Positions 1 to 64,000 of a stretch of DNA of 64,000 bases are shown one piece after another; the first letter of the stretch is position 1, and each line of letters opens with the position of its first letter. The position numbers were made by a program, and so were the translations under genes. Below the pieces are notes generated by a model. The model saw only the letters and a list, made by a program, of their open reading frames with translations, did no database searches and was not told the DNA's origin. This DNA is from an uncultured Actinomycetota bacterium (GTDB lineage Bacteria; Actinomycetota; Actinomycetes; JAFAQI01), in NCBI GenBank assembly GCA_963770565.1, contig CAVYQE010000001.1, positions 736,001 through 800,000 of the forward strand, read 5' to 3'.

Positions 1-80
1 GATCCGATCGCCAGCGTGGGTCGTCCGCGGTGGTGGGCTCGTGCGGGTGCAGTCACGGCCTGCAACTCAGCCATCAACAT
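1..80 (-). CDS. 5' end of a CDS running off the window (MLMAELQAVTAPARAH...), product unknown
   Basis: ATG at 80 preceded by SD-like AGAGG; -10-like TACGTT at 144-149; frame open to the window edge. Confidence 0.4.
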   Translation of the reverse strand, partial: MLMAELQAVTAPARAHHRGRPTLAIG

Positions 81-198
81 TGCCTCTCTAGGGCGCGCTC
101 GTCCGGCGGAGGACGGCGACTGATTGGGGACTCTCAACCACGAAACGTATCCGCAGTCTCGCATTGCGCCGCCGGCGGTCGCAGTCGATCGAGCGTGG

Positions 199-771
199 TC
201 AGCCGATCAGGGTCTGGTAGTCCTCCCAGGTGTTGACGTCGAGCGGGACCGGCCCGTCGATCTCGACGTCGGTCACCGGGTAACGGCCGGACTCCAGCAG
301 CTTCCATACCGCCTTGTCACCGTGGAGCACGAGCAGGTCGTCGAACACATCGCGATGGAACCAGAACGGATGCCCGCGACCGTTCGAATAGCGGCAGACC
401 CCGAGTGGGGCGTCCGCCGCTTGCTCAATCAGATCGTGTACGACGACCGGCGAGACGCCCGGCTGGTCGCCGAGCATCAGCACGAGACCGGTGGCCCGCT
501 CGTCGACCTCGGCGATCGCGGCGCTGATCGACGACGAGCAGCCGGCGGTGAAGTTCAGGTTCTCGACCACCTGAATGCCGCTGAAGTCGACGGTCTGCCG
601 CACTTGTTCGGATGCCCCGCCGATCGTGACGAGCAGCTGGTCGAAGCCGCACTGTCGCGCGACCGCGAGGGATGCGTCGAGCAACGTCGTGCCGCGATAC
701 GGCAGGAGTTGTTTCGGCTGCCCGAGCCGGGAGGACGATCCGGCGGCAAGTACCAAGCCGGTGACGAACAA
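199..771 (-). CDS. MocA/MobA-like nucleotidyltransferase (molybdenum cofactor cytidylyltransferase-like)
   Basis: LAAGSSSRLGQPKQLL, LGDQP, GHP and DVNTWEDY motifs; next to XdhC genes. Confidence 0.85.
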   Translation of the reverse strand: MFVTGLVLAAGSSSRLGQPKQLLPYRGTTLLDASLAVARQCGFDQLLVTIGGASEQVRQTVDFSGIQVVENLNFTAGCSSSISAAIAEVDERATGLVLMLGDQPGVSPVVVHDLIEQAADAPLGVCRYSNGRGHPFWFHRDVFDDLLVLHGDKAVWKLLESGRYPVTDVEIDGPVPLDVNTWEDYQTLIG

Positions 772-773
772 CG

Positions 774-1661
774 TCAGCGCGCGGTCTGCTCGGCGTAGCG
801 CTCGCGGCAGCCCGGGTTGCAGAACCAGTAGTCGATGCCCTCGACCCGTAGGTGCGGCGTGTCCGGGCGTACGACGACGGTCATGCCGCAGATCGGATCG
901 ATCGCCTGCTTGTTGAGGGCGGGCATCTCGGGACCCTGCGCCCTGAGACCGTCGACCCGCATCGCCTGAATGATCTGGGCGAGGATCGACAGCGCGATCT
1001 CGGCCGGGGTGTGCGCGCCGATGTCGATGCCGGCCGGGGTCTTGATCCGGGCTCGCTCGGCCGGACCGAGGCCCATGGCTTCGAGCAGCGCGTCGCCGCG
1101 GCGGTGGCTCGCCACGACCTCGATCAGCCCGATCTGGGCATCGAGCGCCGCCCTGATCGCCTTCTCTTCGTCGTGGCCGAGGCTGCAGATGACGCTTGCG
1201 ATCGCGCCTTGCGGCGACTCGTCGGGACCAGGGCGCACGACCATGAAGCTCAGCGGCCCGGCAAGCTCGGCGACCGCTTCGGCGATCGGCGTCGCACCGA
1301 CGATGCTGAGGACGTCAGGCGGGAACTGAGGCTCCAAGAAGATCTCCAATGCGCCGCCGGACAGGCAGGGGTTCACGGTGACATAGGCACCGGGCGCCTC
1401 AGGGAAGGACGCCTCGCCGCCGGGCAGGACCCGAAGAAGCACGGCCTCGCCGCGGTCGAGCGCATTGAGCGCGGCCGTGCGCACTGACTCCTCGGCGCAC
1501 TGGCCGCCGACGAAGCCCTCCATCGTGCCGTCGGGCAGGATCACCGCGTCGTCACCCGGTCGGGCTGACGTGGGTTGCTCAGCGCGGACGACGGTGGCGT
1601 GCACGAACGGCACGCGGAGCGCCGCCAACTCGGTCATCCGAACCGTCATCCGTTGAGCCAC
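774..1661 (-). CDS. XdhC/CoxF-family accessory protein with C-terminal YHS (TRASH-like) domain
   Basis: EGFVGGQCAE, NPCLSGG, PAGIDIGAHTPAEIALSI; C-terminal DPICGM...YWFCNPGC; GTG at 1661 has SD AGGAG and lies downstream of a promoter. Confidence 0.85.
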   Translation of the reverse strand: MAQRMTVRMTELAALRVPFVHATVVRAEQPTSARPGDDAVILPDGTMEGFVGGQCAEESVRTAALNALDRGEAVLLRVLPGGEASFPEAPGAYVTVNPCLSGGALEIFLEPQFPPDVLSIVGATPIAEAVAELAGPLSFMVVRPGPDESPQGAIASVICSLGHDEEKAIRAALDAQIGLIEVVASHRRGDALLEAMGLGPAERARIKTPAGIDIGAHTPAEIALSILAQIIQAMRVDGLRAQGPEMPALNKQAIDPICGMTVVVRPDTPHLRVEGIDYWFCNPGCRERYAEQTAR

Positions 1662-1704
1662 GATCGCGCTCCTGCTCAGGTCGACGGCCTTGGGGTAGGC
1701 ATTG

Positions 1705-1733
1705 ATCGCACCCCACGCCGCAACAGGTGTCAA
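1705..1733 (-). promoter_or_regulatory. sigma70-type promoter for the XdhC-YHS/mocA operon
   Basis: Minus strand TTGACA-17 nt-TGCGAT. Confidence 0.55.
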
Positions 1734-1859
1734 CGCCGGGTCGAAGCGAGCCATTCCTTACCACGCTCACGCCCCGCTGGCGGTTCGGTCGATGGGGCTC
1801 AGCGTGATGATCACCGGGCTACCCTGGAATGGAGCCAGAGTCGGCGAGAGGAGTCGGTT

Positions 1860-2174
1860 GTGCGCGAGCTGATCGACGATCTCGACCGCTGGCGGCGGCA
1901 GGGAAAGCGGGTCGCGATCGCGCGGGTCGTCGACATCGAAGGCTCCGGGCCGCGCGAGCCCGGCGCCGCGATGGCCGTGACCGAGGACGGCGTCGTTGCC
2001 GGCTCGGTCTCAGGCGGCTGCGTCGAGGGCGCGGTGGTCGAGGCGGCACTCGAGTCGTTGACGACCGGATTGCGCCGGGTCCACACCTTCGGCTACTCGG
2101 ACGACGACGCGTTTGCGGTCGGCCTGACCTGTGGTGGCACGATCCACGTTTTCGTCGAGCCGCTCGACTGGTAA
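1860..2174 (+). CDS. XdhC/CoxI family protein, N-terminal module only
   Basis: GSGPREPGAAM, GSVSGGCVEG, AVGLTCGG; SD GAGGAG upstream. Confidence 0.85.
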   Translation: MRELIDDLDRWRRQGKRVAIARVVDIEGSGPREPGAAMAVTEDGVVAGSVSGGCVEGAVVEAALESLTTGLRRVHTFGYSDDDAFAVGLTCGGTIHVFVEPLDW

Positions 2175-2177
2175 CGC

Positions 2178-2969
2178 GTGGCGCTTTACGACGACGTTGC
2201 CGCAGCGATGCGGGCCGAGCAGCCGGTTGCCCTTGCCACCGTGATCGAGGGCCCCGGCGCCGGCGCGAAGCTGCTGGTCTCACCCGACAACCTGCCGGTC
2301 GGATCACTCGGTGACCCCGATCTCGACCGGGTCGTCGCGCGTGACGCCGAGGGCGAGCTGGCTGCCGGTCTGAGCCGGGTACGCCGGTACGGTCCGCACG
2401 GCGAAGCGCGACAGGACGACGTCTCGGTGTTCATCGAGTCGTTCGTGCCGTCGCCGCAGATGATCATCTTCGGCGCGGTCGATTTCACCGCGGCACTCGT
2501 GCGGATCGCAAAGGTGCTCGGATACCGGGTGACGGTCTGCGATGCCCGCCCGGTGTTCGCGACCCGTGCACGTTTCCCGCTCGCGGACGAGATCGTCGTC
2601 GACTGGCCGAACCGGCTGCTCGAGCGAATCGGCCCGTCGTTGACCGCGCGTGATGCGATCTGCGTGCTGACCCACGACATCAAGTTCGACGTACCAGCGA
2701 TTGTGGCCGGCCTTGCCACCGAGGCCGGCTACATCGGCGCGATGGGAAGCCGGCGTACCCATCAAGAGCGGATGGCGCGGCTGCGCGAGGCCGGCGTCGA
2801 CGAGGCCGCGTTGTCGCGGCTGCACGCGCCGGTCGGGCTCGACCTCGGCGCGCGAACGCCGGAGGAGACGGCGGTCTCGGTGTGCGCGGAGATCATCGCG
2901 CTGCGCAACGGGCTGACCGATGTGCGTCCACTCGGCGAGACCGAAGGACCGATCCACCGCCGCGACTAG
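2178..2969 (+). CDS. XdhC/CoxI family protein, C-terminal (Rossmann) module
   Basis: IFGAVDF, LTHDIKFD, YIGAMGSRRT, PVGLDLGARTPEETAVS. Confidence 0.85.
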   Translation: MALYDDVAAAMRAEQPVALATVIEGPGAGAKLLVSPDNLPVGSLGDPDLDRVVARDAEGELAAGLSRVRRYGPHGEARQDDVSVFIESFVPSPQMIIFGAVDFTAALVRIAKVLGYRVTVCDARPVFATRARFPLADEIVVDWPNRLLERIGPSLTARDAICVLTHDIKFDVPAIVAGLATEAGYIGAMGSRRTHQERMARLREAGVDEAALSRLHAPVGLDLGARTPEETAVSVCAEIIALRNGLTDVRPLGETEGPIHRRD

Positions 2970-2977
2970 CGCGGCGC

Positions 2978-3577
2978 CTACAGCATCGTGAGCAGCATGT
3001 AGCCCATCGTCAGGTTCATCGCGACCTGGCAACACGCGACGCTGCGCGGCGCGATGATCTGCTCGGTGGTGTGCGGCTCGCTTGCCCTCCGGGAGGTTCG
3101 GTCGGTGACCATGACGGTGTAGCCGACCATGAAAGCGACCAGCAGCAGCGCGACCGTGGGGAAGCGCACGTCCGGCCCGCCGACCGAACCCATCTGGCTC
3201 ATCGCAGCAGTGGTTGATGGGCCGGCCATCGCCGTGGTAGGTGCCGCGACCAGCATGTAGACCATCGCGCCGCTGGTCACGAGGTGCCGCAGATGTGGGC
3301 CGACTGCGCCACCGGGTACGCCGACCAGGCCGCGCACCATCCGGTAGCCGAACCATCCGGCCGCCATGGCGAACACGACGACCCAGGGCGCCGGGCTGAC
3401 CAGCCGCGCGGTCAACATGCCGGCCATCGCGATGCCCATCGCGGTGTGGACGGCGTCGATCGAGTAGTTGGTCGATCGGTGCATGAGGCGCGCGACGATC
3501 AACCGGCTCGCGCAGTAGGCGGCCACGGTGAGCATGGCCACGGCCAAGCCGTCGCTCAGCCAGGTTGGCATCACCAT
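2978..3577 (-). CDS. DUF5134-like integral membrane protein (His/Met-rich)
   Basis: HTAMGIAMAGM, HLVTSGAMVYM, CQVAMNLTMGYML; about 6 hydrophobic segments; true start ATG 3577 lies within the longer ORF call. Confidence 0.65.
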   Translation of the reverse strand: MVMPTWLSDGLAVAMLTVAAYCASRLIVARLMHRSTNYSIDAVHTAMGIAMAGMLTARLVSPAPWVVVFAMAAGWFGYRMVRGLVGVPGGAVGPHLRHLVTSGAMVYMLVAAPTTAMAGPSTTAAMSQMGSVGGPDVRFPTVALLLVAFMVGYTVMVTDRTSRRASEPHTTEQIIAPRSVACCQVAMNLTMGYMLLTML

Positions 3578-4563
3578 TGGCTGCCGCCCTCGTGGTGTGC
3601 GTCGCCCTTGGCCGAGAGCGGCCAGTAAGTGATGGCGATCAGGATCAGCAGCGGGCCGGAGCCGGGGTCCGTGCTCTGCCCGCCGGCAATGCCGCCGAAG
3701 GCCTGCGCGACGACCCAGATGGCGGCGGCGAGCATCGCTGCCGCGACCACTCCGGCGCGAACGACTGTGCGCGACCCGAAGGCCGAGATCGCGATGCCGG
3801 CGCAGGTGGTCGCGAGCGCGACTGCAATCGCGAGGCCGTGATCTGCGGCAAGGGCGGCCGCCCGGTCGTCGATCGCCGCGAGCCACGAGGGCGCGCCGCT
3901 GGCCATGCCCACCAGCAGGTCGTGGACGCCCTGTGCGGACCGGCTCGAGCCGGTGAGGGCGAGGCCGGCCAGCGCCGCCCACAACCCCAGCCAGGTCAAC
4001 CGAGCGGCCGGGACGCCGATCCGCCAGGCACCGATGAAGGCCCGGTCGGCGACGTTCGAGGGCTCCTCGGCCGGGCGTAACGGCCAGACCAGGACCGCGA
4101 GGACGGCGTACAGCAGGGCCGGGCCGGGCCCGCCGGCGAGCGGTCCCGCGGTTCCGACCAGTACGCCGCCGAGCCCTTCGCCGAGCCACCAGAGTGCGAG
4201 AGCCCAGACGATCGACGCAGCGAGTGCTGCCTTGACGGTCGGCCGCCAAGCGATCGCGAGACCTAGCCCGACCTGGATCGCGGCGAAGCCGGCGTTTGCC
4301 GGCACCGGATGCTGCGCCACCAACCGGGCGACCGCGGACATCGGCGCGGCGATGGCCGACGGGTTGCCGGCCGCGGCCGGGGCGAGGACCTGGCGGGCGA
4401 GTCCGGTGGTGAACATGAACGGCTGGAGCTGCAAGATGCCGTCGAAGAGCCAAAGGCCGGCCAAGGCAAGCTGCAGGACGCGGCGCAGCTCGGCGGCCGG
4501 CAACGCGATCGCGGTGAGCCGAGCTCCTCGCGCGCGCAGTCTCGGGGACGCGGCCATGCTCAC
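3571..4563 (-). CDS. Uncharacterised multi-pass membrane protein with internal duplication (DoxX-like)
   Basis: About 8 hydrophobic segments; WLFDGILQLQP; paired WWLGEGLGG..GPGP and WVVAQAFGG..TDPGSGP motifs; overlaps the downstream gene. Confidence 0.65.
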   Translation of the reverse strand: MSMAASPRLRARGARLTAIALPAAELRRVLQLALAGLWLFDGILQLQPFMFTTGLARQVLAPAAAGNPSAIAAPMSAVARLVAQHPVPANAGFAAIQVGLGLAIAWRPTVKAALAASIVWALALWWLGEGLGGVLVGTAGPLAGGPGPALLYAVLAVLVWPLRPAEEPSNVADRAFIGAWRIGVPAARLTWLGLWAALAGLALTGSSRSAQGVHDLLVGMASGAPSWLAAIDDRAAALAADHGLAIAVALATTCAGIAISAFGSRTVVRAGVVAAAMLAAAIWVVAQAFGGIAGGQSTDPGSGPLLILIAITYWPLSAKGDAHHEGGSQW

Positions 4564-4663
4564 GCAGAGATCTTCGCAGCCAAAACGGCTCTTGCGGCCG
4601 CTCGGCCGGATTTAGTCGGGAGCGCGCGGATCTGCGAGTGCTACCGGTGAGTAGCCTTCGGGT

Positions 4664-6355
4664 GTGGCGGACCTGGATTTCGACGTCATCGTGATCGGCA
4701 GCGGCTTCGGTGGCAGCGTTGCGGCGCTCCGGGGCGCGGAGAAGGGCTACCGGGTCGGCGTACTCGAGGCGGGCCGACGGTTCAGCAACGACACGCTGCC
4801 CGAGACGAGCTGGGCGCTCAAGGACTTCCTGTGGGCGCCGGCGCTCGGCTGGATGGGCATCCAACGGATCACCCCGCTGACCGATGTCGTCTGCCTCTCC
4901 GGGGCCGGAGTCGGCGGCGGCTCGCTGGTCTACGCGAACACCCTCTACACCCCGCTCGACGACTTCTTCGCCGACAAGCAGTGGGCGCACATCACGGACT
5001 GGAAGAGCGAGCTCGCGCCGTACTACGACCAGGCGTCGCGGATGCTCGGCGTCACCGAGAACCCGACCGAGACCGCCGCGGATGTCGAGATGCGCGCGGT
5101 CGCGGAGGAGATGGGGGTCGGCGACACCTACCACCACACGCCGGTCGGCGTCTTCTTCGGCGAGCCGGGCAAGACCGTCGACGACCCGTTCTTCGGCGGC
5201 GCCGGCCCGCAGCGGACCGGATGCATCCAGTGCGGCAACTGCATGATCGGCTGCCGCAACAACGCGAAGAACCGGCTGGACCTCAACTACCTACACCTCG
5301 CCGAAGGTCTCGGGGCCCGAATCGTGCCGGAGACCACGGCCCAGACCGTGCGCCCGCTCGCCTCCGGCGGGTACGCCGTCGACACCCGCCACACGACCCG
5401 ACGTCGCAATCGGCAGACGTTCACGGCCGGCCAGGTGGTGTTCGCAGCCGGCACGCTCGGCACCCAAAAGCTGCTGCACCGGATGCGGGACCAGGACGTG
5501 CTGCCCAAGCTGTCGGGCCGGCTCGGCGAGCTGACCCGCACCAACTCGGAGTCGATCCTCGGCGCCCGCAGTCGCGACCGCGACGCCGACTTCTCGACCG
5601 GGGTGGCGATCACGTCGTCGTTCCATCCGGACCCGCACACCCACATCGAGCCGGTTCGCTACGGCAAGGGCTCGAACTCGATGGGCTTGCTGCAGTCGGT
5701 GCTCACTGACGGCGGCGAAGGTGGGCAGCGGTGGCGCAAGGCGTTGAAGGAGATCGCGAGCAACCCACGTGACTTCCTCAGGCTGATGTGGCTGCGGCAC
5801 TGGTCGGAGCAGACCATCATCGTGCTCGTCATGCAGTCGCTCGACAACTCGCTGACCGTCTCGAGGCGCCGGGGCCGCTTCGGCGAGCGGTTGGTGTCAC
5901 GGCACGGCGAGGGCGAGCCGAACCCGACCTGGATCCCCGCAGGCAACGAGGTGGCTCGCCGGTTGGCGGCTCGGATCAACGGCATCCCCGGCGGCGCGGT
6001 CGGCGACCTGGGGAACATCCCGATGACCGCGCACATCATCGGTGGTGCGCCGATCGGGATCACCGCGGAAGACGGTGTCGTCGACCCATGGCAACGGCTA
6101 CATGGATACGACGGCCTGCATGTGATCGACGGCGCGGCGGTGACCGCGAACCTTGGCGTGAACCCGTCGCTGACGATCACGGCTCAGGCCGAGCGGGCGA
6201 TGGCCTTCTGGCCCAATCGCGGCGACGCCGACCCTCGGCCCCCACTCGGTTCGTCGTACGCCGAGCTCACCCCCGTGGCGCCGCACACTCCCGCCGTGCC
6301 CGACGACGCCCCCGCCGCCCTGCGCCTGCCGCTCCAGCGCACAGCGGTCTCGTAG
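4664..6355 (+). CDS. choD: GMC oxidoreductase, cholesterol oxidase ChoD-like
   Basis: GSGFGG FAD motif, GVGGGSLVYANT, CIQCGNCMIGC, GVNPSLTI; typical location upstream of guaA. Confidence 0.85.
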   Translation: MADLDFDVIVIGSGFGGSVAALRGAEKGYRVGVLEAGRRFSNDTLPETSWALKDFLWAPALGWMGIQRITPLTDVVCLSGAGVGGGSLVYANTLYTPLDDFFADKQWAHITDWKSELAPYYDQASRMLGVTENPTETAADVEMRAVAEEMGVGDTYHHTPVGVFFGEPGKTVDDPFFGGAGPQRTGCIQCGNCMIGCRNNAKNRLDLNYLHLAEGLGARIVPETTAQTVRPLASGGYAVDTRHTTRRRNRQTFTAGQVVFAAGTLGTQKLLHRMRDQDVLPKLSGRLGELTRTNSESILGARSRDRDADFSTGVAITSSFHPDPHTHIEPVRYGKGSNSMGLLQSVLTDGGEGGQRWRKALKEIASNPRDFLRLMWLRHWSEQTIIVLVMQSLDNSLTVSRRRGRFGERLVSRHGEGEPNPTWIPAGNEVARRLAARINGIPGGAVGDLGNIPMTAHIIGGAPIGITAEDGVVDPWQRLHGYDGLHVIDGAAVTANLGVNPSLTITAQAERAMAFWPNRGDADPRPPLGSSYAELTPVAPHTPAVPDDAPAALRLPLQRTAVS

Positions 6356-6359
6356 CACG

Positions 6360-7463
6360 TCAGGTGCGGGGGCCGAGCAGGCGGTCGAGCCAGCCCGACT
6401 TGCGGCGCGCGTCGTTGGCGCGGCCGCGGATGCCGTCGGGGAGCCGGTGGCCCGCTCGCGCGATCCGGTGCTGGAGCAGCGCGCGGAGCGTGACGTCGTC
6501 GAGCGACGGCGGCTGGCGGCGTCGGCGCGGCAGTGGCGGCTTCATCTGGCGGTCGGCGAAGCCGGGCTTTGGGCGATCGTTCCAGTCGATTCCGGCGCCG
6601 TGCGTCGTACGCCGCTCGCGGAGCGCGGTGCCGGTCATTAGCGGCGAGCCGGTCGCGCCGAAGTCGCCGAGCGGCAAGGTGCGCTCGCAGTCGTAGGCGA
6701 AGAACGCGGCCACGGCGCGGGTCGGGGCGAGCACCCGCTGGCGTTCGGCGCCGCGGAGGTAGCCCTCCCACTCGCTGACCTGCGCGTCGTCGATCGGCCG
6801 GTCGATCTCGGTGAAACCCTCGGCCCTGGCCGGCCCACCCGAGCGGGGCTGGATCTCGTGATGGTCGAGGACCGCGTCCGACCACGGTTCGTCGAGCCAG
6901 TCGAGCAACGCCCGTGCGACCTTCTCCGGCTCTGCGACGAGGTCCTCGTAACGAAGCACGACGCATTGGTCGCCGAGGTCCATCGCCTCGAACATCAACT
7001 GGCTCGTGGAGCGAATCCAGCTCCGGCTGGCCTGGGCGTAGGTGCGCCGGAACCGGCGCCGCTGCGAGGAGATCACCGCGCCCGGATGCCGCACGATGCC
7101 GACCACCTGGCAGTCCGGGAACAGCCGCCTGGCCAGCTCGAGGTGCCAGACGTGGAACGGCGTCTTGTCGCCCCATCGCTGCTTGCCGCGCGACTCCGCG
7201 TACGACGAGAACAGCCCGCCGTAGAACTCGGCGAGGGCGGCCATCAGCGCATCGTCGGAAAGGGCCAGGTTGGCGTTCCACTGACCGCCGAGCGGCCAGA
7301 ACGGCACCCAGGTGTGGGCGAGCGCGAGGCGCAGGAACCCGGTCTCGCCCGGGATCGCGATCCGCTCGTGGCTGTCGAGCATGAGCCGGAGCAACGTGCT
7401 GCCCGTTCCGTTCGCCCCGACGATGAAGATCGGGCGGTCGGATCCCGCGGCTGGCGCCGGCAT
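6360..7463 (-). CDS. Sulfotransferase family protein
   Basis: PIFIVGANGTGSTLLR, WGDKTP, VRHPGAVISS, LRYEDLV. Confidence 0.8.
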   Translation of the reverse strand: MPAPAAGSDRPIFIVGANGTGSTLLRLMLDSHERIAIPGETGFLRLALAHTWVPFWPLGGQWNANLALSDDALMAALAEFYGGLFSSYAESRGKQRWGDKTPFHVWHLELARRLFPDCQVVGIVRHPGAVISSQRRRFRRTYAQASRSWIRSTSQLMFEAMDLGDQCVVLRYEDLVAEPEKVARALLDWLDEPWSDAVLDHHEIQPRSGGPARAEGFTEIDRPIDDAQVSEWEGYLRGAERQRVLAPTRAVAAFFAYDCERTLPLGDFGATGSPLMTGTALRERRTTHGAGIDWNDRPKPGFADRQMKPPLPRRRRQPPSLDDVTLRALLQHRIARAGHRLPDGIRGRANDARRKSGWLDRLLGPRT

Positions 7464-7543
7464 CGTGCTCCCTTCGCGTCGCCTCGCATCATCCTGGACC
7501 CGGCCTCACGGCGAGGCGGCAACCGTCACATTAGGCTTGGCCG

Positions 7544-9121
<1,578 letters not shown>

Positions 9122-9144
9122 CGCCGAGCGCTCGACCTGCGATT

Positions 9145-9678
9145 TCAAGGCTGATCGGACGGGCGGCGCGGCGGTGGAAGCTCGTGGCCGAGATGGGCGT
9201 TGGCAAGGGCGCTTGCCGCCTTGCGATCCGACTCGTAGATCCGGATGCCATGGCCAGTCTGCTTGGCCTTGCCCGGGCCGTAGACGGCGAACGGGGTCGA
9301 GACATGGATGCTCCGGGAGCCACCTTTCCAACTGCGGCTGTTCACGACCGCAGTGACGTCGGCGAACGCGAACGCTCCAGAGCCTCGGTGGCTGGTGAAG
9401 GCCAACTGAGTGGGCGAAATGATCACCTGGTACCGACGCGTCGAGGAGACTCGTAGGACCGCGACAAATCCCAGCGCACAACAGCCGCCGAGGATGATCG
9501 CGAGCGACCACGACCGTGTGGCCGCGTGGAGCAGGACGAGCTCGACGAGGAGTAATGGTGGCAGCAGGACACAAGAGATTCGGGCGAGAAACACGTTGCT
9601 ACGACTGAATGTTTCGCGCACCAGCCCGCATTGGGCGCAGGCGCCTCCGGTCTCGACCGCTGCATCTCTTTCGCTCAT
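9145..9678 (-). CDS. Hypothetical 2-TM membrane protein with soluble C-terminal domain
   Basis: Open frame with two hydrophobic helices; less GC3-biased codons than neighbours; start uncertain. Confidence 0.5.
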   Translation of the reverse strand: MSERDAAVETGGACAQCGLVRETFSRSNVFLARISCVLLPPLLLVELVLLHAATRSWSLAIILGGCCALGFVAVLRVSSTRRYQVIISPTQLAFTSHRGSGAFAFADVTAVVNSRSWKGGSRSIHVSTPFAVYGPGKAKQTGHGIRIYESDRKAASALANAHLGHELPPPRRPSDQP

Positions 9679-9756
9679 GTCGGCCACGACCCCAAGTATT
9701 CCTGGGCTTCGCCAACCGGCAAAGTGCATCAGCATTAGGCCGCCAAGCGAACTGTT

Positions 9757-9790
9757 CAGCGGCTCGTACCGCGGGCGGTACATAGCGCTG
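9757..9790. terminator. Hairpin downstream of the RNB gene (possible terminator)
   Basis: GTACCG-CGGG-CGGTAC core with outer CAGCG/CGCTG pairing. Confidence 0.35.
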
Positions 9791-9799
9791 CACGGTCCA

Positions 9800-11200
9800 T
9801 CAAGCGGGAGTGAAGATGATCGTGCGGGCGGCGACGTCGGCCCTCGCCAGGCGGGCGCGGATCTCCTGACCTAGTGGCAGGTTCGGGCCGTCGATCCGGG
9901 TGCGCACCGGCGGGTCGCGGAGCTGGATCTCGCCGTGGTCGTCCTCGACCTCGACCACTACTCCCTCGAAGACCTCGCCGACCCGGTCCTGCAGCAGCAC
10001 GGCCTCGGCCAGGTTGACCACGGCGTGATCGACCGCGTGCGCGTGCTGGTCGGCGGTCGCCATGAGGTGCGGCAGCTCGGGCAGCCCGGCCCGGGCCCAT
10101 TCCGGCACCTCGCTGCCGGCGCAGATCGCCAGGCACACCTCGGACACATACCGGTCGGCCAGGCGGCGCAGCGGAGCGGTTGCATGCGCGTACGGCGCTG
10201 CGACCGCGGCATGGCGGATCTGCTGTGGCCGTTCGCCGTCGAAGGCGACGTACCCGGCGCCGCGGAGCAACGACCCGGCCAGCCGCAGTAGCGCCGCCTG
10301 CGGGGGCTTGGCCGGATTGAGGCCTCGGATGAAATCGGGGTACGACACCCCCTTTCGCCAGGTCACGCCGAGGGCCGCGGCACTGCGATGGAACGACGCA
10401 ACCTTGCGATGCCACGGACGCGGCATGGTTCGAAGCAGGCCGACCTTTGCCTCCACCATCAGCTTCGCCGCCGCCATCCCGGTGAGCAGCGAGAGTTGTG
10501 CGTTCCACCCCTCAGCGGGCACCGGCGTCCGGTACTCCAGCGTCCATCCGTCGCCGTCCCGCGCCACGTATTGCTCGGGTGCGTTCAACGAGACGCCACC
10601 GCGCTCGCGCTCGCGACGTTCCCGCAGGTCGCCAACCACGGCGAGCAGTTCGGTGGACTCTGAGTGCGTGGTCAGCAACGAGTCATAGTCCAGCTGCGCC
10701 CGGCTGCGCACGACCGCGCGTCGTACCTCGATCGACGTCGGCTCCCCCTCTCCGTCGAGGTCCAGCTGCCACAGCACGGCCGGTCGATCGCCGTCCGGTA
10801 GCAGGCTGGCCGCGCCTTCGGACAGCGAGACCGGATACAGCGGCGCGCGAGCGTCGGGCAGGTAGTCGGTCTCGCCGCGAACGCGAGCCTCGGCGGCAAG
10901 CGGCCCGTCCGGCGCGACGAAAGCTCCGACGTCGGCGATCGCGTAGTGGAAGCAATACCCGGCTCCGCGCCGGGCCAGCGCGAAGGCCTGATCCAGATCG
11001 CGCGACCCCTTCGGGTCGAGAGTGACGAGCGGTACGTCGGTGGCGTCGACCCGGCCGTCGCGCGTCCACGAGTCGCGCGCAGCGTCAGCGGCGGCGAGCA
11101 CGTCCGGCGCGAACTCGACCGGCACCTTCAGCTCGGTCCGCAGCGCGCGGAGCGGCTCGGCCAGGTCCGCGCCGCGGATGTAGGTACGACGACCCATCAC
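9800..11200 (-). CDS. RNB-domain (RNase II/R family) exoribonuclease lacking N-terminal cold-shock domains
   Basis: TLDPKGSRDLDQA, YAIADV, YAHATAPLRRLADRY. Confidence 0.85.
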   Translation of the reverse strand: MMGRRTYIRGADLAEPLRALRTELKVPVEFAPDVLAAADAARDSWTRDGRVDATDVPLVTLDPKGSRDLDQAFALARRGAGYCFHYAIADVGAFVAPDGPLAAEARVRGETDYLPDARAPLYPVSLSEGAASLLPDGDRPAVLWQLDLDGEGEPTSIEVRRAVVRSRAQLDYDSLLTTHSESTELLAVVGDLRERRERERGGVSLNAPEQYVARDGDGWTLEYRTPVPAEGWNAQLSLLTGMAAAKLMVEAKVGLLRTMPRPWHRKVASFHRSAAALGVTWRKGVSYPDFIRGLNPAKPPQAALLRLAGSLLRGAGYVAFDGERPQQIRHAAVAAPYAHATAPLRRLADRYVSEVCLAICAGSEVPEWARAGLPELPHLMATADQHAHAVDHAVVNLAEAVLLQDRVGEVFEGVVVEVEDDHGEIQLRDPPVRTRIDGPNLPLGQEIRARLARADVAARTIIFTPA

Positions 11201-11260
11201 CCGGCCCCGCCACCCAGCATCGCGTCGTGCCCTTCAACTCGGAGCCGGACGCGATCGACG

Positions 11261-11716
11261 TTAGCGCCGCCGGTTCGGCGCGGCCAGCTCCTTGACCGCC
11301 GCGACCAGCTCATGTGAGTCGAACGGCTTGCGCAAGCAGGCATCGACGCCCGCGGGCAGCGACATGACGCCGGCCCGCCGCGGCGACTGGGTGGTGAGCA
11401 CAATCGTCCGAATCGCCGTAGTCGCCGGATTCGTCCGCAAGGCGTCAGCCACCTCCCAGCCGCTCATCAAGGGCATGTCGGAGTCGAGCACGGCGACGTC
11501 GGGATGAGTGGACGTCACCATGTCGAGCGCCGCGCCGCCGCCGTCGGCCTCGAAGACCTCCAGGCCCTCGCCGGACAGCGTCGTGGCGATCACGGCGCGG
11601 ATCGCCGCATCGTCATCGACGACGAGCACCCGCACCCGCCGGATCGGCTGGCCGGCGGCTACCGGCCCGGCCAACCGATCCAGCAGCCGATGGCTGCGCG
11701 GCCCTCCGGAGCGCAC
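11261..11716 (-). CDS. Stand-alone response regulator receiver domain
   Basis: VLVVDDD, VLDSDMP, KPF; no output domain. Confidence 0.8.
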   Translation of the reverse strand: MRSGGPRSHRLLDRLAGPVAAGQPIRRVRVLVVDDDAAIRAVIATTLSGEGLEVFEADGGGAALDMVTSTHPDVAVLDSDMPLMSGWEVADALRTNPATTAIRTIVLTTQSPRRAGVMSLPAGVDACLRKPFDSHELVAAVKELAAPNRRR

Positions 11717-11797
11717 GATCGTCTCAATCCTCTCGGACCCGACCGCCTGGGGCCAGCGGCGTGCTCGCCAGTGTTCGCAACCCGCGTCACACCAACG

Positions 11798-14794
11798 TCA
11801 CACCCGGCGAACCAGCCGGTCGAGGTCGAGGAGGGCGGCCGGCGGCGCCAGGTTGAGCTCCTCGAGGACGCTGCGAGCCCGATCGACGTACGACCGCGCT
11901 GCCCCCCGCCGACCTTGGCTGAGCAGGTGTTGCGCCACCTCGAGGTATCGCTCCTCTTCGTACGGCGCGATGTCCGTGGCCCGCACGAGGCAGCGGACTG
12001 CCTCGTCGACGTCGCCGACTCCGGCAGCGGAGTCGGCGCACAGGTCGAGCAGGGACAGCGCGTGCCGGCGAAGGCGTTCCCGCGGCATGATCGTCCACTG
12101 CTCGTAGGCGTCGTCCGGGAGCAGATCGCCGCGGTAGACCGCGAGCGCGCTTCGTGCCACCGACAACGCCTCGGGGGAGCGGGTCGCCGCCAACGCCTCG
12201 GCCCGACGGGCGTCGGTCTCGAACCGGTGGGCGTCGGTGTGCACGTGCGGCGCCAGCCGCAGCGCCCGCTCGTCGCGGACCACGAGCTCCGACGCCGACT
12301 CGCGCAACCGGTTCAGCACGGTTCGCAGCCGGTTTGCGCCGACGTCCGGATCGATCTCCGGCCATAGGTGCTCGATCACCTGCTCGGCGAGCATCGTGCC
12401 GCCGGCGCTCGCGATCAGCTTGAGCAGCTGCCGTCCTTGCCCGGCCGGAATGTCGATCACATGGCCGGCCTGGGTGATCTCGAACCGGCCGAGCATCGAC
12501 ACCACCACCGGGAACGCGCTCAGGTCGAGATCGATCGCGGTGAGCCCGCCGTTGCTCGCGCTCAGCGCCAACAGGTGCTCGGCGATCGTGCGTTCCTGGA
12601 TCAGCGGCAGGTGCGGATGTCCGAGCCGCGCGGCCTGCGCAAACGCCTCGGCGGCAAGGACCGCCGCGTTCGAGTCGCCGCGCCGGGACGCAGCCATCGC
12701 CCGGAGCAGCGTGGCGTGCCAGAGCTCGCGGGGCTCGAACCACGGCTTGCCCTGCAGCGCCAGTAGATGCCGCTCCGCCTCCTCGGGATCTCCACTCCGG
12801 GCCGCCAACGCGGCCTCCGCCCGGGTGAGCGCGGGCTCGTCGGGCGGCATCTCCTTCGCGCGGGCCAGATAGTCATGCGCCAGCTCGGTGAGTCCGACCC
12901 GGTCGAGGAAGTTCGCAGCGTCAGAAAGGAACCAGCACCCCGACTGGTCGAACCAGTCCGTTGCATCCGCTTCGACCGCCTTGATCGCGGCCAGGGTCGC
13001 GTCGGGGTCGCCCTGCTGTGAGGCCCGCCGGGCGTAGTTCCACTGGACGTATGCCCGCAGTCGCAGATCGCGAGTCGTGTCCGCGATCGCCTGGGCCTCC
13101 ACCTGGTTGTCCGCGGACTCCTCGTAGCGCCCGATCGTGTCGAGGACCTCGGAACGGAAGGTGAGGATGGTGCCGCGCGTGTAACGGTTGTGGACCGCGA
13201 GGGTCAGCGCCTCGTCCATGCAGCGGATCGACTCGTCGTACGCGCCACGGGCCGCGTGCACCCACATCGCGAGCGGGATCATCAGGTGGGCCAGCCAGGT
13301 CCACTGCTCGTGCGCACGGTAGGTACGGGCGGCGAGCAGGATCCGCTCCTCGGCGTACCCGAGATGGACGTCGTCCTTCTGCATCGTCGTCGCCCACCCG
13401 AGCACCTCCAGGAACCGGGCCCGGGTGAGGTCCTCACCGAGCCCGGTCTGGGCGAGCAACTCACCGGCGACCGCGTCCGCCTCGTTGTGCCGCTCGGCCC
13501 AGAACAGGTCGCGGGCCTCCTCGGCCTTGAGTTCGCGGAAGAGCTTCGGCTCGCGGGTCGGGTCGATGAGGCGCCCGGCTCGCTCGCTCGTCGTCGCGCG
13601 CAACCGGGTGACCGCGCCGGGCTCGCAGGCCCGGACCAGGTGGATGAGCAGGCGAGGGTGTTTGGCGACGATGTCGTCCGGCAGCCGGTCGGCCAGACCG
13701 GCGAACTCGGCCAGGTCCAGCGCCTCCGACTGTTGAGGGGTCAGGCCGGCAAGCAGCTCCGCGGCGGCCTCGCCCTGGTCGTGGCCGATCAACAGCTCGC
13801 AGCCGAGCGCGATCTCGCCACGTGCCACGTAGGCGTTGGCGCCGCGCCGCAATGTCTCGATCTCGACCGGAGCGCTGGCCATCAGCAGGTCGCGGACCGG
13901 GCCGATCAGCGCCGACCAGCCGCCGGGCGCGTTCGACAACGGCAGCCCGGCCGACCGGGCGGACACCAGCAGGTCGTCCAGGCCGGTCGCCGCGGCGACC
14001 AGATCGTCGTCCAGCAATGGCAGGTGGGAGGCCTGCCGAAGTGCGTTCTGCTCCTGGTCCGACAGGCGATTCAGGATGTCGTCGACCAGTGCCGAGAGCA
14101 CCGCCGGTCCCGATCGTGCGTCGCGTCCCGACACGGTCAGCTCGGTGTCGTCGGTGTCCGAGCCGGTGGCGAAGAGCACGACCGCAGCAAGCCAACCGCC
14201 GGTCGACTTACCGAGCTCACCCAACTGGTCGGGCGACAGGCTCAGGCCGAAGCCGCTCGTACACAGCTGGGCCAGCTCGTCGTCGGTGAGCGCGAGCTCG
14301 GCGGTGCCGAGTACGACGGTCCGGTCGGCCTCCACCAAGGCATCCAGGCCGGCCGGCACGTGCCGCCCGATCAACAGCAGGCGCTGCGCGTCGCCGAGCC
14401 GGTCAGCGGTCGCGACGAGAAGATCGACGGCATCCGGACGGACGTTGTGGACCTCGTCCACCACCAGCAAAACCGGCTGGCCTTCGAGGGCCGCGAACAT
14501 CGCGTCGAGCCGCCGGGCCGGTTCGTATCGCGCCGCCTGCTCCATCCGGGCGGCGACATCGGACAGGCCGAGCATCGCGACCGCCGACCGCAGGCGGACC
14601 AGCAACAGGTCGGCCGACACGTCGAGCTGATCGAGCACCGCGGTGATCGTCGGCACCCCGAGTACGTCGCTCAGCTCGGTCGAGAGCAGGGACTTGCCGT
14701 ATCCGCCCCCACCCGCGATCACGCCGACCGACGCACCGCGCAAGGCGTCGGTGAGTCTGGGCCTCGGCACGTGGTACCGAGGAAGCTGGCTCAC
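11798..14794 (-). CDS. Large ATP-binding regulator: MalT-like STAND NTPase, TPR-like region, C-terminal winged helix and BTAD (SARP-like)
   Basis: PRPRL, Walker A GGGGYGKS, Walker B LLVVDEVH; C-terminal LGRFEI..LWPE..LNRLR..YRGDLL..PYEE. Confidence 0.8.
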   Translation of the reverse strand: MSQLPRYHVPRPRLTDALRGASVGVIAGGGGYGKSLLSTELSDVLGVPTITAVLDQLDVSADLLLVRLRSAVAMLGLSDVAARMEQAARYEPARRLDAMFAALEGQPVLLVVDEVHNVRPDAVDLLVATADRLGDAQRLLLIGRHVPAGLDALVEADRTVVLGTAELALTDDELAQLCTSGFGLSLSPDQLGELGKSTGGWLAAVVLFATGSDTDDTELTVSGRDARSGPAVLSALVDDILNRLSDQEQNALRQASHLPLLDDDLVAAATGLDDLLVSARSAGLPLSNAPGGWSALIGPVRDLLMASAPVEIETLRRGANAYVARGEIALGCELLIGHDQGEAAAELLAGLTPQQSEALDLAEFAGLADRLPDDIVAKHPRLLIHLVRACEPGAVTRLRATTSERAGRLIDPTREPKLFRELKAEEARDLFWAERHNEADAVAGELLAQTGLGEDLTRARFLEVLGWATTMQKDDVHLGYAEERILLAARTYRAHEQWTWLAHLMIPLAMWVHAARGAYDESIRCMDEALTLAVHNRYTRGTILTFRSEVLDTIGRYEESADNQVEAQAIADTTRDLRLRAYVQWNYARRASQQGDPDATLAAIKAVEADATDWFDQSGCWFLSDAANFLDRVGLTELAHDYLARAKEMPPDEPALTRAEAALAARSGDPEEAERHLLALQGKPWFEPRELWHATLLRAMAASRRGDSNAAVLAAEAFAQAARLGHPHLPLIQERTIAEHLLALSASNGGLTAIDLDLSAFPVVVSMLGRFEITQAGHVIDIPAGQGRQLLKLIASAGGTMLAEQVIEHLWPEIDPDVGANRLRTVLNRLRESASELVVRDERALRLAPHVHTDAHRFETDARRAEALAATRSPEALSVARSALAVYRGDLLPDDAYEQWTIMPRERLRRHALSLLDLCADSAAGVGDVDEAVRCLVRATDIAPYEEERYLEVAQHLLSQGRRGAARSYVDRARSVLEELNLAPPAALLDLDRLVRRV

Positions 14795-14951
14795 TACCCC
14801 TCCAACGCCGTCAGTGAACGCCCCGTCACATCATCGCGAATCGACGAAGCCGGTGTCAGGCCGGCTGGCGAACCGAGCAGAGCCTCGACCCGGGGCACTA
14901 GTCCGGCGGGGTGCGACGATGGAGGCCGGTCCGACTCGAGGAGTGCTGGCT

Positions 14952-15446
14952 GTGTCCGTCTACGAGATCCCTCTCACCACGATCGACGGCAAGCCGGCGA
15001 CGCTGGCCGAGCACGCCGGCGAGGTCCTGCTCGCGGTCAATGTGGCGTCGAAATGCGGCTTCACCCCGCAGTACGCCGCGTTGCAGCAGCTGCACGAGAC
15101 CTACGCGGATCGTGGCTTCTCGGTGCTCGGCTTTCCCTGCAACCAGTTCCTGTTCCAGGAGAGCGGCTCGGAGTCGCAGATCGCGCAGTTCTGCAGCGTC
15201 ACGTACGGGGTGTCGTTCCCGATGTTCGCCAAGGTCAAGGTTCGCGGCCGCGGCCAGCATCCGCTGTTCGGTGAGTTGACCAAGGCGGCCGACCCGAGTG
15301 GATCGGCCGGCGGTGTCAAGTGGAACTTCGAGAAGTTCCTGATCAACCGGCAGGGCGAGGTCGTCGGCCGGTTCCGGTCGAAGGTGACGCCGGACGACCC
15401 GGCCGTGGTCAGCGCGATCGAAGCCGCGCTGGACGCGCCCGCTTAG
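14952..15446 (+). CDS. Glutathione peroxidase-like (Cys) peroxidase
   Basis: NVASKCGFT, GFPCNQF, KWNFEKFL; SD GAGGAG before GTG 14952. Confidence 0.92.
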   Translation: MSVYEIPLTTIDGKPATLAEHAGEVLLAVNVASKCGFTPQYAALQQLHETYADRGFSVLGFPCNQFLFQESGSESQIAQFCSVTYGVSFPMFAKVKVRGRGQHPLFGELTKAADPSGSAGGVKWNFEKFLINRQGEVVGRFRSKVTPDDPAVVSAIEAALDAPA

Positions 15447-16291
15447 AGGTCGCTGCGCCGGAACGCCCAGACCGCGAGCGCTGCACAGCCGCATAGGTAG
15501 AACAGCGTGTAGATCCAGAGCCCGATGCCGCCCCCTTGTGCCCCGCCGAGCGGTCCGAGCTGCACGAGCTGGCCCAACGACCCGCCCGGCGAAAGCCGTT
15601 GGAGAGCATCGCGGTAGAGCGCCTCGAACGGCAGCAGGTAGGACACCGTGTTCGCGATGTCACTCAGAGTGTTTGCCGAGAACGCCCGAGCGATTTCGCC
15701 GAGCAGACCCGCGATCAGACCCGCGCCGTACGCCATGAGCACGCTGATCCCGGTCGCGACCGTGGACAGCAGCGACGACACGAGCAGGGTGAGCATCGTC
15801 ACGACGAGGACCGCGACGATCAGCGGCGGGATCACGGTCCAGGCTTTGGGCGGCAGGCTCGAGAACAGCGCCCGGGTGGTGAGCGTGGCCGCCCCGGAGA
15901 CCACCAGCACGAAGCCGCCCGAGACCGTCATCGCGGCAAGTGCGCGCCCGGCCAGGTAGACGCCGCGACCGACCGGCCGCACCACAAGTGGCTGCACGAG
16001 CCCTCGATCGACGTCGCCCTTGACCGCACCGGCGGCCAGGAAGACTGCCAGCACACTGCCGAGGAACAACGTGCCGAACGACGCGAGGCCTAGCAGGGTG
16101 GCCGGCACGAGCGGCTCGAGCTGCCCACCTCGCTTGAACTGCGCCAGACCCTCGAGGTGGTGGCGCAGGGTGATGCAGCCGACCAGGTAAAGGGCGCCGC
16201 TCGCGATGGTCAGGACGCCGACGACGGTGAGCACCCGTCGACGGACCGCCTCCTGCAGCGCGAGTCGGGCAATCACCAGGGTGTCGTTCAT
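15443..16291 (-). CDS. ABC-2 type transporter permease
   Basis: 6 TM segments, C-terminal FRRSDL; overlaps the ATPase gene. Confidence 0.8.
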   Translation of the reverse strand: MNDTLVIARLALQEAVRRRVLTVVGVLTIASGALYLVGCITLRHHLEGLAQFKRGGQLEPLVPATLLGLASFGTLFLGSVLAVFLAAGAVKGDVDRGLVQPLVVRPVGRGVYLAGRALAAMTVSGGFVLVVSGAATLTTRALFSSLPPKAWTVIPPLIVAVLVVTMLTLLVSSLLSTVATGISVLMAYGAGLIAGLLGEIARAFSANTLSDIANTVSYLLPFEALYRDALQRLSPGGSLGQLVQLGPLGGAQGGGIGLWIYTLFYLCGCAALAVWAFRRSDL

Positions 16292-17163
16292 CGGTGCGAC
16301 TCCCGGTCGCCGACCAGCTCGAGGTAGAGGTCCTCCAACGTCGAGCGGTGCGGGATCACGGCGTACACCCGCCGTCCATCGGCCACCAGACCGGAGACGA
16401 GAGCCGGAATCGTGTCGCGCGGGACGTGGGGATGCTCGACCCGGCCCTGATCGGTCTCGATCGTCACGCCGTGGCCGGCGGTCAGGTCCGAGATCGCGCC
16501 GGCCGCGACGACCCGGCCGGCGTCGATGAGGACGACCCGGTCGGCCAGCTGCTCGACCTCGCCGAGCAGGTGCGTGTTGAGAAGTACGGCGGTCCCGCGG
16601 TCCCGTGCGCGGGCGAGCACCTCACGCACGGTGTGCCGCCCGGCCGGGTCGAGCGCAGACGTCGGCTCGTCGAGAAGCAGAACCTCGGGATCGCCGACCA
16701 TCGCCTGCGCGAGGCCCAGGCGCTGTTGCATGCCCTTGCTCATCGCCTCGACCCGGGTCGAACCGGCCTGCGACAGCCCGACCTCGGCGAGCAGCCGGCT
16801 CCGCTCATCGGCGTCGCCACCCGCGGTCGGCCGCCGGGCCAGCCGCTGGTGGGTGACCAGCACCTCCTGGGCGGTCGCCCAGCCGGGGAACCGGAAGAGC
16901 TCGGCGAGGTAGCCGACCTTCGACCGGGCCACGCTCGATCCGGCCGGTGCGCCCGCGATCGACGCGGACCCGCCGTCGGCCCGCACCAGCCCGCACAGCA
17001 CCTTGGTCAACGTGGACTTGCCCGCGCCGTTGGGGCCGAGCAGGCCGACCACCTCGCCGGCTGCCACGTCGATGTCGACGCCCCTGAGCGCGACCGATCG
17101 TTTGTACGACTTGGTCAACCCGGCCGCGTGCACCACCGGCCCGGCGAAAGCTGGTGCGGTCAC
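16288..17163 (-). CDS. ABC transporter ATP-binding protein
   Basis: GPNGAGKST, MSKGMQQR, LLLDEPT. Confidence 0.92.
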   Translation of the reverse strand: MTAPAFAGPVVHAAGLTKSYKRSVALRGVDIDVAAGEVVGLLGPNGAGKSTLTKVLCGLVRADGGSASIAGAPAGSSVARSKVGYLAELFRFPGWATAQEVLVTHQRLARRPTAGGDADERSRLLAEVGLSQAGSTRVEAMSKGMQQRLGLAQAMVGDPEVLLLDEPTSALDPAGRHTVREVLARARDRGTAVLLNTHLLGEVEQLADRVVLIDAGRVVAAGAISDLTAGHGVTIETDQGRVEHPHVPRDTIPALVSGLVADGRRVYAVIPHRSTLEDLYLELVGDRESHR

Positions 17164-19884
17164 CTAGGAAACCGGTACGCCGAGGGCTTGGCTCAAGGCG
17201 GCCGACAGGGACGACTTGAACGCCGGTGTGCCATTGCCGTAGACCGCGATGACGTGCCGCAGGATCGGGAAGTTGTTGCTCCCACTGGCCTGGGTGTAGA
17301 CCGGCTCGACGTACAGCATCTGACCACCGAGCGGGATGGTCATCAGGTTGCCCAGCACGACCTTCGAGTTTCCGCCGCGCTCCAAGGTGAGGGCCCGGGT
17401 GATGTCGGGCGTCGACTCGATGTCGTTCTGGATCTGCGACGGGCTCTCGACCGGGACGCCGGTGGTGGGCAGTTCGAGCAGGGTCATGGTGCCGTAACCG
17501 GGTCCGGGTTGGGAGTTCACGGTCAACACCGCCGCGAGGTTGCGGCTGTTCAACGTCACCATCGGTGTGGAGAGCGAAAACACCGGCGCGGAGTCGCCGT
17601 CCGGCGACATCGTCATGTACGTCGACGCGATCGACGGCGCGCTGACCGTGACCTTCTTGCCGATCGAGTTGAGCCGGCTGGTCGCGGCGACGGTCGGGTC
17701 GTTCGGGATCGTCCAGAAGTCGCTTCCGGCGTAGAACGCGCTTGCGTTGGTCACGTGATAGCGGGTCAGCAGACTGCGCTGCACGTTGAACAGGTCCTGC
17801 GGATACCGGAGGTGCGGCACCAGTGCGGCCGGGAGCTGCGACTGCGGTTGGATCAGACCGGGGAACGCCTTCTCCCAGGTCGTCAGGACGGGGTCCGGAG
17901 TCTTCGTCGGGTCCCAGGCGTACAGCGTCACCTTGCCGCTGTACGCGTCGACCGTTGCCTTGACCGAGTTGCGCATGTAGTTGATCGACGTACTCGGTTG
18001 CGTGACCGTCGAACCGTTCTGGCTCAGCGTGCTTGTCGTTGCGCTGCGCAGGCTGATCTGCTGGGAGTTGGGATAGTTGTTCGACGTCGTGTAGCCGTCG
18101 ACAACCCAGAGGATCCGGCCGTTGACGACGGTCGGGTAGACGTCGCCGTCGAGGGTCAGCCAGGGCGCGACCGCGGCGACTCGCGAGCGCGGGTTGCGGA
18201 TCGTCAGCAGCTGCGAGGCGCGGTTGATCTCGCTGGAGAACAGCAGGCTGGGACTGCGGTACTTGTAGGCGTAGACGAACCGATTGAGCAACCCTCCGAT
18301 CGGGATCCCGCCACCGCCGGTGTGGGTGTAGTCGACCTGCTGACCCGAACCGCTCGAACCCGGCCGGTCGAACTCGAGGTTCTTCGTGCTGCCGGCCGGT
18401 TGCCCGACGATGGAGTACGTCGGAGACATCTGGCCGTAGTAGATCCGGGGCTGAGCGATCGGGATCGGGCCTTGCGGCGGGAGGTTGCTCTCCACGAAGG
18501 TCGGCAGCCCACTCTTGGTGAAGGTGTCGGTCGGCGCGGCCACCACGCCGTACCCGTGGGTGTAGACGAGGTGGGTGTTGGTCCAGGTCGACCGCGAACT
18601 CGGCAACCCGCTGAGGGTGAGCTCACGGACGGCGAGCGCGAGATCCTGCGTCGAGCCGTCGATCGGGTAGCGATCGATGTCCAGCGTCGACTTGAAGCCG
18701 TAGTAGCTCTGCACCTGCTGCTTGACGTTGAAGGTCGGCGACAGCTGGTTGGGATCGAGCACCCGGATCTGCGCGTCGTCCTGCGCCTGGGCCTGCAGCG
18801 CCTCGCCGGTCAACGGCGCCTGCGCGCCCGGATACTGCGTGTCGTCGACCGAGGTCGACAGACCGAACGCCGCCCGGGTGCTCACCAGGTTGCGGGCGAT
18901 GTAGGGGAGCTCAAGGGTCGAGGCGCTCGGCTTCTCCCGGAACTGCTGCACGATCGCAGGCCAGGCGAATCCGAAGACCAGCGCGCCGAACGCCATCAGC
19001 CCGACGCTGTAGAGCATCAGTCGCGGCGTGCGGACGAAGACGTTCGCGAACATGATCGCCGCGCAGATCAGCGCGAGGATCACCAGGACGAACTTCCCCG
19101 GGATTGCGGCATGCACATCGGTGTACGCCGGCCCAGTAACCACGCCGCGGTTCGACGTCACGAGGGCGTAGCGGTCGAGCCAGTATGCGAAGGCCTTCAG
19201 GACGAGGTACGCGCCCAACAGCAGCGAGAGCTGTGCCCGCACGGCACGCGTCATCCGCGGGCCGGTGCCGCGCAGCCGCACCCCGCCGTACATGTAGGCG
19301 GTGATCAAGACGACGACGATCGAGGTCGCGACGATCCTGAAGAGCAGGGTCAGCACGACGCGGTGCATCGGATAGACGAACAGGTAGTAGGAGACATCGC
19401 GATGGAACTGGGGATCCCGCTGGCCGAATGACGTCGCGTATCGCCACTGCAGCCACAGCTGCCAGTTGCTCGCCGCCCGCGCGCCCATCTTGACGGCGAA
19501 GTAGGCGACGACGATGGCGAACAACCACCATCGGAGCCGGCGCTCCGAGCGCATGAAGAGGAAGCGCCAGCGCTGCTTCGCCGGGTCCGGGCGGTAGGCC
19601 TTCGGGCGGTGCCGGAAGAACAGGATCAGGTTGCCGGCGATCGCACCGGCCATCAGGACCCCGAAGATCGCGAACAGCAACGCCTCGGTCCAGAACGTCC
19701 GGGTATAAACCGACTCGTGCTGGACGGCGCGAAACCACAGCAGGTTGGCGTCGATGCCGACGAATGCACCCAGCAGGTAACGCAGCACGTAGAGGACGCC
19801 GAGCGCGATGACTAGCGCAAGAAGTGCCCGTCGCACTCGTGGGAACGCGCGCCCCCGTGGAGCGTCAGCCGTCGGCGAGGACAC
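17164..19884 (-). CDS. UPF0182 family membrane protein
   Basis: DPQFHRDVSYY, GPAYTDVHA, HLVYTHGYG, PRIYYG, NYMRNSVKATVDAYSG, LYVEPVY. Confidence 0.9.
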   Translation of the reverse strand: MSSPTADAPRGRAFPRVRRALLALVIALGVLYVLRYLLGAFVGIDANLLWFRAVQHESVYTRTFWTEALLFAIFGVLMAGAIAGNLILFFRHRPKAYRPDPAKQRWRFLFMRSERRLRWWLFAIVVAYFAVKMGARAASNWQLWLQWRYATSFGQRDPQFHRDVSYYLFVYPMHRVVLTLLFRIVATSIVVVLITAYMYGGVRLRGTGPRMTRAVRAQLSLLLGAYLVLKAFAYWLDRYALVTSNRGVVTGPAYTDVHAAIPGKFVLVILALICAAIMFANVFVRTPRLMLYSVGLMAFGALVFGFAWPAIVQQFREKPSASTLELPYIARNLVSTRAAFGLSTSVDDTQYPGAQAPLTGEALQAQAQDDAQIRVLDPNQLSPTFNVKQQVQSYYGFKSTLDIDRYPIDGSTQDLALAVRELTLSGLPSSRSTWTNTHLVYTHGYGVVAAPTDTFTKSGLPTFVESNLPPQGPIPIAQPRIYYGQMSPTYSIVGQPAGSTKNLEFDRPGSSGSGQQVDYTHTGGGGIPIGGLLNRFVYAYKYRSPSLLFSSEINRASQLLTIRNPRSRVAAVAPWLTLDGDVYPTVVNGRILWVVDGYTTSNNYPNSQQISLRSATTSTLSQNGSTVTQPSTSINYMRNSVKATVDAYSGKVTLYAWDPTKTPDPVLTTWEKAFPGLIQPQSQLPAALVPHLRYPQDLFNVQRSLLTRYHVTNASAFYAGSDFWTIPNDPTVAATSRLNSIGKKVTVSAPSIASTYMTMSPDGDSAPVFSLSTPMVTLNSRNLAAVLTVNSQPGPGYGTMTLLELPTTGVPVESPSQIQNDIESTPDITRALTLERGGNSKVVLGNLMTIPLGGQMLYVEPVYTQASGSNNFPILRHVIAVYGNGTPAFKSSLSAALSQALGVPVS

Positions 19885-19943
19885 CGGCCAACGTTATCAA
19901 CGCCTTGCTAGTGGTGCGTTTGACGCTCCACGGGTCGCTGACT

Positions 19944-22814
19944 TCAGGCCGGTCGACGGGCGGGGAACTGGATTACCTGCTGGAAGGTGGGCCGGTTCTG
20001 CCAGTCGATCAGCGGCTGCGTGATCAAGCCGAACGGGGTGAAGTTGATCGCGTCGAACTGCGGCATGGTCTCCTTTGCGTTGCCGCTCGACTTCTCGTCC
20101 GCGATCAGCGCGCTGTCCTTCCTCCACTTGCTGACCTTGGCGGTGCCGTTCTCCTTCTTCAAGGTCCGGTACGTCCTCAGCAGCGCCGCGTTGATCGCCG
20201 CCCGGCAGCTACCCGGCCCGCTCGTGCACCACTTCTTGGTGATCACGGACGTAAACGGGTCGGCTGGGTGCTTGCCACTCAGCTGTTCGAGGACCTTCTC
20301 CATGTAGCCCTCCCAGCCGCCGTCGTACGAGCTGCCATGGCGCGATCCGTTGCCGTTCGGCGTATCAACGAAGCCCATCGGCAGGATGCTGTATCCGCCC
20401 GACGTCGGGTTGTAGCCGCCGCTCGTGGACCCGGGGCCGTTCAGGCCCGGACCCGCCAGCAGCCGGTTGAACACCGACTCGATCAGGGTCGGCTCCAGCT
20501 GATCCATGATCGCGATCGCGGCATGTTGTTGGTATTGCTTGGCCTTCGGCGACGCCTTGAGCCGATGCGTGCCGTCGGCATTCCACGCCGCGAGGGTCTT
20601 CAGCATCGATGCGACACCACTCGGTTCGTGCTGCCCCTTGACGTATCTGAGCAGCTTCGGCAACACGGTCAGCCCGGTCAGGTCCTGACTCGCTGCGGTC
20701 TCCATCGCCTTGACCACGTCGGCGCGGGTGAGCTTGTCGTGCGTGATCTTCATCTCGTGCTTGAGCTGCGCAACGAGCATCTGAGACCGGTACGACGGGC
20801 CATAGCCGTACTGGTCGTCGGCGGCCGAGAAACCGGGCGCCGGCTTGTTGTTCCAGCTGACGAAGAAGCCCTGCTTGGGGTCGGTCTCGTGGACGTGCTT
20901 CGAGGCAGCCAGGTAGCCACGCCACTCGGCGTTGCCGGTGCCCCAGGTCGGCAGGTTCGGGTTGGCGCCCTTGGCGCGGATCGGGTCCTTGCCACTGACG
21001 TAGTAGCCGATGTGCTTGCTGTCGACGTAGAACCAGTTGAACGTGTAGCCGATGTCCTTGGCGCCGTGCTCCCAGCTCTTCACGCTGTGCGTCAGCTTGG
21101 GCTCGCCCCACTGAAGGAAGCCGACCACTGAATCGACGTCGTGGTTGAACGTCGAGCGCTGGTTGACGACCGCCACCGGCTTGCCGCCGGAGGTGGTCCA
21201 GCCCTGGACCACGCCGTGGCGGGTCAGGTAGATGTCGTGGTTGATCGGGACCGCGGTGCCGCCGCCGAGCGGCTTGGTGTGCCCGGTCTCGTCAAAGGTC
21301 TCGTGCTTCATCGCGATGCACTTGCCCTTGTAGCGGTAGAACTTCTCGGTCGCCGTGGGCTTCTTGCCGTCGGGGTCGCAGATCAGCTCGAGCCGCTGGT
21401 CGATCAGGTCGGAGCCGGCCGAGGTGGCCGACCAGGCGTAGTCCTCGCCGCGGCCGAGCTCGACCAGCCCGGTGCCCGGGAACGATGCGCCTTCGGCGTG
21501 GTAGTTCGGGGTGCTGATCTCCTCCTGGGTGAGGATCTGGGGCGAGTAGTAGGACACCTGCGGTCCGAAGACCGCGATCGGGTGGTGCGCCTTGGTGTCC
21601 TTGGCGTCGACCACCAGCGCGTTGCTCATGTCCGACGGGGTCCGCTCGAGCGAGGCGATGTCCTTGAGAACCGCAACGTTGGCACCGGCGCCGCCGCAGG
21701 CCGCCGTGGTGTCGACCGGGCCGCCCTTCAACGGGTTGCGCGGGTGGTCGGGGATCGCGGTCAGCTTGGCGTTGATGTGCGTGGGCATCGTCTCGTACGG
21801 GAACGACTTGCCGACCACGGTGGTCGGCGTACTCGGGTCGTTCTGCTCCTTGAACTCGGCGAACGCCTTGGCGCCGGCCTTCTTGCCGAGCTTGTGCTGC
21901 AGGTAGGTGTAGAGCGCGGAGTTGGCGACCTCGATGCCGCCGCCGCGGCCGAAGATGCCGCCGATCAGCCCGCCGACCGACACCACGTCAGCCGGAGTCC
22001 ACAGCGCCGGGGTCGGTGCGGACACGCCTTGGTAGTCGCCGTCCAGCTCGCTCGGGTGCTTCTGGGTCTGCGCGATCCAGGCGTTGATGCCATCGACGTA
22101 GGCGTCGATCATGTTCTTCGCGAGCAGACCCTGCTTGCCGTACTCGGCCGGCAGCGCGTTGACCTGGGCATCGCCCTGGGCCTGGGAGTAAGGCGCGAGC
22201 AGGAGCTGGTCGTGGTCCATCTGCTCATCCGAGCAGGAGGGGCCGGCGAACGAGCTGAGGTCGCCCGCGCCGAAGTGCCGCAGGACATCCATGAGGAACA
22301 ACCGGTCCTGGGCCTGCGCATAGCCGGCGCCGAACGCCCCGGCCTCGTCGGTCGCGCCGTAGATGTGCGGGACGTCATTGGGCCCGCGGACGATCTCGAC
22401 CGTGCCGGCGGGGTACTTGGTGCTCGAGGGCATCTCGGTGCGCAGGATGTCCTTCTTCGGTACGCCGAAGGACTCGTCGTCGTAGTACTTGCCGAGCTTC
22501 CTGTCGGTCAGCTTCGAGTATCCGTACAGCAGGTTCTCGTACTTGCCGAGCTGATCCTGGCTGTGCGCCGGCCGGGTGCCGAAGAAGCCGTAGGCCACCA
22601 GGTCGGCCTCCGTCGCGCTGCCGTTCTCGCCCGGCGGCAGGATGCTCATCGCCTGGCCGTGGGCGTAGTCGTGGGCCCGGTAGGCCAGGCTCGGGAGCTT
22701 CGGCTTGCCCGCCGCAGTGGCGGAGCTGGCCGGCGCGCTCATCGCCGCGGTGAGGGCGAGGGTGCTGACGGCGAGGGCGGCGGTTGCGGTACGGATGACG
22801 GCGGTTCGGCGCAT
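19944..22814 (-). CDS. Secreted penicillin acylase family (Ntn-hydrolase) protein
   Basis: Signal peptide; VPHIYG, GYAQAQDRL, beta-chain start SNALVV, SWNNK, WQNRPTFQQ. Confidence 0.88.
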   Translation of the reverse strand: MRRTAVIRTATAALAVSTLALTAAMSAPASSATAAGKPKLPSLAYRAHDYAHGQAMSILPPGENGSATEADLVAYGFFGTRPAHSQDQLGKYENLLYGYSKLTDRKLGKYYDDESFGVPKKDILRTEMPSSTKYPAGTVEIVRGPNDVPHIYGATDEAGAFGAGYAQAQDRLFLMDVLRHFGAGDLSSFAGPSCSDEQMDHDQLLLAPYSQAQGDAQVNALPAEYGKQGLLAKNMIDAYVDGINAWIAQTQKHPSELDGDYQGVSAPTPALWTPADVVSVGGLIGGIFGRGGGIEVANSALYTYLQHKLGKKAGAKAFAEFKEQNDPSTPTTVVGKSFPYETMPTHINAKLTAIPDHPRNPLKGGPVDTTAACGGAGANVAVLKDIASLERTPSDMSNALVVDAKDTKAHHPIAVFGPQVSYYSPQILTQEEISTPNYHAEGASFPGTGLVELGRGEDYAWSATSAGSDLIDQRLELICDPDGKKPTATEKFYRYKGKCIAMKHETFDETGHTKPLGGGTAVPINHDIYLTRHGVVQGWTTSGGKPVAVVNQRSTFNHDVDSVVGFLQWGEPKLTHSVKSWEHGAKDIGYTFNWFYVDSKHIGYYVSGKDPIRAKGANPNLPTWGTGNAEWRGYLAASKHVHETDPKQGFFVSWNNKPAPGFSAADDQYGYGPSYRSQMLVAQLKHEMKITHDKLTRADVVKAMETAASQDLTGLTVLPKLLRYVKGQHEPSGVASMLKTLAAWNADGTHRLKASPKAKQYQQHAAIAIMDQLEPTLIESVFNRLLAGPGLNGPGSTSGGYNPTSGGYSILPMGFVDTPNGNGSRHGSSYDGGWEGYMEKVLEQLSGKHPADPFTSVITKKWCTSGPGSCRAAINAALLRTYRTLKKENGTAKVSKWRKDSALIADEKSSGNAKETMPQFDAINFTPFGLITQPLIDWQNRPTFQQVIQFPARRPA

Positions 22815-22846
22815 GCGCGGATCGTACTCACAGGTAACGGAGCCGC

Positions 22847-23575
22847 TCAGTGGGCAGTAGCGCGCCAGGTCTCGCAGACGAAGGAGATCGTGAACCGGTC
22901 GGGCGGCACTGCCGAGCGCAGGTCGTCGACGAGCTTCTGCCGGTCCTCGGGATCGAGGAGGATGGCCTGGCTGCGCGACAACCCGTAGGCCACGATCCGA
23001 TCAGGGTCGTAGCGCTGTTGATGGTGGACTACCAGCCGCTCAGGGACGCTGAAACGCTGCGGATCGTCGTACGGCGCCTCGGCCCCATCGTCGTCGGGCA
23101 TGTCGTCGCTGCGTTCCTCGGCACCGATGATGTCGGCGACCGTGCGGGACAGCTCGTCGGTGGTGTCGATCAGGTTCCAGGTCACCACCAGGTGGCCGGC
23201 CGGGCGCAGCACCCGGTGGACCTCCACGACTGCCTGCGGGATGTCGAACCAGTGCCAGGCCTGCCCGACGAAGACCGCGTCGACGGCGTCATCGGCCAGC
23301 GGGATGGCCTCGGCGGTGCCGTCGAGGGCGCTGGCCGGGCTCGGGATCAACGCGCGCATCTCGGCGAGCGGCTCGACCGAGGTCACCTTGAGGCCGAGTT
23401 CGAGCAGGCCGGCGGTCAGGATCCCGGTGCCGGCGGCAAGGTCGAGCGCTGCGGTGGCGCCGGGCGGGCCACCCCATTGCAGCGCCTCGAGCGGGTAGCT
23501 CGGCCGGCCGGTGGCATAAGCAACGGCGGCGGCCCCGAACGAGGACCGCCGCCGTTCCCAGATCTCGTCACTCAC
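22847..23575 (-). CDS. Class I SAM-dependent methyltransferase
   Basis: RPSYP, LDLAAGTG, QAWHWF. Confidence 0.88.
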   Translation of the reverse strand: MSDEIWERRRSSFGAAAVAYATGRPSYPLEALQWGGPPGATAALDLAAGTGILTAGLLELGLKVTSVEPLAEMRALIPSPASALDGTAEAIPLADDAVDAVFVGQAWHWFDIPQAVVEVHRVLRPAGHLVVTWNLIDTTDELSRTVADIIGAEERSDDMPDDDGAEAPYDDPQRFSVPERLVVHHQQRYDPDRIVAYGLSRSQAILLDPEDRQKLVDDLRSAVPPDRFTISFVCETWRATAH

Positions 23576-23621
23576 GCCTCCAGCCTGCCACCCACCCGGT
23601 GTCGAGCAGGCTCGCGGACGG

Positions 23622-24179
23622 TTAGCGGCGGACGGCTGCGATGTCGAACTCGAGCTTGATCTTCTCGCTGATCACCAGGCCGCCGGTGCCCAGCGGTGCG
23701 TTGAAGCTGACGCCCCAGTCGCTCCGGTTGATCGTGGCGGAGCCTTCGAAGCCGACCCGGAAGTTGCCCCACGGGTCCTGCGCGGCACCGGTCTTCTCGA
23801 ACGTCACCGCGACCGGCTTGGTGATGTCGCGGATGGTCAGGTCGCCGTGCAGGACGAACTCGTCGTCGGTCACCCGCTCGGCCGAAGTACTGACAAAAGT
23901 GATCTTCGGGTACTTCTCGACCTCGAAGAAGTCCGCGCCGCGGACGTGGTCGTCACGCTGGGGGTTGCCGGTGTAGATGCTCGCGGCGTCGATCTCGACC
24001 CGGGCCGTGCTGTTCGCGACGTTGTCCTCGTCGAGGTGAACCTCGGCGGTGTAGTCGGCGAACTGCCCGCGGACGGTAGTGACCATGGCGTGCTTAGCGG
24101 CGAAGCCGAGCCGGCTGTGGGTCGGGTCGACGTCGTAGTCACCGGTGAGGGTCTGCGGAGCGAGGGTGGTGGTGGTCAT
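23622..24179 (-). CDS. YceI family (polyisoprenoid-binding) protein
   Basis: DPTHS, VRGQF, RDDHVRGADFF, GDLTIR; SD AAGGAG. Confidence 0.92.
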   Translation of the reverse strand: MTTTTLAPQTLTGDYDVDPTHSRLGFAAKHAMVTTVRGQFADYTAEVHLDEDNVANSTARVEIDAASIYTGNPQRDDHVRGADFFEVEKYPKITFVSTSAERVTDDEFVLHGDLTIRDITKPVAVTFEKTGAAQDPWGNFRVGFEGSATINRSDWGVSFNAPLGTGGLVISEKIKLEFDIAAVRR

Positions 24180-24195
24180 GGGGTGCTCCTTCAAG

Positions 24196-24255
24196 TAGTT
24201 GTTATCGCAAGTAACGTGCCCACCCTACGCGCTATTCCTTGCACTCGCAAATAAT
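24196..24255. promoter_or_regulatory. Two palindromic operator candidates between yceI and marR
   Basis: TAGTTGTTATCGCAAGTA (24196-24213) and ATTCCTTGCACTCGCAAATAAT (24234-24255), both TTG-N6-CAA in an AT-rich divergent promoter region. Confidence 0.55.
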
Positions 24256-24280
24256 TGCCGATCCCCGTATTCTGTTGGGC

Positions 24281-24796
24281 ATGACGACGCCGAGCCCGTG
24301 CTCGACCCGGCCGCTCGATTCGGCCGAGATGAGCGCCTGGCATGCCCTGATCCGGGCTCACAGCCGGGTCGTTCGGCGGCTGGAGGCGGAGTTGGAGGCC
24401 GAGCACGCCCTGTCGCTGCCGGCCTACGAAGTGCTCGCTCATCTGTCCGAGGCCCCGGAGCAACGGCTGCGGATGACCGAGCTCGCCCGGCACGCGGTCC
24501 TCACCCCGAGCGGGCTGACCCGGCTGGTCGACAAGCTGGCCCGTGACGGCCTGGTCGAGCGCCAGCGCTGCGGCGCCGACGCCCGGGTGGTCTATGCGGT
24601 GCTCACCGAGGAGGGGATGGCCCGGCTGGTGGCCGCGTATCCCACCCACGTGCGAGGTGTTCGCGAGCACTACCTCGACTGGCTGACCGAGGCCCAGAAG
24701 GACGCGGTCTCGGACGCGCTCGGCGATCTGGCCGGCGCCTGCCGGCACGAGGCCTGCCTCAACGAGTTGGCGGTCGACGTCCCCACCCAGTCGTGA
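24281..24796 (+). CDS. MarR family transcriptional regulator
   Basis: YEVLAHL, LRMTELA, SGLTRLVDKL, GLVER, DARV..LT. Confidence 0.9.
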   Translation: MTTPSPCSTRPLDSAEMSAWHALIRAHSRVVRRLEAELEAEHALSLPAYEVLAHLSEAPEQRLRMTELARHAVLTPSGLTRLVDKLARDGLVERQRCGADARVVYAVLTEEGMARLVAAYPTHVRGVREHYLDWLTEAQKDAVSDALGDLAGACRHEACLNELAVDVPTQS

Positions 24797-25308
24797 CCGT
24801 CGTACTCCGGCCGGCCCGCACGTCCGATGTCGCGCTGATCCGCCGGCTGATCGACCTCTATGCCGACAAGGGGATCCTGCTCGACAAGCCGACGGTCACC
24901 TTGTACGAGGACGTCCAGGAGTTCGTGATCGCCGAGGTCGACGGCGAGCCGGTCGGGTGCGGTGCATTGCACGTCCTCTGGTCGGATCTCGCCGAGGTCC
25001 GGACCCTCGCGGTCGACCCGGTCTGCCGGCGCAACGGGGTCGGGCACGCCTTGTTGGCGGAGCTGCTCGAGCGAGCGCGGGCGGTCGGGGTCAGCCGGGT
25101 GTTCTGCTTGACCTTCGAGGTGGCCTTCTTCGAGGCGCATGGCTTCACGCCGTTCACCGCCCAGGCAGTCGAGCCAGGGGTCTATGAGGAGCTGCTGCGC
25201 TCGTACGACGAGGGCGTCGCGGAGTTCCTCGGGCTGGAGCACGTGAAGCCGAACATCCTCGGCAACACCCGGATGCTGCTCGAGCTCGGCCCGCCCGAGC
25301 CGACCTGA
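24793..25308 (+). CDS. argA: Short GNAT amino-acid N-acetyltransferase (actinobacterial ArgA-type)
   Basis: LYEDVQEF, GCGALHV, LAEVRTLAV, FCLTFEV, ILGNTRML. Confidence 0.8.
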   Translation: MTVVLRPARTSDVALIRRLIDLYADKGILLDKPTVTLYEDVQEFVIAEVDGEPVGCGALHVLWSDLAEVRTLAVDPVCRRNGVGHALLAELLERARAVGVSRVFCLTFEVAFFEAHGFTPFTAQAVEPGVYEELLRSYDEGVAEFLGLEHVKPNILGNTRMLLELGPPEPT

Positions 25309-25326
25309 TTCACCCCCGTTCGGGGA

Positions 25327-26040
25327 TCAGGCGGTGTCGATCACCCAGAACGCCTCGGCCAGCCGGCCCTCCGGCAGGCCGGCGGCCTGCGCGTTGGACC
25401 CCAGCCACCAGCGCAGCAGCCGGTCGATGTCGTCGGCGCTCTTGATCTGGCTCTTGTGGTGCAGCAGCGCCGCCTTCTTGCGCTCGAAGACGTCGGTGAC
25501 GTCGACATAGTGGTTGACCCGCTCCATCGCGGTGACCCACGTCTCGGGGACCGACCACGCCTCCAGGTGGCCGAGGCTGTCGGGGAACGCGAACTCGTTG
25601 CGCGCGTCGGGATACAGCGCCGACAGCGTGGCCTCGCCGACCGCAGTGTGATCGGGATGCGCGGCCGGCAGCCGCGACATGTGCCGCTCGGGTGACTGGG
25701 CGACCAGCCGATGTGGCCGGACCTCGCGGATGACCCGGGCGATGTCGCGGCGCAGATCCAGGCTGACCTCGACCTGGCCGTCCGGATAGCCGAGGAAACG
25801 TACGTCGGTGACCCCGACCGCCTTGGCGGCCGCACGCTGCTCGGCCTGGCGGATGCCGGCGATGTCGCCGCGCGGGACGCTCGGGTCGAAGCCGCCGGCG
25901 TCGCCACTCGTCACGATGCAATAGCTGACCTCGATCCCGGCGTCGGTCCACGTCGCGACCGTGCCCGCGAGGGCGAAGTCGACGTCGTCGGGATGCGCCA
26001 TGACGGCCAGGATCCGTTCGATGCTGCTGTCCTCGATCAC
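25327..26040 (-). CDS. PIG-L family deacetylase
   Basis: AHPDD, TSGDAG, HPDH; GTG 26040 with -10 TAGCCT 7 nt upstream. Confidence 0.88.
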   Translation of the reverse strand: MIEDSSIERILAVMAHPDDVDFALAGTVATWTDAGIEVSYCIVTSGDAGGFDPSVPRGDIAGIRQAEQRAAAKAVGVTDVRFLGYPDGQVEVSLDLRRDIARVIREVRPHRLVAQSPERHMSRLPAAHPDHTAVGEATLSALYPDARNEFAFPDSLGHLEAWSVPETWVTAMERVNHYVDVTDVFERKKAALLHHKSQIKSADDIDRLLRWWLGSNAQAAGLPEGRLAEAFWVIDTA

Positions 26041-26110
26041 CCGCGAGAGGCTACGTGAGCCGTCCGACGCGCTCCGATGACGGCACCGCGACATAGGCTC
26101 GGTCGCGCCG

Positions 26111-28387
26111 ATGACGATGCCTGTTGACACCCGCGGCGAGCCCGCCGAGCCCGCCGACGCAGCCCCCGAGCGCGCCCGTCCGCACGCGCTGGTCGAGCCC
26201 GAGGTCCTGCTCGAAGGCCTCAACCCGCAGCAGCGCGCCGCGGTAGTCCACGAGGGTGGTCCGCTGCTGATCGTCGCCGGCGCGGGCTCGGGGAAGACCC
26301 GGGTCCTCACCCACCGGATCGCCTGGCTGCTCGGCGAGCGCGGGGTGCAGCCCGGTCAGGTCCTGGCCATCACCTTCACCAACAAGGCCGCCGGCGAGAT
26401 GAAGGACCGGGTCGCGCGGCTGGTCGGCAACCGGGCCCGGGCGATGTGGGTGTCGACCTTCCACTCGGCGTGCGTCCGGATCCTGCGCGCGGAGGGCAAG
26501 CGGCTCGGGTTCACCAGCTCGTTCTCGATCTACGACGCGGACGATGCGCGGCGGTTGATGACGACGGTCTGCCGCGACCTCGACTTCGATCCGAAGCGGC
26601 TGTCCGCGCGGTCGGTGAGCGCCCAGGTCTCCAATCTCAAGAACGATCTCGTCGACTTCGAGGATGCCAAAGCCCGCGCGACCAGCCATCTCGAGCGGAT
26701 GGTGGCCGATGCCTACGAGCTCTACCAGCGCCGGCTCGGGCAGTCCAACGCGCTCGATTTCGACGACCTGATCATGACGACCGTGACTGTGCTGCAGTTG
26801 TTCCCCGACGTCGCCGAGCACTATCGCCGACGGTTCCGGCACGTGCTGGTCGATGAATACCAGGACACCAACCACGCCCAGTACGTCCTGGTGCGCGAGC
26901 TCGTTGGCTCCGGCCCCGATGCGGCCGAGCTCTGCGTGGTCGGTGACGCCGACCAGTCGGTCTATGCGTTTCGTGGCGCGACGATCCGCAACATCCTGCA
27001 GTTCGAGGCGGACTACCCCGACGCGAAGGTGATCCTGCTCGAGCAGAACTACCGGTCGACCCAGACCATCCTCAACGCTGCCAATGCGGTGATCTCCCGC
27101 AACCCCGACCGCAAGCCCAAGCGACTGTGGTCCGATGCAGGCGACGGCGAGAAGATCGTCGGGTACGTCGCGGACAACGAGCACGACGAGGCGGCTTGGA
27201 TCGCCGGCGAGATCGACCGGCTGGCCGACGAGGCCGGCGTGCGTGCCTGTGACGTCGCGGTTTTCTACCGGACCAACGCGCAGAGCCGGGTCTTCGAAGA
27301 GGTCTTCATCCGGGTCGGCCTGCCTTACAAGGTGGTCGGCGGGGTTCGGTTCTACGAGCGACGCGAGATCCGCGACGCGCTGGCCTACCTCAGGGTGCTG
27401 TTCAACCCGGCCGACTCGGTGTCGCTGCGACGGATCCTCAACGTGCCGAAGCGCGGGATCGGCGACACGTCGGAGGCGACGATCGCCGCGATGGCCGAGC
27501 GCGACCGGGTGACCTTCTGGGAGGCCCTGCACAAGGCGGCGGAGGACGGCACCCTCGCGACCCGTTCGCACAACGCCGTGCAGTCCTTCGTGACCCTCAT
27601 CGACGGGCTGACCGAGCTGGCCGGGGCCGCGCCCGGCGACGTGCTCGAGGCGGTGCTCGACCGCACCGGCTACCTGGCCGAGCTGCGGGCGAGCTCCGAT
27701 CCGCAGGACGAAGGCCGGGTCGAGAACCTCGAGGAGCTCGTGTCGGTCGCGCGGGAGTTCGAGCAGACCCGGCCCGAGGGCACTCTCGGCGACTTCCTGG
27801 AGCAGGTGTCCCTGATCGCCGACGCCGACCAGGTGCCGAGCCCCGACGGCTCGGACGGCGTGGTCACCCTGATGACGCTGCACACCGCGAAGGGCCTCGA
27901 GTTCCCGGTGGTGTTCCTTTCAGGGATGGAGGACGGCGTCTTCCCGCACCTGCGCTCGATGGGCAACTCCGCCGAGCTCGAGGAGGAGCGCCGGCTCGCC
28001 TACGTCGGGATCACCAGGGCGGAGAAGCGGCTGTACGTGAGCCGCGCCAACATCCGCTCGGCCTGGGGGTCGCCGGCGTACAACCCGCCGTCCCGGTTCC
28101 TCGACGATCTGCCGCCCGAGCTGATCGAGTGGCAGGGCGCCACCGAGGTCAGCGCGTCGCAGCTCGCGATCGAGCGGGCGAATCGGCGGGGCCGATCGGC
28201 GGGCACCGGGCTGCGCCCGATCCCGTCGCTGTCGCCCGGGGACCGGGTGACGCATGACGCATTCGGGATGGGCCGGGTGGTCGCGGTGCGCGGAGTGGAC
28301 AGCTCCGCCGAGGCGGAGGTCGATTTCGGCGACGAGGTGGGCCGAAAGCGGCTCCTGCTTCGTTACGCACCGATCGTGAAGCTCTGA
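26111..28387 (+). CDS. pcrA: ATP-dependent DNA helicase PcrA/UvrD
   Basis: AGAGSGKT, VDEYQD, NYRS, HTAKGLEF, EERRLAYVGITRA, C-terminal Tudor-like domain. Confidence 0.97.
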   Translation: MTMPVDTRGEPAEPADAAPERARPHALVEPEVLLEGLNPQQRAAVVHEGGPLLIVAGAGSGKTRVLTHRIAWLLGERGVQPGQVLAITFTNKAAGEMKDRVARLVGNRARAMWVSTFHSACVRILRAEGKRLGFTSSFSIYDADDARRLMTTVCRDLDFDPKRLSARSVSAQVSNLKNDLVDFEDAKARATSHLERMVADAYELYQRRLGQSNALDFDDLIMTTVTVLQLFPDVAEHYRRRFRHVLVDEYQDTNHAQYVLVRELVGSGPDAAELCVVGDADQSVYAFRGATIRNILQFEADYPDAKVILLEQNYRSTQTILNAANAVISRNPDRKPKRLWSDAGDGEKIVGYVADNEHDEAAWIAGEIDRLADEAGVRACDVAVFYRTNAQSRVFEEVFIRVGLPYKVVGGVRFYERREIRDALAYLRVLFNPADSVSLRRILNVPKRGIGDTSEATIAAMAERDRVTFWEALHKAAEDGTLATRSHNAVQSFVTLIDGLTELAGAAPGDVLEAVLDRTGYLAELRASSDPQDEGRVENLEELVSVAREFEQTRPEGTLGDFLEQVSLIADADQVPSPDGSDGVVTLMTLHTAKGLEFPVVFLSGMEDGVFPHLRSMGNSAELEEERRLAYVGITRAEKRLYVSRANIRSAWGSPAYNPPSRFLDDLPPELIEWQGATEVSASQLAIERANRRGRSAGTGLRPIPSLSPGDRVTHDAFGMGRVVAVRGVDSSAEAEVDFGDEVGRKRLLLRYAPIVKL

Positions 28388-28477
28388 AACTCCTGTTCGC
28401 GTTCTCTGAACGGCTCCTCAGGTTTGGCCCGTATACCCGGTTAGGCTGGAGTTTCCGCTGATCACGAAAGGGCTCTC

Positions 28478-29347
28478 GTGGGACGCAAGACGAACAAGCA
28501 GCGCCGTCAGGAGCAAGCGGTCACCGCTCGCGAGAAGGCGGCTCAGGCGCGCGTGGAGCATCAGCGGGTCGCCCAACGCCGCCGCGCCATGACGATCTTG
28601 AGCACGGTCGCCGTGCTCGCGGTAGCCATCGCGCTGGTCGCGGTCATCGCGATTCAGGCGCACCACACGAGCAAGAACGATCGGTCGAACGCGGCCGGCT
28701 CGGTGGTTGACAGCGTGACGTCGGTGACTCCCGCGTCGCTCGCGACGATCGGCAAGGGCTCGGCGACGCTGCTGGCGCAGCCGACCAAGGGCGATCCGCC
28801 GCTGACGCTCAATGGCAAGCCCGAGTTCCTGTTCATCGGCGCCGAGTTCTGCCCGTACTGTGCGGCCGAGCGGTGGTCGATCGTCCAGGCGCTGTCGAGA
28901 TTCGGCACGTTCTCGGGCCTGTCGGAGATCCGGTCCGCGGTCGACGACGGCAATATCGCGACGTTCAGCTTCTACAAGTCGAGCTACACCAGCAAGTACA
29001 TCTCGTTCGTGCCGGTCGAGAACGAGGACCGCGCTTCGAAGCTGCTGCAGCCGCTGACGTCCGCACAGGGAAAGATCTTCAAGAAGTACACGAACGGTTT
29101 CCCATTCCTGTATTTCGGCGGGAAGTACTACCAGACCAACGCCGGCTACAACCCGGACGACCTCAGCGGGCTCGATCAACAGCAGATCGCCACTCAGCTG
29201 AAGGACCCGACCAGCAAGGTTGCAACCGACATCCTCGGTGAGGCCAACAACCTGACCGCGACTCTTTGCAAGCTCACCAATAATCAGCCGGCGAGCGTCT
29301 GTCTCACCCCGACGATCACCGACCTGCAGAGCCAACTCGGTGTCTGA
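28478..29347 (+). CDS. DUF929-like membrane-anchored thioredoxin-fold protein (CPYC), paralog A
   Basis: Basic N-terminus plus one TM; GAEFCPYCAAERW, ALSRFG, GFPF, C-terminal CKLTNNQPASVC. Confidence 0.8.
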   Translation: MGRKTNKQRRQEQAVTAREKAAQARVEHQRVAQRRRAMTILSTVAVLAVAIALVAVIAIQAHHTSKNDRSNAAGSVVDSVTSVTPASLATIGKGSATLLAQPTKGDPPLTLNGKPEFLFIGAEFCPYCAAERWSIVQALSRFGTFSGLSEIRSAVDDGNIATFSFYKSSYTSKYISFVPVENEDRASKLLQPLTSAQGKIFKKYTNGFPFLYFGGKYYQTNAGYNPDDLSGLDQQQIATQLKDPTSKVATDILGEANNLTATLCKLTNNQPASVCLTPTITDLQSQLGV

Positions 29348-29804
29348 GTCGCAGAACGTCCGCTGGGCCTGGCCGGCGACCTTGCCGCTCGCGGTTATCG
29401 GATTGGGCGTCTCGGCGTACCTGACCTATGCCCACTTCAACACCTCGGTCGTGCTGTCCTGCCCAGAGACCGGCCATATCAACTGCACGAAGGTCACCAC
29501 GAGCGCTCAGTCGGAGATCTTCGGTCACATCCCCGTGGCGTTGGCGGGGTTGCTCTACTACGTCATCATGGTCGCGCTCGTCACGCCGTGGGCCTGGCGG
29601 GCCGCCAACCCGTGGATCGGCCGGCTGCGGATGGCCGGCGCGATCGCCGGCCTCGGAATGGTCTGCTATCTCGTGTTCGTCGAAGCCGTGCAGTTGAAAG
29701 CGATCTGCCTCTACTGCACCGCGGTGCACATCATCACTTTCTTGCTCTTCATGGTTGTCCTAGCGGCGTACCTGTTGCGGCCGCTCGATCCGAACAAAGG
29801 GTGA
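29340..29804 (+). CDS. Vitamin K epoxide reductase (VKOR) family protein
   Basis: SAYLT, loop cysteines CPETGHINC, S..FGHIPVA, ICLYC..H; 4 TM. Confidence 0.9.
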   Translation: MSESQNVRWAWPATLPLAVIGLGVSAYLTYAHFNTSVVLSCPETGHINCTKVTTSAQSEIFGHIPVALAGLLYYVIMVALVTPWAWRAANPWIGRLRMAGAIAGLGMVCYLVFVEAVQLKAICLYCTAVHIITFLLFMVVLAAYLLRPLDPNKG

Positions 29805-29813
29805 GTTGGCGAG

Positions 29814-30692
29814 ATGGGCCGCGAGAGCAACAAGAAGCGACGGCAGTCGAACGCCGCGACGGCGCGGGAGAAGGCAGCGGCCGCCCGGGAGCTCCAGCAG
29901 CGGGCTGAGCAGCGCCGTCGCGCCCTGACGGTCCTGACCGCCGTGGTCGTGGTCGTCGTCGTCCTTGCCGTGATTGCGGTCGTTGCGCTGACCCACAAGA
30001 AGAAGAGCAGCAACGACCGCAACACCGCATCAGCGAGCGTGGTCACAGCCGTGACCAAGATGCCGGACGCGAGCCTGACCACGATCGGAGAGGGCAACGT
30101 CGTTACGCTGCCGGCTCCGGTCAGCGGTGAGCCGGCGCTCACCTCCGGTGGAAAGCCTGAGTTGTTGTACATCGGTGCCGAGTTCTGCCCGTACTGCGCG
30201 ATCGAGCGCTGGTCCTTGGCCGTTGCGCTGTCGAAGTTCGGCACGTTGTCGGGCATCGGTGAAGTGCGATCCGGGGTGGACGACGGCAACTTCGCGTCGC
30301 TGGACTTCAACAAGACCTCGTTTACCAGCAAGTACCTCGTGTTCACCCCGATCGAAGCTCAGGACCGCAACCGCAACCCGCTGGAGAAGGTCCCGAGCGC
30401 GGACAACGTGCTATGGAACAAGCTCACCAACAATCGACCCGGGTTTCCCTTTGTCGACTTCGGCAACAAGTCCGCGCTGACGGTGAAGGTCCCGCTCGAC
30501 CCGACGGTGCTCGGGACGCTGAACCAACAGCAGGTCGCGGCGCAGCTCAGCAATCTGAGCGGCAAGATCGCGCAGACCATCGGCGGCGGTGCGAATGACG
30601 ACATCGCCGCGATCTGCATGATGACCAACAATCAGCCGTCATCGGTCTGCAGCTCCTCGGTGATCCAAGGGCTCGAATCGAAGATCGGCTAG
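29814..30692 (+). CDS. DUF929-like membrane-anchored thioredoxin-fold protein (CPYC), paralog B
   Basis: GAEFCPYCAIERW, ALSKFG, GFPF, CMMTNNQPSSVC; clearly homologous to 28478..29347. Confidence 0.8.
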   Translation: MGRESNKKRRQSNAATAREKAAAARELQQRAEQRRRALTVLTAVVVVVVVLAVIAVVALTHKKKSSNDRNTASASVVTAVTKMPDASLTTIGEGNVVTLPAPVSGEPALTSGGKPELLYIGAEFCPYCAIERWSLAVALSKFGTLSGIGEVRSGVDDGNFASLDFNKTSFTSKYLVFTPIEAQDRNRNPLEKVPSADNVLWNKLTNNRPGFPFVDFGNKSALTVKVPLDPTVLGTLNQQQVAAQLSNLSGKIAQTIGGGANDDIAAICMMTNNQPSSVCSSSVIQGLESKIG

Positions 30693-31591
30693 CTCCCCGC
30701 GCTGGTCTGGCTGCGCCGTGGCCGGCTCCGCTCGGGTGCGGCCGGCGGCACCGGTGTCTGCTGTTCGATTCGGGTGACTCCGGCTGTGACGGTTGCGCCG
30801 TGGGTGTTGAGGTGCGCGAGAGTGGCCACGATCTCCCGGACGATCCGGCGGTCGATCGGCAGTGACATGTGGCCGACGCCGCGCACCAGGATGTTGCGGG
30901 CCGACAGGTCGGGGTGGTCGACGATCGCGGCCTGCTTGGGCGAGATCATCGCGTCGATGTCGCTCCAGAACGACACGAACCGCGTCTGGCATCCCTCGGC
31001 TGGCGCGTTGAGCTCCTCGACCACCTCGCTTCCCGGCGTCAGTTGCCGGCACACGCCGCGCGGAAACAGCTTCGCGTTGCGGGTGCCCTGATGCGGCGTG
31101 CCAAGGGTGACCAGGGTGTGCACCCGCGAGTCGCCGCCGAGCCGCTGTACGTAGTAGCGCGCAACCAAGCCGCCCATCGAGTGCCCGACGACGTGGATCC
31201 GGTCGTACCCGGACTGCTCGCAGATCGCCTCGACCGCCGAGGCAAGCCGGCGCGCGGCATCGCGCAGGTCGGCGGTCCAGACCCGGTAGTTCATCGTCGA
31301 CACCCGGCCGAACCCGCGCCGGCGCAAGTGACGCCGCAGCAGGGTGAAGATCGAGCGGTTGTCGACCATGCCGTGGATCAGCAGGATCGGGGTGCCGGCC
31401 GCTTCGACGTCGCCGATCAGCAGGCCGCGGCGGATCGGTGAGAGCTTGCCGAGGGAGAACCGGTCGGCTTCGGGCCGGATCCGCTCCTGGGCGACACCGA
31501 ACGGATAGCTGACCAGGTGGGTGGCGATCCAGGCCACCTCGACCGCGGCGCCCTTGATCGTGCGCCGGCTCAGCATTGCCCCCCGCTGCAT
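30689..31591 (-). CDS. Alpha/beta hydrolase (lipase/esterase)
   Basis: LIHG, GHSMGG, LGTPHQG, GVGH; start uncertain (31591 or 31576). Confidence 0.85.
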   Translation of the reverse strand: MQRGAMLSRRTIKGAAVEVAWIATHLVSYPFGVAQERIRPEADRFSLGKLSPIRRGLLIGDVEAAGTPILLIHGMVDNRSIFTLLRRHLRRRGFGRVSTMNYRVWTADLRDAARRLASAVEAICEQSGYDRIHVVGHSMGGLVARYYVQRLGGDSRVHTLVTLGTPHQGTRNAKLFPRGVCRQLTPGSEVVEELNAPAEGCQTRFVSFWSDIDAMISPKQAAIVDHPDLSARNILVRGVGHMSLPIDRRIVREIVATLAHLNTHGATVTAGVTRIEQQTPVPPAAPERSRPRRSQTSAGS

Positions 31592-31703
31592 GGGCGAGAC
31601 TTTACCTGACGACCCGTCAGAGAACCGGTGATCGGCCGATCCGGCCGGCCCACTATTCTTCGGGGTCTGCGACCGTGGGGCCGCGGGCCGAGGAGGTGGC
31701 GTC

Positions 31704-32105
31704 GTGCCGATCCGGGTCGTCGTCGCCAAGCCTGGCCTCGATGGTCACGACCGCGGCGCCAAAGTGGTGGCTCGCGCGCTGCGCGACGCGGGCATGGAGG
31801 TCATCTACACCGGCTTGCATCAGACCCCCGAGCAGATCGTCGCCACCGCGCTCCAGGAGGATGCCCACGCGATCGGGCTGTCGGTACTGTCGGGCGCGCA
31901 CATGACGTTGTTCGCCCGGGTGCTGCAGCTGCTCGAGGAGAGCGACTCGCGCGACATCATCGTTTTCGGCGGCGGCATCATCCCGGATGCGGACATTGCG
32001 CCGCTGAAGGAGCTCGGCGTCGCCGAGGTCTTCACTCCAGGGACTCCGACCACCGCGATCGTGGAGTGGGTCACCAGCCACGTGACGGCCAGCAGCGGCA
32101 CCTGA
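31704..32105 (+). CDS. Cobalamin-binding small subunit of an acyl-CoA mutase (IcmB/MutB-C-like)
   Basis: [10 protein letters not shown] (DxHxxG), SVLSGAH, GGII. Confidence 0.92.
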
Positions 32106-32202
32106 CGGAGGGTGTCAGCAGCAAGTCAGCCGGCCGATACGGTGTCAACGCCGACCGGCCATGACGGGTCGCCGGCGCATGCGGCGATGAGGAGCTAACG
32201 CG

Positions 32203-33393
32203 GTGGACCTGTTCGAATGGCAGGCCAAGGAGCTGTTTGCCAAGTACGGCGTACCGACGACCAAGCAGGTCGTGGTGACGTCCGCGGACCAGGTGCGGGC
32301 GGCCGCCGAACATCTCGGCGGTGGTCCGGTGATGGTCAAGGCGCAGGTGAAGACCGGCGGGCGCGGCAAGGCCGGTGGGGTGAAGTTCGCGCCGACCACC
32401 GATGACGCCGTCGAGAAGGCCGAGGCCATCTTCGGGATGGACATCAAGGGTCACACCGTGCGGACGGTCTTGATCTCCGAGGCGGCCGACATCGGCACCG
32501 AGTACTACTTCTCGTTCCTGCTCGACCGCGGCAACCGCAGCTATCTCGCGATGTGCTCGGCGGAAGGCGGGATGGAGATCGAGGAGCTCGCGGTCGAGCG
32601 GCCGGACGCGCTGGCGCGAGTGCCGGTCGACCCGGTGGCCGGCGTCGACTCGGCGAAGGCGATGGAGATCGCCACTGCGGGCAACATTCCGGAGGCGGTG
32701 CGGGACCAGGCGGCGGCGGTGATCGAGTCGCTCTGGCAGGTCTTCGTCGGCGAGGAGGCCACCCTGGTCGAGGTCAACCCGCTGGTGCGCACTCCGGACG
32801 ACCAGATCCTCGCTCTCGACGGCAAGGTGACCCTCGACGACAACGCTGGCTTCCGCCATGCCGAGGTGCACGACGGCTATCGCGATATCTCGGCCACCGA
32901 CCCGCTCGAGGTGCGGGCCAAGGAGCTCAACCTCAACTACGTGAAGCTCGACGGCGAGGTCGGCATCATCGGCAACGGGGCCGGGCTGGTCATGTCGACC
33001 CTCGACGTCGTTGCGTACGCCGGCGAGGCTTTCGGCGGCGTACGACCGGCCAACTTCCTCGACATCGGCGGCGGTGCGTCGGCCGAGGTGATGGCCAACG
33101 GGCTCGACGTGATCCTGTCAGATCCGTCGGTGCGAGCCGTGCTGGTCAACGTGTTCGGCGGGATCACTTCTTGCGACGCGGTCGCCAACGGCATCGTGCA
33201 GGCACTGTCGTTGCTCGAGAACCGGGGCGAGCGGGTCGACAAGCCCCTCGTCGTTCGCCTCGACGGCAACAACGCCGACGAAGGCCGCCGGATCCTCACC
33301 GACGCGGCCCATTCGCTGGTCGAGCAGGTCGACACGATGGACGGCGCCGCGCAACGGGTCGCGCAACTCGCGCACGGCGGAGAGGCGGCCTGA
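32203..33393 (+). CDS. sucC: Succinyl-CoA synthetase beta subunit
   Basis: [34 protein letters not shown]. Confidence 0.97.
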
Positions 33394-34262
33394 TGGCGAT
33401 CTGGCTCACGAAGGACAGCCGGGTGATCGTGCAGGGCATCACCGGCTCCGAGGGCACCAAGCACACCCGCCGGATGGTCGCGTCGGGGACCAACGTGGTC
33501 GGCGGCGTCAACGCGCGCAAGGCCGGCTCCGACGTCGACGGGATCCCGGTCTTCGCCAGCGTGGTCGAGGCGATGGCGGAGACCGGCGCCGATGTGTCGG
33601 TCGGCTTCGTGCCGCCGCCGTTCGCCCGCGACGCCGCGCTCGAGGCGATCGACGCCGAGATTCCTTTGCTCGTGGTCATCACCGAGGGAGTGCCGGTCCA
33701 GGACACCGCGTACTTCTTTGCCTATGCCCGGGAGCGGGGTACGACGCGGATCGTCGGGCCCAACTGCCCCGGCCTGATCTCTCCCGGCCAGTCCAACGCC
33801 GGCATCATCCCGGCCGACATCAGCGGGCCGGGGCGGATCGGGCTGGTGTCGAAGTCCGGCACGCTGACCTACCAGATGATGTACGAGCTGCGCGACGTCG
33901 GCTTCTCGACCGCGGTCGGCATCGGCGGCGACCCGGTCATCGGGACCACCCACATCGACTGCCTTGCGGCCTTCCAAGCCGATCCGGACACTGACGCCAT
34001 CGTCATGATCGGCGAGATCGGCGGTGACGCTGAGGAGCGGGCCGCGGAGTTCATTCAGGCCAATGTCACCAAGCCGGTCGTCGGCTACGTCGCCGGCTTC
34101 ACCGCGCCGGAGGGCAAGACGATGGGGCACGCCGGCGCGATCGTGTCGGGCTCGTCGGGAACCGCGGCGGCCAAGGCCGAGGCGCTGCAGGCGGTCGGCG
34201 TACAGGTCGGGAAGACCCCGAGCGAGACCGCGCGCCTGATGGCCGAGATCGTCCGCAGCTAG
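33393..34262 (+). CDS. sucD: Succinyl-CoA synthetase alpha subunit
   Basis: VQGITG, GPNCPG, SKSGTL, MGHAGA; ATG overlaps the sucC stop. Confidence 0.97.
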
Positions 34263-34322
34263 AACCACACTCGTGGCCCATCGGTGGCGCCATAGCCCCA
34301 CGCATGGGCCATTCGTGTTGTT
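34263..34322. terminator. Long imperfect inverted repeat after sucD (terminator or REP-like)
   Basis: 19-nt arms AACCACACTCGTGGCCCAT / ATGGGCCATTCGTGTTGTT (15 of 19 complementary) plus an inner GTGG/CCAC stem. Confidence 0.55.
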
Positions 34323-34382
34323 ATGTACGACCTGCGGCGTGTAACACCAGCCTCAGCCGTACTCTCCTGTCACCATCGCGGG

Positions 34383-35639
34383 GTGACCGACATCGCCGAT
34401 GGCAAGCTGCGGGTGGCCCGGCGCCCGGCGCAGGCGGTCGCCATCGCGGTTGCCCGCCCGACGGCCGCGCCGACCCGGGCGGAGGCGGCCGGGTCGGTCT
34501 GGGTCAGGGGCGCGTTCGCGGCCGCCTGGTCAGCCGCTTTGGGCCTCGGGCTGCTGCTGGTCGTCTCGTTGATCCTGCTCACGACCGACTCCCGCGCTAC
34601 CGCGAGCGCGGGCGATGCGGCCCGGCTCGCGACGCAACTGTGGTTGGTGGCGCATCGCTCGCCGCTTCAGGTGCCCGGCGGGGTGCTGAGCATGCCGCCG
34701 CTCGCGCTGACCCTTGCCCTCGGCCTGATCGTGGCGCGGGCAAGCGCGATCGTCGCGCGGGCGAGCCGCTGCGCGGATGTGCGCGCGCTCGGCCCGGTCG
34801 TGATCTCGGTGGCGCTTCCGTACGCCGTGATCGCCGCCGTCCTGGCCGGGGTGGTGCGAACCGGCACGCTGCGCCCGTCGCCCGGTGCGGCCTTCGTGTG
34901 CGCCGCGCTGGTCAGCGGACTGTTTGCGTCCCTGGGCGCGACCCGCGGCGCTGGGCTCGGTCGCGAGGCCTGGCAGTCCGTCCCGCTCCGGCTGCAGGTG
35001 CCGCTGCAAGCGGCCGGAACGGCGGCGATCCTGCTGCTCGCGGCGGCGTCACTGCTCACGGTCGGCTCGATCCTCGCCCACCTGCACCGGTTCACCTCGG
35101 TCGTCAATGGATACGCCGGGGCGCCGGGCGAAATCTCGATGCTGCTCCTCTCGTTGGCATTGGTGCCGAACGCCGCGATCTTCGGGCTCGGGTATCTCAC
35201 CGGGCCAGGCTTCGCGGTCGGCACGGGCACCGCGGTCGCGATCGGTAGCTCGCACGTCGCGGCCGTGCCGGCCCTCCCGCTGCTGACCGCGGTACCGGCC
35301 GGGCGCGCGCCGTGGCCGGTGTTGGCCTGGTGTGTGCTGGCCGTCGTCGTCGCCGGCATTGCTGCCGGGCGCCGGATCACCCGGTCCTCGACGCTCGACC
35401 TCACCGGCCGGCTGCAGAGCGTGGTGGTCGCCGCTGCTGCGCTGGGTGTCGTCGCGGCAGTCGTCACCGGCTTCGCCGGCGGGCCGGCCGGCCCGGGCCG
35501 GCTGCGCGCGTTCGGCCCGTCGCCCTGGCAGGTCGGTCTCGCCGTCGCCGGCGAGACCGCGGTCGTCGCTGCTCTTGCCGTGCTGGCCGCGGCGCTGATC
35601 TCGTCGCGAGCCGGGTTCAAACGCGAGAAGTCGGGCTAG
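34383..35639 (+). CDS. perM: PerM-like (DUF6350) integral membrane protein
   Basis: About 10 TM; WLVAH, PN...GPGFAVG, PALPLL; conserved position between sucD and purN. Confidence 0.65.
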   Translation: MTDIADGKLRVARRPAQAVAIAVARPTAAPTRAEAAGSVWVRGAFAAAWSAALGLGLLLVVSLILLTTDSRATASAGDAARLATQLWLVAHRSPLQVPGGVLSMPPLALTLALGLIVARASAIVARASRCADVRALGPVVISVALPYAVIAAVLAGVVRTGTLRPSPGAAFVCAALVSGLFASLGATRGAGLGREAWQSVPLRLQVPLQAAGTAAILLLAAASLLTVGSILAHLHRFTSVVNGYAGAPGEISMLLLSLALVPNAAIFGLGYLTGPGFAVGTGTAVAIGSSHVAAVPALPLLTAVPAGRAPWPVLAWCVLAVVVAGIAAGRRITRSSTLDLTGRLQSVVVAAAALGVVAAVVTGFAGGPAGPGRLRAFGPSPWQVGLAVAGETAVVAALAVLAAALISSRAGFKREKSG

Positions 35640-36184
35640 GCCTGAATCACGATCGTGCCGCAGATCTTGTCGGCAAAGGTCTGCCGCTTGGGGTCCCACA
35701 GCGGCCAGAGGTAGCCGATGTCGCAGACCAGGCCGTCGAGGAAGTGGGCGATCTGGCGCACGAAGGACATGCCCGGGCCGACCACCTGGCCATCGATCTC
35801 ACGAACCAGCCGGATCCCGATCTGTGACTTGCCGATCGTCTGGCCGGTCCGACCCTGGCGGAACACCACGTTCCAGATGCTGACGGCGATTATCGCGAGA
35901 TAAGCCAGAACTGCGAGAACCTCGCCGATCCCATGACCGATTGCCAGCCCGATGAACACCAGGATCACTCCCGGTACGCCGATGACAAGCCCGTCGATCA
36001 ACGTCGCCCCGACCCGCTGGAGCCAGGACGCATAGGGCCGGGCCGGCGGCGGATACGGCGACTGCCCGTAATAGGGCGCCGGAGGACCCGACGGCTGCCC
36101 GAAGGACGATGAGTACGGTTGCGGCGCGCCGTACTCCGGGTTGCCGAACTGCGGAGGTTGGACCGGCTCCTCGGGGGTCGTCAC
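35636..36184 (-). CDS. RDD family protein with Pro-rich N-terminus
   Basis: YASWLQRVGATLID, GQTIGK, WPLWDPKRQTFADK. Confidence 0.88.
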   Translation of the reverse strand: MTTPEEPVQPPQFGNPEYGAPQPYSSSFGQPSGPPAPYYGQSPYPPPARPYASWLQRVGATLIDGLVIGVPGVILVFIGLAIGHGIGEVLAVLAYLAIIAVSIWNVVFRQGRTGQTIGKSQIGIRLVREIDGQVVGPGMSFVRQIAHFLDGLVCDIGYLWPLWDPKRQTFADKICGTIVIQA

Positions 36185-36189
36185 GCCGC

Positions 36190-36732
36190 TCAGACCTTGA
36201 TGACGACGGTGTTGAGGATCTTGTCGGCGAAGGTCTGCCGTTTGTCGTCCCACAGCGGCCAGAACCAGCCGATGAAGCAGGCGAGCGAGTCGAGGAAGTG
36301 GCAGATGTAGCGCAGAATGCCCATCCCGCCGCCGAGCAGCTGTCCGTCCTGCGCGCGGATCAGCCGAAGCCCCGCGACGCGCTTGCCGGGGGACTGGCCG
36401 GTCGCACCGTTCATGTACCCGATCGCGAGCCCGATGACCAGCGCGACGACGTCGTAGACACCCCGGCTCCCGGTCACGAGGCCGAGGATCACCGACGGGA
36501 CCAAGACGATCACGAAGTCGACCAAGAACCCGCCGACGCGCTGGATCCAGGTGGCGAGCGGCGGTCCGGCGTAGGCGGGCTGCTGGTAGTCCGACCCGGC
36601 GTACGCAGGAGGCGCCGGCGGGTAGCCCGGAGGCGGCGGCGCGCCGTACTGCGGCGGCGCGCTGTAGTCGGGTGGAGGCGGTGGCGGAGTGCCCTCGGGG
36701 GGTGGCTGACCCGGGTCGTCCGGTGTGGTCAT
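36190..36732 (-). CDS. RDD family protein with Pro-rich N-terminus (paralog)
   Basis: ATWIQRVGGFLVD, GQSPGK, WPLWDDKRQTFADK. Confidence 0.88.
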   Translation of the reverse strand: MTTPDDPGQPPPEGTPPPPPPDYSAPPQYGAPPPPGYPPAPPAYAGSDYQQPAYAGPPLATWIQRVGGFLVDFVIVLVPSVILGLVTGSRGVYDVVALVIGLAIGYMNGATGQSPGKRVAGLRLIRAQDGQLLGGGMGILRYICHFLDSLACFIGWFWPLWDDKRQTFADKILNTVVIKV

Positions 36733-36834
36733 CGTGGTGCCCTTCCGGTAGGTGCTGCGAACAGCCTCAGTGCGGACAATAGGTGGCTTCGGCGCTCCCA
36801 GCCGGTATTGGCGCCGCGATCATCAAGGCGCCGA

Positions 36835-37338
36835 TCAGCCGGTTGATGCGTGGAAAGTCGCGATGCCGCTGGCGAGCCCGATGATCGTCAGCACGATGAA
36901 CACCACCGACAACACGATCCCGGCCGTCGCCAGGCCGTCGCCACCCTGCCCGGTCTGCTTGATCTGCGACTTGGCGATCAGGCCGAACACCAGCCCGAGC
37001 GGGGTGCAGAGGAAGGCGCAGATCAGCGAGGCGATCGCGAAGCCGTTCGTGCCGACGGACATTGGGTAGCCGCCGCCGTAGGGCGGTTGACCGTACTGGC
37101 CCTGGCCGTAGGGCGGTTGCCCGTAGGGCGGTTGCCCGTACGGCGGTTGCCCGTATTGGGGCTGTCCGTACGGCGGCATACCCGGCTGCTGCGGCTGACC
37201 GTACGGCGGCGGCGCGCTCGGCTGGCTGCCGTAGGGCGGTGGCGGCGGTGGCGGTGGTGGCGGTGGTGGTGGCGGTGGTGGCGGCGGCGCAGCGTCGGGC
37301 GGCGGGCCGGGCGTGGTCGGGTCGTCCGGTGTGCTCAC
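36835..37338 (-). CDS. DUF4190 domain protein with poly-Pro/PPYGQ N-terminus
   Basis: [29 protein letters not shown]; GTG at 37338. Confidence 0.8.
37075..37287 (-). repeat. Coding low-complexity repeats: 15-nt (PPYGQ) tandem units and an 18-codon poly-proline run
   Basis: Repeated CCGTA(G/C)GGCGGTTG(C/A) units; (T/C)GG run at 37234-37287. Confidence 0.9.
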
Positions 37339-37352
37339 ACGGGCTCCAGTCG

Positions 37353-37793
37353 CTAGAAGGAGATGATGCCGAAGCGGACGAGTTGCCAGACCTCCGACGC
37401 GATCAGCACCGCGGCGATGACCACCCAGCGGGTCCGCCGCGACTGCTGCCACCACCCTGGCGGCCGCACTGCGCCCAGCATCGGCCAGGCCGCGAGCAGG
37501 CCGACCGCGAGCGGGGATGCACCTAGAGCGCCGCTCACGTCGCCGTGCCCGAGGCGGACCGCGGCGGTCGTGCCGCCGCAGAACGGGCACGGCAGCCCGG
37601 TCAGCTCGCGGAACAGGCACAGCGTGGCGGGCCGGTGCGGGATGTGCAGCGCAGCGACCAGCACCGCCACGAGGACAACCGCGGCGTACCGCTTGGCGAC
37701 CGTGGCCGGCGTGACCCTGGCTCGACCCTGCGGCGGATACACCGGGTGGGCAGCGCACTCGTGGCGCGGCAGCGCGACGGTGTCGGCGGTCAC
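37353..37793 (-). CDS. DUF2752 domain protein
   Basis: [17 protein letters not shown] motif plus TM segments. Confidence 0.8.
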
Positions 37794-37887
37794 GCGGGCA
37801 GCATGCCAGATCGCGGCGCGGGACGGGCGGTATCCTCGCCGTAGTTTCCCAGCCCGTCACACCCGCTGAAGCACACGGGGAGTCATC

Positions 37888-38493
37888 CTGTCCGCGCGGC
37901 TCGTCGTGCTCGTGTCCGGTGCCGGCACCAATCTCGCTGCACTGCTCGAGGCGACCGAGGATCCGGGGTACGGCGCCACCGTTGTTGCGGTCGGTGCAGA
38001 TCGCGACGGCATTGAAGGGCTGGCTCGCGCGGACCGCGCCGGAGTGCCGACTTTCGTCCTGCGGGTGCCGGACTTCGTCGATCGCGAGGCATGGGACCGG
38101 GCGTTCACGGACGAGGTCGCGAAGCACGAACCCGACCTGGTCGTGTCGGCCGGGTTCATGAAGCTCCTGGGCGCAGAGTTCCTGGCCGGCTTCGGCGGGC
38201 GCTTCGTCAACACCCATCCGTCACTGCTGCCCTCGTTTCCCGGCATGCACGGGGTGCGAGATGCGCTGGACCATGGCGCCAAGGTCACCGGGTGCACGCT
38301 GTTCATGGTCGACGGCGGTGTCGACACCGGCCCGATCGTCGCGCAGCGCAGCGTCGAGGTCGCCGACGATGACGACGAGGCCAGCCTGCACGAGCGGATC
38401 AAGGCTGCGGAGCGAGCGATGCTGGTCGAGACGATCGGACGGATGGCCCGCGAGGGCTGGCAGGTCAGCGACAGGAAGGTCACGATCGGATGA
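37888..38493 (+). CDS. purN: Phosphoribosylglycinamide formyltransferase (probable CTG start)
   Basis: [25 protein letters not shown]; SD GGGGAG 5 nt before in-frame CTG 37888. Confidence 0.93.
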
Positions 38494-40043
38494 GCAGGCG
38501 ACCTATCAGGCGGGCGCTCGTCAGCGTCTACGACAAGACCGGGCTGGTCGAGCTCGGCCGGTCACTTGCCGAGGCCGACGTCGAGATCGTGTCCACCGGC
38601 TCGACCGCGGCCCGGTTGCGCGACGAGGGCATCCCGGTGATCCCGGTCGAGGAGCTGACCGGCTTCCCAGAGTGCCTGGAAGGCCGGGTCAAGACCCTGC
38701 ACCCGAAGGTGCACGCCGGGATCCTGGCCGACCTGCGCAAGCCTGACCACGCCGCGCAGCTCGCCGACCTTGGCATCGCGGCCTTCGACCTGGTCGTGGT
38801 CAACCTCTATCCGTTCCGCGACACGGTGGCCTCCGGCGCCTCGCCGGACGAATGCGTCGAGCAGATCGACATCGGCGGCCCGTCGATGGTGCGAGGCGCG
38901 GCCAAGAACCATCCCTCGGTCGCGGTGGTGGTCGACCCGTCGGCGTACCCCGCGGTCGTCGAGGCGCTCGCCGCCGGTGGCTTCACGTTGGCGGAGCGGC
39001 AGCGGCTGGCCGCGCAGGCCTTCGCGCACACCGCGTCGTACGACGTCGCGGTCGCCTCGTGGATGGGCAACGTGCTGGCGCCGGCCGAGGGCGACAGCGG
39101 GTTCCCGCGGTGGGCCGGCGCGACCTGGGAGCGCGCCGCGGTCCTGCGGTACGGCGAGAACCCGCACCAGCGAGCCGCGCTCTACCGGCACTGGCGCGGC
39201 GGGCTCGCGGCCGCCGAGCAGCTGCACGGCCCGGACCTGTCGTACAACAACTACACCGACACCGACGCGGCCCGGCGGGCGGCTTACGACTTCGACGAGC
39301 CCTGCGTGGCGATCATCAAGCACGCCAACCCGTGCGGCATCGCGGTCGGTGCCGACGTCGCCGAGGCACACCGGCTGGCGCATGCCTGCGACCCGCTCTC
39401 GGCGTACGGCGGCGTGATCGCGGCCAACCGGCCGGTGACGAAGGAGCTGGCGGAGCAGCTGGCCGGGGTGCTGACCGAGGTGATCTGCGCCCCGGACTTC
39501 GACGGCGACGCGCTCGAGATCTTCCGGGCCAAGGCCAAGCTGCGGGTGCTGCGCTGCCCAGCCGATGCCCATCCGGATCCGGTCGAGTTCACCGCGATCA
39601 GCGGCGGCCTTCTGATGCAGACCGTGGACCGCCTCGACGCGCCCGGTGACGACCCGTCGGCGTGGACGCTGCAGGCCGGGGAGGCCGCCGACCCGGAGAC
39701 GCTCGCCGACCTTGGGTTCGCGTGGCGCGCCTGCCGGGCGGTGAAGTCGAACGCGATCGTGCTGGCGTCGGCCGGCGCAACGGTCGGCGTGGGGATGGGC
39801 CAGGTCAACCGGGTCGACTCCGCCCGGCTGGCGGTGTCACGAGCCGGCGACCGCGCGAAGGGCTCGGTGGCGGCGAGTGATGCCTTCTTCCCGTTCCCGG
39901 ACGGGTTGCAGGTCCTCATCGACGGCGGCGTCCGGGCCGTGGTCGAGCCGGGCGGTTCGGTGCGTGACGATCTGGCGATCGAGGCGGCCGAGGCGGCCGG
40001 CGTCACGCTGTATTTCACCGGTGTCCGACACTTCTTCCACTAG
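38490..40043 (+). CDS. purH: Bifunctional AICAR transformylase/IMP cyclohydrolase
   Basis: [35 protein letters not shown]. Confidence 0.97.
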
Positions 40044-40074
40044 TGGCGATGCGCGCAGGGATGGTGGTGATCGG

Positions 40075-40938
40075 ATGACCGCCCGGATGCTGCCCGGTGG
40101 ACCGGTGGCCGATGCCGTCCTGGCCGCGCTCGCGCCGCGGATCGGCGCCCTCGTGGCGGCCGGGCACACGCCCGGCCTTGGCACGATCCTGGTCGGCGAC
40201 GACTCGGCGAGTGCCGGCTACATCCGGGTCAAGCAGGAGAAGGCCGCCGAGCTCGGCCTTCGCTCGCCGCACGTGCACCTTCCGCAGGACGCCACCCAGG
40301 CCGACCTGTTCGCGGCGATCCGGGACTTCAACGCCGACGACACGGTGGATGCGATGCTCGTGCAGCACCCGACCCCGCCGCAGATCGACTTCGATGCGGC
40401 CCTGATGGAGATGGACCCGGACAAGGACGTCGACGGGTTGCATCCGACGAACATGGGCCGGCTCGCGCTCGGGATGCCGGGCCCGGTGCCGTGCACGCCG
40501 GCCGGGATCGAGGCCTTGCTGGCGCACTACGAGATCCCGGTGTCGGGCCGCTCGGTCTGCATCCTCGGTCGCGGTACGACGCTCGGCCGGCCGCTCTCGC
40601 TCCTGCTGACCCAGAAGCGCCCGACCGCCAACGCGGCCGTCACGGTCGTCCACACCGGTGTCCCGAACTGGCCGGACTACACCCGCGCCGCGGAGATCGT
40701 GATCGCCGCCGCGGGCGTACCCGGCATCCTGCAGCCCGAGCACATCACGTCCGGGTCGGTCGTGATCGGGGGCGGCGTCCGTTACGAGGGCCGGCGGCTG
40801 CTCCCCGACGTCGACGAGTCGTGCGAAGCCGTCGCGGGCGCGATCACACCGCGGGTCGGCGGGGTGGGGCCGACCACGGTCGCGATGCTCTTCCGCAACT
40901 GCATCGAAGCCGCCGAGTCCCGCGCCGCGACCGACTAA
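40075..40938 (+). CDS. folD: Bifunctional methylenetetrahydrofolate dehydrogenase/cyclohydrolase
   Basis: YIRVK, KDVDG, PCTP, GGVGPTT. Confidence 0.92.
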   Translation: MTARMLPGGPVADAVLAALAPRIGALVAAGHTPGLGTILVGDDSASAGYIRVKQEKAAELGLRSPHVHLPQDATQADLFAAIRDFNADDTVDAMLVQHPTPPQIDFDAALMEMDPDKDVDGLHPTNMGRLALGMPGPVPCTPAGIEALLAHYEIPVSGRSVCILGRGTTLGRPLSLLLTQKRPTANAAVTVVHTGVPNWPDYTRAAEIVIAAAGVPGILQPEHITSGSVVIGGGVRYEGRRLLPDVDESCEAVAGAITPRVGGVGPTTVAMLFRNCIEAAESRAATD

Positions 40939-41561
40939 TTGACAGGTGGGCGGCGGAGGACCTGCCGGACCACCTCGGGTCGCAGCGCGACCGAATTGAT
41001 CGGCGCCTTCAGGTAGCGGATGATCTGCTTGCCGTCGGTGCCGTACGGCGTGATCTTGGAGTCGCGTGGCACCAGGTTGGACAGCCCGAGGAAGCCCTGC
41101 ACCAGGAAGATCGCGATCGTGGCCGGCTCGAGCGCCGAGGCAAATACCGTGATGGCAAGGGCGGCGATCAGCAGGTTGGTGGCCGGCCCTGCCGCGGTGC
41201 TCAACACGCCGTGTCGACGAGTTGTCGGTCGAGTGCAGTAGGTCACGCCGTGTGAGGGCCACAGGTGGACCTCCAACCGCCCGACTACCAGGATCGTCGG
41301 TCCGGACCCGATCTGAATCTTCACCACCCGCCGTCCGCAGAGCACCGCCGCAAGGGCGTGACCGAACTCGTGCACCCAGATGCCGCCGATCAGCGCGCCA
41401 GCCGCGATCGCCATCTCGAGCACCGCGTGGCTCGGGCTGCCCCCGGTCGTGGGATGAGAAGCGGGGAACGGGACCGTGGTGAGGATGAAGGCCCAGCCCA
41501 TCACCGTGATCAGGGGCGCGAGCGCCTCAAGCGCGGACGGGTGTTTCTGCGAGCCGGACAC
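40935..41561 (-). CDS. Site-2 protease / peptidase M50 family protein
   Basis: HEFGH, AGPATN, NLVP...TDG; SD AAGGA before GTG 41561. Confidence 0.75.
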   Translation of the reverse strand: MSGSQKHPSALEALAPLITVMGWAFILTTVPFPASHPTTGGSPSHAVLEMAIAAGALIGGIWVHEFGHALAAVLCGRRVVKIQIGSGPTILVVGRLEVHLWPSHGVTYCTRPTTRRHGVLSTAAGPATNLLIAALAITVFASALEPATIAIFLVQGFLGLSNLVPRDSKITPYGTDGKQIIRYLKAPINSVALRPEVVRQVLRRPPVN

Positions 41562-41659
41562 ACAGTGTCCTTCGGCCGTTTCGACCAACTTGTGAACCGT
41601 AACGCCAAGTGCGATGCCCGCAGCGGTTCTCGAACCGGGGTCACTAGAATCGGCGCGGG

Positions 41660-42073
41660 ATGAACGATCTGTCGCCGCGACTGGATCCGGTCGAGCTCGC
41701 CGTCGTCCGCTTGCCGGCCGGCTGGCAGCCCCCGCCGATCGTGGCTGGGCAGTTCACCGCAGTCGTGTCCAGCGATCTCGAGGTCACCGTCGTCTGCGAC
41801 AAGGCGCTGCTCGACGACCCGGCTTGGGCGGGCGACGCCGTCGAGGTGGACATCGGCTGGCAGCGGATCACCTTCCCGGGTCCGCTGCCGTGGGAGCAGG
41901 TCGGCTTCCTCGCCGACGTCGCGGGTCGACTGGCTGGCGCGCAGATCCCGTTCACCTCGATCTCCGGCTTCACCACGGACCACGTCCTGGTCCGCGCGGC
42001 GCAGGCCGATCTCGCGGTCGGGGTGCTCTCCGGCGAGCAGCCGCCACCGCAACGGCCCGGCACCAATCCGTGA
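41660..42073 (+). CDS. ACT-domain protein (CASTOR/ACT_7-like)
   Basis: EVTVVC, VGFLA..LA.A.IP..IS.F.TDHVLV. Confidence 0.75.
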   Translation: MNDLSPRLDPVELAVVRLPAGWQPPPIVAGQFTAVVSSDLEVTVVCDKALLDDPAWAGDAVEVDIGWQRITFPGPLPWEQVGFLADVAGRLAGAQIPFTSISGFTTDHVLVRAAQADLAVGVLSGEQPPPQRPGTNP

Positions 42074-42384
42074 GCGCAGCGGAGCCCCCACAGCCGACCG
42101 GCCCACTGCGAAAGCCGCGACGCCGCTTCGACCCGCTCGCGCTCGTCGCGCTCACGGTTGCGGTAGGAGTGCTGATTGCGGCGGTACACCACCCGCGGAC
42201 CGGGATGTTCGTCGTCTGCGGCGGGCTGGGCGCGGGCGCCCTGCTTCGGCTGGTTCTGAGCCCACACCACGCCGGTCTGCTGGTCGTCCGGAGGCGGCGG
42301 CTCGACGTGGTCGTCCTGCTCGGGCTCGCGCTCGCCCTCGGCGTGCTCGCCGCGGTCACCCCGTTCCCAGCGGGGCGGGGATAG
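42070..42384 (+). CDS. DUF3017-like small membrane protein
   Basis: LRLVL..AGLLVVRRRRLD; 3 TM; typical position after folD. Confidence 0.75.
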   Translation: MSAAEPPQPTGPLRKPRRRFDPLALVALTVAVGVLIAAVHHPRTGMFVVCGGLGAGALLRLVLSPHHAGLLVVRRRRLDVVVLLGLALALGVLAAVTPFPAGRG

Positions 42385-42460
42385 CCGACCGCCACGACCG
42401 CGCTGGACTAATCTGCGTCGCGGGGGCGAGGCCACCACCACATCAATCGCAGGAGACTGA

Positions 42461-43567
42461 ATGACCACCCACAAGGTGACTCTGATTCCCGGTGACGGGA
42501 CCGGCCCCGAACTCACCGAGGCGACCCGCCGGGTGCTCGAGGCCGCCGCAGCGACGGCCGGGGCGTCGTTCGAGTGGGACCAGCAAGAGGCCGGCATCGA
42601 CATCATGGAGATCGCCGGCACGCCGCTGCCCGAAGCGACGATCGACTCGGTCCGGCGTACCGGTCTGGCCATCAAGGGCCCGATCACCACGCCGATCGGC
42701 ACCGGCTTCCGCTCGGTCAACGTCGCCCTGCGCTACGAGCTCGACCTGTACGCCTGCGTCCGCCCGTGCAAGACCTACGCCGGCATGCGCACCCGGTTCG
42801 AGCACGTCGACGTCGTGATCGTCCGCGAGAACACCGAGGACCTCTACGCCGGGATCGAGTACGAAGCCGGCACCCCGGTCGCCGAACAGGTCATCGACTA
42901 CCTCAACGGCTTGCAGGACAAGCAGATCCGGTCCGGCTCGGGCATCTCGATCAAGCCGATGAGCGAGTTCGGGTCGGAGCGAATCATCCGCTACGCGTTC
43001 GAGTACGCCCGTAACAACGGTCGCAAGCGGGTCCACTGCGTGACCAAGTCCAACATCATGAAATACACCGACGGCCTGTTCCTCGCCGTCTTCCGCGAGA
43101 TCGCGAAGGAATACCCCGACATCGAGCCGTGGGAAAACCTCGTCGACGCGACCTGCATGGGTCTGATCCAGCGCCCGGAGGAGTGGGACGTGCTGGTGCT
43201 GCCGAACCTCTACGGCGACATCCTGTCCGACCTCACCGCCGGCATGGTCGGCGGTTTGGGCGTCGCGCCGGGCGGCAACATCGGGACGAAGGCGGCCGTG
43301 TTCGAGGCCACCCACGGCTCGGCGCCAAAGTACAAAGGCCTGAACAAGGTGAATCCGACCGCGATGATCCTCTCCGGCGAGATGATGCTTCGGCATGTCG
43401 GCGAGATCAAGGCGGCCGACAACCTCGAACGCGCGGTCTCCGAAGTGATCGCCGAAGGCACGAGCGTCACCTACGACCTCAAGCCGCGACGTGACGACCC
43501 GACCGCGGTGGGCACGAGCCAGTACGCCGACGCGATCATCGCCAAGCTCGAGGGGATGACCTCCTAG
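42461..43567 (+). CDS. icd: Isocitrate dehydrogenase (isocitrate/isopropylmalate DH family)
   Basis: GDGTGPE, FRSVNVALR, RENTEDLY, PNLYGDILSD, HGSAPKY; adjacent to mdh. Confidence 0.85.
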   Translation: MTTHKVTLIPGDGTGPELTEATRRVLEAAAATAGASFEWDQQEAGIDIMEIAGTPLPEATIDSVRRTGLAIKGPITTPIGTGFRSVNVALRYELDLYACVRPCKTYAGMRTRFEHVDVVIVRENTEDLYAGIEYEAGTPVAEQVIDYLNGLQDKQIRSGSGISIKPMSEFGSERIIRYAFEYARNNGRKRVHCVTKSNIMKYTDGLFLAVFREIAKEYPDIEPWENLVDATCMGLIQRPEEWDVLVLPNLYGDILSDLTAGMVGGLGVAPGGNIGTKAAVFEATHGSAPKYKGLNKVNPTAMILSGEMMLRHVGEIKAADNLERAVSEVIAEGTSVTYDLKPRRDDPTAVGTSQYADAIIAKLEGMTS

Positions 43568-44520
43568 TGGCTGCACAGAAGGTGACCGTCGTCGGGTCCG
43601 GCTTCTACGGCTCGACGACCGCGCAACGACTCGCTGAGTACGACGTGTTCGACACGGTGTTCCTCACCGACATCATCGAGGGCAAGCCCGAGGGTCTCGC
43701 CCTCGACATGAACCAGTCGCGCCCGATCGAAGGATTCGAGACCAAGGTGGTCGGCGTGACGACCGGGCTCGACGGCTCCGGCTACGAGGTCACGGCCGGC
43801 TCCGACATCGTGGTCATCACTGCCGGGCTGCCTCGCAAGCCGGGGATGAGCCGGATGGACCTGATCGAGACCAACGCGAAGATCGTCCGCCAGGTCGCCG
43901 AGCAGGTCGCCCGGCACTCGCCGAACGCGGTGCTGATCGTGGTGTCCAACCCGCTCGACGAGATGACCGCGCTCGCTGCCAACGTCACCGGCTTCGACAA
44001 GAGCCGAGTGATCGGACAGGCCGGCATGCTCGACACCGCTCGCTTCACCAACTTCGTCGCGGAGCAGGTCGGCGTACCGGTCGGATCGGTGCGGACGCTG
44101 ACGCTGGGCTCGCACGGCGACACGATGGTCCCGGTGCCGAGCGCCTGCACGGTCGACGGCAAGCCGCTGACCGACCTGCTTGACGCCGCAACGATCGAGG
44201 ACCTGGTGACCCGCACCCGCAACGGAGGCGCCGAGGTGGTCGCGCTGTTGAAGACCGGCTCGGCCTACTACGCGCCATCGGCGGCCGCGGCCCGGATGGC
44301 GAAGGCGGTCGCGGAGGACAGCGGAGCCGTCATGCCGGTCTGCACCTGGGTGGACGGCGAGTACGGGATCAGCGGGGTCTTCCTCGGGGTCGAGGCCGAG
44401 CTCGGCGCGGGTGGCATCCGCCGGGTGGTCGAGCGCGACCTCAGCGACAGCGAGCTCGCCGGGCTGAAGGAGGCGGCCGAGGCCGTGCGCAGCAAACAAG
44501 CCGACGTCGCCGATCTCTAA
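43567..44520 (+). CDS. mdh: Malate dehydrogenase (LDH-like type)
   Basis: GSGFYG, TAGLPRKPGMSRMDL, SNPLD, LDTAR, GSHGD. Confidence 0.93.
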   Translation: MAAQKVTVVGSGFYGSTTAQRLAEYDVFDTVFLTDIIEGKPEGLALDMNQSRPIEGFETKVVGVTTGLDGSGYEVTAGSDIVVITAGLPRKPGMSRMDLIETNAKIVRQVAEQVARHSPNAVLIVVSNPLDEMTALAANVTGFDKSRVIGQAGMLDTARFTNFVAEQVGVPVGSVRTLTLGSHGDTMVPVPSACTVDGKPLTDLLDAATIEDLVTRTRNGGAEVVALLKTGSAYYAPSAAAARMAKAVAEDSGAVMPVCTWVDGEYGISGVFLGVEAELGAGGIRRVVERDLSDSELAGLKEAAEAVRSKQADVADL

Positions 44521-44532
44521 GTACGAGGCGAC

Positions 44533-45825
44533 GTGATCTGGCTCAGCGTCGTCGTCGTATTGGTCCTCGTCCTCATCGAGGCGATCTTCGCGGCGAGTGA
44601 GATGGCCTTAGTGTCGCTGCGTGAGGGCCAGATCAACGCGCTCGCCGAGCAGGGCCGTCGCGGCCAGCGGGTCGCGGCCCTGATCTCGAATCCCAACCGC
44701 TTCCTGTCGGCGGTGCAGATCGGCGTGACGACGACCGCGCTGCTGTCCAGTGCGTTCGGAGCCGTGACGCTGTCGCATTCGATGGGTCGGGCGCTGCGCA
44801 GCCTGGGGATGTCCCGCCGCCCGTCGGAGGTCCTGGGCTTCCTGGTCGTCACGCTGGTCATCGCCTATGTGACGCTGGTCGTCGGAGAGCTCGCTCCCAA
44901 GCGGATCGCCTTGCAGCGGGCGCAGTCGACTGCCGGAGTGGTCGCACCGACCCTCGACTGGTTCGCCGGCGCGATGCGGCCGGTCATCTGGCTGCTGTCG
45001 GTCTCCACCGACCTCGTCGTACGAGCCTTGGGCGGCGACCCGTCCATCGGTCGGACCTCGATCAGCCACACCGAGCTGCGCGACCTCGTAACCGGGCACG
45101 AGGCGCTCAGCCGGGACGAACGCAAGCTGATCGACGACGTCTTCGAGGCGGGCGAGCGTCAGGTCCGCGAGATCATGGTGCCGCGCACCGAGGTCGAGTT
45201 CTTCGACGCCACCTGGCTGTTGAGCCGCGCGATGCGAGCAGCGCACGAGTCGCCGCACAGCCGGTTCCCGGTGGTGCGGGGCTCGCACGACGACGTGATC
45301 GGCTTTATTCACGTCCGCGACCTGTTCCGGCCGGAGGCCGGGCAGCGACGGGGGCTGAAGGTCGGCGACCTAGCCCGCGTGGTCGCGATGGTGCCCGCGA
45401 CCAAGCAGGTGCTGTCGACGATGTCGGAGATGCGCCGCAACGGCGACCATCTCGCCGTTGTCGTCGACGAGTACGGCGGCACCGCCGGCATCGTCACGCT
45501 GGAGGACCTGATCGAGGAGCTGGTCGGCGACATCCGCGACGAGTACGACGTCGCCGACGACGAGGCCAAGCAGCTGCGGGGCGGCGACATGGAGGTCGAC
45601 GGGTTGCTCAACCTGGACGACTTCGCCGAGGCGACCGGCGCCGAGCTGCCCGATGGGCCCTATGAGACGGTTGCGGGCGCGATGATGGCCACCCTCGGCC
45701 GGCTGCCGCGTGGCGGCGACGCCGTCGAGCTGGACGGGATCAGGCTCAAAGTGGCGAAAATGGATGGTCGGCGGATCGCCAGGGTCCGGGTGACCTTGCT
45801 CGCCGACGACGACAGCTCACGCTGA
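44533..45825 (+). CDS. HlyC/CorC (CNNM-CBS) family transporter
   Basis: [26 protein letters not shown]. Confidence 0.92.
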
Positions 45826-45847
45826 CCCGCACGAGGAAGATGGAGCC

Positions 45848-46852
45848 ATGCCTGCCGACCGTCCGCGCGTACTGTCCGGCATCCAGCCGACGGCCGACTC
45901 GTTTCACCTCGGCAACTACCTGGGCGCCATCCGCCAGTGGGTGGCGCTTCAGGACAGCCACGAGGCCTTCTACTGTGTCGTCGACCTGCATGCGATCACC
46001 ATCGAGCACGACCCGGCGCTGTTGCGGGAACGCACCCGGGTCGCGGCCGCGCAGCTGCTGGCCTCCGGGCTCGATCCCGACCGTTGCGCGCTGTTCGCAC
46101 AGAGTCACGTGCCGGCTCATGCCGAGCTGACCTGGGTGCTGAGCTGCATCACCGGGTTCGGCGAGGCGAGCCGGATGACGCAGTTCAAGGACAAGTCGGC
46201 CAAGCAGGCGACCACGTCGGTCGGGCTGTTCACGTACCCGATCCTGCAGGCCGCGGACATCCTGCTCTACCAGGCCGTGCAGGTGCCGGTCGGTGAGGAT
46301 CAGCGGCAGCATCTCGAGCTGACCCGTGACCTCGCGCAGCGCTTCAACGCCCGCTTCGGCGAGACCTTCGTGGTGCCGGAGCCCTACATCGTCAAGGAGA
46401 CCGCGAAGATCCTCGACCTCGCCGACCCGACCGCCAAGATGAGCAAGTCGAGCGAGTCGCAGGTCGGCGTCGTCGACATCCTCGACGAGCCGGACGTCAT
46501 CGTGCGCAAGATCAAGCGTGCCGTGACCGACACCGGCACCGAGATCCGCTTCGACGACGAGAAGCCTGGTGTCAGCAACCTGCTGACGATTGCGTCGACG
46601 TTGACCGGACGCAGCATCGCTTCGCTCGAGTCGGACTACGAAGGCAAGGGCTATGGCGTACTCAAGACCGACGTCGCCGACCTCGTCATCGAGTTCGCGA
46701 CGCCGTTGCGGGAGCGCACCGCCGCATGGCTGGCGGACGGCGATCGGCTCGCGGCGGTGCTCGCGGACGGTGCGGCAAAGGCTCGGGCGGTTGCGGACAA
46801 GACCCTCGCCGCGGCCTACGACGCGGTGGGTTTCCTGCCGGCCGGGCCGTGA
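45848..46852 (+). CDS. trpS: Tryptophan--tRNA ligase
   Basis: [31 protein letters not shown]. Confidence 0.97.
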
Positions 46853-47430
46853 CCGCGGAAGCGACCCGCGACATCGGTGTCGCGATCGGGATCCCGGAGC
46901 CGTACGGCGGCGAGCTGCAGGGCTGGCGGGAACGCCTCGGCGACCCGAACGCGAACCGGATCGTTCCGCACGTGACGCTGCTGCCACCGACCGCGGTCGC
47001 GACCGAGCTGCTCCCGACGATCGAGGAGCACCTGCGGCTGGTCGCGACCCAGTTCCGCCAGTTCTCGATCCGGTTGCGCGGATCGGCGACCTTCCTGCCG
47101 GTGTCGTCGGTGGTTTTCGTGCCGCTCGTGCAGGGAATCGCCGAGTGCGAGCAGTTGGAGGAGAAGGTGCGCACGGGCCCGTTGCTTCGGGAGGTTGGCT
47201 ACGCCTACCACCCGCACGTCACGGTGGCGCATGACCTGCCCGACGAGGCGCTCTACAACGCGTGGACGGCGATGTCGGCGTACGACGCGTCGTTCCAGGT
47301 GTTCGGCTTCACGTTGTTCGAGCAGGGGCCGGACGAGGTCTGGCGCCCGCAGCGTGACTTCACCTTCGGCGGCGGCGGCCTGCCCGGTCCGTCGGCGGAG
47401 CCGTCCGCGCGGCACAACGAGGGCTGGTGA
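46849..47430 (+). CDS. 2H phosphoesterase (2'-5' RNA ligase family)
   Basis: Two HxT motifs: PHVTL and PHVTV. Confidence 0.88.
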
Positions 47431-48290
47431 GGATCGCCGACCTGCGGACCCGCGCCGACCAGGTGCAGCGTCGGCATCGTTGGCTGGCGTTTCCCTATGC
47501 AGTGGTCAAGAAGTTCGGCGAGGACTCCTCGAGCCATCTCGCCGTCGTCATCACCTACTACGCGTTCTTCTCGATCTTCCCGTTGCTGCTCGCGCTGGCC
47601 TCCATCCTCGGCTTTGTGCTGCACGGCAACCCGGCCTGGCAGAAGTCGATCGAGGACTCCGCGCTACACCACTTCCCACTGATCTCCGGCCCGATCCCCG
47701 AGCACGGCAGCGTCCTGATCGTCGTGGTCGGCTTCGTGCTCGCCGTCTACAGCGGGCTCGGCGTCGCGAAGGCGGCGCAGCAGGCGTGGGACGTCGTGTA
47801 CGGCGTGCCGCGGGCCGAGCGGCCGGGGTTCGTCGCGAACAACCTGCGGGCGCTGCGGCTCGTAGTGGTCGGCGGGGCCGGGTTGATCGCCACTACGGTC
47901 GTGTCGACCGCGGTCGCGAGTGGAGCCGCGATCGGCCTGCACGTAGGCGTCGGGCTCACGGTGCTGAGCATGGTCGTCACGCTGGTGCTCAACACGGTGC
48001 TGTTCGCGGTGGTCTTCCGCTGGCTGACCAGCCGCGAGGTGTCGTTCCGGGATGTGCTGCCCGGCGCCGCGCTGTCCGCGGTGGCCATCGGCGTCCTGCA
48101 GGCGCTCGCGTCGGCGTTCATCGCACACAAGCTGAAGGACACCAAGGCGGCGTACGGGTCGTTCGGCACCGTGATCGTGGTGCTGTCGTGGTTCTCCCTG
48201 CAGTCGCAGGTGTTGCTGGCCTCCGCGCAGGTCAACGTGGTCAAGCAGGACCGGCTATGGCCCCGCTCGATGAAAGGACCTGCAGCCTAG
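47427..48290 (+). CDS. YihY/virulence factor BrkB family membrane protein
   Basis: YYAFFSIFPLLL, LPGA, YGSFG. Confidence 0.88.
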   Translation: MRIADLRTRADQVQRRHRWLAFPYAVVKKFGEDSSSHLAVVITYYAFFSIFPLLLALASILGFVLHGNPAWQKSIEDSALHHFPLISGPIPEHGSVLIVVVGFVLAVYSGLGVAKAAQQAWDVVYGVPRAERPGFVANNLRALRLVVVGGAGLIATTVVSTAVASGAAIGLHVGVGLTVLSMVVTLVLNTVLFAVVFRWLTSREVSFRDVLPGAALSAVAIGVLQALASAFIAHKLKDTKAAYGSFGTVIVVLSWFSLQSQVLLASAQVNVVKQDRLWPRSMKGPAA

Positions 48291-48305
48291 AGCGGCCGAG
48301 GTCTG

Positions 48306-48509
48306 TTAGGAGACCGCGCGGACCTTGTCCGCTTGCGGGCCCTTTTGCCCCTCGGTGACCTCGAACTCGACCCGCTGGCCTTCTTCGAGGGACTTGTAAC
48401 CGTCCATCTCGATTGCGCTGTAGTGAACGAACACGTCACTACCGCCGTCCACGGCGATGAACCCGTAGCCCTTTTCGCCGTTGAACCACTTGACGCTGCC
48501 TTGTGCCAC
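48306..48509 (-). CDS. Cold-shock protein (CspA family)
   Basis: [27 protein letters not shown]. Confidence 0.95.
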
Positions 48510-48653
48510 AACTACCCCAGGTTGCTCGATCCCGCCCCGCCTCCTTGGCGACGCGCTACCCGCTCCAGGAGCGGATTGGCGAGGACAATACACGCCCGGG
48601 GCGGGTTGCGGGAGGGGTCTGGCCCACCAAGATCGTTCGGCGCGATTTAGGCG

Positions 48654-49814
48654 TCAGATCGGGGGGAGCTTCAACCGCGGGCGGTATCGGCGGTAGCGCC
48701 GCCGGCGGCGCCGCGCGACGACCATCGCCACTGCCGCGAGCACCAGGATCGCACCGATCGCGATCTCGACCGTGCGCATCGAGATCCCGATCGCGTGACC
48801 GCCGGACTTCGCCTGCACCGAGTGCTCGCCGCTTCCCACCGGAGTCACCGACGAGACCTGCTTGGCCTTCCCGGGCGCCAGCGGGTCGACCAGGGTGCCG
48901 ATCGGGTCGACCGAGCCGTTCGCCTTGAATCCCCAGTTCAGCAGGTCGGCGGCCATCGGCCACCAGATCGGGTATGCGTGCATCAAGGCGACGAGGATGG
49001 TCTGGCCGTGCCGGGTGGCCGCGCCGACGTACGTCGCCTGCGCGGCGACGGTGTAGCCGTTCTTGCCGCCGATGTCCCCGCGGTACGTCGTCAGCAGGTT
49101 GTTGTGGCTCTGGATCTGGAAGTGCTTGTGGTGCGGCGCTGGCATCGTGCTGTGGGCGAGGGAGAGGTAGTAGCGGAACGCCGGGATCTTGAAGTCGGCC
49201 CGGGCAATCAGCGCCAAGTCGTACGCCGAGGTCGTCTCACCGACGCCGTCGAGTCCGCTGGGCGTGTCGGCGTTGGTGTCGTCGGCCTGCAGGTGGCGGG
49301 CCTCGACGTTCATCTCGCCGACCGTCTTCTTGATCCCGCCATTGGCCTGGGCGAGCGCGTCGGCCGCGTCGTTCGCGCTCATCTCGAGCATGCAGGTGAA
49401 CAGCGTCTTGATCGGATAGTTCATCCCCGGCACCAGGCCGGCTCTGGTGCCGTCGACCCTCGCGTCCCGGTCCGTCACCTGGAACTCCGACTGCGGGTCG
49501 AGCTTGGGAAGCAGGGTCAGGGCGGTCAGCGTCTTCAGCGTGCTCGCCGGCAGGAACTTCCCGTGCGGGTCCTTCGCGGCCAGGATCTGTCCAGTGGTCA
49601 GGTTGGCGACCAGCCACGACGATGCGGGCAGGCTGGCTGGCGGCGGCAGCGCCGGCGCACCGGCCAGCGGGCGCTCGATGACGCCGGTGGAGCCCAGCAA
49701 GGGCCCACCGATGGGCTGGGCCGACCCGTTCTTGGGCGCGGCGACGGCGCCCACTTCGCCGGCTGCGACGGTGAGCAGACCCGCAGCGACTGCCGCGATC
49801 AGTCGGGCGTGCAT
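48654..49814 (-). CDS. D-alanyl-D-alanine carboxypeptidase (peptidase S11)
   Basis: Signal peptide; STLK, SAN and KNG motifs; C-terminal TM plus Arg tail. Confidence 0.88.
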   Translation of the reverse strand: MHARLIAAVAAGLLTVAAGEVGAVAAPKNGSAQPIGGPLLGSTGVIERPLAGAPALPPPASLPASSWLVANLTTGQILAAKDPHGKFLPASTLKTLTALTLLPKLDPQSEFQVTDRDARVDGTRAGLVPGMNYPIKTLFTCMLEMSANDAADALAQANGGIKKTVGEMNVEARHLQADDTNADTPSGLDGVGETTSAYDLALIARADFKIPAFRYYLSLAHSTMPAPHHKHFQIQSHNNLLTTYRGDIGGKNGYTVAAQATYVGAATRHGQTILVALMHAYPIWWPMAADLLNWGFKANGSVDPIGTLVDPLAPGKAKQVSSVTPVGSGEHSVQAKSGGHAIGISMRTVEIAIGAILVLAAVAMVVARRRRRRYRRYRPRLKLPPI

Positions 49815-49898
49815 CACGGGTACGCTACCCGCCCCGCGCAAGCCCCGGAACCGGCGGCGGTTGGCGCGACCCTCGGTCGGTGTGGTGTCGTACCTCCC

Positions 49899-51047
49899 GT
49901 GGAGATCGCATTTACCTCTTCGCCGAGGTCGAGCCTGGGCGTCGAATGGGAGCTTGAGCTCATCGACACCGAGTCCCGCGAGCTGGCCAGTGCGGCGTCC
50001 GACATTCTCGGGGAGATCGCGGGTCCGGGGGGCGCCGAGCATCCGAAGGCCAAGCACGAGCTGCTCGAGTCGTGCATCGAGGTGATCACCGGGGTCTGCG
50101 GAACCGTCGACGAGGCGGTCGAGGACCTGCGCGGCACGGTGGCCGAGGTTGCCGCTGCGGCGTCCACGCGCGGGCTCGGGCTGATGTGCTCCGGCACGCA
50201 TCCGACCAGCGACTGGGCGACCCAGCAGATCAGCCCCAACCCGCGCTACGCGAAGCTGGTCGAGGACATGCAGTGGCTGGCCCGCCGGATGCAGATCTTC
50301 GGCGTACACGTCCACGTCGGAGTCCGGTCGCCGGAGAAGGCGATCCCGATCGTCAACGCGCTGACGGCGTACATCCCGCACTTCCTGGCTCTTTCGGCGT
50401 CCTCGCCGTACTGGGTGGGCACCGACACCGGGCTGGCATCGGCCCGGAGCAAGGTGTTCGAGGGACTGCCCACCGCGGGCATTCCGTACCAGCTTTCCGG
50501 GTGGAACGACTTCGAGCACTACATGGCGACGCTGATCTCGGCGCACACGATCAACTCGGTGCGCGAGGTGTGGTGGGACGTGCGGCCGCACCCGCAGTTC
50601 GGCACGGTCGAGCTGCGGATCTGTGACGGCCTGCCGACCCTGTACGAGATCTCCTGGGCCGCTGCGATGTCGCAATGCCTGGTCGAGATGTTCAACGGGC
50701 AGCTCGATCGCGGCTACACCCTGCCGGTGCCGAAGGGCTGGACGATTCGGGAGAACAAATGGCGGGCGGCCAGGTACGGCATCGACACCGACCTGATCGT
50801 GGACAACGACGGGCGGACCGAGCCGTTGCGCGACCTCATCGCCGAGCTGGTCGACGACCTCGCGCCGATTGCCGAGCGACTGGAGTGCCGGGAGGAGTTG
50901 TTCCGCGCGAAGCGGATCCTCGAGGTAGGCCCCAGCTATCTGCGGCAGCGCCGGGCCGCGCAGGCCGCCGGTGGTGACCTCAGCGCCGTGGTCGACGCGC
51001 TGATGAAGGAGATGCGCGACAACCTGCCAGCGGGAATCAGCGAATGA
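49899..51047 (+). CDS. YbdK-family carboxylate-amine (glutamate--cysteine) ligase
   Basis: LGVEWE, GTHP, FGVHVHVG, WWDVRPHPQFGTVELRICD, ENKWRAARYG. Confidence 0.9.
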   Translation: MEIAFTSSPRSSLGVEWELELIDTESRELASAASDILGEIAGPGGAEHPKAKHELLESCIEVITGVCGTVDEAVEDLRGTVAEVAAAASTRGLGLMCSGTHPTSDWATQQISPNPRYAKLVEDMQWLARRMQIFGVHVHVGVRSPEKAIPIVNALTAYIPHFLALSASSPYWVGTDTGLASARSKVFEGLPTAGIPYQLSGWNDFEHYMATLISAHTINSVREVWWDVRPHPQFGTVELRICDGLPTLYEISWAAAMSQCLVEMFNGQLDRGYTLPVPKGWTIRENKWRAARYGIDTDLIVDNDGRTEPLRDLIAELVDDLAPIAERLECREELFRAKRILEVGPSYLRQRRAAQAAGGDLSAVVDALMKEMRDNLPAGISE

Positions 51048-52219
51048 GCGTTGCAGAATTCCTGGCCGACAACGGTCAGCGGCTGGTCGAGGTGCGCCGC
51101 GACCTGCACGCGCATCCCGAGCTGAGCCGCGAGGAGCGGCGTACGACGGACCTGCTGGCCGACGCGCTGTCGCATGTCGGGCTCGCACCCCGGATCCTGC
51201 CGTCCGGCACCGGCCTGCTGTGCGACATCGGACCGGAGCCGCCGACCGTCGCCTTCCGAGCCGACCTCGATGCGCTGCCGATCCCGGACTCGAAGGACGT
51301 CAGCTACCGGTCCAAGGTCGACGGCGTCACCCACGCCTGCGGCCACGACGTGCACGCGACGGTCGTGCTGGGCACCGGGCTGGCGCTGGCCCGGATCGCC
51401 GCGCGCGGCGAGCTGCACCGCGGCGTGCGGCTGGTCTTCCAGCCGGCCGAGGAGGTGGTGCCGGGCGGCGCGCTCGACGTGATCGCCGCGGGCGGCCTTG
51501 ACGGGATACAGCGGATCTACGCCGTCCACTGCGATCCCGGCGTCGATGTCGGGCAGGTCGGCCTCCGGACCGGACCGATTACGGCGGCGAGCGATCACAT
51601 CGAGGTGCGGCTGACCGGGCCCGGCGGGCACACCGCCCGCCCGCACCTGACCGCGGATCTGGTGACGGCGCTCGGCGCCGTGGTGACCGGAGTTCCCGCG
51701 CTGCTGGCCCGGCGGGTGGATCCGCGGGCCGGGCTCGCGCTGGTCTGGGGCCGGGTCAGCGCGGGCACGGTGTCCAACGTGATTCCGCGCAGCGGCCGTG
51801 CGGACGGCACGGTGCGCACGCTGTCGCGCGAGCTCTGGGAGACGCTGCCGCCGATCGTCGAGGACGCGATCCACGCGGTTGCGGCGCCGTTCGGAGTCGG
51901 GGTCGAGCTGGTCTACACCCGCGGGGTGCCGCCGGTCGTCAATGACGCAGCCAGCATCGTGTCGCTCGATGCCGCGGTCCGCGCCTCGGTCGAGGGCGGT
52001 CAGGTGTGTGACAGCGCGCAGAGCCTGGGCGGCGAGGACTTCGCCTGGTATCTCGACCGGGTGCCGGGCGCGCTGGCCAGGCTCGGGGTGCGGTCACCGG
52101 GCAGCAAGGTCGTGATGGACCTTCACCAGTCGAGCTTCGACGTCGACGAGCGCTGCATCTCGGTGGGTGTTCAGCTGCTGACCGGGGTGGCGCTCGGCGC
52201 CGGTTGGGGCACCGACTGA
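51044..52219 (+). CDS. M20 family amidohydrolase (AmiA1-like)
   Basis: HAHPELS, RADLDALP, HACGHD, FQPAEE, GEDF. Confidence 0.9.
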   Translation: MSVAEFLADNGQRLVEVRRDLHAHPELSREERRTTDLLADALSHVGLAPRILPSGTGLLCDIGPEPPTVAFRADLDALPIPDSKDVSYRSKVDGVTHACGHDVHATVVLGTGLALARIAARGELHRGVRLVFQPAEEVVPGGALDVIAAGGLDGIQRIYAVHCDPGVDVGQVGLRTGPITAASDHIEVRLTGPGGHTARPHLTADLVTALGAVVTGVPALLARRVDPRAGLALVWGRVSAGTVSNVIPRSGRADGTVRTLSRELWETLPPIVEDAIHAVAAPFGVGVELVYTRGVPPVVNDAASIVSLDAAVRASVEGGQVCDSAQSLGGEDFAWYLDRVPGALARLGVRSPGSKVVMDLHQSSFDVDERCISVGVQLLTGVALGAGWGTD

Positions 52220-52223
52220 CGGC

Positions 52224-52619
52224 TCAGGAGTACTTGTGGCCGGCCAGGATGATCCAGCCGCCCGGATGCGTACCGGTGGCGTGGTGCGTGTAGTGGATGA
52301 CCGGATGTCCCGGGTCCGGCTCGAACTGGCCGTGGATCTCGACGACGTCGCCGGGCTCGACCGGCACCCTGGGCGCCAAGGTCAGGTTGTGGTCGATCTC
52401 GACCAGGTGGCCGAGGACGCGGATGTCGAAGTCCTCGTGCGGTCCCTCGGGTCCGTTCGAGTCGGGGAGTACCGCGGTCACCGTCCCGCGAACCGTCACC
52501 TCTCCCGCCGTCGCTGCGGTCAGGTCGTGGACGAAGCCGGCGTTGTCGACGTGCGCCTGCCCGCACCCGGCCAACCCCGCGGCCAGTGCCACGATCACTA
52601 AGCCGGCGCGGGCCCGCAT
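52224..52619 (-). CDS. DUF3465-like lipoprotein
   Basis: Lipobox LAGC; HNLTLAPRV, IHYTHH..HPGGW. Confidence 0.65.
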   Translation of the reverse strand: MRARAGLVIVALAAGLAGCGQAHVDNAGFVHDLTAATAGEVTVRGTVTAVLPDSNGPEGPHEDFDIRVLGHLVEIDHNLTLAPRVPVEPGDVVEIHGQFEPDPGHPVIHYTHHATGTHPGGWIILAGHKYS

Positions 52620-53072
52620 TCAGGGACCGACGGTCCGGCATGGCCTGGCCCTCAGCTCCGCGACGTAGTCGTCGGGGGCGCCGGCGACCTCGGCCGCATC
52701 GGCCATCACGCCGAGGTAGCGCGCCGACGGCAGGCCGCCCTCGTAGCCGTCGAGCACGTAGAGCCAGGAGAGCAGCAGTCCGTCCAGGGTGTGCACCCGC
52801 ACCCGGATCTTGTTGTAGAGGCCCGTAGTGGCGAACTCGATCTCGTCGAGAATCGACTCGTCGTGCCCCGTGACGTCGTAGATCATGACGAAGACCCGGT
52901 TGCCGGGATCCTCGACGACGGTGGCCAGCGACCCTTCCCAGCCGAGATCCTCACCGCCGAAGGTCAGCCGCCAGCCTTCCAGCCAGCCGGTGCCTTGCGA
53001 GGGTGAGTGTGGGCAACGCTCGCGCATCTGCTGCGGATCGAGATTGGATCCGTACGCCGCGTAGAAGGCCAC
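52620..53072 (-). CDS. Gamma-glutamylcyclotransferase family protein
   Basis: YAAYGSNL, RCPHSP, GGLPSARYL. Confidence 0.88.
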   Translation of the reverse strand: MAFYAAYGSNLDPQQMRERCPHSPSQGTGWLEGWRLTFGGEDLGWEGSLATVVEDPGNRVFVMIYDVTGHDESILDEIEFATTGLYNKIRVRVHTLDGLLLSWLYVLDGYEGGLPSARYLGVMADAAEVAGAPDDYVAELRARPCRTVGP

Positions 53073-53121
53073 GCCGCGAAGCGTAGTGAGCCGCTCTTGC
53101 CGGCAGGCAACAATGTCCCCT

Positions 53122-54516
53122 GTGACACGAATCGCGATCCTTGGTGGTGGGCCCGGTGGCTACGAGGCGGCGCTCGTTGCCGCGCAGCTCGGCGCTGACG
53201 TCGTGATCGTCGAGCGGGACGGGGTAGGCGGGGCATGTGTGCTCGCCGACTGCGTGCCGTCGAAGACGCTGATCGCGACGAGCGAGACGATCACTGGTTT
53301 CGCCGGCAGCGAGGCGCTCGGTGTGCGCCTGCGCAGCGGCGGCCGGGTGTCCGACCAGGTCTCGGTGGACGCGGTCGCGGTCAACAACCGGGTGAGGGCG
53401 CTCGCCAATGCGCAGTCGGTGGACATTGCGACCCGGCTCGGCGGTGAGGGCGTCGAGGTGATCACGGGGAGCGGGCGGTTCCGCAACCCACGTCAGATCG
53501 TCGTCACCTCCGGTGTCGAGGAGCGGGTCGTGGACACCGACGTGGTGCTGGTCGCAACCGGCGCGTCGCCACGGGTGTTGCGCGACGCGCCGCCGGACGG
53601 GGAGCGAATCCTGAACTGGCAGCAGATGTACGACCTGCCCGCACTGCCCGAGCACCTCGTCGTCGTCGGGTCCGGGGTCACCGGGGCCGAGTTCGCCAGC
53701 GCATACCTGGCGCTCGGCAGCGATGTCACGCTTGTGTCGAGCCGTGACCGGGTCATGCCGAGCGAGGACGCCGATGCGGCGCTGCTGATCGAGGAGGTGT
53801 TCACCCGGCGCGGCATGAACATCGTGCGCCAGGCCCGCGCTGCGGGCGTCGTACGAACGGCTACCGGCGTCGAAGTGGAGCTCGTCGATGGCCGCCGGGT
53901 GCAGGGCTCGCACTGTCTCGTCGCGGTGGGCTCGGTGCCCAACACCGCCGAGCTCGGGCTCGACCTCGCGGGTGTCGCGACCGATGCGGCCGGGCACGTC
54001 CTGGTGGACCGGGTCTCGCGGACGTCGACCCCGGGCATCTATGCGGCCGGCGACTGCACCGGCCTGCTGCTGCTCGCCTCGGTCGCGGCGATGCAGGGGC
54101 GGACCGCGATGTGGCATGCGCTGGGCGATGCGGTGGCGCCGCTGCGCCTGGCGACCGTGTCGGCGAACGTGTTCACCGACCCCGAGATCGCCACGGTCGG
54201 CCTGGTCTCGGTCGAGTCAGCCGCCGAGCGCGGCGGTGTGCGGGAGCTGAAGTTGGCGCTGGCCACCAATGCGCGGGCGAAGATGCAGGGCATCGAGGAC
54301 GGCTTCGTCAAGCTCTACTGCCGGCCGGGAACGGGCGCGGTGCTCGGCGGCGTCGTCGTCGCCCCGCGAGCCAGCGAGCTGATCCTTCCCGTGTCACTCG
54401 CGGTTCAGCACGGTCTCACCGTCGATCAGCTGTCGCACACGTTCACGATCTACCCGTCGATCAGCGGCAGCATCACCGAGGCCGCCCGCCTGCTCCACCT
54501 CGCGTCCTCCGACTAA
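53122..54516 (+). CDS. lpdA: NAD(P)H-quinone dehydrogenase (LpdA-like flavoprotein disulfide reductase)
   Basis: GGGPGG, GGACVLADCVPSK, GSGVTGAE, YPSISGS; divergent from GGCT as in other actinobacteria. Confidence 0.88.
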   Translation: MTRIAILGGGPGGYEAALVAAQLGADVVIVERDGVGGACVLADCVPSKTLIATSETITGFAGSEALGVRLRSGGRVSDQVSVDAVAVNNRVRALANAQSVDIATRLGGEGVEVITGSGRFRNPRQIVVTSGVEERVVDTDVVLVATGASPRVLRDAPPDGERILNWQQMYDLPALPEHLVVVGSGVTGAEFASAYLALGSDVTLVSSRDRVMPSEDADAALLIEEVFTRRGMNIVRQARAAGVVRTATGVEVELVDGRRVQGSHCLVAVGSVPNTAELGLDLAGVATDAAGHVLVDRVSRTSTPGIYAAGDCTGLLLLASVAAMQGRTAMWHALGDAVAPLRLATVSANVFTDPEIATVGLVSVESAAERGGVRELKLALATNARAKMQGIEDGFVKLYCRPGTGAVLGGVVVAPRASELILPVSLAVQHGLTVDQLSHTFTIYPSISGSITEAARLLHLASSD

Positions 54517-54529
54517 CCCCCGCCACGAA

Positions 54530-54961
54530 TCAACCAGACTCGGTCAAGCGCCGAATGGCACGGGTTGCAGCCTGTCGGACCCTCGGCAGGGGATCGTCTT
54601 GCAAGACGATGAGGAGCTCCAGCGCAACATCGAGGCGGTGCCTCGCAACGACCTTGGCGGCCATTTCTCGGGCCCGCCAAGCGTCGTCCGTAAGCGCATC
54701 GAGTACGGCTGATCTCGCTGAGTCGTTCCAATTCCACAGCAGTCCACGCAGCGCCCAGACTCGAAGCCAGTAGTCAGGCCCTGGTTCGCCGCTGGTGACC
54801 GCCCACTTCGCCGGCGGACCGCCTAAGCCGTAGACGATGCTGGGAGGGACGTTTTGGCCGGACAACAGGCGAATGCATGCGTCCACAACGACGTCCGGGC
54901 CATATTGAAGGCACAGAGCCTCGACACTGCGACGAGGGCCTGGCCACGTCGTTGAGCCCAT
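54530..54961 (-). CDS. HEAT-repeat-like protein
   Basis: DDAWRAREMAAK and DPLPRVRQAA repeats; CAGAAT 6 nt before ATG 54961. Confidence 0.65.
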   Translation of the reverse strand: MGSTTWPGPRRSVEALCLQYGPDVVVDACIRLLSGQNVPPSIVYGLGGPPAKWAVTSGEPGPDYWLRVWALRGLLWNWNDSARSAVLDALTDDAWRAREMAAKVVARHRLDVALELLIVLQDDPLPRVRQAATRAIRRLTESG

Positions 54962-54991
54962 CGCCCCATTCTGCGACAAGACTAGCTTTCG

Positions 54992-55612
54992 TCATTGTTT
55001 GATGCGGAGGCTGCGGAGCATGCGCAAGACGTCGGTGCGGTCTTGGGGTGTCGCGGCTGGGCCGAGGCATGCGGTCAGGTCGAACCTCTCACCCGGGTAT
55101 CCCTGAGCGTCCTGCCGGACTGAGGCGTCCACCTCGGTGTCGGCGCCGGTCGCGCACCGTGACGTGGCCGGGCCGGTCCACACCTTCGCCGGCCGGCGGT
55201 CGATGGTCGTTGGCTTGCCGGGCAGTGTGCTCAGTGCCGGTCCAGCGGTTCCCGGGAACTCGGCATGGCTCCACAGCGCGATCACACCGTCAGTCGGAGT
55301 GCGCCAGTCAGCCGGGAACCAGTTCTGGGTGGTGCACACCGTCTGCGCGCGGCCGCTCGCGCAGGGACCGGTGAATCGGATGCTGCTGACGAACCGCGAT
55401 GGGAAGTAGACCGTGGCGGCGGTCCCTCGGTATGCCGTGGTGTACCAGCGCGCGGGCACTTGGACGGACGCCAGGCCATTCAGGGAAAGCGTGGTCCACG
55501 GACCCTCACTGATCGCCGCATCGCCCTGATTCGATGAGTCAGAGGCCTGCGTGCACCCGGACCCAAACACGACCAACGCCAGCGCCAGCGCAGACGCCCA
55601 GACGCGACTCAC
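54992..55612 (-). CDS. Hypothetical lipoprotein
   Basis: Signal peptide ending GSGC; four further cysteines. Confidence 0.55.
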   Translation of the reverse strand: MSRVWASALALALVVFGSGCTQASDSSNQGDAAISEGPWTTLSLNGLASVQVPARWYTTAYRGTAATVYFPSRFVSSIRFTGPCASGRAQTVCTTQNWFPADWRTPTDGVIALWSHAEFPGTAGPALSTLPGKPTTIDRRPAKVWTGPATSRCATGADTEVDASVRQDAQGYPGERFDLTACLGPAATPQDRTDVLRMLRSLRIKQ

Positions 55613-55620
55613 AATGAAGA

Positions 55621-55646
55621 GACGCTATCCCCGCGAGTTCGGTTCC
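55621..55646 (-). promoter_or_regulatory. ECF sigma-type promoter
   Basis: GGAAC-N17-CGTC ending 8 nt before the GTG start at 55612. Confidence 0.5.
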
Positions 55647-55762
55647 GCCGCCGTGAGCAGAGGCGCTGCAGCACACCTCGGGCGTTCTTGATGGCCAGGA
55701 GCGTTGGAACAGCGGGAAACTCGGGGCGAATTCGGCTTGGTGGGCGGTGTCAGGATGGTGGC

Positions 55763-56536
55763 GTGTCTGATCGTGCGCTGAGCTTTGGTGCGGTGGCGGA
55801 AGCGTATGAACGGTTCCGACCGGCGTACCCGGAGGAGCTCTTCGACGCGGTCATGACCTACGCGGGTCAGCCGATTCGGTGTGCGTTGGAGATCGGTGCT
55901 GGCACCGGCAAGGCAACTCGGCTCTTTGCTCAACACGGGGTTGCGGTTACCGCGACCGAGCCTGATGCGGCGATGCTTGCCGAACTGCGCACGCACGTTC
56001 CGGCAACGGTCAAGACTGTCCAGGCCGCGTTCGAAGACCTGCCGCTCAACGAGACCTACGAGCTGGTCTACGCCGCTGCCGCGCTTCATTGGACTGATCC
56101 CGTGGACCGGTGGTCGCGGATCGCTGCGTTGTTGGAGCCGGGCGGGGTGTTTGCCTCGTTCGGCGGACCGGTTCATCTCGCCGATCCAGAGGTGGAGGAG
56201 GCCGTGCGTACGGCCCGGGCACCGTTCCTGGACAGCGACGAGGTCGCATCCCCGGACGACACACCTGCAGAGGATCCGATGCAGTGGCCGGGCTCGGAGC
56301 TGCAACGCTCAGCGTTGTTCACCGACGTCGAGCAGTCCTTCATCGAGCGACGCTTGACCATGAGTGCCGGCGACTACGTCGGTCACCTCTCAACCATCTC
56401 GGCCTACCTCCAACTGCCGACCTTGGAGCAGGACCAGGTCTATCGCCGGATCGAGCAGGTTCTCCCTGACAACGTCGAGGTCGTCGCCGACATCACGGTC
56501 CATCTCGCGCGCCGCTGTCAGCCGCTCAGATGCTGA
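55763..56536 (+). CDS. Class I SAM-dependent methyltransferase
   Basis: FRPAYP, LEIGAGTGKAT, ALHW. Confidence 0.85.
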   Translation: MSDRALSFGAVAEAYERFRPAYPEELFDAVMTYAGQPIRCALEIGAGTGKATRLFAQHGVAVTATEPDAAMLAELRTHVPATVKTVQAAFEDLPLNETYELVYAAAALHWTDPVDRWSRIAALLEPGGVFASFGGPVHLADPEVEEAVRTARAPFLDSDEVASPDDTPAEDPMQWPGSELQRSALFTDVEQSFIERRLTMSAGDYVGHLSTISAYLQLPTLEQDQVYRRIEQVLPDNVEVVADITVHLARRCQPLRC

Positions 56537-57432
56537 CCGAGGAACGCAAGCGCCGGCATCGCCTGACTCCCGAAGAACGCATCGTTGTGGAGCCCGGGCG
56601 GGAAGAGCACCTGCGATCCGGCGGGGAGATGTTGCTTGAGCACCTCGACGTAGGGGTGGAACGGATCGTCCCGTCCTGACGCGATGCGAACGGGTATCCC
56701 GCGCAGCGCCGACGCGTGCGTGATGACGTCGTGCGCCGCGAAGTCGGTCGCGCTGGTGAAGGCGTCCGGGTTGGCGTTCTGCGAGTCGGCGTAGGTCGTC
56801 CAGACCGCCGGGCTGATCGGCGCCACGGCGGCGACCATGGCGGGGCGCTCCTCCGCGAGCAGCAGGGCGCCGTACCCACCCATCGACTCACCCGTCAGCC
56901 CGAGCTTGCGGTGGACGCCGACGCCTAATCCGAGCCGGTGGCATCGCGGCAGGAACTCGGTGAGGAGCATGCGCATCGGGTCATCACCCGGATGGGCGTG
57001 CCAGTAGCCGTTCCCTCCGTCGACCGCCGCGATCGCCATCGCCGGCAACGACCGGCCGTTGAGTGTCGCCGCCAGCAAATGCACCGGCTGCACCGGCCCG
57101 ATCGGGTACGCGTGCGTACCGGCGAAACCGTGCAGCGCCAGCACGAGTGGGAGGCGGTCCCCCGAGCGGTAGCCAGGGGGATAGCTGATCGTCCATCCGA
57201 CCGTGGTCCCGCGGGCGGCCGAGTAGAACGTGCCGCTGACTGCAGAGCCCGGCGGGCGATAAGCCACATCGGGCTGATCAACCTTGGTACGGCCCAACAG
57301 CTCGTCCAGCCGGACCTTGCCCGGTACGGCACCACGCTCGACGAGCTCGTACCCGCCACCCATTGCGCCCAGCAGCGCTACCCCAATGCCGCCGATGACG
57401 ACCTTGCGCCGCCCCACGCGCCGGTCAGCCAC
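56518..57432 (-). CDS. Exported alpha/beta hydrolase (esterase), possible Tat substrate
   Basis: GRRK plus hydrophobic segment; LALHG, GESMGG, DDPF, GLH. Confidence 0.8.
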   Translation of the reverse strand: MADRRVGRRKVVIGGIGVALLGAMGGGYELVERGAVPGKVRLDELLGRTKVDQPDVAYRPPGSAVSGTFYSAARGTTVGWTISYPPGYRSGDRLPLVLALHGFAGTHAYPIGPVQPVHLLAATLNGRSLPAMAIAAVDGGNGYWHAHPGDDPMRMLLTEFLPRCHRLGLGVGVHRKLGLTGESMGGYGALLLAEERPAMVAAVAPISPAVWTTYADSQNANPDAFTSATDFAAHDVITHASALRGIPVRIASGRDDPFHPYVEVLKQHLPAGSQVLFPPGLHNDAFFGSQAMPALAFLGQHLSG

Positions 57433-57452
57433 CTCCGGACGCTATCCCGCTC

Positions 57453-59198
57453 CTAGGTCGGTTCGACGATTCGGCAGAGCGTTTCACCGGGGCTGACCAC
57501 GTTGCCGATCGTGGCGGTGAGATCAGCAACCGTCCCGGACCGATGCGCGTTGATGGGCTGCTCCATCTTCATCGCTTCGAGGACGACGATCAGGTCCCCG
57601 GCTTCGACCATTGCGCCGTCCTCGACTGCGACCTTGACGATCGTGCCCTGCATCGGCGCGGTGAGGGCATCTCCGTCGGCGGTGGCCTTCGAGGAGCTCG
57701 CGCGATGCGACGGCGGCTTGCCGCGGTGGGCGGTGCCGCCGACGCCAAGCCCTTCCGGCAGCGTGACCTCGAACCGCCGGCCGCCGACCTCGACCGTGAC
57801 CTGGTCCCGTCCGGCAACCGCCGCCGAGCCGCCCGGGGGAGCGACGTAAGGCTCGACCGACCCGGTCCACTCGGTCTCGATCCATCGGGTGTGGACCGAG
57901 AACGGCTCGCTGGTGAACGCGGGATCGGCCAGCACCGCACGGTGGAAAGCGATGATCGTCGGCATCCCACCGACGTCGAACTCGTCGAGTGCTCGCCTCG
58001 ATCGCGCGATGGCCTCCGCGCGGTTCGCACCGGTCACGACCAGCTTCGCCAGCAACGAGTCGAACGCGGCCGGAACGGTGTCACCGACGACGTAGCCGGC
58101 ATCGACCCGTACGCCGGGACCCGACGGGGGCTGCCAGGCCGTGATTGTTCCGGGCGCAGGAAGGAACCCTCGACCGGCGTCCTCGGCGTTGATCCGGAAC
58201 TCGATCGAGTGGCCCCGGGGGATCGGGTCGGTCGCGGCGATGTGCTGGCCGTCGGCAATCGCGAACTGTGCGAGCACCAGGTCGACGCCACTGGTCTGCT
58301 CAGTGACCGGGTGCTCGACCTGCAACCGGGTGTTGACCTCGAGGAAGGAGATCGTGCCGTCCTGCGCAACCAGGAACTCGCAGGTGCCGGCACCGACGTA
58401 GCCGGCCGCAGCGGCGATCGCCTTGCTCGCGGCGTACAGCTGGCCGCGCTGGTCGTCGGTGAGGAACGGCGCCGGTGCTTCCTCGACCACCTTCTGGTGG
58501 CGCCGTTGCAGCGAACAGTCCCGGGTGCCGACCACGACGACCTGACCGTGCTGGTCGGCGAGCAGCTGGGTTTCGACGTGGCGCGGTTTGTCGAGGTAGC
58601 GCTCGACGAAACACTCGCCACGGCCGAACGCCGCGATCGCCTCGCGGACCGCGCTGTCGAACAGCTCGGGGATTTCCTCGCGGGTGCGCGCCACCTTCAG
58701 TCCGCGCCCGCCTCCACCGAAGGCCGCCTTCACCGCGACCGGCAACCCATGCGCGTCGACGAAGGCGAGCACCTCGTCGACCCCGGCAACCGGGTTGGGC
58801 GTGCCCGGGGTCAGTGGCGCACCGACGTCCGCGGCGATGTGTCGGGCCTTGACCTTGTCGCCGAGCGCGTCGATCGCGGCCGGCGGCGGTCCGATCCAGG
58901 TCAGGCCGGCATCGATAACCGCGGCCGCAAACGCCGCGTTCTCGGACAGGAAGCCGTACCCGGGGTGGATCGCATCCGCGCCTGATCGCTTGGCGATGTC
59001 GAGCACCTTGGCGATGTCGAGGTAGGTCTCGCCCGGCGTGCTGCCGCCGAGCGCGTAGGCCTCGTCGGCCAGTCGTACATGCTGCGCGTCGAGGTCCGCA
59101 TCGGCGTAGATCGCCACGCTCGTCAGCCCGGCGTCGCGACAAGCCCGGGCCACCCGTACCGCGATCTCGGCGCGGTTGGCGATCAGGACCTTCTGCAT
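57453..59198 (-). CDS. accA3: Acetyl/propionyl-CoA carboxylase alpha subunit (biotin carboxylase plus BCCP)
   Basis: [33 protein letters not shown]. Confidence 0.93.
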
Positions 59199-59249
59199 CC
59201 CCAGACTCTATTGATTGACGGCGCGTGGCATGCTCCCCGCGTGAACGAG

Positions 59250-60410
59250 ATGCCCTTCTCCAACTTCCAGAACGAGATCTATCTCAACGGCACAGTCGGC
59301 ATCGTTCCGGACTTTCCGGTCGAGTCGGCCGCGTTGGAGGCGGCCGCGAAGGAGCGGTTCGCCCCAGAGGCCTTCGGCTACGTCGCGGGCAGCGCCGGAT
59401 CGGAGACGACCGCCCGGGCCAACCGGGCCGCGTTCGACCGCTGGCGGATCGTGCCGAGGTTCCTGCGCGACGTCTCCGTCCGCGACCTCTCGACGTCGGT
59501 GCTCGGCACCGCGATGCCGGCGCCGGTCGCGCTGGCACCGGTGGGAGTGCAGGGGATCGTGCATCCCGACGCCGAGATTGCTGTCGCCAAGGCGGCGGCG
59601 AGCCTGCACCTGCCGATGGCGCTGTCAACCGTGTCGTCGTACCGGATGGAAGACGTCGCCGCCGCGGGTGGTGACTCGCCGCGCTGGTTCCAGCTGTACT
59701 GGCCGAAGGATCGCGATGTCGGCGCATCGCTGCTCGCCCGGGCTAAGGCGGCCGGCTTCTCCGCGTTGCTGCTCACCCTGGACACCTTCACCCTGGCCTG
59801 GCGGCCGCGGGACCTTGCCCATGCCTTCCTGCCGTTCTTGCAGGGTCTCGGGCTGGCGAACTACGAGAGCGACCCGGCCTTCCTCGCCGGACTGGAGAAG
59901 TCGCCGCGGGAGGACCCGACCGCGTCGATCCTGCACTGGCAATCGATGTTCGGCGATCCGAGCAACACCTGGTCGGACCTGGCCTGGGTCCGTGAGCACT
60001 GGGACGGCCCGATCGCGCTGAAGGGCGTGCTGCACCCGGACGATGCGCGGCGCGGGATCGATGCCGGCGTCGAGGGGATCCTGGTCTCCAACCACGGCGG
60101 CCGGCAGATCGACGGCGAGATCGCCGCATTCGAGGCATTGCCGGACATCGTCTCGGCGGTGGCCGGTCGAGCCGATGTGCTGCTGGACTCCGGCGTGCGG
60201 ACCGGCTCGGACGTCCTGAAGGCGGTCGCGCTGGGCGCGTCGGCGGTCCTGATCGGCCGCCCGTACATCTACGGGCTCGGTCTTGGCGGCGAGGCCGGCG
60301 TGCGGCACGTGCTGCGCAGCCTGCTCGCCGAGCTCGAGTTGACGATGGCGCTGGCGGGCTGCGCGTCGCTCTCAGATGTCGGGCCGGAGCTACTGACCCG
60401 TATACCGTGA
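59250..60410 (+). CDS. FMN-dependent alpha-hydroxy acid oxidase (lactate 2-monooxygenase-like)
   Basis: WFQLY, LKG, SNHGGRQ, DSGVRTG; alternative start GTG 59241. Confidence 0.88.
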   Translation: MPFSNFQNEIYLNGTVGIVPDFPVESAALEAAAKERFAPEAFGYVAGSAGSETTARANRAAFDRWRIVPRFLRDVSVRDLSTSVLGTAMPAPVALAPVGVQGIVHPDAEIAVAKAAASLHLPMALSTVSSYRMEDVAAAGGDSPRWFQLYWPKDRDVGASLLARAKAAGFSALLLTLDTFTLAWRPRDLAHAFLPFLQGLGLANYESDPAFLAGLEKSPREDPTASILHWQSMFGDPSNTWSDLAWVREHWDGPIALKGVLHPDDARRGIDAGVEGILVSNHGGRQIDGEIAAFEALPDIVSAVAGRADVLLDSGVRTGSDVLKAVALGASAVLIGRPYIYGLGLGGEAGVRHVLRSLLAELELTMALAGCASLSDVGPELLTRIP

Positions 60411-60414
60411 TCGC

Positions 60415-61275
60415 GTGGCGGACTCACCAGCAGGCTTGGCGGGGCTGCGTTTTCGGCGCCTGCACGAGGGCACCCGGGTCCGTTCCGCCGCTGGCATGCC
60501 GGTGCTGGACCGGCTCTACGACATCTGGGAACGCCGGGACGTCTTGCGCATGCTCACCGAGCGCGGGCTGCGGCAGAAGTACGCCGGCTCGGTGCTCGGC
60601 TACGCGTGGTCGCTGCTCGAACCTGCCCTGCTGATCGCGACGTACTTCCTGCTTCTCAAGATCTTCCACAAGAGCTATCCGATGTACCCGCTGTTCATCG
60701 CCTCGACGATCCTGCCCTGGCAGTGGTTCGCCTCGACCGTGACCTCCTCGACCACGACCCTCCGGCAGAACTCGCGGCTGATCACCTCGATCGCGCTGCC
60801 CCGCGAGATCTATCCGCTCGCCGATGTGCTGGTCAAGACGATCGAGTTCGCGTTGAGCCTGCCGATCATCCTGATCGTCGCGTTGATCTACGGCGTCCGA
60901 CCCTCCGGCTTCGTCTATGCACTTCCGCTGGTGCTGGTGCTCGAGCTGATGATCTGTGTCGGCATGGCGATGCTGGTCTCGGCGCTCAACACCGTGCTGC
61001 GCGACGTGCAGCGCGGGATCGGCATCTTCATCCGGATGATGTTCTACCTGGTCCCGGCGTTGTATCCGTTGCAGCGGTTGACCGGCTCGATGCGCCGACT
61101 GGACTCCTACAACCCGATGGTCGGCATCCTCGAGGTGAACCGTGCGGTGTGGCTGCCCGGCTACTGGACCAGCTGGCGCCCGGTGTACTTCTCCGTGATC
61201 GGCGCGTTCGTGATCCTGATCCTCGGTTTCACGGTGTTCAGCCGGGTCGAGCGGCTCGTCCTCAAGGAGCTGTGA
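60415..61275 (+). CDS. Polysaccharide/teichoic acid ABC exporter permease (Wzm/TagG)
   Basis: KYAGSVLGYAWSLLEP, LPRE, RDV, NPM; start uncertain. Confidence 0.88.
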   Translation: MADSPAGLAGLRFRRLHEGTRVRSAAGMPVLDRLYDIWERRDVLRMLTERGLRQKYAGSVLGYAWSLLEPALLIATYFLLLKIFHKSYPMYPLFIASTILPWQWFASTVTSSTTTLRQNSRLITSIALPREIYPLADVLVKTIEFALSLPIILIVALIYGVRPSGFVYALPLVLVLELMICVGMAMLVSALNTVLRDVQRGIGIFIRMMFYLVPALYPLQRLTGSMRRLDSYNPMVGILEVNRAVWLPGYWTSWRPVYFSVIGAFVILILGFTVFSRVERLVLKEL

Positions 61276-61278
61276 GGC

Positions 61279-62013
61279 GTGGGCGATGCCATTGCGGTCC
61301 ACGATCTGGGGATCAAGTTCGCGCTCAACCGGCGGCGCCGGCTCGAGCTGAAGAACCTGTTCATCGAGGGGCTTTCGGCAACCGGCACCGAATACTGGGC
61401 GCTGCGGCACGTGTCGTTCACGGTGGCCAAGGGCGAGTCGGTCGGGGTCATCGGGCGCAACGGCTGCGGCAAGAGCACGCTGTTGCGGCTCGTGGCCGGC
61501 GTCATGCTCCCGGACGAGGGTGTGATCGAGGTCAACGGCGGCGTTGGCGCGATGATCGAGTTGTCCGCAGGTTTCGTCGGCGACCTCACGGCCCGCGAGA
61601 ACGTGTACCTGATCTCGTCGCTGCACGGCTTCAGCCGCGAGCAGACCGATGAACGATTCGACGAGATCATGCGGTGGGCCGGTGTCGCGAGGTTCGTCGA
61701 TACGCCGGTCATGCACTTCTCGAGCGGCATGAAGGCGCGGCTGGCCTTCTCGATCGTGACCCGGATGGAAGAACCGATCCTGCTCGTCGACGAGGTCCTC
61801 GCCGTCGGCGACAAGGCGTTCCGTCGCAAGTGCGGGATCGTGATCGACCGGATGCTCGGCGAGGGGCGAACCATGCTGCTCGTCTCGCACAACGAGAACG
61901 ACCTGCGCCGCTGGTGCAGTCGCGGCATCTACCTCCGCCGCGATCAGCCGCTCGTCACCGGGCCGATCGAGGACATCCTCGAGATGTATCTCGACGAAGA
62001 CGACAACACGTGA
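61279..62013 (+). CDS. Polysaccharide/teichoic acid ABC exporter ATPase (Wzt/TagH)
   Basis: GRNGCGKST, FSSGMKARL, VDEVLAVGD. Confidence 0.92.
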   Translation: MGDAIAVHDLGIKFALNRRRRLELKNLFIEGLSATGTEYWALRHVSFTVAKGESVGVIGRNGCGKSTLLRLVAGVMLPDEGVIEVNGGVGAMIELSAGFVGDLTARENVYLISSLHGFSREQTDERFDEIMRWAGVARFVDTPVMHFSSGMKARLAFSIVTRMEEPILLVDEVLAVGDKAFRRKCGIVIDRMLGEGRTMLLVSHNENDLRRWCSRGIYLRRDQPLVTGPIEDILEMYLDEDDNT

Positions 62014-62792
62014 GCTCGCCCCGACCAACGCTCAGCGAGCTACGCGTCGTGGCCCAGCCCGAATCGACGGTCCGGCGGGCCAGCGGCGAGCACTGGACCG
62101 GCGGGCTCTACATGCGGCACCTGTCGATCCGGGCGACGCGACTCCTGATCCCGACCCGGGTATCGGCGAATGCCTTGACCTGGCTGATGCTCGCGACCGG
62201 CATCGCGGCGGCCGTGGTGCTCACCGTGCCGCACCTGTGGGCGGCGGTGGTGACGCTCGCGCTGATCCAGTTCCAGGCCTTGCTGGACTGCATGGACGGC
62301 GAGCTCGCCCGCTGGCGGCAGCGCACCGGTCCGATCGGGATCTACGTCGACCGGCTCGGCCACTACGTCACCGACGGCTGCCTCGCCGTCGCGGTGGGCG
62401 TGCACGCCGACGGCGGGCTCGGCTCGATCGACGGCTGGACCATCGTGGGTCTTGCGGCCGGGTTCCTGATCCTGTTGACCAAGGCTGAGACCGATCTCGT
62501 CCACGTCGCGCGGGCGCAAAGCGGACGAGAGCGGATCCCCGACACGGTGGCGACCGCGACGTCGCACCAGACGGCCGTGCGCAGCCTGCGCTCGCTGGCC
62601 AAGCTGGTGCCGTTCAACCGCGTGCTGCTGGCGATCGAGATGTCGGTGCTCGTGCTGGTGGCCGCGGTCGTCGACGCCGTCCGTGGCGATCTCGGCGGCA
62701 TGCGAGTGCTCGACATCGCCTTGCTGGTCATTGCCGGGGTGGTCGCGGCCGGGCATTTGCTCGCCACGGTGACCTCGGATCGGTTGCGATGA
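62010..62792 (+). CDS. CDP-alcohol phosphatidyltransferase family protein
   Basis: SANALT, DCMDGELARW...G.YVD. Confidence 0.85.
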   Translation: MSSPRPTLSELRVVAQPESTVRRASGEHWTGGLYMRHLSIRATRLLIPTRVSANALTWLMLATGIAAAVVLTVPHLWAAVVTLALIQFQALLDCMDGELARWRQRTGPIGIYVDRLGHYVTDGCLAVAVGVHADGGLGSIDGWTIVGLAAGFLILLTKAETDLVHVARAQSGRERIPDTVATATSHQTAVRSLRSLAKLVPFNRVLLAIEMSVLVLVAAVVDAVRGDLGGMRVLDIALLVIAGVVAAGHLLATVTSDRLR

Positions 62793-63649
62793 CCTGGATC
62801 GGTTGCGTCATCCTCAGCCAGGGCAACCGGCCGGCGGAGTTGGCGAGGGCCCTGGACTCGGTGCTGACGCAGACCGGCGTGGCGGTCGAGTGCGTGGTGG
62901 TCGGCAACGGGTGGACGCCGACCGGCCTGCCGGTCGGCGTCGGGTCGGTGCCCTTGGTCGAGAACGTCGGAATCCCGTCCGGGCGCAATATCGGCGCCGC
63001 CAACGTCCGCGGTGACGTGTTGCTGTTCCTCGACGACGACGCCGTGCTGGTGGGGACCGATCTGCTCAACCGGGCGGTCGCGCAGTTCGACGCCGATCCC
63101 AGCCTCGGCGTGCTGCAGCCGCGTGCGGTCGAGCCCACTGGGCTCCCGACCGCCCGCCGGCACGTCCCGCGGGTCGGCGGGCGGCACCCCGACACGTCCG
63201 GCGACGTCGCGTGGTTCTGGGAAGGTGCGTCGCTGATCCGTCGTACCGCGTTCGAGGCTTGTGGTGGTTGGCCGGGGAAGTTCTTCTACGGCCATGAAGG
63301 GATCGAGGTGGCCTGGCGCGTCGTCGACGCGGGCTACCGGATCCGGTACGACGCGCAGCTCGAGGTGCTCAACCCGGACGCTGAGCCCTTCCGCGGCACC
63401 CACGGTCCGTACCGGAACGCGCGTAACCGGGTGTGGGTGGCCCGGCGCAATCTGCCGGTGCCGCTCCTGTTCGGCTACCTGCTGGTGTGGGGCATCGCCA
63501 CCTTCGCCCGGGTGCGCAGCGCCTCCGCATTGCGGCAAACTGTGCGCGGATTCATCGACGGAGTCCGGCGACCGGCCGGCAAGCGGCGACCGATCCGGTG
63601 GCGGACCGCGTGGCGTCTCACCTGGTTGGGGCGCCCCCCGGTGGTTTAG
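62789..63649 (+). CDS. Glycosyltransferase family 2
   Basis: GRNIGA, LFLDDD, FFYGHE. Confidence 0.88.
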   Translation: MTWIGCVILSQGNRPAELARALDSVLTQTGVAVECVVVGNGWTPTGLPVGVGSVPLVENVGIPSGRNIGAANVRGDVLLFLDDDAVLVGTDLLNRAVAQFDADPSLGVLQPRAVEPTGLPTARRHVPRVGGRHPDTSGDVAWFWEGASLIRRTAFEACGGWPGKFFYGHEGIEVAWRVVDAGYRIRYDAQLEVLNPDAEPFRGTHGPYRNARNRVWVARRNLPVPLLFGYLLVWGIATFARVRSASALRQTVRGFIDGVRRPAGKRRPIRWRTAWRLTWLGRPPVV

Positions 63650-63695
63650 CCAACCTCGCTCGGGCGTTCCGCGAGGACGGTAGGCTGCGCGCGAA

Positions 63696-64000
63696 ATGGC
63701 ACCGAACAATCAGCGACTGCGGACAGTGGGGGTCGTCCTCGCTGGAGGTGTGGGCGCCCGCGTCGGTCTGTTGATCCCGAAGCAGCTGCTGAAGATCGCC
63801 GGCAAACCGATCATTGAGCACACCTTGACCGCCTTCGAGGCGGCGCCCGACATCGACGAGATCCTGGTGATGATGACGCCCGGGTACGTCGACGACGTCA
63901 AGGCGATCGTGTCCGCGCGCGGGTTTCAGAAGGTGTCTGCGGTGTTGGAGGGCGGGGTCACCCGCAACGACTCGACCAAGCTCGCCCTCGACTGGCTCGG
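63696..64000 (+). CDS. IspD/TarI-type cytidylyltransferase (partial, runs off the window; not in the ORF track)
   Basis: Translated by hand: MAPNNQRLRTVGVVLAGGVGARVGLLIPKQLLKIAGKPIIEHTL...GGVTRNDS. Confidence 0.85.
   Translation, partial: MAPNNQRLRTVGVVLAGGVGARVGLLIPKQLLKIAGKPIIEHTLTAFEAAPDIDEILVMMTPGYVDDVKAIVSARGFQKVSAVLEGGVTRNDSTKLALDWL

Follow-up and report, generated by a model that had tools for sequence, protein, structure and literature searches.

Does a short, stand-alone VKOR encoded between two copies of a protein family that has no assigned function form, together with these neighbors, a system for oxidizing exported proteins? This question is raised by a locus in a window of 64,000 nucleotides (the whole stretch of DNA analyzed) from an uncultured actinobacterium, in which three co-directional genes on the + strand have the order DUF929-VKOR-DUF929. 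The gene for DUF929 paralog A (28478..29347, 289 aa, GTG start) overlaps the VKOR gene (29340..29804, 154 aa, GTG start) by 8 nt (29340-29347), and a gap of 9 nt (29805-29813) separates the latter from the gene for DUF929 paralog B (29814..30692, 292 aa, ATG start). An earlier note on this DNA had described three tightly coupled genes, two of them for paralogous proteins around a stand-alone VKOR, lying between pcrA and a lipase gene. The overlap and gap that it gave match the ORF coordinates exactly, and the flanks are a pcrA/UvrD helicase gene (26111..28387) and an alpha/beta-hydrolase gene that is convergent with the cassette (30689..31729). A purine-rich GAAAGGG on the + strand (28467..28473), read from the sequence, is a possible ribosome-binding site; it ends 4 nt 5' of the GTG start of paralog A, inside the 90-nt spacer between pcrA and the cassette. 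A scan of 28000-31200 returned neither a sigma-70-like promoter nor a terminator on the + strand, so the cassette may be co-transcribed with pcrA.

Both flanking proteins were confirmed as DUF929 members by HMM, with scores above the curated PF06053 cut-off of 24.6 bits (paralog A, 87.8 bits, E 9.7e-25; paralog B, 62.1 bits, E 7.3e-17). They share 51% identity from end to end and are the sole DUF929 copies in the whole genome, based on a genome-wide PF06053 scan. The GAEF-CPYC-xxERW and GFPF motifs that the earlier note had read in both were verified codon by codon, on the + strand throughout: CPYC lies at 28850..28861 in paralog A (C125, C128) and at 30186-30197 in paralog B, and GFPF at 29096-29107 and 30441-30452, respectively. 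The proline of this loop in paralog A, P209 (29102..29104), occupies an invariant column and is the putative cis-Pro. Each paralog has exactly four cysteines, the second pair being C264 (29267-29269) and C275 (29300-29302) in the C-terminal helices of paralog A (29267..29302), and C268 (30615-30617) and C279 (30648-30650) in paralog B. This pair, present in 125 of 126 family rows, probably forms a structural disulfide. An alignment of 83 DUF929 sequences revealed nine invariant residues (G121, C125, C128, R132, F142, S153, P209, C264, and C275, in the numbering of paralog A), all of which are kept in both paralogs along with an identical CPYC. The family motif, G-x-E-x-C-P-[YF]-C-x-x-E-R-W with the cis-Pro loop and the C-terminal cysteine pair, is likewise complete in both; over the 126 rows the active site reads CPYC in 94, CPFC in 30 and CPIC in one, with one row gapped (CP[YF]C in 124/126). 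Both paralogs are intact and probably active.

The central protein matched the PF07884 VKOR model at 103.2 bits (E 1.6e-29, cut-off 27.5) and fell below the cut-off of all three NCBIfam VKOR equivalog models, the best score being 71.4 of 120 bits. Its 103 bits compare with 111-152 bits for higher-scoring VKORs, the one type found in a number of the phylum's other families. The AlphaFold2 (AF2) model of this VKOR (pLDDT 88.8) has four transmembrane (TM) helices (residues 10-33, 66-87, 91-119, and 124-145) with both cysteine pairs on the loop side. The loop cysteines C41 and C49, in CPETGHINC (29460..29486, + strand), are in the external TM1-TM2 loop, and the active-site CLYC (C123, C126; 29706..29717, + strand) is at the start of TM4. 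All four are invariant in 44 VKOR sequences, and a profile match to the Synechococcus VKOR (4nv6/3kp9, E 3.8e-7) aligned the loop cysteine region and the CxxC. The retention of both motifs, reported in the earlier note, was thus verified in codons, alignment, and model.

For the DUF929 proteins to exchange electrons with this VKOR, their CPYC would have to face its loop cysteines. Each paralog carries 12 K/R in residues 1-39, against 3-4 D/E before the TM helix, followed by a single hydrophobic segment (residues 40-58; 28595-28651 in paralog A and 29931-29987 in paralog B, both on the + strand), and this charge and TM analysis agrees with the basic cytoplasmic N-terminus and one TM proposed for each. 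By the positive-inside rule, the CPYC domain is placed on the outer side of the membrane, where the VKOR loop cysteines also lie, rather than in the cytoplasm. DUF929 is therefore predicted to be an N-in single-pass protein with its thioredoxin-fold domain outside. The secretome of Picrophilus torridus, determined experimentally, also includes DUF929 proteins (PMC8345856).

The thioredoxin fold itself was predicted from the AF2 model of paralog A (pLDDT 93), in which the CxxC starts helix 126-140 and P209 is just ahead of strand 210-213. Five strands (residues 143-183) follow the active-site helix, and additional helices occur at the C-terminus only. When the model was compared with 48,161 chains by VIA-align, the best match was thioredoxin y1 (Z 7.3, rmsd 2.0 Å over 86 residues), a Z that can, as the tool warns, reflect merely a common arrangement; 41 of the 50 rows listed were thioredoxins, TlpA/ResA/DsbE-type proteins or thioredoxin-carrying constructs, aligned to approximately residues 70-290. 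Foldseek against the PDB gave no match at E <= 0.001, the best being weak thioredoxin-fold rows at 0.029, and a PDB sequence search with paralog A returned 1lu4 (E 0.036) and 9fov (E 0.78) alone. DUF929 was put in the thioredoxin clan by the HHpred analysis of a 2010 paper (PMC3091736). The model thus combines a CxxC at a helix start, a putative cis-Pro before a strand, and structural likeness to thioredoxins, with the likeness modest and the Foldseek signal weak.

Is DUF929 then a DsbA? Neither paralog had an HMM match to DSBA (PF01323) or Thioredoxin_4 (PF13462) at E <= 0.01, and on these profiles DUF929 is placed outside the DsbA family. No DsbA was among the structural rows listed by Foldseek and VIA-align, which does not exclude a DsbA match. 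In the model the insert is beta-rich, unlike the helical domain of DsbA, and an oxidase role is unreadable from the architecture. The term DsbA-like, as applied in the earlier note, holds for the proposed role and for the membrane anchoring, but not for family or architecture.

The link between the two families is most apparent when genomes are compared. Among 41 relatives, DUF929 was found in 19 and VKOR in 23, and in all 19 DUF929 genomes a VKOR gene was directly adjacent, no more than 700 bp away on the same strand of the same contig. Among 400 genomes drawn evenly from the phylum, VKOR occurred in 92 and DUF929 in 15; all 15 also had VKOR, which was the next gene in 14, with the two on different contigs in the remaining one. 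At more distant loci (the best 78 of a 627-hit scan, from Actinomycetota, Chloroflexota, Dormibacterota, and one MAG labelled Proteobacteria), VKOR was adjacent on the same strand in 65. The other 13 had no VKOR inside the fetched flanks; in three of them the contig itself ends within 400 bp. Five genomes with such ‘solo’ DUF929 loci were checked and all had VKOR elsewhere; in three it adjoined another DUF929 gene, and in two the single DUF929 gene was unlinked from VKOR. Gene order varies (DV, VD, DVD, DDV, and VDDD, where D is DUF929 and V is VKOR) with linkage kept. Related genomes are not independent, and these counts overstate significance accordingly; nevertheless, adjacency and co-occurrence, which the earlier note had named as a check, are conserved in the phylum and beyond. 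Both families were also matched in the control genome of the archaeon Sulfolobus acidocaldarius.

A single 440-aa protein, P0252, joins VKOR, a basic linker, a TM segment, and DUF929 in one chain. It is a singleton from one contig of 4264 bp and may be a gene-call or assembly artefact; a search for fusions from the VKOR side found 27 longer VKOR proteins, none with PF06053. No third neighbor family, CcdA/DsbD-type reductant suppliers included, recurred in more than 22 of the 78 loci, as judged from crude clusters of stop-to-stop ORFs in high-GC DNA, the top non-module clusters being named by eye.

Candidates that could replace either component were also sought in this genome. It has no DsbB (PF02600), no PF13462 Thioredoxin_4-type DsbA, and no second VKOR; the one DSBA-like match is weak, reads CPWA at its active site, lacks a signal sequence, and is cytoplasmic. 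Ten of the 19 relatives with DUF929 and VKOR are also without PF13462, and the other nine carry a PF13462 protein, so DUF929 is not always the sole candidate partner. For the same reason, a complementary distribution of DUF929 and Thioredoxin_4 is ruled out.

Based on fold, topology, adjacency, and the missing alternatives, the comparative and structural evidence supports the proposal that DUF929 is a thioredoxin-fold dithiol oxidase cognate to VKOR, and we consider it likely that the two DUF929 proteins and the VKOR represent one oxidative protein-folding module. Each DUF929 protein would be held by one N-in TM helix with its thioredoxin-fold domain outside the membrane, where it would donate its CPYC disulfide to paired cysteines in exported proteins. 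Once reduced, the CPYC would be re-oxidized by the external loop cysteines C41/C49 of VKOR, from which electrons would move to CLYC (C123/C126) at the top of TM4 and on, via a membrane quinone, to the respiratory chain. In an actinobacterium the expected quinone is menaquinone.

Why two DUF929 proteins should share one VKOR is a separate question. The DUF929-VKOR-DUF929 layout has arisen on at least two occasions. In a second large clade, the 14 rows of upstream copies form one clade (support 98) and the 22 rows of downstream copies another (support 99), which indicates long retention of both. As many as four DUF929 matches occur in some genomes. In downstream copies an aromatic residue mostly precedes the cis-Pro, and in upstream copies Ile is common at this position, a trend confounded by phylogeny. 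Paralogs A and B, we infer, most likely differ in their substrate sets or in their roles.

These observations also bear on an explanation, in our view unlikely, in which the DUF929 proteins are VKOR redox partners and not general DsbA-type oxidases: one or both would be dedicated to few substrates, or one paralog would oxidize and the other serve as isomerase or proof-reader. The repeated origin and long retention of the three-gene layout, the multiple copies in some genomes, and the pre-cis-Pro trend, confounded as it is, are in keeping with such specialization, as is the PF13462 protein held by nine of the 19 relatives. A DUF929 gene on a Cutibacterium plasmid is also in keeping with it: it lies 8 nt after the gene for a small secreted 3-Cys protein, and a Pfam scan of four adjacent ORFs detected no VKOR. 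However, the two paralogs at this locus keep the same active site and every invariant residue, and no other primary oxidase is detectable in this genome. The reduced state of known isomerases is maintained by DsbD/CcdA rather than by a quinone-linked oxidant, and, within the limits of our crude clustering, no gene of the DsbD/CcdA type recurs beside the module.

A quite improbable explanation is that the pair does not serve protein folding, DUF929 instead giving thiol electrons to VKOR, which would reduce a quinone or its epoxide for purposes such as oxidant defence or the redox chemistry of lipids or cofactors. VKOR enzymes have non-folding roles elsewhere, the sequence itself names no substrate, and viral VKOR redox modules that would modify lipids have been proposed in a 2026 paper (PMC13486548). 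An external, anchored CxxC/cis-Pro thioredoxin domain with an invariant structural cysteine pair, in a layout like that of established bacterial VKOR partners, fits oxidative folding, and no conserved third gene points to another pathway. That the adjacency reflects inherited gene order alone, with no direct redox exchange, is very improbable: the locus is syntenic within the window's own family, so that those counts are not independent, but the pair recurs in differing genomic contexts in several phyla, co-occurrence was complete in the genomes tested (19/19, 15/15, and 5/5), and linkage persists while order varies.

An oxidative-folding module of thioredoxin-fold oxidase, VKOR, and quinone is itself a known kind of system. 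As in the mycobacterial and actinobacterial DsbA-VKOR and MdbA-VKOR systems, a stand-alone VKOR is accompanied by a separately encoded oxidase of thioredoxin fold with an N-terminal TM anchor, and electrons would pass to quinone. Unlike in those systems, there are two partners rather than one, and they belong to PF06053, not PF13462 or PF01323, with an insert modelled as beta-rich in place of the helical domain of DsbA. The VKOR differs as well, having four TM helices in 154 aa, unlike the combination of a five-TM VKOR with a PF13462 partner; in one phylogeny study, all actinobacterial VKORs were predicted to have a fifth TM helix (PMC4555120).

The Synechococcus VKOR-thioredoxin fusion (PDB 3KP9, 4NV2/5/6) is similar in its VKOR core, which aligns with ours including the loop cysteines and CxxC, and in its plan of a four-helix VKOR, one further TM helix, and an external thioredoxin-fold domain, the order in which the singleton P0252 is also fused. 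In contrast to the fusion, the parts at this locus are separate ORFs, each with its own start, and DUF929 is a distinct and larger family that has additional strands, helices at the C-terminus, and a second pair of cysteines. The inferred logic resembles E. coli DsbA-DsbB, in which an external CxxC oxidase is recycled by a quinone-linked four-helix membrane protein, but this genome is without DsbB, and DUF929 is membrane-anchored and outside the DsbA family. The closest solved structure by sequence is the secreted TlpA/ResA/DsbE-type protein MPT53 (PDB 1LU4), at the marginal E given above, over a WCPFC/FCPYC segment, and several proteins of this type were among the structural matches (Z 6.1-6.7). 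Most TlpA/ResA/DsbE-type proteins act in reductive pathways, and to our knowledge they have no conserved VKOR linkage.

A broader proposal, which we hold tentatively and would not yet call probable, is that primary dithiol oxidases acting outside the cytoplasm include DUF929 as a third and widespread class, in addition to the DsbA/MdbA type and VKOR-fused thioredoxin domains. With a short four-helix VKOR it would form a two-gene module, complete in itself, in Actinomycetota, Chloroflexota, and Dormibacterota, and in lineages that, like this one, are without DsbB and DsbA-type proteins it would supply all of the oxidative-folding machinery. The second copy, repeatedly duplicated and retained for long, would have a distinct role as an isomerase-like proof-reader or an oxidase of separate substrates.

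If the proposed module is real, it would give a function to a large family, for which a DUF929 query finds 4349 clusters at 90% and 2214 cluster representatives at 50% identity. The freely accessible literature searched gives no function for this family, as the earlier note had believed, describes no experiment on it, and offers no paper tying it to VKOR. A published Dsb-enzyme survey, as described, used the Pfam DsbA, DsbB, and VKOR models (PMC12453122), and on that basis organisms with VKOR and DUF929 would score as having VKOR without a partner. The module would explain the oxidation of exported proteins in such bacteria, and probably also in archaea with both families. It would also offer a natural test bed for the partner specificity of short four-helix VKORs, and a case of repeated oxidase duplication around one recycling enzyme.

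The history of the cassette is a separate matter, on which two suggestions of the earlier note are not supported. The position between pcrA and the hydrolase gene is shared by 11 relatives, which span at least five genera. In one relative that lacks the cassette, the pcrA-hydrolase junction is ~740 bp with no DUF929 or VKOR ORF, indicating gain or loss within the family, in either direction. A homologue was found in one of 72,556 plasmid records, with no sign of routine mobility. The note had read more A/T-ending codons than in the neighbors, but GC3 is barely different, at 0.87-0.88 in the cassette genes and 0.88-0.94 in eight neighbors. This near-normal GC3 and the conserved position speak against the horizontally acquired, accessory reading drawn from composition, and the cassette is not a recent accessory module. 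Total GC is 0.63-0.64 in the cassette genes against 0.66-0.70 in the neighbors, and since the dip is mostly at codon positions 1 and 2, its main source is amino-acid composition.

Translation of the region reproduced the three-gene cassette exactly where the earlier note had placed it, and every motif quoted there was confirmed. The ORFs are co-directional on the + strand and encode DUF929 paralog A (289 aa, 28478..29347), a VKOR (154 aa, 29340..29804; PF07884, E 1.6e-29) and DUF929 paralog B (292 aa, 29814..30692), with an 8-nt overlap between the first two genes and a 9-nt gap before the third. A codon-by-codon check located GAEFCPYC..ERW and GFPF in both paralogs, and CPETGHINC and CLYC in the VKOR. 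An HMM search bore out the DUF929 assignment, PF06053 matching paralog A at E 9.7e-25 and paralog B at E 7.3e-17; the two share 51% identity from end to end. By Pfam, a PcrA/UvrD helicase gene lies upstream of the cassette, and a convergent alpha/beta-hydrolase gene lies downstream and shares its last four bases with the paralog B gene. Ahead of the paralog A gene are 90 nt of spacer containing a GAAAGGG motif, and simple scans around the cassette revealed no sigma-70-type promoter or + strand terminator. Two ORFs upstream of pcrA (24239-25308), which we take from their translations, read by eye, to be MarR-like and GNAT-like, accompany the pcrA-cassette block in several relatives.

In each DUF929 paralog, residues 1-39 hold 12 K/R versus 3-4 D/E, residues 40-58 form a single strongly hydrophobic segment, and the ~230 residues after it hold all four cysteines. 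The positive-inside rule predicts a cytoplasmic N-terminus and a CPYC domain on the outside, the topology that had been proposed. The basic N-termini (28478-28594 and 29814-29930) are conserved family-wide, with the consensus AR..AAA.R....R...RRR in an alignment of 83 sequences (lowest identity to paralog A, 34%), and are modelled as one helix running into the TM segment. Nine positions are invariant in this alignment: G121, C125, C128, R132, F142, S153, P209, C264 and C275 (paralog A numbering). The AlphaFold2 model of paralog A built from it (mean pLDDT 93) has a long N-terminal helix (residues 6-60), a strand (114-122) running into the CxxC, a helix (126-140) with the CxxC at its N-terminus, five short strands (143-183), a helix (195-204), P209 immediately ahead of a strand (210-213), and a C-terminal helical region with C264 and C275. 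As modelled, the active site is arranged as in thioredoxin, and the fold carries a beta-rich insert and, at its C-terminus, a helical extension.

Structure searches lent the fold modest support. Foldseek against the PDB gave weak matches only, all of thioredoxin fold (best E 0.029). The best VIA-align match among 48,161 chains was thioredoxin y1, with a Z of 7.3 (rmsd 2.0 Å over 86 residues), where a Z below 8 can mean merely a common arrangement; 41 of the 50 rows listed were thioredoxin-fold matches over about residues 70-290, and nine covered the N-terminal helix only. Independently, HHpred was used in 2010 to assign DUF929 to the thioredoxin clan (PMC3091736). It is the structure matches, the motifs and this assignment taken together that lead us to call a thioredoxin fold, as had been predicted. 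The label "DsbA-like" holds for the proposed role and the membrane anchoring, and not for family or architecture: neither paralog was matched by the DSBA or Thioredoxin_4 HMMs in a Pfam scan, and the model has the beta-rich insert. DUF929 is a separate thioredoxin-fold family. Its members have also been detected experimentally among the secreted proteins of Picrophilus torridus (PMC8345856).

The VKOR has C41, C49, C123 and C126 invariant in 44 close homologues (58-84% identity), and its profile aligns to the solved Synechococcus VKOR (4nv6/3kp9, E 3.8e-7) with loop cysteines and CxxC in register. Its AF2 model (pLDDT 88.8) has four TM helices (10-33, 66-87, 91-119 and 124-145), with C41 and C49 in the TM1-TM2 loop and CLYC at the start of TM4, whereas a phylogeny paper (PMC4555120) describes a fifth for all the actinobacterial VKORs that it covers. 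Homologues are 116-182 residues long among the 120 closest listed of 84-270 aa. In a sample of genomes drawn evenly from the phylum, DUF929-linked VKORs score 85-107 bits against Pfam; higher-scoring VKORs (111-152 bits) are the sole type found in several other families.

The connection between the two families, proposed from their adjacency in the window, recurred in every sample, although related genomes are not independent and all co-occurrence counts should be read in that light. A whole-genome search of the window's genome found two DUF929 genes and one VKOR gene, all within the cassette. Among 41 genomes (this one and 40 relatives), DUF929 was present in 19 and VKOR in 23, and in 19/19 of the former VKOR lay less than 700 bp away on the same strand of the same contig, with the order DUF929-VKOR (D-V) in 11 genomes, D-V-D in seven and V-D-D-D in one. 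In the phylum sample DUF929 was found in 15/400 genomes and VKOR in 92/400; all 15 DUF929 genomes had VKOR, as the next gene in 14 and on a separate contig in one. Some totals include unpublished genomes (G032, G040, G041, G087 and G357), none with DUF929, and therefore their inclusion affects the background rates of VKOR and Thioredoxin_4 and no other figure.

A scan with one genome per species returned at least 627 stretches that encode DUF929. The 78 best loci, a biased sample in being the most query-like and with at least two repeating genomes of the relatives set (identical rows), came from Actinomycetota, Chloroflexota, Dormibacterota and one MAG labelled Proteobacteria. In 65 of them VKOR was a same-strand neighbour of DUF929 (DV 36, DVD 13, VD 7, DDV 6, DVDD 2 and VDDD 1). 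In the other 13, three of which end within 400 bp of the DUF929 gene, no nearby VKOR was detected, even when the search used an HMM made from the window's VKOR together with the 65 hits. Whole-genome searches for five solo loci found VKOR in 5/5, beside another DUF929 copy in three; the remaining two, Chloroflexia MAGs, have a single DUF929 unlinked from VKOR. By crude clustering, no other ORF family stood beside the pair in more than 22/78 loci.

Neither DsbB (PF02600) nor Thioredoxin_4 (PF13462) was found in the window's genome, which is 94.9% complete, so that their absence falls short of proof. Its only DSBA-family match is weak (26.5 bits; locus L017, 1270-2088, contig C11, about 261 kb), has CPWA in place of CxxC and is probably cytoplasmic, because there is no signal sequence after the likely start (MATIADFWFDPLCPWAW). 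Among the 19 relatives-set genomes with DUF929 and VKOR, PF13462 is absent in 10 and present in nine, never adjoining VKOR; DUF929 is thus sometimes the sole visible candidate and sometimes stands alongside a DsbA-type protein.

Overall, our data suggest that DUF929 probably serves VKOR as its redox partner when disulfides are formed. With its external CPYC, DUF929 would oxidise exported proteins and would then be recycled by the VKOR loop cysteines, with electrons passing to the VKOR CLYC and on to menaquinone. The system would thus belong with the known oxidative folding pathways that depend on VKOR, its partner coming from a family other than DsbA and present here in two copies around a short VKOR of four helices. 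Use of the pair outside protein folding is unlikely. In the literature searched, with subscription journals and supplements outside its scope, we found no paper connecting DUF929 with VKOR; in print for DUF929 were only the clan assignment and the archaeal secretome presence.

In the main rival, to which we give a small but appreciable chance, the partnership is kept and one or both paralogs are specialised or isomerase-like. In a maximum-likelihood tree of 126 DUF929 domains (six of 132 HMM hits, covering <180 of 292 profile positions, were dropped), both window paralogs fall in one 26-row clade (support 99) made up solely of their own family's copies, and a second large group has an upstream-copy clade of 14 rows (support 98) and a downstream-copy clade of 22 rows (support 99). 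These separate clades indicate that the D-V-D layout arose at least twice, with both copies retained long, and at least two downstream-copy lineages in the window's family imply repeated gain and loss of copies there. All copies keep the catalytic residues: 94 rows have CPYC at the active site, 30 have CPFC, one has CPIC and one is gapped, and 125/126 retain the second cysteine pair. This favours two active enzymes with different jobs. The number of DUF929 genes around VKOR varies readily within the family: in one relative (L107, 7967-11166) three tandem DUF929 genes follow VKOR and there is no upstream copy, and another (L099, 7075-10097) has D-V-D and, on the other strand, an additional partial match to DUF929.

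A scan of 13 unusually long DUF929 homologues turned up a 440-aa protein (P0252) with VKOR (13-141), a basic linker, a TM segment and DUF929 (249-418), the domain order of the solved cyanobacterial VKOR-thioredoxin fusion. As a singleton from one 4264-bp contig it is weak support for the partnership; no further DUF929 fusions were among 27 hits in a search for longer VKOR proteins. A 352-aa DUF929-FKBP prolyl isomerase (P0124) is likewise known from a single contig. These two fit a protein-folding role, although fusion proteins of this kind may be artefacts. Two further singleton fusions are DUF929-LytR_C (P0126, 392 aa) and TIR-DUF929 (P0190, 446 aa).

The earlier note had taken a greater use of A/T-ending codons as consistent with an accessory module, a suggestion that our data do not support. 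GC3 is 0.87-0.88 in cassette genes versus 0.88-0.94 in their neighbours, and the lower total GC reflects amino-acid composition. The pcrA-cassette-hydrolase order, whole or partial where the contig allows, occurs in 11 of the 18 relatives fetched, and these 11 span five genera or more; the genes beyond the hydrolase in this order, named by eye from translations, are presumably a B12-binding-domain-like gene and sucC. Seven of the 18 carry the DUF929-VKOR pair in another context, and that the adjacency is merely inherited is the most unlikely reading of all. In a relative without DUF929 or VKOR (L116, 393-1132), the hydrolase-pcrA junction is about 740 bp and has no DUF929 or VKOR ORF of at least 60 aa. 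With near-neighbour GC3, conserved order, and a DUF929 homologue in only 1/72,556 plasmid records, recent insertion was rejected; the cassette is an old resident of the lineage, gained or lost in some genera.

The sole plasmid match (AP024748.1, 2948-4145, Cutibacterium modestum) is a 271-aa homologue with 31.6% identity (PF06053 E 3.2e-18). No VKOR was detected by Pfam in the four adjacent ORFs, and ParA-like and NikA-like genes lie nearby. A 124-aa ORF with three cysteines and an N-terminus resembling a signal peptide ends 8 nt before the start of the DUF929 gene, and the two may form a dedicated substrate-oxidase pair.
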